Assembly: GCA_015523565.1 (NCBI GenBank)
Contig: WAKA01000097.1
Coordinates: 1-25,301, forward strand
Direction: 5' to 3'
DNA length: 25,301 nucleotides
Origin: Candidatus Heimdallarchaeota archaeon
Lineage (GTDB): Archaea > Asgardarchaeota > Heimdallarchaeia > Heimdallarchaeales > Kariarchaeaceae
The position numbers and the translations under genes were made by a program. Below, piece by piece: positions 1 through 25,301 of the stretch. The notes beneath the pieces were generated by a model. It searched no databases. It had not been told where the DNA came from and was given only the letters and a program-made list of their open reading frames with translations. Within the stretch, counting starts at the first letter, position 1. Every line of letters begins with the position of its first letter.

Positions 1-257
1 GGGAGGGATAAAAGAAGAGAGACGTATTGCCTAATGGAAGCACTTTCCAAGGCTTCCTTTTTATTGTGGTTTTCCAATAATATGGAGCTTTGGGAAGATG
101 TAACTCGTTTTTTTGTTGAGCTCATTTTTTCATACGCCTGCAAAGTCATAATATCCAAATCCAATTGTCTAAAGGGAATTATGAATGGGCAATAAACATG
201 GATTTGTTTACCATTGTCTTTTACTATGAAATTATCAATCAATGATAGGGTGCACAC
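1..257 (-). CDS. Partial hypothetical protein running off the window start
   Basis: Minus-strand frame open from GTG at 257 (alternative downstream ATGs) to the window edge: VCTLSLIDNFIVKDNGKQIHVYCPFIIPFRQLDLDIMTLQAYEKMSSTKKR... Same strand as the upstream gene; no recognisable motif. Confidence 0.35.
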   Translation of the reverse strand, partial: MCTLSLIDNFIVKDNGKQIHVYCPFIIPFRQLDLDIMTLQAYEKMSSTKKRVTSSQSSILLENHNKKEALESASIRQYVSLLLSL

Positions 258-298
258 ATATTAAGTATGAAGGATTGATTTTTAATAAAGGAAAGATT

Positions 299-1327
299 TT
301 AGATTTTCATTCGTTCTGCCTCTTTTCTAATCCTTTTTTTGGAGATCATGAAATAGGAACCCCATATGGCAAGAATAATGAATGATCCAAGCATTGGGGA
401 ATTCCCTTTGCTTCTAAGTAGTTCAGACCATTGATCTTTTTTTTCAGGTTGAATTGTGAATCCAAATGATACAATGGATATTATTGCAGGAGAGTTTTTT
501 GCCTCTACTGTAAACTGGAGTTTGTTGATGAATTTCAAATTGGGGAAAAGAATGTTCATGGTATTGTTTTTTGTTTCCGAGGCTTTTTTGACAGAGAATT
601 TATTTATTGTGAAATAAACTTGAAGAGATGTATCTTGTGGATTAAGGAGAGAATATTCCAATGTAATTTCAAGAGACATTGTTTTTGATTGTAATTCACT
701 TGGCAACTCTAAAACAGCATCCATAATTTTAGTCTGAAACAAGACAGATCCAGAAAAGTTTGCATCTAAATTATTGAGACCGTTGATGACATAAGTTGAT
801 GTGGTATTCGGCTTGAAGTTTAAATTCAATCCCCTTTTCATAAATTGACCGATTGTCCAATCCATGGAAATAGTCGTATTCATAATGCCCACACCACCAT
901 TAATTACTTCTGCCACAAGTTTTAGAGTTGCAGTCGATGATGAGGAAAAATAAACAGTCATTTTTTCAAATCCAAAAAGTCTATAGAATGAAACAGGGGA
1001 TGTATTAGGGACAATTTTTTGGTTGCTGACCAATTGGGTGACAGGTTGGTCATTCGAGCTAAGTTCAACAGAACTGAGAAATGCATTCACGGTAATTTTG
1101 GAGGTAATATTTGAAGTGATGAAGAAACGGAACTCTGTGAGTTCTTTCAGTTGGATTGATTTTTCGAAGATTGTTTCAAATGAGCTTTGATTTGCAATAA
1201 TGGAATATGTTTGACTTCCAGATTGGTTGGTGACAAAGCTTAATTCAGAGGTGTTAGAATTAAGAGCATTAAGAGGAGTTACTTGACAGATAAGCAATAT
1301 TAAAAAGACAAAAACGACCTGTTTCAT
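299..1327 (-). CDS. Hypothetical secreted/surface protein with N-terminal signal peptide and C-terminal membrane anchor
   Basis: MKQVVFVFLILLICQVTPLNA signal-like N-terminus; S/T/N-rich beta-type body with many N-x-S/T sequons; C-terminal hydrophobic helix (MLGSFIILAIWGSYFMI) followed by a basic tail (KKRIRK). Confidence 0.75.
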   Translation of the reverse strand: MKQVVFVFLILLICQVTPLNALNSNTSELSFVTNQSGSQTYSIIANQSSFETIFEKSIQLKELTEFRFFITSNITSKITVNAFLSSVELSSNDQPVTQLVSNQKIVPNTSPVSFYRLFGFEKMTVYFSSSSTATLKLVAEVINGGVGIMNTTISMDWTIGQFMKRGLNLNFKPNTTSTYVINGLNNLDANFSGSVLFQTKIMDAVLELPSELQSKTMSLEITLEYSLLNPQDTSLQVYFTINKFSVKKASETKNNTMNILFPNLKFINKLQFTVEAKNSPAIISIVSFGFTIQPEKKDQWSELLRSKGNSPMLGSFIILAIWGSYFMISKKRIRKEAERMKI

Positions 1328-1459
1328 TTTAATCCCTCAAATTCATTGGAAGCGGTATAGGCAATTAGTCCAAGAATGACTGGGATTATTAGTTGCATTG
1401 CCTTTCGGGATATAACAGAAATTGTGATTGGGGAAAGTGGTTTTTTACGAAAAGCCATT

Positions 1460-4400
1460 TCAATCATCTCCGAAAGAAGAAAGATAAGTGTAAAAAGGAG
1501 TCATTTGTAAAATTTCACCGTTCCAAGATTCGTTTTTCCTTATATAAGAAACAACAGTTCCTTGATGTTCAGATAAGTGCATTAAAGTAAAAGGGGAAAG
1601 GGGATCAAGTTGGTAAGTGGGCAATTGAAAGATATCAAGGAACAATTTCTCAGTGAGAAAATGATATCGATCGTTTAAATCTGAGGGGATTTGAGATAGT
1701 TTTTCATAAACAGGATAACTAGGCAGGACAGAGTTGAGATTGGGGATGAATTTGGTGATTGGAACTTTGAAGAATTGTTTGGAATCGATTCCCAGGAGGA
1801 TAAATGCGTGGGAATTACGGGAAATATCTGCAAGCATTTGGAAGAATTGAAAGAGACGGGTTTTTGTCTGATTATTGTATTGCCCTTCAAACATTGCAGG
1901 AGTCAATTTAGAAAGCTTGTATGATCTAGAGATTACAGCAGCCTTTATTTTCGCATCCAATGATGCAATCAGTTTCTCTTTTTTTAGCCTAAATTTTAAT
2001 TCAGCTTGTTTTTTGAGACTATTATATTCTTTTTGTGAGACATTGTCAATTCCTTCCAAATATAGGTCAAGTTCTCGTTGTATCATTTCTGGAGCTTTGT
2101 TTTCCAACTCAATTATCTGAGATCTTGCTTTTTCCCAAAGATGCAGATAATAATCTTCGTCAGAAAGATTCTTTGCCTCTTCAGGAATATATTCTTCTTT
2201 AATTGCAAGGTGAAATTGTGGAAATACAACAATGCTACCAGGAGGAATTGGAGTAAGTATCTGTTTAAACAATAAGGCAAGACCAGATATTCCAGTAATT
2301 TCTTGGACATCAACAACCTTGATTTTTAACCTTTTTTTCAAGTTATCTGGGGATTTGATACCGCAGGATTTGAGAGCCAAATCAAACATGTTGTTTTGTT
2401 GAAGCCAAATGATTGGAGGGGATGGGGATTTTGTAGTCAGATTCTGTTTTTTTTGCAGATACCGCAATTGAATAAGCTGTAAAAGTATAAAGGGATAAAT
2501 TTCAGAACCACCCATTATGATCTGAAAAGGATTGAGGTTTGAAGAATTCAATAGACTTGTCATTTGATATGTAAAAACACCATCCAAGTAGTTTTGATAG
2601 AATGGATTATTTGATGTATCATTTGAAAGAATTTCAATAGGACCATGGTTTCCCCAAATGGTTAGGCAATAAAAATTGTTTACACGTAAAGATGAAACCC
2701 TCCAGAAATTTTTACCATAGATGGATCGGAATAGTTTTGGAAATTCCTCCCTACGTTGTTCAACAATGACAACAGAATCCTCCCCACCAAAAACAGGTAA
2801 TTGAGAGAGAGGAGTCAATAGAGTCTCTGGAGAAGGATTAAGCATTCTACAGAGTATAGAGGAGGAATGTTCATTATGATTTTTACAAATATCCAAAGAA
2901 ATATGGTTATTGGAGGGAATGCTGGTTTCATCCCAATATTCCTCAAGAACAGCCACTATTTTTTCTGGGAAAAATGAATAAAGAGATTTTAAACTAAACC
3001 TATTGGAACATACCTTGACTTTTCTGGTAACTGCAAGGTAGGCGACAAAATGAAGGAAAGCTACATCGGGATCAATTGATGAGGAATAATAGATTATTGG
3101 ATCTTTCTTATCAATCAATTTTGCAATTTTTGGAGTGATGAAATCAGTGTCAACAGGCATATATTTTTTGGAATAAGAAGACAAAAGGCGGTGTCTCAAA
3201 CGTAAATTTTCAATGTTTTCGACTGTTGCGACAATATCCTGCGGATTGTTTTGAGCCACCAAATTATCAAGAACATGTTGAGGGATCCATTCAGGGATGT
3301 CCTTGTTAAGATGATTGGTAAGTTCGGCGGCTTTTTTCAATTTCTCATTCATTTCATGGACGTTGTCAATTGTTGGGAGTTGGTTGATATCACATGACCA
3401 TTGTTCAGTGATTTTGTCTATTGGATATCGTGAAAAATTAAGAGAGTCAAAAAAGGAAGTTAATTCAGCAGAATTTGAACAGAGCCTCATAATTTTTCGA
3501 TATACGTTAACCACCAATTCGTCATTTTTGGGTCGGTTCAGAACAAGGGACATAAAAGATGGTTTTGATGGCAATTGATAGTCTTGAAGGGATTCAGCAA
3601 CTGCAATAATGGCAAAGACCTCTTCTTCATATTGCAATCCCTTTGGGGAGATATTGAATTTTGTAATGATTTTTGGAATAAGCGTGATGACATCTTTTTT
3701 CGTGACACCAGGAGGCAATGGCATAGCCATGTTTCTGATTATTTCAGCAGCCCCCCTAACAACACCCAATCTCTTCTTTTTGTTTTCAAATTCACCGCCG
3801 GATTTTGCAATGATACCTGATTCTTGAAGTTCATACTTATATTTCAAAATGCCAGTTTCTTTGATGGCCAATATTTTCTTGAGTTCCTCGTTGATATTTT
3901 TTGGAACGATTTGTCCATATCTTTGTGCGTACAAATGCCGAAACATGAAATAGAGGTATTTGGCGATTGTGGATCCTCTTTTTGGTTGGGGTGAATTGGT
4001 CAGCAATTGAAGGAATTTTTGATGGTAATAGTTTTTGTAGTCTTCTTTAAGAACAATCCATGGTTCTTGACTGAATTTTGAAAGTATTTTGAGAACCTTG
4101 TTATTTTCAAGAATTTCCCTTGTCTTCTTTTTATTGTCATGAGTTTTTATTATCCTATCTGCAAATCCTTTGCCCTTGAATTTCACCAGTTGAGAATATT
4201 TCAATTCGGAATGCTTTGTCATCAATTTTTGGTTAACAGCACAACTCAAGGACGGATAATTATCCAAAAAAGAAGTTGCAAATCGTGTTTCATCAAGGCA
4301 GCGTTCATCACCATAAAGCATAGCAAACTCCTTTTTCAGACGGGAGTATTCCGCATCAAGTTCCTTCAAAGTTTTCTCCCTTTTGGAATTTTTTTCTGAC

Positions 4401-4465
4401 CAGTATATAGCAGGAGAAAACAGACCATCATTTTTTTTGGGGTCGCGTGGGTTTAATGCTGACAT
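1460..4465 (-). CDS. 1001-aa multidomain protein: putative TFB-like cyclin repeats plus inactivated RadA/RecA-like domain(s) with a coiled-coil insertion
   Basis: The long ORF is clearly real; the domain call is by-eye alignment only. aa ~85-330 resemble the TFB core. aa ~645-895 follow the RadA ATPase motif order (FQIIMGG / [11 protein letters not shown] / [17 protein letters not shown] / [26 protein letters not shown]) but lack Walker A GKT and Walker B D. Confidence 0.5.
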   Translation of the reverse strand: [1001 protein letters not shown]

Positions 4466-4603
4466 TCAAAACAATATTCTCGCCAAACCCCCTCGAAGTT
4501 TCAGTCAGGGAATCAGGTTTTTTTTACCAACATGATTCTGGACTTAAGGAGTTTATATATTGAAATTAAGAGATTGTTCAAAACCAAGCGAAAATTGCAC
4601 GAA

Positions 4604-4744
4604 TTTTGTCCTAATTTTAGAAAATAGAGAACAGCACATCCATGGCAGGTTTTTGGATTAAAGAAAACAGGAGTTCAGTTTCTTAAATATCATTTTTTGT
4701 TTTTCAATCAGGATCGGAGTATTTTTGTCCTAAAATTAGAAAAT
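4604..4744. promoter_or_regulatory. Pair of 22-bp near-identical dyad-containing repeats (candidate operator sites)
   Basis: TTTTGTCCTAATTTTAGAAAAT at 4604-4625 and TTTTGTCCTAAAATTAGAAAAT at 4723-4744. The cores CTAATTTTAG and CTAAAATTAG are reverse complements. Both lie in the ~510-bp intergenic region upstream of the 1001-aa gene. Confidence 0.45.
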
Positions 4745-4976
4745 TAAGGTTAGAACACGGACGAGATATATAAGCATTGGAGCAAAATAGCGTAAAAAAT
4801 AGATTATTGATTGATTGCATTTCAGAAATAAGTTATTTTTCTGTTTAAGTTTCAGGAGTTTAAATATATCAGTCAGATTGCTTAAGAGAAATCCCTTGCA
4901 GGATCATTTTGACTCAAGTAATAGACAGAATGAAGCATATTATTATTGAAAATAATTTCAGGTTATTTATTTTGAT

Positions 4977-6257
4977 CTAAGATACTTCAACCAATTCTTT
5001 TTGAGGGAGATTTACAGAATTTGGTGTTTCTATTGCATTTGGATTCTTTAGAAGAGAGCTTTCAGGAATAGGATCACCGAGGTGGTTTAAGATTGGGGAG
5101 TTATCTTTCGGATCCCTGTTCTCCATTTGTTCAGCAATTTTCATAACTTCTTTTGCTTCAGATGGGTCAACAATCCCAAATGGAGTTAGGCAAAATGAAG
5201 ATGTTGTAGGGGGAAGCCATCCACAGTCCACTAGTTTCATTTTTCTTGTTTCAATGCCATTTTCGATGGGCTTGTCTTTTTTAAGCCAAAATCTAAGGTC
5301 AGAAGCATGTCCAACGGTGTCACCTCCTACAGGAATTTCAGATGGTTGGTTCATGACACCACCAATGTTTGCAATGACTTGGTTTGTGTAACATACAATC
5401 AGTTGATATGCTTGTGCAAGAGATTTAAGTTTCATCAAAGCTTGACCAAGCATATTCTGCCTTGCACCCATATTTTTGAGTCCTTCACCAGTTACAGTTT
5501 TAAATTCATTTTTGAAGGGTTGAATGATGGAATCAATGATGATCAACCCGACATCGTTTTCAACGATCATTTTGTCAATGTTTTCAAGGTGTGTCAGCAG
5601 ATCAGATCCTGTGGTGAGAACCCGAGGGCTGACATAAAACATTTTCTTTTCAAAATCGCTTTCGGTAAGTCCCCAATATAACCCGCTTTTGAGGATACGT
5701 TGAACAGAATAGGCACCTTCGGTGTCAAAATAGATGACAGATCGCCCCCAACCACCTTTTTCCTTAGGTAGCATAGTTCTCACTGCAAGATCATACATCC
5801 ATTGGGTTTTTCCCATTTGTGGTTTTCCATAAAACTCAATTAATGTCCCTGACCTGAAACCAAGACCATTTCCGTCATTGAGGTGCCTGTTCAGGGCATG
5901 AACCCTTGTAAGAAGGTACTGATGGTTTTTCGTCATTTCGATTTGTTCTTGGAATGACCTGATGGGTTTGCCTTCAGAGGCAACCACTAATTTGTGGCGA
6001 GCGATTTTCTTTGCAATTTTCAGCGAAACACCATCCAGTTCCACAAGATCGGCGGTACTTTTGTTTTCAAAAGAAGCAAAAGTTTCCAGTCCTTCTTTAA
6101 GGAAAATGTTCTTGATTTTTGTAGCAGTTGTTTTGGCCAAGAGACCTGCATCTTTCATTTCCTCAAAGAACACCTCTGTTGAAGGGCGTTTTGTCCAGAT
6201 GCGGCCATTGTATTCAAAATGAGTTTTAGGGTCGAATTTTTCTTTTTTCTTTCCCAT
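4977..6257 (-). CDS. RadA/Rad51 paralog (second full-length recombinase-family ATPase)
   Basis: N-terminal HhH-like region ([19 protein letters not shown]); Walker A [28 protein letters not shown]; Walker B LIIIDS; L1 [30 protein letters not shown]; C-terminal extension. Confidence 0.9.
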   Translation of the reverse strand: [426 protein letters not shown]

Positions 6258-6314
6258 AGTTCTCAGGAATAGAGAACAACTTAGCTTTATAAAAGAAGAG
6301 AGGAATTAAGAGAA

Positions 6315-6788
6315 TTATGCAGTCATAAGGTAATCATTAAAAATAACAGGTAATTTAGAAAGGTCTTCTGCGTAAATCGATATTAGTTTCAGTCCCAAAG
6401 CCATATAGATTTTCTTTTTGTTTTCCAATTTTTGGCGATATTCGTCACCAACCTTATTCTTGAGATTTGCCAAACCCCAATACTCAACATAGACATCGAA
6501 ATCGACAAGATAAAAGTCAGTTCTATAGGGGGTTTGTTTAATCGGAATTTCATAGAGGTACCTGATATTGTTCTTTTCCAAGAATTTAGCAATTTGTTTT
6601 TCACCTTTACTTTTGAATTGCCAGTTTTTATGGGGTGAGATTTTACCATAAGGGGAAAAGTATTGCTTAACTGCAAGAGAAGATCCATTGTTTTTTTTTG
6701 TGGGAGACTTATTGATTAATGAAAATGCAACAATGATGAATGCAATCCAAGGGATATATTCAACAATAGGAATAACCAAAATTTCCAC
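6315..6788 (-). CDS. Membrane-anchored PD-(D/E)xK / Vsr-DUF559-like endonuclease-domain protein
   Basis: N-terminal hydrophobic helix (IPWIAFIIVAFSLI), then KSKGEKQIAKFL...YLYE...YRTDFYL...VYVEYWG...Y...K...Y...LISIY, the pattern of small restriction-endonuclease-like domains. Confidence 0.7.
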   Translation of the reverse strand: MEILVIPIVEYIPWIAFIIVAFSLINKSPTKKNNGSSLAVKQYFSPYGKISPHKNWQFKSKGEKQIAKFLEKNNIRYLYEIPIKQTPYRTDFYLVDFDVYVEYWGLANLKNKVGDEYRQKLENKKKIYMALGLKLISIYAEDLSKLPVIFNDYLMTA

Positions 6789-7107
6789 CTATGAAAATGG
6801 TTTGCAGTTCAGAGAGTAAATCTAGTTCATCATTTTTTGTCAAGATCAATAGCCTTAGTGAGTCCAACAGATTTTTAATTGACCTATGATCACTAAGTGA
6901 CAATGGGGTGGTTCGAAACTTGAGGACTGAAGCCTTGATTTTGTATTCAGTGATTGGAAATACCTCAATCAAGTGCAAAAGGATAAATCGGAGGACTGGT
7001 TCATCGAATTTGCTACCTACAAGAGACAAAGAGTATGGAAATTCAACCTCGTGAAGAGGAATTGGAGAAGCCAAGATATTTGAAATCTTTCCAACAGAAA
7101 AATGCAT
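6760..7107 (-). CDS. Hypothetical protein
   Basis: 115-aa ATG ORF overlapping the start of the nuclease gene by 29 bp; fills the space up to the divergent promoter region; no recognised motif. Confidence 0.55.
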   Translation of the reverse strand: MHFSVGKISNILASPIPLHEVEFPYSLSLVGSKFDEPVLRFILLHLIEVFPITEYKIKASVLKFRTTPLSLSDHRSIKNLLDSLRLLILTKNDELDLLSELQTIFIGGNFGYSYC

Positions 7108-7160
7108 GAAAATGAGAGGAGATTTAGATTTTTAAATGAGAACGAAAGCTAATAACGGGA

Positions 7161-7168
7161 TTTAAATA
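7161..7168 (+). promoter_or_regulatory. Probable archaeal TATA box for the OB-fold/PCNA/GINS operon
   Basis: TTTAAATA lies 23-30 bp upstream of the ATG at 7191, the spacing expected for a leaderless or short-leader archaeal transcript. Confidence 0.45.
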
Positions 7169-7190
7169 AGCAAAACAAAAAGGGGTTCAG

Positions 7191-7556
7191 ATGGAAGACG
7201 AAGAGCAGTTTCAGCAACAAAAACCAGCAAGGGATTATTTTTTAAGGGAGCTAGAAAATGTTGAGGCGGGTATGGTTCGATTGTGGGGGTATATTGTTGC
7301 ATTGAATTCCTATTCATTCGTGCTCAATGATGGAGAAACACAAGTAGAAATAGAATATGGAAATCTGCGATCATCAGAAATTGTATTGCAGAATCCGTAC
7401 AGAATTATTTGTGAAGTGATTAAATCAGACAAAGGTAAAAGGTTAATTGCATTGGTCATGCACAAGATGTTACCAGAAGAAATTGCGAAATACAAGTCAA
7501 TAGTGGAATTAGAGAGGAGAATTCCGATTCCGGACAGTAATTCCATAAAAATTTGA
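7191..7556 (+). CDS. Small OB-fold protein, RPA14/RPA32-like ssDNA-binding subunit
   Basis: VRLWGYIV...SFVLNDGETQVEI...YRIICEV...LIA strand pattern followed by a C-terminal helix, typical of small RPA subunits; first gene of the PCNA-GINS run. Confidence 0.65.
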   Translation: MEDEEQFQQQKPARDYFLRELENVEAGMVRLWGYIVALNSYSFVLNDGETQVEIEYGNLRSSEIVLQNPYRIICEVIKSDKGKRLIALVMHKMLPEEIAKYKSIVELERRIPIPDSNSIKI

Positions 7557-7610
7557 GTCATAGACATGAAATTATTAAAGAGTATAAATTATGATGGTAG
7601 GAGAGACCAT

Positions 7611-8393
7611 ATGGCACTTGAAGCAGTATTACCCACACCAAAAACATTGAGAACGTTATTAGAGCCAATCCCACAGAATATTAGTGAAGGGATTACACTA
7701 GAGTTCAACGAGAAAGGATTGCATTTACAGACTGCCATGGAAGGGTTAGTTTGGGCAATTGAGGAAAAAATCGCGGCGAAAGAATTTGAGAGATATGAGA
7801 TTTCCCATAACCAACACTTCCATTTGAATTTGAAGGAGTTGACAGATTTCCTCAAGACAGCAGATGCAGCAGATACACTTCATATTTCGTTGGATGAGGA
7901 AAACGGGATAATGGTGTTCAAACTTGTCAAGAAGCAGATGGTCAAAGAAATAGACCTAAGGCTTTTAGGAACAGCAGATGAGTATAAATTTAGGGAATTG
8001 ATCAATCTTCAAACCAAATTGGAAGCAAGCCTTGTGATATCAACAAGATTGTTTGCAGAGGCAATGCAGATTTCTTCATTGGGAGGAACACATGTAACAT
8101 TGACCATGTCAAAAGACAGATTGAAATTGGAGTCTAGGGGCACTACGAAGAGCACAAAGACAGAAATCGACTTTGAAAATGAAGAGGTCAGTAATGTAAG
8201 ATTTGAAGCTACAAGTGAAGAAGTGTCAGCTACCTTTGCAATGGATTATATCAAAAATCTGACAAAGTTTTCAAAGATACAAGACCATATGTTGTTATGT
8301 TTTGGGAATAACAAACCAGTGCTTGCGATTTTTGAATTTGCGGAAGAAGCGGGATATGCCGCGATTGCCATAGCACCCAGATCCGCAACTTAG
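7611..8393 (+). CDS. pcn: DNA polymerase sliding clamp PCNA (divergent)
   Basis: About 260 aa from ATG 7611 (GGAGAG upstream); EFNEKGLHLQ, EFERYE, LNLKELTDFLK, VSATFAMDYI, FGNNKPV, C-terminal IAPR; adjacent to GINS. Confidence 0.92.
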   Translation: MALEAVLPTPKTLRTLLEPIPQNISEGITLEFNEKGLHLQTAMEGLVWAIEEKIAAKEFERYEISHNQHFHLNLKELTDFLKTADAADTLHISLDEENGIMVFKLVKKQMVKEIDLRLLGTADEYKFRELINLQTKLEASLVISTRLFAEAMQISSLGGTHVTLTMSKDRLKLESRGTTKSTKTEIDFENEEVSNVRFEATSEEVSATFAMDYIKNLTKFSKIQDHMLLCFGNNKPVLAIFEFAEEAGYAAIAIAPRSAT

Positions 8394-8404
8394 CAGTGAT
8401 TTAA

Positions 8405-8956
8405 ATGCTATTTGACAAGATTTTGAATGTTTGGAGAAGAGAAAGAGTTGAAAAAGACCTTGTTGCAGTCGAGGTAAATTTTTTTGAGAAAGTCAGGACT
8501 TATTTGAAGCACTTGGAAACAATGGCAACAAGTGATGAGGATGAGATTGTTCGAAAAATATTCAATCGGAGGTTTCAGCGACTGAATTTTTTAGTCAATG
8601 ATTTAATAAAGTTAAGAATGGAAAAACATTTCCGTGATATAATAAAAGGAAAATCCAAACCAAAAAAGTTGCCAATAGAAGAGGAAATGTTTCGAGAGAA
8701 GCTGAACCATATAATTAGGTTACATCAGGATGCGATTTTAGGTATTACACCCACAACACAAGAAATTTCAGAGACTGAGATAGAAGAAAGATATGAGTTT
8801 TGCATATTCCTTGAAAACGAGGGGAACGAAGTGGTTGGAGTTGATCTTCACACCTATGGTCCATTCAAGAAAGGCGATATAGTTTTGATGCCTTTGGAGA
8901 ACATCAAGCATTATGTCCGTCGATCAAAAGTGAAATTATTAAATTTGAAGATTTAA
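8405..8956 (+). CDS. gins51: GINS complex subunit Gins51 (Sld5/Psf1-like)
   Basis: Helical A domain (NFFEKVRTYL...LIKLRMEK) followed by the B-domain motif VVGVDLHTYGPFKKGDIVLMP; directly downstream of PCNA, as in the conserved archaeal cluster. Confidence 0.88.
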   Translation: MLFDKILNVWRRERVEKDLVAVEVNFFEKVRTYLKHLETMATSDEDEIVRKIFNRRFQRLNFLVNDLIKLRMEKHFRDIIKGKSKPKKLPIEEEMFREKLNHIIRLHQDAILGITPTTQEISETEIEERYEFCIFLENEGNEVVGVDLHTYGPFKKGDIVLMPLENIKHYVRRSKVKLLNLKI

Positions 8957-9147
8957 GCAAGAAGTTCTACAATTTCACCTTTTATTTCAGCCTTTCCGCC
9001 TTTTGGCACTGCCAAAACAGTCTTGCACTCATCATTCAGGCAATAAACTGTTGTCTTGGCAGATACAAAAACAATTGTTTCACTTTCACATTCAGGGCAT
9101 TTAACTCGTGCGAAGGTCTTAGTCGGTTTCATTCCTATTTTTGTCAT
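8953..9147 (-). CDS. rps27e: 30S ribosomal protein S27e
   Basis: FARVKCPECESETIVF...VYC...C...LAVPKGGKA zinc-finger signature. Confidence 0.95.
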   Translation of the reverse strand: MTKIGMKPTKTFARVKCPECESETIVFVSAKTTVYCLNDECKTVLAVPKGGKAEIKGEIVELLA

Positions 9148-9268
9148 CTAATTAACATTTTCAACAGAGCAATTAAATATTAAGTAATATTACAGGCAAT
9201 GTTCATTAAATTAAATTTTTTGGATACACAAATCAATATGGATTAAATCGAGAGATTTTGTTTTTTCA

Positions 9269-10534
9269 TTACAAATCAAGGGGATACCTTAAAATTGCGG
9301 CAATGCCCGTGAATGCCTTAAGCAACTCCATGCCATTTTCATGATCTGTTGAAATTACCTCTATTTTTGCACCCGTTTCATTGGCAAGCCTTTCAATTTC
9401 ATCAATCAATTCCTCTTCTTTTTCGATTTCAAGACCACCAGTTTCCCCACATTTTGGGCAAGCGATATTGTCGATTTGTAGTTCATATACAGATGGCTCA
9501 TGATGTTCTTTCACTTCAATAAATCGATGATCGCAATTTTTGCAATGAATATAGAGATGTGTTTTTTCGATGCCTTCACTGAAGAGAACCGTGTCAACAG
9601 CGGCCATTTCAAGAGCCTTTCTTACTGCCTCTTCACCGTATGTTACCTTGTTTGACCCAACGGCAAGTTCTTTCTTGAATTTCTCAACTAGATTTCTTTC
9701 TTTGACAAGATCAATTTCAACCAAATCATTCTTTGCTTTTTCAAGAATTTCTCGAATTCCAGCAATACCAGTATATCCGACATCATAAACCTTGTATATT
9801 TTTTCTTTGAGTCGGTAATCAAGATTCTTGTTTTGAAGGAATTGATCTTTTGTCATTGCAGGACCGCCGACAATGACAAATTTAACGGGGTATTCTTCAA
9901 GGAATATTTTATTTGCTTGTTCAGCCATTTTACTGAAGAATTCCTCAGCCAAGATTTCAATTCCCCTTTCAATTCTCCCTTGGGACTGTCCTCCTCGACC
10001 ATGTTTACTGGGGACAAAACTGTCAGTGTCCATGACAATTTTCAGGCTACTTCCCCTAATAACGGCAAAAGTTGCACCACCTCTGGCAATTGCAATGACC
10101 CCATATTGGTCTTTTACATCAAGGAGTTCACGAAGGTGCTTGGTATCAAAATAAGGTTCACATCGATAAGTTTTGATTCCTACCTTTTCAGGAGGGTATA
10201 TTGCATGAAACTCGACTTTATTTTTGTCTGCGGTGATTCCTGCAAAAATAACCAAACCATTATCAGAATTCTTGTAATTTGGGAGTCTTGCCAAAATACT
10301 GGATATAGCATCCATAACAGCCTTGCCTGTTTTTTTGTCTTTTATGTTTGAAGCAGTGCCGTATTCATTTCTGAGAAGACTGGCAATTTCTGACAACTGT
10401 GTACCAGGGGGGATATAGAGAGAAATAAGCGAAGTACTCATATTTGGAGAATGTTTTTTTTCAAGAGCTTTCAAAGTATTCTTGAGATGGTATAATTCCA
10501 GTGAACTTCGTTTTTTTTCTTGTACTGATGACAT
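9269..10534 (-). CDS. prf1: Peptide chain release factor aRF1/eRF1
   Basis: ISLYIPP; YGTASNIKD (NIKS variant); YRCEPYF (YxCxxxF); HGRGGQS; YGEEAV; CxxC...CxxC minidomain; GIAAILRY. Likely start is ATG 10534. Confidence 0.96.
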   Translation of the reverse strand: MSSVQEKKRSSLELYHLKNTLKALEKKHSPNMSTSLISLYIPPGTQLSEIASLLRNEYGTASNIKDKKTGKAVMDAISSILARLPNYKNSDNGLVIFAGITADKNKVEFHAIYPPEKVGIKTYRCEPYFDTKHLRELLDVKDQYGVIAIARGGATFAVIRGSSLKIVMDTDSFVPSKHGRGGQSQGRIERGIEILAEEFFSKMAEQANKIFLEEYPVKFVIVGGPAMTKDQFLQNKNLDYRLKEKIYKVYDVGYTGIAGIREILEKAKNDLVEIDLVKERNLVEKFKKELAVGSNKVTYGEEAVRKALEMAAVDTVLFSEGIEKTHLYIHCKNCDHRFIEVKEHHEPSVYELQIDNIACPKCGETGGLEIEKEEELIDEIERLANETGAKIEVISTDHENGMELLKAFTGIAAILRYPLDL

Positions 10535-10678
10535 TCCTACAAAATAACAATGAAGACTGGTACTTAATTTTATTTCGGAAGGCAACAAATGAATTCAAAG
10601 ATTCGGATACTGATTCATTTGAGAAGAAAAAGGTATATAATTTTGGTTCAGATTAACATTTTAGTGAGCGAAGTAGAG

Positions 10679-11473
10679 ATGCAAACCTGCCCCTCTTGTG
10701 GGGAACTGGTGCCAATTGAATACGTCACATGTGTCTGGTGTGGTTACGATCTAACTGGAGAACATATAAGGAGAGCAGGAATAAAGATAGGGAGGAAAGA
10801 TGCCTTTAGAAGAATGTATCGGGTTATGAGAGACCCATTCAATACCATGAAAGAAATTTCATTGATACCCGATACAAAGGGAGTGAGATGGACAATTTAT
10901 TTTATTGGAGTGGCATTGACATTCCATATGTTGGTCATATTAAGGAAAATCAAGGGATTAGCTTTTAATGAACAAGATTTTGTTACACAGAGCAGTATCA
11001 TTTCAAACATCATTAATTTCCTGATTTCAAGACTCCCAACATTAGTGTTCCTTATTTTTTGGCCATTTTTGTTTGTGATTGTATTTACTGTGATTTTGCG
11101 ATTTGCGGCAAGGATAATCAATACATTCAATAAGGCATTAGGAGGCGGTTATGACAAACAAAAGGTCAGGGTAATATTGGGATATTCGTTGGTTCCTGTT
11201 CTTGCAGGGTATGTGGTCACTATAATTTTCAGATTGTTTACACCAAGTCAAGAGATTACAAGTTTAAGTTATGAAGCAATTGCAGCTATAATAACCACCA
11301 TGGCAGAGAGTGGAATCGGACTATTCATCAAATATGTCCAGTTATTGTTTTGGTTATGGGGAATGGTGCTGGCAGTATACGGGATGAGCAAAGCAGCAAA
11401 CCTTTCAATTGCAGAAACAGCAATCACTACAGGAATACCTTATTTGATGTTTATTTTGCTTGTTGCCACTTGA
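10679..11473 (+). CDS. Zinc-ribbon plus Yip1-domain membrane protein
   Basis: Start MQTCPSCG...CVWCG (zinc ribbon); RVMRDPFNTMKEI amphipathic helix; about 5 TM helices including LGG...VRVILGYSLVP, typical of Yip1 domains. Confidence 0.75.
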   Translation: MQTCPSCGELVPIEYVTCVWCGYDLTGEHIRRAGIKIGRKDAFRRMYRVMRDPFNTMKEISLIPDTKGVRWTIYFIGVALTFHMLVILRKIKGLAFNEQDFVTQSSIISNIINFLISRLPTLVFLIFWPFLFVIVFTVILRFAARIINTFNKALGGGYDKQKVRVILGYSLVPVLAGYVVTIIFRLFTPSQEITSLSYEAIAAIITTMAESGIGLFIKYVQLLFWLWGMVLAVYGMSKAANLSIAETAITTGIPYLMFILLVAT

Positions 11474-11798
11474 CTTTCACATATTCAATGGAAAAATAAC
11501 CATTTTGGATTTTGATGTGGATGATTTTGTCAAATGGATGAACAGAGAGATCATAGAAAAAGTTAGGATTATAATCCCTATAGGCATAAAGCATACTTTC
11601 GAAAAGATAGCTGGTCATGAATTCAATTTCAAAACGTTTTGTGAAATGCGAGGCAATAATTTTCTTAGGACGGGGAATTTCAATCAAATGGATTATATCC
11701 ACAAATTTGACATAAAGATCCTTTTGTTGCTGAATTTTGAGATATAAATCATAGGGGATTAATGGTTTTATGCTAATTTGCATATCAACATGTAACAA
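11451..11798 (-). CDS. Hypothetical protein
   Basis: 115-aa ORF filling the gap downstream of the 484-aa gene on the same strand; no motif. Confidence 0.45.
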   Translation of the reverse strand: MLHVDMQISIKPLIPYDLYLKIQQQKDLYVKFVDIIHLIEIPRPKKIIASHFTKRFEIEFMTSYLFESMLYAYRDYNPNFFYDLSVHPFDKIIHIKIQNGYFSIEYVKVKWQQAK

Positions 11799-11830
11799 AT
11801 TGTTTTTTTAAAGAAAGCATAATTAAATCT

Positions 11831-13285
11831 TTACCGGGGAACCCCTTCTGAAGCCCACTTTTTCAGTAGATCAACCACTTCTTTTTTCTTATCAAGAGGC
11901 TTACCGATATATCCATATATTTTGCTTAATCCAATACTTCCCAAAACCTCATAGGCTTCATCCATATCACACACAGAACTAATTCGATCATGGAAATTCT
12001 TTGTTGAAGTGGCTTCATCAATGAATTCTGCAAAAAGAGTCAGGACTTTTTTCGTGTTCTCATCCACTTTTGGAGTTTCTTTTTTAACGGGAGTTCTTTT
12101 TGGCTTGGAAACAGTTTTTGGCTCTTCCTCAACTTTTTTTGCCTCTTCTTCAACTTTTTCCTCCTCTTCTTCAATCTCAGAGCCTATTTTAGAGAAGGTT
12201 GATTTTGATACAGAAATGGGAGCAGGTTCTTTTTTAATTGGTTTCTCTTTTATTTCAGGTTCAGTTGATTTTTCATCCTCTTCTTCGGGAACAGGAGAAA
12301 TAGGCTTTGGTTTGTTGGCTTCAATCTTTCTTCGCCTTGCCAAGAACTCAGACGGTTTAATCCAACCTTCAGTGATGGGAGTATCCTCTTTACTCCCATC
12401 CTCCTTTTTCATTTGATCAACTTCAGATGATGAAGCACTGGTTGAGCGTTCCATGGGTTTGGGAGAAACAGGCGCAGGAGAGGGGGCTCCGCTTTCCACA
12501 GGCTTCGAAGCAACAGGGGTGGGAGAAGGAGCTCCGCTTTCCACAGGCTTCGAAGCAACAGGGGCGGGAGAGGGGGCTCCGCTTTCCACAGGCTTCGAAA
12601 CAACAGGGGAAGAAGAAGGAATCTCATGTTCTTTGCTTTCTTGGGAGGATATTTTTGATTCTAAAAGATCGATGAATTCCTTGATAGCCTCCTTAAAATC
12701 ATCGGGATCAAAATTATAATTTTCAGGATCTGAAAGGGCAAGTGACAGCTCATCAATTAAAGGGAGGAAAAAATCCATTAGGTTCTCATGTTCTGCCATG
12801 ATAAGTTTAAGACCATTTATTATTGTAGTAACTGAACGGGTAACAGAATTTTGAAGATCATCAAAGTCTTCTTCAGATAAGGAGGTTGTTTCTTGGGCCA
12901 TCAGCATCAATTGTTGCCTGAGAGCTTCAACTTCAGAATCAAGGAGTTCAGATTTGCTTTCAAGAGTTACTTTTTCTTCGGAATATCGTTTGACTTCTTC
13001 CCCTAAAGACTCCAGTCTATCATTTGCTTCCTTTAGTCTTTTTTTCAGTTCTTCGACTTCAGCACCTTTTTTTTCAAGTTCATTGACCAAGTGCTCGTTT
13101 TTTAGTTTTTCAGCGTTTGTTTTTTCCTCTAGTTTTTCCTTGAGCTTTTCAAATGCCTTAATTCTCCTCATTGCCAATTGAGGGCTCATTTTTTCTTTTT
13201 TCATATAATTTACAATGAAAATGACGTCAGCAGGGTCGATATTGTTATCTAGAAGCAATTTCTCCAATGATTGTCCTTCAGACAT
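11831..13285 (-). CDS. Coiled-coil protein with a Pro/Ser/Glu-rich disordered linker and a small C-terminal helical domain
   Basis: Heptad-rich aa ~40-135; low-complexity region with tandem repeats; globular-looking C-terminus (KKVLTLFAEFI...LLKKWASEGVPR). Confidence 0.8.
   Translation of the reverse strand: MSEGQSLEKLLLDNNIDPADVIFIVNYMKKEKMSPQLAMRRIKAFEKLKEKLEEKTNAEKLKNEHLVNELEKKGAEVEELKKRLKEANDRLESLGEEVKRYSEEKVTLESKSELLDSEVEALRQQLMLMAQETTSLSEEDFDDLQNSVTRSVTTIINGLKLIMAEHENLMDFFLPLIDELSLALSDPENYNFDPDDFKEAIKEFIDLLESKISSQESKEHEIPSSSPVVSKPVESGAPSPAPVASKPVESGAPSPTPVASKPVESGAPSPAPVSPKPMERSTSASSSEVDQMKKEDGSKEDTPITEGWIKPSEFLARRRKIEANKPKPISPVPEEEDEKSTEPEIKEKPIKKEPAPISVSKSTFSKIGSEIEEEEEKVEEEAKKVEEEPKTVSKPKRTPVKKETPKVDENTKKVLTLFAEFIDEATSTKNFHDRISSVCDMDEAYEVLGSIGLSKIYGYIGKPLDKKKEVVDLLKKWASEGVPR
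12467..12609. repeat. Intragenic 45-bp tandem repeat, 3 copies plus a partial copy, encoding SKPVESGAPSP(A/T)PV(A/S)
   Basis: AACAGG unit starts at 12467, 12512, 12557 and 12602; the core GCTCCGCTTTCCACAGGCTTCGAA is identical in the three full copies. Confidence 0.95.
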
Positions 13286-13400
13286 ATGTATGCACTTAAA
13301 ACTAGTTAAGAAAAATAGGTTGTTAAAGTTGTTGGATAATTATTATTTTCTTTGAATGGGATAAACAACAAGTTTTGTAAGTTGATTGAGATAATTATAT

Positions 13401-14420
13401 TTGAGTATGCTTGAGTGGCAAATTGTTGTTGACTCACATACACATATTTTACCAGCAAAGCTTCCAGATTTTGCAAAGAAATTCGGGTATGGGAATTTTC
13501 TGAATTACCGACCAAAGATAGGCAAGATGGACATATATCTTGGAAAAAAGTATTATAGCACTATTGAACCAAATTTTTTTGATGTAGCGACACGTTTGAG
13601 TGAAGCTGAGGAGCAAGGAGTTGAAATACAGGTAATTAGTCCACCGTCTGTGATGTTTGCCTATTGGGCAAAACCAAAAGATACGTTAGAAGTTGCGAGA
13701 TACCTAAACAATGACATTGCAAAGAAAGTGCAAGCATATCCAAGCAGGTTTGTTGGTTTGGGGACAATTCCAATTCAGGATCCAGAATTGGCATTAGAGG
13801 AAATGGACAGATGCATTAAAGATTTAGAGCTTCGAGGCATCATTATTGGATCCAACTATAAAGGAAAATATTTGGGGGATGACTTTTTCAAACCCATATT
13901 TGAACGAGCGAACGAATTAGGGATTTCAATTTTTGTCCATCCGCTACCGCTTCAACAGGAGAAATTGACTAGACAGGCATTATTTGACCTATCCATAATC
14001 TCGGTTGACATATCAAAGAGCATTATTTCCATGATAATCAATGGAACCATGGATCAATTCACCAATATTAGATTTGCTTTTGGGAATGCAGGAGGGGCAT
14101 TTCCTTATTTAATAGATAGACTTGAACAGTTGATCAGAAGCCAACCATCTTTAGTGGGAAGTCTTCTGAATAAGCAACCAATAAGTTATTTGGGAAAATT
14201 TTGGGTAGATACAGAAATTCAGAATCCGAAACTGTTGGATTTTGTTATTTCAATGGTTGGAGAGGATAAGGTGATGTTGGGAAGCGGATATCCGCTATCT
14301 GCAAATTCATGGATTGGTGGAATGATTGAGGAAAGAATAGTACCAGAAAGTGTTAAAGCAAAAATCTTAGGAGAAAATGGCATGAAATGGTTAAATTTAC
14401 CAAAATCGTATTTCTTTTAA
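13401..14420 (+). CDS. ACMSD-like amidohydrolase (aminocarboxymuconate-semialdehyde decarboxylase homolog) with a degenerate active site
   Basis: DSHTHILP...PDFAKKFGYG, VMFAYWAKPKDTL, RFVGLGTIPIQDPELA and IFVHP closely match ACMSD. However, FAHGGG is FGNAGG here and GTDYP is GSGYP. Confidence 0.85.
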   Translation: MSMLEWQIVVDSHTHILPAKLPDFAKKFGYGNFLNYRPKIGKMDIYLGKKYYSTIEPNFFDVATRLSEAEEQGVEIQVISPPSVMFAYWAKPKDTLEVARYLNNDIAKKVQAYPSRFVGLGTIPIQDPELALEEMDRCIKDLELRGIIIGSNYKGKYLGDDFFKPIFERANELGISIFVHPLPLQQEKLTRQALFDLSIISVDISKSIISMIINGTMDQFTNIRFAFGNAGGAFPYLIDRLEQLIRSQPSLVGSLLNKQPISYLGKFWVDTEIQNPKLLDFVISMVGEDKVMLGSGYPLSANSWIGGMIEERIVPESVKAKILGENGMKWLNLPKSYFF

Positions 14421-15784
14421 TAACTTGTTTCCGCGAGATTTGGCTTTTTGCTGGCTGGAACACTGCCAATTTTCAATTTGCGTATCCATTTTGCATCTTC
14501 AGGATCGGCATAAACGCGTATCATAATGTATCGTTGTCTATCCTCCATATCCAACAAGAATGGCTTGAAATAGTTTGTGGAGCGAATTGCTTCTTCAAAA
14601 GTGATTGACTTTTGTCCAGGAACCAACCGTTCTTTTTCATCCCAAATATAGATGTTTCCAGCACTAAATTCGTCATGGTCTATTGTGCTCATGGGGTACG
14701 TATTGAAAACATAGGTTTGTGGCATGGGTTTACCTAACTTCTTAGCTTCTTCTTCTAGTTTGTCCAAAAAGTTTGATTGGGCAATCATCTTTGATCCTTT
14801 TTCAATATCAGTACTTATTGTCCGGACTGTTTTTTCAGAAACGATAGTTTCCCAGATCATTTTAGGCAATTTCCTATGGAGAAGTCTTGTACAATATTCA
14901 CGGGCTTTTTCAATACCTTCCGCGTTAGAGGTCATGATTTCACCAACAACAGTTGAATCATTGATAAATTGGAATTTTTCAAAGTCAGCAGTTCGTTCAG
15001 GTAATTTCAAAGGATCCATGGCCGCGGCCAACATGTGCCTTATCAGGATATCTGCGGCAGAGCTTGCCTTATGGAAATAGACGCCACGATACATGTAAAA
15101 CCGACCAAGGAGTGCTTGAAAAATGTCATCCAAAACCTTGACATCATAATGGAGGGCGGGAATGCCTTCATGTTCATGGATATGAGTGCTACTTATTATT
15201 CTTGTAGATGCAACAGTTCCAAAATGTGTTGTACCTGCATAATAAGAATCACGAAGCATGAAATCCATTCTGTCAGCGCCCAATGCACCTTGGACAATTG
15301 CCTGTAGCACGGTATCCTTCCCAGTCCATAGGTCAATGATTTCTTTTGGATCAACACCGCAACCTTCGATTAATGGTTTGAGATATTCTGATTGGATTAG
15401 CTTATACCTATGTTCGTCATGTCCGTGTGGATTTCCAGGATAGAGTGCACGATAAACAGTGTCATCGTAAGCATGGCTGAATGCACCATGTGCCACGTCA
15501 TGGAGGAGACCTGCAAGCCTTGCCAATTGCACGTTGTGTTCTTTTTCATTTTCAGGCAATTCAGAGAATATATGGGATGCGTATTCCCCAGACAAATGCA
15601 TAACGCCCATAACATGAGAGAATCGATTGTGGGTACCTCCAGGGAAAACAAGTTTGACACCACTTAATTGCGAAATCCATCTAAGCCTTTGAATGAATGG
15701 TGAATCAATTAACGCGCTTTCTTCAACGGAAAGATGGATGTAATTATGAATGGGATCGCGTACTGCGCGTTTCCTTTTAACCAT
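14417..15784 (-). CDS. HD-domain phosphohydrolase, SAMHD1/dNTP triphosphohydrolase-like
   Basis: RDPIH, QRLRWISQL, HNRFSHVMGV, LLHDVAHGAFSH, ADRMDFMLRDSY, MYRGVYFHK. Confidence 0.92.
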   Translation of the reverse strand: MVKRKRAVRDPIHNYIHLSVEESALIDSPFIQRLRWISQLSGVKLVFPGGTHNRFSHVMGVMHLSGEYASHIFSELPENEKEHNVQLARLAGLLHDVAHGAFSHAYDDTVYRALYPGNPHGHDEHRYKLIQSEYLKPLIEGCGVDPKEIIDLWTGKDTVLQAIVQGALGADRMDFMLRDSYYAGTTHFGTVASTRIISSTHIHEHEGIPALHYDVKVLDDIFQALLGRFYMYRGVYFHKASSAADILIRHMLAAAMDPLKLPERTADFEKFQFINDSTVVGEIMTSNAEGIEKAREYCTRLLHRKLPKMIWETIVSEKTVRTISTDIEKGSKMIAQSNFLDKLEEEAKKLGKPMPQTYVFNTYPMSTIDHDEFSAGNIYIWDEKERLVPGQKSITFEEAIRSTNYFKPFLLDMEDRQRYIMIRVYADPEDAKWIRKLKIGSVPASKKPNLAETSY

Positions 15785-15907
15785 ATGACAGTATCCATTA
15801 AATACTTAATAGGATTTATGTTGAAAACCCTGAATTAAAAATGAAATGAGAACCACATTATTTCGGATATGGCAGGGTTTAAGTTATGATTGAGAATCAT
15901 AGGGTGA

Positions 15908-17167
15908 ATGAGCATTGCAACTTTGGAATACGCAGAGCAGATGGATAAACAGGACAAGATAAAACAATTCAGGGATAGGTTTTTTATTCCAAAAACAATT
16001 GAAGGGGAAGAAGTAATATATTTCTGTGGGAATTCATTAGGGTTACAACCAAAAGAGGTATCATCAATTATTGATGAAGAGTTGGAGTCATGGAGAAATA
16101 ATGCGGTAAAAGGGCATTTTCAAGGAACAAAGTGGGCAACAATGCATGAAGAGGTTGCATCATTGTCAGCACCGATTATTGGGGCGAAAAAAGAGGAAAT
16201 CGCCATCATGAATACATTAACTGTAAATCTGCATTTATTGATGGTATCATTTTACAGGCCGACTCAAAAAAGACATAAGGTTTTGATAGAATCTGATGCA
16301 TTTCCAAGTGACAAATATGCGATTAAATCACAAATAAAATACCATGGATTTGATCCAGCTGAATCACTCATCGAAGTAAGACCAAAACAAAAAGGGGAAG
16401 TACTTGATCAAGAGCTGATTTTTGACGCAATTGCAAAAGCGGGAGATGAACTTGCCCTCATATTAATCGGAGGGATAAACTATTATACAGGTCAAATTTT
16501 TGATATGGAGAAAATCACAAGAAAGGGGCATGAGGTAGGGGCTGTTGTGGGATTTGATTTGGCACATGCTTTTGCAAATATCCCATTGCATTTGCATGAT
16601 TGGGATGTGGATTTTGCAGCTTGGTGCAATTATAAATATGCAAATGGTGGTCCAGGGGCAATTGCAGGCATATTTATTCATGAAAAGCATTTTGGGAAAA
16701 GCCTTCCGAGATTTGAAGGATGGTGGGGGAATAGAAAAGAAACCAGATTTTTGATGAAAGATGACATTGAACCTGCACAAGGTGCAGAAGGTTGGCAAAT
16801 TTCGAATGCACCAACATTGTCCTTAGCTCCATTGAAGGGGTCTCTTAAGATAATCAATGAAGCAGGAATGGAAAACCTTCGCAGAAAAAGCATTGAATTA
16901 ACAGGGTATTTGTCATCTCTTATATCCCAAATTGGAGATGAGAGAGTTTATGTGACCCCAACAGATCCAAATGAAAGAGGATGTCAAATCAGCATCCATA
17001 TCAAGGAAAATGGGAAAACGTTATTTGAAAAGATTTCAAAAAGAGGGGTAATTTGTGATTGGAGGGAACCTGATGTTATTAGGGTGGCACCAACACCACT
17101 TTATAATACGTTTAGAGAAGTTTTTAATTTTTATCGGATTTTCAAAGAGGAATTGGAAACACTCTAA
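15908..17167 (+). CDS. kynU: Kynureninase
   Basis: YFCGNSLGLQP, MNTLTVNLHLLMVSFYRPT, FPSD, FDLAHA, WCNYKYANGGPG (PLP Lys), GWWG, RGCQ, DWREP, RVAPTPLYN. Confidence 0.97.
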   Translation: MSIATLEYAEQMDKQDKIKQFRDRFFIPKTIEGEEVIYFCGNSLGLQPKEVSSIIDEELESWRNNAVKGHFQGTKWATMHEEVASLSAPIIGAKKEEIAIMNTLTVNLHLLMVSFYRPTQKRHKVLIESDAFPSDKYAIKSQIKYHGFDPAESLIEVRPKQKGEVLDQELIFDAIAKAGDELALILIGGINYYTGQIFDMEKITRKGHEVGAVVGFDLAHAFANIPLHLHDWDVDFAAWCNYKYANGGPGAIAGIFIHEKHFGKSLPRFEGWWGNRKETRFLMKDDIEPAQGAEGWQISNAPTLSLAPLKGSLKIINEAGMENLRRKSIELTGYLSSLISQIGDERVYVTPTDPNERGCQISIHIKENGKTLFEKISKRGVICDWREPDVIRVAPTPLYNTFREVFNFYRIFKEELETL

Positions 17168-17233
17168 ATTTCACCTCGAAATGTATAAATAGCTGACATA
17201 TTATAGTGTATTGCAATATTTGGAGGAATTTTC

Positions 17234-18397
17234 ATTAAGTATGCCATATCACTTTTGATATTAATATTCCCTTTTGGACTTTCAATGCTTCCAGTTTATG
17301 GAACTGTTGATTATTCGAGTTTTGTGAATCAGCAGTTTTCGCCAACAGCACCATTTAATCAGAGAATTGTGGATAATCCAAAAATTGACCCCAACTCTAA
17401 ACAGATTATTGATCTTCTGGCCACAAATCAAGCAGGAGAATTTGGTTTTATTATTGGTGTCGCAGGATGGACCTATCCCATTTATTTCTCTGATGCGAAT
17501 ACACCAAAATATGATGTCCCATTAACTGAAAAATATAATGAAAACGACACGTTGTATGGAGTCCCAATCCCGAATGGGGCTCAACCAGATCCTCAAGATG
17601 ATGGGCATTTGGTTGTCATCGATTTGGAGAATCGAATTGAGTACGACATGTGGCAAGCCAAGCAAGTAAATGGAAAATGGAAGGCTTCATGGGGAAACAA
17701 GATTTCCCTTGATTCTGATGGTATCTACAAATATGGTTATTCTGCAAGGGGATCGGGATTTGCAGCCTCTATGGGCTTGGTATGGCCAGAAGAGATTCAA
17801 CAAGGGAAAATCAATCATGCCTTGTTTTTTTCATTGGATGATTTTCTTGTGAAAGGTGGAGGTCCAGTCAGGCCTGCATCTGAGAGTGATGGAGGATCAA
17901 CAGAGCAATATGCCCTCCCAGAGGGTGGAAGAATTCAATTGGATCCAAGTATTGATGTAGACAGTCTTGCATTATCTCCAGCAGAAAAAGTCATTGCAAA
18001 AGCAATGCAGGAATATGGAATGATTTTAGGTGACAATGGTGGAGGAATACAATTGTATGCCGCTAGACCCAATAATTATGATTGGGGGAACACATTTGGA
18101 GAGGTAGATGAATTGGACGGATTTGCATATCTTTTCAATGGGGAAATTTCAATAAAAGATTTTAGAGTATTACAATTGGGTTGCCAATTTGAAGCGCCAA
18201 TCTCGCCTGGTCAAAACCTTCCAAGTTACCACATGTACAAGGAAGGAGAAGAAGTATCAGAAGACTGTTCAAATTTAGGAACGCCAACAAGTTTTATAGG
18301 CGATGGGGGAGATGATGACCTTCCAATAGAATTTTGGACAATATTTTCGACCTTTGTTGCCATTATTTTGATTAAGAGAAAACACAACTATTGGTAA
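17234..18397 (+). CDS. Secreted/surface protein of unknown function with C-terminal membrane anchor
   Basis: Signal-like N-terminus (true start may be ATT 17234 or TTG 17255); conserved-looking motifs PIP.GA.PD, DGHLVVID, EYDMWQA, GKINHAL, EGGRIQL, AMQEYGMILGDNGG; C-terminal LPIEF + TM helix + KRK. Confidence 0.75.
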   Translation: MKYAISLLILIFPFGLSMLPVYGTVDYSSFVNQQFSPTAPFNQRIVDNPKIDPNSKQIIDLLATNQAGEFGFIIGVAGWTYPIYFSDANTPKYDVPLTEKYNENDTLYGVPIPNGAQPDPQDDGHLVVIDLENRIEYDMWQAKQVNGKWKASWGNKISLDSDGIYKYGYSARGSGFAASMGLVWPEEIQQGKINHALFFSLDDFLVKGGGPVRPASESDGGSTEQYALPEGGRIQLDPSIDVDSLALSPAEKVIAKAMQEYGMILGDNGGGIQLYAARPNNYDWGNTFGEVDELDGFAYLFNGEISIKDFRVLQLGCQFEAPISPGQNLPSYHMYKEGEEVSEDCSNLGTPTSFIGDGGDDDLPIEFWTIFSTFVAIILIKRKHNYW

Positions 18398-18855
18398 TAA
18401 AATTTATTTGGTTTGCCAGAAATTTGATAGACATTGGGATGTGAAGCCGCCAATTCCCTAGCAGACTGACGGCAAGTTGCATCAGGAATATCCAATTCAC
18501 GTGCGATTTCCACAGTAGAGAAACGTTCACCAGGATGGGTTTGCAAGAATTGCAGAATTCGCTCTTTTGAAGTCATTTTAGGTTGTCTTTGTTTCTTGAT
18601 TTTTTCAGATGATTTTTCAGTTAACATAGACAATTTTTTTTCGAGATCTTCTACTTTTTTTGTAAGGGTATCGATGGTTATTGATAGAGGTTCATCTATG
18701 GAAAAATCATCGATTGTGGACTTTTCACCGAAATATTCCAATTTACGTTTTTCCATGTATTTTTTTACATCGTCGAAAAGCTCAATGGGAACACGAAGGT
18801 TGCGATAGCCACTCCATACTTTTACGGGACCTTTTCTGGCAGGATTTCGGGACAT
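18388..18855 (-). CDS. Putative DNA-binding protein: RHH-like N-terminus, coiled coil, C-terminal winged HTH
   Basis: RNLRVPIELFDDVKKYME (RHH-like strand-helix); IDTLTKKVEDLEKKLSML (coiled coil); KERILQFL...FSTVEIARELDIPDATCRQSARELA (wHTH). Confidence 0.7.
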   Translation of the reverse strand: MSRNPARKGPVKVWSGYRNLRVPIELFDDVKKYMEKRKLEYFGEKSTIDDFSIDEPLSITIDTLTKKVEDLEKKLSMLTEKSSEKIKKQRQPKMTSKERILQFLQTHPGERFSTVEIARELDIPDATCRQSARELAASHPNVYQISGKPNKFYYQ

Positions 18856-18872
18856 TTATAGGGGCACCACGA

Positions 18873-18908
18873 TGTATTCAAACGATACAATGTATACAAT
18901 ATATTTAA
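18873..18908. promoter_or_regulatory. TGTAT/ATACA inverted-repeat cluster beside a TATA-like box upstream of the RHH-wHTH gene
   Basis: TGTAT 18873, ATACA 18885, TGTAT 18891, ATACA 18894; TTAAATATAT on the minus strand at ~18899-18908. Confidence 0.4.
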
Positions 18909-18939
18909 CTTTTCTGGATGGGAAGAAAGTATTTGAATC

Positions 18940-19938
18940 TTAGTTTTTTTCATAAACAATTTTAAGTGCGATGGGTTTTGCCAACCTTTCATCGGATACA
19001 AATATTTTCTCACCTTCAGCCAATGTCATGGTATCATTATCAGTTAATATTTTGCCCTTAGACATAAGAATTGGGGAGGCAAGTCCTAGAGCGAGGGCAA
19101 TTCGATGTCTGAGGTCTTTTACCAGCTCATTTTCAAATGCCAAAATTTCTTGGGTTTCAACGTTGAATTTGGTGCCACACATGGGACAATTTTCGTTTCT
19201 TTTCAATTTTATTGTAGTAAATGCGCCATGTAAACCATCATAGAACAGATAGTTCTGAATAGGTTTGCCAATGCCCATAATTAATTTGATTAGTTCTTGT
19301 GACATCAGACCACCGATTATAGAGGAGAGGGTTGAAACAGAAGGTATAGGGGGTTCGGTTTTTTCTTCGAGAAGATCCTTTCTTGCGTCACCCAAAGGAG
19401 AACAAGCCTGAGAAAGTTTTTCTTGAGAAATCAGAGGTTGACATTCAAAACAGGGAGTTTCATAGGGAATGATGGTCTGAACATTTCCTAAAAATCCATA
19501 CATTCCACCGCTTACCATGGGTTTTCTTTCTCTAACAGCAAGTGAATTGGCCCATCTTCTGCCCCTGAACGTATCCAAACAAGAAGCAATTGCAGACACA
19601 TCTGCAAGTTGGGCACTGGTCAATTTCCTCATATCTTTTGGAAAAGGGACAATTTGTACGTCGGGATTGAGCATTCTCAATTTTTCAGCAGCTACATCCG
19701 CTTTATTTTTACCAACATCGTCTATTGAGAATAGCAATTGACGATTGAGATTACTCATTTCAATTGTATCAAAATCAACTAAAGTCAACTTACCAATGCC
19801 TGCAAGGGTAAGGTTTGTAGATACATAGGTTCCAAGGGCACCCACCCCCAAAACAAGGACGTGTGAGGAAGAAAATAATTCCTGATTCCATTCAGGCATT
19901 AATTTTTGACGGTGATACCTATCAGAAGTTAAGTCCAT
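18940..19938 (-). CDS. Ubiquitin-activating enzyme E1 (ThiF family, Uba3-like, with C-terminal ubiquitin-fold domain)
   Basis: RYHRQ, VLVLGVGALG, DFDTIEMSNLNRQLLF, KA, CLD, PCFEC, putative catalytic Cys in QACS, CPMCG; C-terminal ~75-aa domain ending LAEGEKIFVSDERLAKPIALKIVY. Likely start is ATG 19938. Confidence 0.9.
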   Translation of the reverse strand: MDLTSDRYHRQKLMPEWNQELFSSSHVLVLGVGALGTYVSTNLTLAGIGKLTLVDFDTIEMSNLNRQLLFSIDDVGKNKADVAAEKLRMLNPDVQIVPFPKDMRKLTSAQLADVSAIASCLDTFRGRRWANSLAVRERKPMVSGGMYGFLGNVQTIIPYETPCFECQPLISQEKLSQACSPLGDARKDLLEEKTEPPIPSVSTLSSIIGGLMSQELIKLIMGIGKPIQNYLFYDGLHGAFTTIKLKRNENCPMCGTKFNVETQEILAFENELVKDLRHRIALALGLASPILMSKGKILTDNDTMTLAEGEKIFVSDERLAKPIALKIVYEKN

Positions 19939-20173
19939 AACCACCTTCAGTACGTGTAATTAAATAACATTTATCACCGTCAACCATTCCAATTGTCTTT
20001 ATTGTTTCACTATCATCTAGTTGCTGTCCCCTGAAAACAACAATAACAGTGCTGGCAGGGATTCTTTTCTGTTTTGCAACCATTGATTTTACTTTAGCAA
20101 TAGTGTCATGGGGCTCTACGTCAAGAACAATTGGAGCACCCCCTCCAATAGCAGAAACTACTTCGATTTTCAT
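19922..20173 (-). CDS. Eukaryote-type ubiquitin-like protein precursor (Gly-Gly followed by a YGLNF propeptide)
   Basis: IVLDVEPHDTIAKVK...IP...VVFRGQQLDD..TI...TRTEGG aligns with ubiquitin ITLEVEPSDTIENVK...IP...LIFAGKQLED..TL...LRLRGG. Confidence 0.93.
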   Translation of the reverse strand: MKIEVVSAIGGGAPIVLDVEPHDTIAKVKSMVAKQKRIPASTVIVVFRGQQLDDSETIKTIGMVDGDKCYLITRTEGGYGLNF

Positions 20174-20258
20174 AATTTTATTTGTTTTTTCTTCACCTAT
20201 AAATTAATCTGAATTGCAACTCAAGATTGCATACCTACACATTTTTTTTTACCCACAG

Positions 20259-20801
20259 TTACAGGTCTTTGAATTCTTCTTTTCGAGTCCCTTTTGTACC
20301 CAACCCCAATGAAATTTCAGCATTTGGGAATTTTTGGTAGAGGACATCTGTTCCAAGAAATTCAGCGAGGAATATTCCTATTGCGGCTATCTCACTATGG
20401 GGTTGCAATCCAATTGCAGTATTGAAATCTGCAAGTTCATAAATTTTTGGAGGCACCTTTGCACCACCAACTACCAAGAGAATATCTTTGTCGGGGAATT
20501 TTTTCAAGGTGGATATGGTATCCTTGTGATGTTCCCCAAACATAGTAAGATGGACAACCAAACCGTCCCAACTGTTGATGTATCTTGTTGCGCTTTGTTC
20601 ATAGGTGACATCAAGTTCCCCACCCCATCGTTTTGATACGCGTTTCAGAGATTGCTCCAGATTTTCGTCTTTTTCGCCAGTATACGCATAGGAAGTGCAT
20701 CCAAACGCTCTTCCAGTAAGACCGACATGGGTTGAGATTCTTTGATCCCTGAAGACGCGATGATCCAAACGCAATATTCCAATTTTTCGGCTATTATTCA
20801 T
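20259..20801 (-). CDS. trm56: tRNA (cytidine(56)-2'-O)-methyltransferase
   Basis: LRLDHRVFRDQRISTHVGLTGRAFG, VHLTMFG, VVGGAKVP, ADFNTAIGLQPHSEIAA. Confidence 0.95.
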   Translation of the reverse strand: MNNSRKIGILRLDHRVFRDQRISTHVGLTGRAFGCTSYAYTGEKDENLEQSLKRVSKRWGGELDVTYEQSATRYINSWDGLVVHLTMFGEHHKDTISTLKKFPDKDILLVVGGAKVPPKIYELADFNTAIGLQPHSEIAAIGIFLAEFLGTDVLYQKFPNAEISLGLGTKGTRKEEFKDL

Positions 20802-21474
20802 ATACAACAGTACCCCTTTGTTCACCATTTATTACGTCAATTATATTTTCAGGGTTTGAGCCATTTACAAAACATAGCCTAATATGGGATCTTTGGACTA
20901 TTTTTGCCCCAACAAGATCGAATAGAGCATATCCAGTTGGTTTTTGCTCTAGTGTATTGATTATTTCAATGAATTCAGAATAAGTCAATCGTTGGTAAGG
21001 ATTTGCATCAGGGTGTTGTGAGGGGTCTTTGTCATAAACAAAGTCAATGTTAGAACAATTGAAGAGCCAGTCTGCACCAGTCAATTCTGCAACAAGGGCG
21101 GCTACAGCATTTGTAGATTGCCCAGGCTGGATGCCACCCACAAAGACCAGTTCGTGAGTAGAAAGAGCGACCTGAAGTTCATCAAAACTTGTTGGGGGAT
21201 TAGGATATGCCTCTGGAAAAGCGCTTTGGAAGAGTCGGGCATTCATGCGGGATGCTTCAATGCCAAGCTTGTCCTGTATTGTATAAGAGGCACCCAATTC
21301 TTTTGCTACCTTGGAATATTCCCTTGCAGGTGCACCACCTCCAACAACCACCCCAACAGAATGTCCTTGTATTCTGAGCCTATTGATTAGGTCAACATAT
21401 TTTTTTAGGCGAGAAGTGAGAACTTTTCCATTTTCAAAAAGAATGCTTCCACCAATCTTTAAGACGAGTTTCAC
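20794..21474 (-). CDS. pyrH: Uridylate kinase (archaeal type)
   Basis: LVLKIGGS, VVVGGGAPAREY, DKLGIEASRMNA, PGQSTNAVAA, VYDKDP. Likely start is GTG 21474. Confidence 0.95.
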   Translation of the reverse strand: MKLVLKIGGSILFENGKVLTSRLKKYVDLINRLRIQGHSVGVVVGGGAPAREYSKVAKELGASYTIQDKLGIEASRMNARLFQSAFPEAYPNPPTSFDELQVALSTHELVFVGGIQPGQSTNAVAALVAELTGADWLFNCSNIDFVYDKDPSQHPDANPYQRLTYSEFIEIINTLEQKPTGYALFDLVGAKIVQRSHIRLCFVNGSNPENIIDVINGEQRGTVVYE

Positions 21475-21559
21475 AAGTGCACATTGTTGTAGGGGGTAAA
21501 AATATTGACTTCCATGACTCAAGAAAGAAATGGATTTTAAGAAAAGAATAAGAATTTAT

Positions 21560-22087
21560 TTATCGACGCTTGATTTCAACAACATCTCCAAATGTAAGCT
21601 TTTTAGTGCTTTCTTTTGCCAAGAATTCAGGATCTACAATGTCATCTTCAAAGAGGGAGATATGTAAAACCCGTTCAAGTTTTTTGGCTTCATTGTCTGT
21701 GGGTTTGAGTTTACCGCTTTCAAATGATGCAATTTGCGAAGTGGAAATGCCTGTCTTTGCGGCAAGGTCTTGGCGAGACATTTTCATTTTGTTTCGGGCA
21801 CTCATTATTTTGGATGGATAGTTGTCAATAAGTGTTTTTTCACCGCTTGGTTTTCTGGGGACATATTTCTTTGTTGGCCCCTTGACAGATTGTGTTCTTC
21901 TTCTAAAAGATGGAGAAGAGGAAGTTGATGAAGAAATTTTGACTGTTTTCTTTGGTGCCTCTACAATTTTTCCAAATTGTTTGCATTTGGAACAGACAGT
22001 AAGCAATGCACCTTCAACTTTTATGGTATAGGGGTCACCCCTTACCTCATTTCCACAAAATTCACAGATGATGGTATTCTTTCTCAT
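21560..22087 (-). CDS. mbf1: Archaeal multiprotein bridging factor aMBF1
   Basis: CEFCG...VEGALLTVCSKC zinc ribbon; Cro-type HTH (MSRQDLAAKTGIS...FESGKLKP); C-terminal LTFGDVVEIK. Confidence 0.93.
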   Translation of the reverse strand: MRKNTIICEFCGNEVRGDPYTIKVEGALLTVCSKCKQFGKIVEAPKKTVKISSSTSSSPSFRRRTQSVKGPTKKYVPRKPSGEKTLIDNYPSKIMSARNKMKMSRQDLAAKTGISTSQIASFESGKLKPTDNEAKKLERVLHISLFEDDIVDPEFLAKESTKKLTFGDVVEIKRR

Positions 22088-22144
22088 ATGGGGTCTAAGA
22101 AAAATGTAGATGTTTTGGTATAAAAAAACTAGCCTTTCCCCACC

Positions 22145-23428
22145 TTATTCAGATGAATAAAGTCCATTTGGAGTGATCTCAAAAACAGCCTCATTTTCAC
22201 CAAGAACAGGGCTATCAAATACACGAATTACTCTTTTCTCACCTTTTGATTTCCTTAGGTAAAAACGTGTGCCTGCCCAATGCCCCATGATGTTGCCGCC
22301 GACTGCTGTGGTTGGATCACCAAAGAATTGGGCTGGATTTGCCTGAACTTGGTTGGTGACAACAACAGCCACATTATAGGTATCTGCAAGCCTGTGAAGG
22401 CTGTTCAGGTGGGCATTGAGGATCTGTTGCCTTTCTGCGAGCGTCCCCCTTCCAGCATACTCTGCTCTGAAATGAGCCGTAACCGAGTCAACTATGACAA
22501 TTCCATATTCTTCAGGATCTTGACTCATCATTTCTAAAAGTTTAATGGCAATTGCCTGTTGAACATCGCTATTTTTTGCTCTTGCATACATTACGTCTTT
22601 CAATATTTCCTTGGTATCCTTTTTCCATCCTTTTTCTTGCTTGAACCTTTCTGCAATTTGCATTATTCGTGCAGGTGAAAAAGTTCCTTCTGTATCAATA
22701 TAGATTGCTTTTTTGCCTAAGCCACCCAATTCAACAGGAAGTTGGACTGTCACGGCAAGTTGGTGGCAAAGTTGTGATTTTCCGGATCTGAATGCTCCAA
22801 AAAACTCATATGTTTCCCCTGCCCTGATGCCACCATTACCAAGTTCAGGGATAAAGGTAAGGGTATCAAGGGATTCAATACCAAAAGTGAATGATTGAGA
22901 TGTCCTTTGTTTTTCCAAAACTTCCAAGGCATTAGTGAAAAATCCGCCCCTGATATTTTCGGCGATATATGCTTGATATTTCATGGCTGCATTTGCAGTC
23001 AATCCATATCGTTCTTCCAATTCCTTGACAGGGGTCGTTTCCAAAAGACCAACACTTATCCCTTTTTCACGGAGGGCTTTTGCAGTTGTTGGTCCAATTC
23101 CTTCAATGTCCTCAAGACTGAGTTCCTCCTTGTAATCAGGAAATTCATCAGGAAAAAGGTCATGAATTGTAGCACGCAATTTTTTAGCGGCAGGACGAGT
23201 GATCCCCAAATTTTCTAGTTCAGCAAGTTTTTTCTGCATAAGATCATAAGGAGAGTGAATTCCTCCCTCTTCGAGTAGTTTTGCAGTTTTAGGGCCTAAT
23301 CCAGGGACATCAAGTAACCTCATAGATTTGGAGGAAAATGTCTTCTTCTCTTTTTCAGTTGGTTCCAATGCATCGATGGGATTTCCAGCTTCGATGACAA
23401 CTGCTTCTGCATCTGATTTCTTTGCCAT
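22145..23428 (-). CDS. radA: DNA repair and recombination protein RadA with duplicated N-terminal HhH domain
   Basis: GAFRSGKSQLCHQLAVTVQLP, YIDTEGTF, IVDSVTAHFRAEYAGRGTLAERQQ, TNQV, GGNIMGH; FTNA polymerisation motif; two HhH units (VPGLGPKTA and IEGIGPTTA). Confidence 0.95.
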   Translation of the reverse strand: MAKKSDAEAVVIEAGNPIDALEPTEKEKKTFSSKSMRLLDVPGLGPKTAKLLEEGGIHSPYDLMQKKLAELENLGITRPAAKKLRATIHDLFPDEFPDYKEELSLEDIEGIGPTTAKALREKGISVGLLETTPVKELEERYGLTANAAMKYQAYIAENIRGGFFTNALEVLEKQRTSQSFTFGIESLDTLTFIPELGNGGIRAGETYEFFGAFRSGKSQLCHQLAVTVQLPVELGGLGKKAIYIDTEGTFSPARIMQIAERFKQEKGWKKDTKEILKDVMYARAKNSDVQQAIAIKLLEMMSQDPEEYGIVIVDSVTAHFRAEYAGRGTLAERQQILNAHLNSLHRLADTYNVAVVVTNQVQANPAQFFGDPTTAVGGNIMGHWAGTRFYLRKSKGEKRVIRVFDSPVLGENEAVFEITPNGLYSSE

Positions 23429-23659
23429 GAAAATACCTCATATTAATTAGGGAGATTAAAAGGTTTAAACTTACGTTTGGGACGGGGGGGTGCTTAAAAG
23501 TGAAAAAAAGGGAATGGAGAGATAAAACTTGAACTTTAGCAGGCAAACATTCAAAAATTCGAAGGGTATTGATTTAAAGAGATTTCAAAGTAATTTTTTT
23601 GCTTTTGTTAATTTAAGTTCGGAAATGCAATTAAGCATATCATCATAAATACATTTGAG

Positions 23660-24658
23660 ATGGACGTTAGGCAAATACTGCTAAACAATGGCGTACTGGT
23701 CATTGATCCAATGGAATTGAATACACCCCCAGATGAATTTTTGGCAAGTTATGGGGCATATTTAGAGAAAATTTGTCTTGTTGCAAAATCAGAGGCAGGC
23801 ACATCATATTACCCAAGTTATAATGCGCCAAAAGACCAAAATTTTGGGGATTATTTTTCTTCTTTCGCTCAAATTGCCACAGACATTGGCATCAAAACCT
23901 ATGCATTAATTCACGGGAATTTGGACTATTATCTTTCAAGAGACCCAAACTTCAGGATGTATCTAAGTGGAGGGTTTCCTGTTGAAGGTTATGTTTGTCC
24001 AAACCAGAACAGGTATTGGTTTTATCTGTCCGAATTAGCAAAAGAAATTGCACAGTTTCCGATTGAAGGAATACTTCTAAAAAATGTCCATTATCCGAGA
24101 GAAACCACTTGTTTTTGTGATACATGCCGAAGAGGCTTTTCCAATTCAGTCAATATTGACAGGGATTTTTCAATTGAACAACTGAAAAGAAGTGAAAGAC
24201 TGTGGAATAGATGGATAGAATTTAGGAGTAATGCAATAGCTCAGATGATTACAACAATCCAGAACAATGTACATCAAATAAGGAAAATAAATGTCATCCC
24301 AGAAATTTTATTTGACCCTCAAACCAAGTATCTGGAAGGGGCAAATATCCATTTCGGGCAGAACCTTGAAAAGCTAAGGCAGATTTCACCGCATTTAATG
24401 ATACATCTAATGCCTTGGACAGACATGTTACCAAGTACAGAAGAGGAAATCAACATGTTTACGGAAAACCTGGAACCATTTCAGGAAATAATGAACACAA
24501 ACCGAACCTCAATCTATATTTGGAATGTCACAGAAGAAATTGACCAATTGGCACGGAAAATAAAGGAGACATTGCGTTCTGAAAATATATTCTATGAATT
24601 ACGGGCACCAAAAACACTATTAAGCAGAAGATCCCTTCATCTTGGATTAGGGGTTTGA
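23660..24658 (+). CDS. Glycoside-hydrolase-like TIM-barrel protein (GHL10/DUF187-like) with CxCxxC zinc motif
   Basis: AKSEAGTSYYPS, GIKTYA, YVCPN, IEGILLKNVHYP, CFCDTC, W..WIEFR, GQN pattern. Confidence 0.6.
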   Translation: MDVRQILLNNGVLVIDPMELNTPPDEFLASYGAYLEKICLVAKSEAGTSYYPSYNAPKDQNFGDYFSSFAQIATDIGIKTYALIHGNLDYYLSRDPNFRMYLSGGFPVEGYVCPNQNRYWFYLSELAKEIAQFPIEGILLKNVHYPRETTCFCDTCRRGFSNSVNIDRDFSIEQLKRSERLWNRWIEFRSNAIAQMITTIQNNVHQIRKINVIPEILFDPQTKYLEGANIHFGQNLEKLRQISPHLMIHLMPWTDMLPSTEEEINMFTENLEPFQEIMNTNRTSIYIWNVTEEIDQLARKIKETLRSENIFYELRAPKTLLSRRSLHLGLGV

Positions 24659-24696
24659 CATTTGTTTCAATTAAAGTTGAAAATTTTAAAAGAAAT

Positions 24697-25301
24697 ATGC
24701 CTCTTAAACCATATATGACCTCAATTTCCCGCACTGAATTGCTGTATAAAACGATGGTTTTTTTGCTTGCTTTGATTACACAAATAGACCTTCAGATAGA
24801 TGAATTTAAGCAAAATCCAGGAATAGGGGCATTAGCAAGATACAGATATCTTACCAATCAGTCCAATATTTTTGTCATTATTCTTTTTGGTTTGTTTATT
24901 CTATGGAGGAATGATGAGAGTAAATTAAAGAGACTTGAAGGGAAAATTTGGGGAGCCGTAGTTTCATACATAACATTGGTCATGATTGCATATCATTTGC
25001 TATTAAGCAAAGATGATCTAGGATTTTGGACATGGACAAATTTATCACTTCATTACATTGTTCCAACAATGTGCATTATAGATTGGGTTATTTGGGAAAG
25101 AAGTACATATCAATGGGGATTTTTGAAGGACTGGATCATTTACCCCATTTTTTACGCTATTTTTGCGATTACATTGGGTGTAACTAGATTGGATAAAGAC
25201 TTCATATATAATTTTCTAGATGCGTATGAATATGGGTGGAGTTCTACCATTGCCTATATAATCACGATATTCACAGGATATCTATTACTTGCGTCAGGAT
25301 A
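24697..25301 (+). CDS. Pr6Pr / FAR-17a-AIG1-like integral membrane protein (partial, runs off the window end)
   Basis: Not in the ORF track because there is no stop in the window. Translated from ATG 24697/24715: ...YRYLTNQSN...YHLLL...LHYIVP...DW...YPIFY...YNFLD, with multiple TM helices. Confidence 0.8.
   Translation, partial: MPLKPYMTSISRTELLYKTMVFLLALITQIDLQIDEFKQNPGIGALARYRYLTNQSNIFVIILFGLFILWRNDESKLKRLEGKIWGAVVSYITLVMIAYHLLLSKDDLGFWTWTNLSLHYIVPTMCIIDWVIWERSTYQWGFLKDWIIYPIFYAIFAITLGVTRLDKDFIYNFLDAYEYGWSSTIAYIITIFTGYLLLASG

Follow-up and report, generated by a model that had tools for sequence, protein, structure and literature searches.

A Predicted Disabled RecA-Fold Tandem with a Helical Arm, Joined to a TFIIB/Cyclin-Like Fold, Beside a RadA Paralog in Heimdallarchaeia

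Introduction

What is the role of a protein with a disabled RecA fold that is encoded beside an intact recombinase? The question is raised by P0001, a gene of the Heimdallarchaeia, one of the lineages closest to eukaryotes. Known dead RecA folds serve as mediators of recombination (Shu, the RAD51 paralogs), as polymerase accessories (iRadA, ImuA) or as hubs (Elp4-6, BcsE). The original prediction compared part of P0001 with the inactive Rad51-fold mediators. The folds, the loss of motifs, the arm, the fusion and fission of the gene and its neighborhood, as described below, are supported by structure prediction and comparison.

Literature searches returned no description of the P0001 protein or its cluster. 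Nor did they return a dead RecA fold that carries an arm of 100 aa at L1 or is connected to a TFIIB/cyclin fold. The architecture of a TFIIB-like fold, a tandem pseudo-ATPase and an L1 arm is undescribed in the literature searched, while RecA-fold pseudo-ATPase adaptors are already known. The case bears on the regulation of recombination and DNA exchange in Asgard archaea, and on the TFIIB-type folds that were turned to regulation (cyclins, Rb).

The Gene and Its Family

The features are collected in Table 1, with positions counted in the window, meaning the whole stretch of 25,301 nucleotides that was analyzed. All segments quoted in the original prediction are present in the P0001 reading frame, with their order kept. 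The protein and its alignments had no match in scans of Pfam, PDB sequences and PADLOC, and no transmembrane segment was found in P0001. Pairwise BLAST against the neighboring RadA returned nothing, a scan of metagenome contigs gave no relative, and a shape search with the P0001 region reached a best TM below 0.5. A feature search proposed a DUF3638/DEAD SF2 helicase (score 0.90). This candidate was rejected, as structure searches put RecA-superfamily cores first, with SF2 helicase absent from the top 50.

Table 1. Positions of the features of the P0001 locus in the window
Feature	Position	Strand	Remarks
HerA/VirB4-like protein, start	3..257	(-)	~1030 aa, without Walker A; continues on contig C116
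342-aa protein	299..1327	(-)	N-terminal hydrophobic segment, conserved C-terminus
P0001, whole gene	1460..4465	(-)	1001 aa; predicted TFIIB/cyclin-like double fold and tandem degenerate RecA-fold domains
D2, predicted dead RecA-fold domain, aa ~620-996	1478..2608	(-)	VIA-align Z 12-13, ~190 residues; motifs lost
Helical arm, aa ~761-859	1889..2185	(-)	after Walker B strand and short helix, at L1 position; helices from model
D1, predicted compact degenerate RecA-like domain, aa ~440-619	2609..3148	(-)	without Walker A; strand/helix order in model
Two predicted cyclin-fold repeats, aa ~111-344	3434..4135	(-)	TFIIB/Brf1-like, no zinc ribbon; VIA-align, Foldseek
15-bp motif (AAAWTYAGGACAAAA), two copies	4604-4618, 4723-4737	(-)	upstream of TATA-like box ~4552-4559
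Extra RadA paralog	4977..6257	(-)	intact Walker A/B and catalytic Glu; Pfam Rad51 2e-36
Membrane-anchored PD-(D/E)XK-like nuclease	6315..6788	(-)	157 aa; PADLOC PD-DEXK model E 8e-14; N-terminal hydrophobic segment

Among 400 genomes of the phylum, four besides that of the host have homologs of P0001, all of them in the host's family, and further homologs are metagenomic proteins. Apart from metagenomes, the family was found only in two genera of a single Heimdallarchaeia family. Across the homologs, the C-terminal half (C-half) has 16-38% identity to P0001. The C-half was not detected by profile in G004, G006, G008, G011 and G013 or in the other 395 phylum genomes searched, the family genomes in this search being 63-94% complete.

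The N- and C-halves are fused in five cases: G000, G001, G002, where the fusion was joined across a contig break, G007 and P0015. In G003 and at locus L013 the N-half is the abutting upstream gene of the C-half. At L015 one gene lies between the split halves, and this gene (6551-8020) is coiled-coil and of low complexity. Locus L012 begins at the C-half gene. In G006 and G008 the N-half occurs without a detected C-half and is divergent from polB (L084 3083-4594 and L025 1249-2877, respectively), and for this reason the tandem looks like an add-on to the cyclin-fold half. A further short cyclin-fold copy is present in G006 (L122 8479-9099). As judged by fusion and fission, no other partner accompanies the dead tandem as constantly as the cyclin-fold module.

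The Disabled RecA Fold

The C-half was modeled with AlphaFold2 over aa 440-1001, using an 11-row alignment, and the model reached pLDDT 85.9 and pTM 0.80. Domain D2 of this model superposes on RadA, RecA, KaiC and FlaH with Z 12-13 and rmsd 3.5-4. The individual values are close together: RadA 5qub gave Z 13.1 over 189 residues at rmsd 3.5, BcsE-NTD 12.6-13.0, KaiC CI 12.2-12.5, RAD51C-XRCC3 12.3 and FlaH 12.2, with Elp456 at 9.5-10.6. Up to the Walker B strand and a short helix, the elements succeed one another as in RecA. The insert follows, and then a helix, a strand and a C-terminal beta meander. By its predicted fold, an alpha/beta core with a C-terminal beta meander, D2 is a member of the RecA superfamily. 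The original prediction had made its case depend on a RecA-type topology in the predicted structure, and that topology is present (aa ~620-996, Z 12-13). It had drawn the domain at aa ~640-895. The RecA fold was upheld but its extent was not, as the domain reaches aa ~996 (nt ~1478).

The P-loop position of D2 is reduced to G-G/D with a helix immediately after it, and GK[ST] occurs in no homolog at this position. A GK[ST] pattern in P0014 was considered as a Walker A motif and rejected, as it sits in a strand of D1, away from the P-loop. The position of the Walker B Asp is Pro749 in P0001; it is Pro in seven of the ten rows and never Asp. At the position of the catalytic Glu, which is unconserved, P0001 has Asn691, while three of eight homologs have E/D. 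The claim that the Walker A Lys, the catalytic Glu and the Walker B Asp are all lost is correct for P0001 itself, and for the Lys and the Asp it extends to every homolog, but the Glu position still holds E/D in those three.

The by-eye alignment with RadA that had been put forward was recovered in its register by hhalign, but the likeness is within chance (P 1.5%, score 21.8 against a shuffled maximum of 29.6). A profile comparison with the insert removed had also been proposed. With aa 762-859 taken out, hhalign pairs the flanks with RadA in that same register. As the aligned sequences by themselves do not exceed chance, the assignment of a RecA fold to D2 rests on structure.

The Helical Arm at L1

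Removal of the arm lets hhalign close the gap to RadA and to a RadB-like protein. Since the flanks then pair with RadA, the insert is placed at the position of L1. A charged helical insert at L1 had been expected at aa ~760-865, and the model places aa ~761-859 there as helical. The helices span 762-766, 769-789, 791-803 and 811-853 and are modeled at pLDDT 85-96, and the first half of the arm is acidic. The insert had been called a coiled coil of ~100 aa. Its helical nature and its length hold, but a coiled coil is unproven: the long helix shows no clear regular heptad, and “helical arm” is therefore the preferred term. The arm is 102-110 aa long in all ten homolog rows that cover it, a constant length despite homologs that are only ~20% identical. 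Conservation in the arm (22%) equals that in the core (20-26%). The arm is probably used for protein contacts.

Relationship to Known RecA-Fold Families

Domain D1 bears on the choice of family. The region aa 440-619 is predicted to be another compact domain, its elements in a RecA-like order, and on this account KaiC comes first in a Foldseek search with the whole C-half, as the top family (E 5e-6) with both domains covered. The C-half aligned with the KaiC tandem over 322-345 residues at an rmsd of ~9. It is suggested, less securely than the fold of D2, that the C-half is a KaiC-like tandem in which D2 is the second domain after D1. Profile comparisons of D1 with D2 and with KaiC/RadA gave no signal. 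GvpD is counted among the KaiC-like archaeal ATPases. KaiC and its archaeal relatives (FlaH, PH0284, SSO2452) share with P0001 the tandem of two RecA-fold domains and a tie to the regulation of surface systems (PMC4858521). P0001 differs from KaiC in its lack of Walker motifs in either domain, its 100-aa L1 arm and its fused cyclin-fold module. Neither PF06745 nor intact ATPase motifs, the marks of the KaiC family, were found in P0001 and its alignments.

When D2 is considered on its own, RadA/Rad51, KaiC CI, FlaH, UvsX, RecA and BcsE-NTD all lie within 1 Z unit as matches. Beside the value given above for RadA, the hhalign probability was 2.7% for the RadB-like protein and 0.03% for a KaiC-like one, and the Pfam Rad51 model had no match in P0001 or its alignments. 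Taken without the arm, D2 has its best profile match in the RadB-like gene of a sister family, but marginally so, with a score of 23.3 where shuffled sequences reached 22.0 at most. This small RadB-like ATPase (L117 3935-4522, L120 3112-4128) belongs to a cluster analogous to that of P0001, in 20 of 22 sister-family genomes, and could be the ancestor of the dead domain or its functional counterpart. Also encoded in that cluster are a giant surface protein, a protein of ~1050 aa, an SF2 helicase and a RadA paralog. A layout resembling that of contig C116, which continues the P0001 cluster, was confirmed in two genomes of the sister family.

The original prediction had described a dead RadA/RecA fold with an arm likely to serve in protein contacts. 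The dead RecA fold and the long insert stand, but descent from RadA in particular was not established, as the RecA-fold families are tied structurally and the sequence likeness to RadA is within chance. Nor was a mediator role like that of Shu and other Rad51 paralogs established. The domain appears to be the second of a KaiC-like tandem, and its constant partner, fused or adjacent, is the TFIIB/cyclin-fold module, not RadA. The Rad51/RadA paralogs (RAD51C, XRCC3, RadB, Shu) and Elp4-6 are alike in having a RecA core with a degenerate ATPase site (Z 10-13, Elp456 lower), and P0001 adjoins an intact RadA. P0001 is unlike them in its tandem, in the absence of an HhH domain, in an arm in place of L1 and in the lack of a significant sequence link.

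The N-Terminal Half

VIA-align of aa 111-344 gave Brf1 with Z 9.3 (209 residues aligned, rmsd 10.3), TFIIB with 8.2 and the p107 pocket with 7.5, with cyclins also among the best matches, where a Z of 8-9 for a helical half such as this one is within the caution range of the program. One repeat matched a repeat of archaeal TFB with Z 7.2 and rmsd 3.0. The top rows in Foldseek were TFIIB and cyclins, with weak E of at least 0.13. No homolog examined has the CxxC of a zinc ribbon, PF00382 has no match at the P0001 locus, and the hhalign score against a TFB profile lies inside the shuffled null. The N-half is predicted, with moderate confidence, to be a double fold of the TFIIB/cyclin type that lacks the zinc ribbon. 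Two ordinary TFBs are encoded elsewhere in the host genome. Cyclin folds with non-transcriptional functions exist, as in cyclins, the Rb pocket and ORC6.

A parallel in setting is found with TFB3 of the Sulfolobales and the Ced/Ups DNA-exchange systems, where a divergent TFB paralog is connected with repair and membrane genes as well as HerA/VirB4-like ones (PMC6101594, PMC9905601). It has been reported that TFB3 activates the ups and ced genes (PMC6101594). In TFB3 the zinc ribbon is retained and the C-terminal HTH is missing. P0001, in contrast, has both cyclin repeats, no ribbon and a fused pseudo-ATPase, and the HerA-like gene of its cluster is without Walker A, unlike those of the TFB3-linked systems. 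In archaeal pilus loci, KaiC-like ATPases and TFIIB homologs are predicted regulators (PMC4858521).

The Gene Neighborhood

The extra RadA is directly upstream of P0001 in the four genomes of the genus and at L015, while G007 has it on a separate contig and with a different gene downstream of it. Its close orthologs are found in exactly the five P0001-bearing genomes. It keeps an HhH domain, and its polymerization motif has changed from FxxA to IxxF (here IRSF) in all five aligned orthologs. The PD-(D/E)XK-like nuclease lies upstream of this RadA paralog; it is present in G001 and was not seen at that position in G003.

In all homologous loci long enough to show it, the gene of the 342-aa protein is the next one downstream, and the conserved C-terminus of the protein probably anchors to the membrane. 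The HerA-like gene then follows in G000, G001, G003 and G007, and comes one gene later in L013. HerA/VirB4-like proteins of this type range from ~1030 to 1100 aa and have orthologs in the same five genomes, and one ortholog carries the features DUF87/TraG/TrwB. Positions 1-347 of the window overlap the end of contig C116 of G000 over 347 bp, at 96% identity with small indels, which suggests that the two contigs are strain variants. Contig C116 continues the cluster with the HerA/VirB4-like gene, PolB, an XPD/DinG helicase and membrane proteins, and similar gene sets occur in G001, G002, G003, G007 and L015. The cluster PolB, encoded several genes from P0001, has intact motifs (DFASLYP, YGDTD, FDIE). 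Contigs C116, C204 and C222 of G000 encode family B polymerases, of which two have intact motifs and one is degenerate. HerA/VirB4-like paralogs without a recognizable Walker A also occur in or near the cluster (L081 10426-13503, L081 1-2295, L082 802-3369), and G001 has a second HerA/VirB4-like copy on another contig.

Upstream of P0001, the two copies of the 15-bp motif form a candidate operator pair, as judged from the sequence. Twin copies 112-126 bp apart precede the TATA-like box of the ortholog in three genomes (L011 7049/7161, L003 1173/1299 and the window). Genome-wide, 13 occurrences were found against 6-13 in shuffles, and the motif marks no regulon or other genes beyond chance.

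Proposed Role

P0001 probably serves a gene cluster of DNA exchange and repair as a unit for docking and control. The explanation that is favored, at somewhat less than an even chance, is that its C-half is a nucleotide-blind scaffold or interaction module, which tethers or controls the TFIIB-like module and docks on a cluster product through the arm. Promoter action, the partner of the arm and a role in DNA exchange are what we infer beyond the structural results. The nucleotide-binding motifs of D2 are lost, and since the 100-aa arm takes the place of the L1 loop, D2 would not bind ssDNA in the manner of a recombinase. The cyclin repeats would act at the promoters of the cluster, either as an alternative TFB or as a competitor of TFB. 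The dead tandem may hold, mask or localize the TFIIB-like module, with the arm as a docking surface that links this module to the dead HerA/VirB4-like protein or to the extra RadA. In this way, the state of the machinery would bear on the expression of the exchange and repair genes.

The tethering scaffold is consistent with the fold and the loss of motifs, with KaiC as the top Foldseek family over both domains and with the constant length of the arm. The cyclin-fold half is always fused or near wherever the two halves were found together, and the RadA paralog is not adjacent in G007. The cluster combines RadA, PolB, XPD/DinG, HerA-like and membrane genes. There are precedents in TFB3 (PMC6101594), in the regulators of pilus loci (PMC4858521) and in BcsE-NTD (PMC7439463). 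However, the TFIIB assignment is moderate, with no zinc ribbon and no match to TFB at the level of sequence, cyclin folds also serve outside transcription, and the twin motif marks no regulon in the host genome. The halves that are naturally split in G003 are two soluble proteins with which the central claim could be tested.

A transcription switch has been considered as well, in which a ribbon-less TFIIB/cyclin factor would be under the control of the KaiC-like pseudo-ATPase. The L1 arm would sense the assembly of recombinase or DNA-transfer machinery, and cell-to-cell DNA exchange would be coupled to its own expression. This is unlikely, though far from negligible.

A mediator of the Rad51-paralog type would cap or seed filaments of the neighboring RadA paralog with its dead domain and recruit other factors with its arm. 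The structures that tie as best matches of D2 include RadA/Rad51 cores, hhalign recovers the RadA register, and the RadB-like gene of the sister-family cluster is the best, if marginal, profile match. The RadA paralog adjoins P0001 in the four genomes of the genus and L015 and co-occurs with it in the same five genomes, and its IxxF motif hints at a non-standard partner. Yet the sequence signal is not significant, the adjacency is lost in G007, and the tandem is fused to a cyclin fold, whereas mediators are single-domain proteins. An arm at L1 would also be expected to point at the DNA axis of the filament. A mediator is doubtful on this evidence.

About as improbable is a structural cytoplasmic subunit of a membrane machine for DNA transfer or secretion, resembling BcsE and working with the dead HerA/VirB4-like and membrane proteins, in which the cyclin fold would serve for interaction only. 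The N-terminal domain of BcsE, from cellulose secretion in E. coli, is a tied top structural match and a dead RecA fold at the hub of a membrane-linked operon, and it oligomerizes and binds a transcription antitermination factor (PMC7439463). It differs from P0001 in that it is a single domain with a c-di-GMP sensor attached and has no arm, so that only the fold is common. A membrane-targeted gene is downstream in every locus that reaches it, with the HerA-like gene next, and both ATPase-like proteins are without Walker A, as in a purely structural assembly. Against such a subunit, P0001 has no transmembrane segment, and no motor with intact motifs was recognized among the adjacent HerA-like genes. 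P0001 also has a TATA-like box and a twin upstream motif to itself, which would be more in keeping with a regulator, where such elements are often found.

It is very unlikely that P0001 is an accessory subunit of the cluster PolB, like iRadA or ImuA in a mutasome-type complex. Inactive RadA homologs do bind PolB2 (PMC11791011), and polB is in the cluster of G000, G001, G007 and L015. iRadA shares with P0001 an inactive RadA fold and a location near a family B polymerase (PMC11791011), but it is a small, single-domain protein encoded with PPB2 and PolB2. The cluster PolB does not resemble PolB2, as its motifs for polymerase and exonuclease are intact. No small gene like PPB2 was recognized, and no PIP box was found. 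At this position polB was unseen in G002 and G003, though both keep the P0001 protein. A decaying remnant or a chance resemblance without function, suggested by the narrow distribution and the lack of any family with a significant sequence match, is barely credible and already largely refuted by conservation, given the open frames, the constant lengths of domain and arm at ~20% identity and the confident fold.

Other Genes in the Window

The host genome has five RadA-family genes. The canonical RadA, with two HhH domains, is encoded at 22145-23428 (-) of the window and at C156:49223-50542 of G000. An operon of a small gene, PCNA and GINS51 (7191-8956, (+)) is divergent from the cluster, a link that is kept in G001 and was unseen in G003. 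A coiled-coil protein (11831-13285, (-)) contains a 14-aa Pro-rich repeat (PVASKPVESGAPSP) three to four times. As identified by eye, genes of an ACMSD-like amidohydrolase and a kynureninase (13401-14420 and 15908-17167, (+)) belong to the kynurenine pathway, and a ubiquitin-like gene lies beside an E1/ThiF-like gene (18940-20173, (-)).
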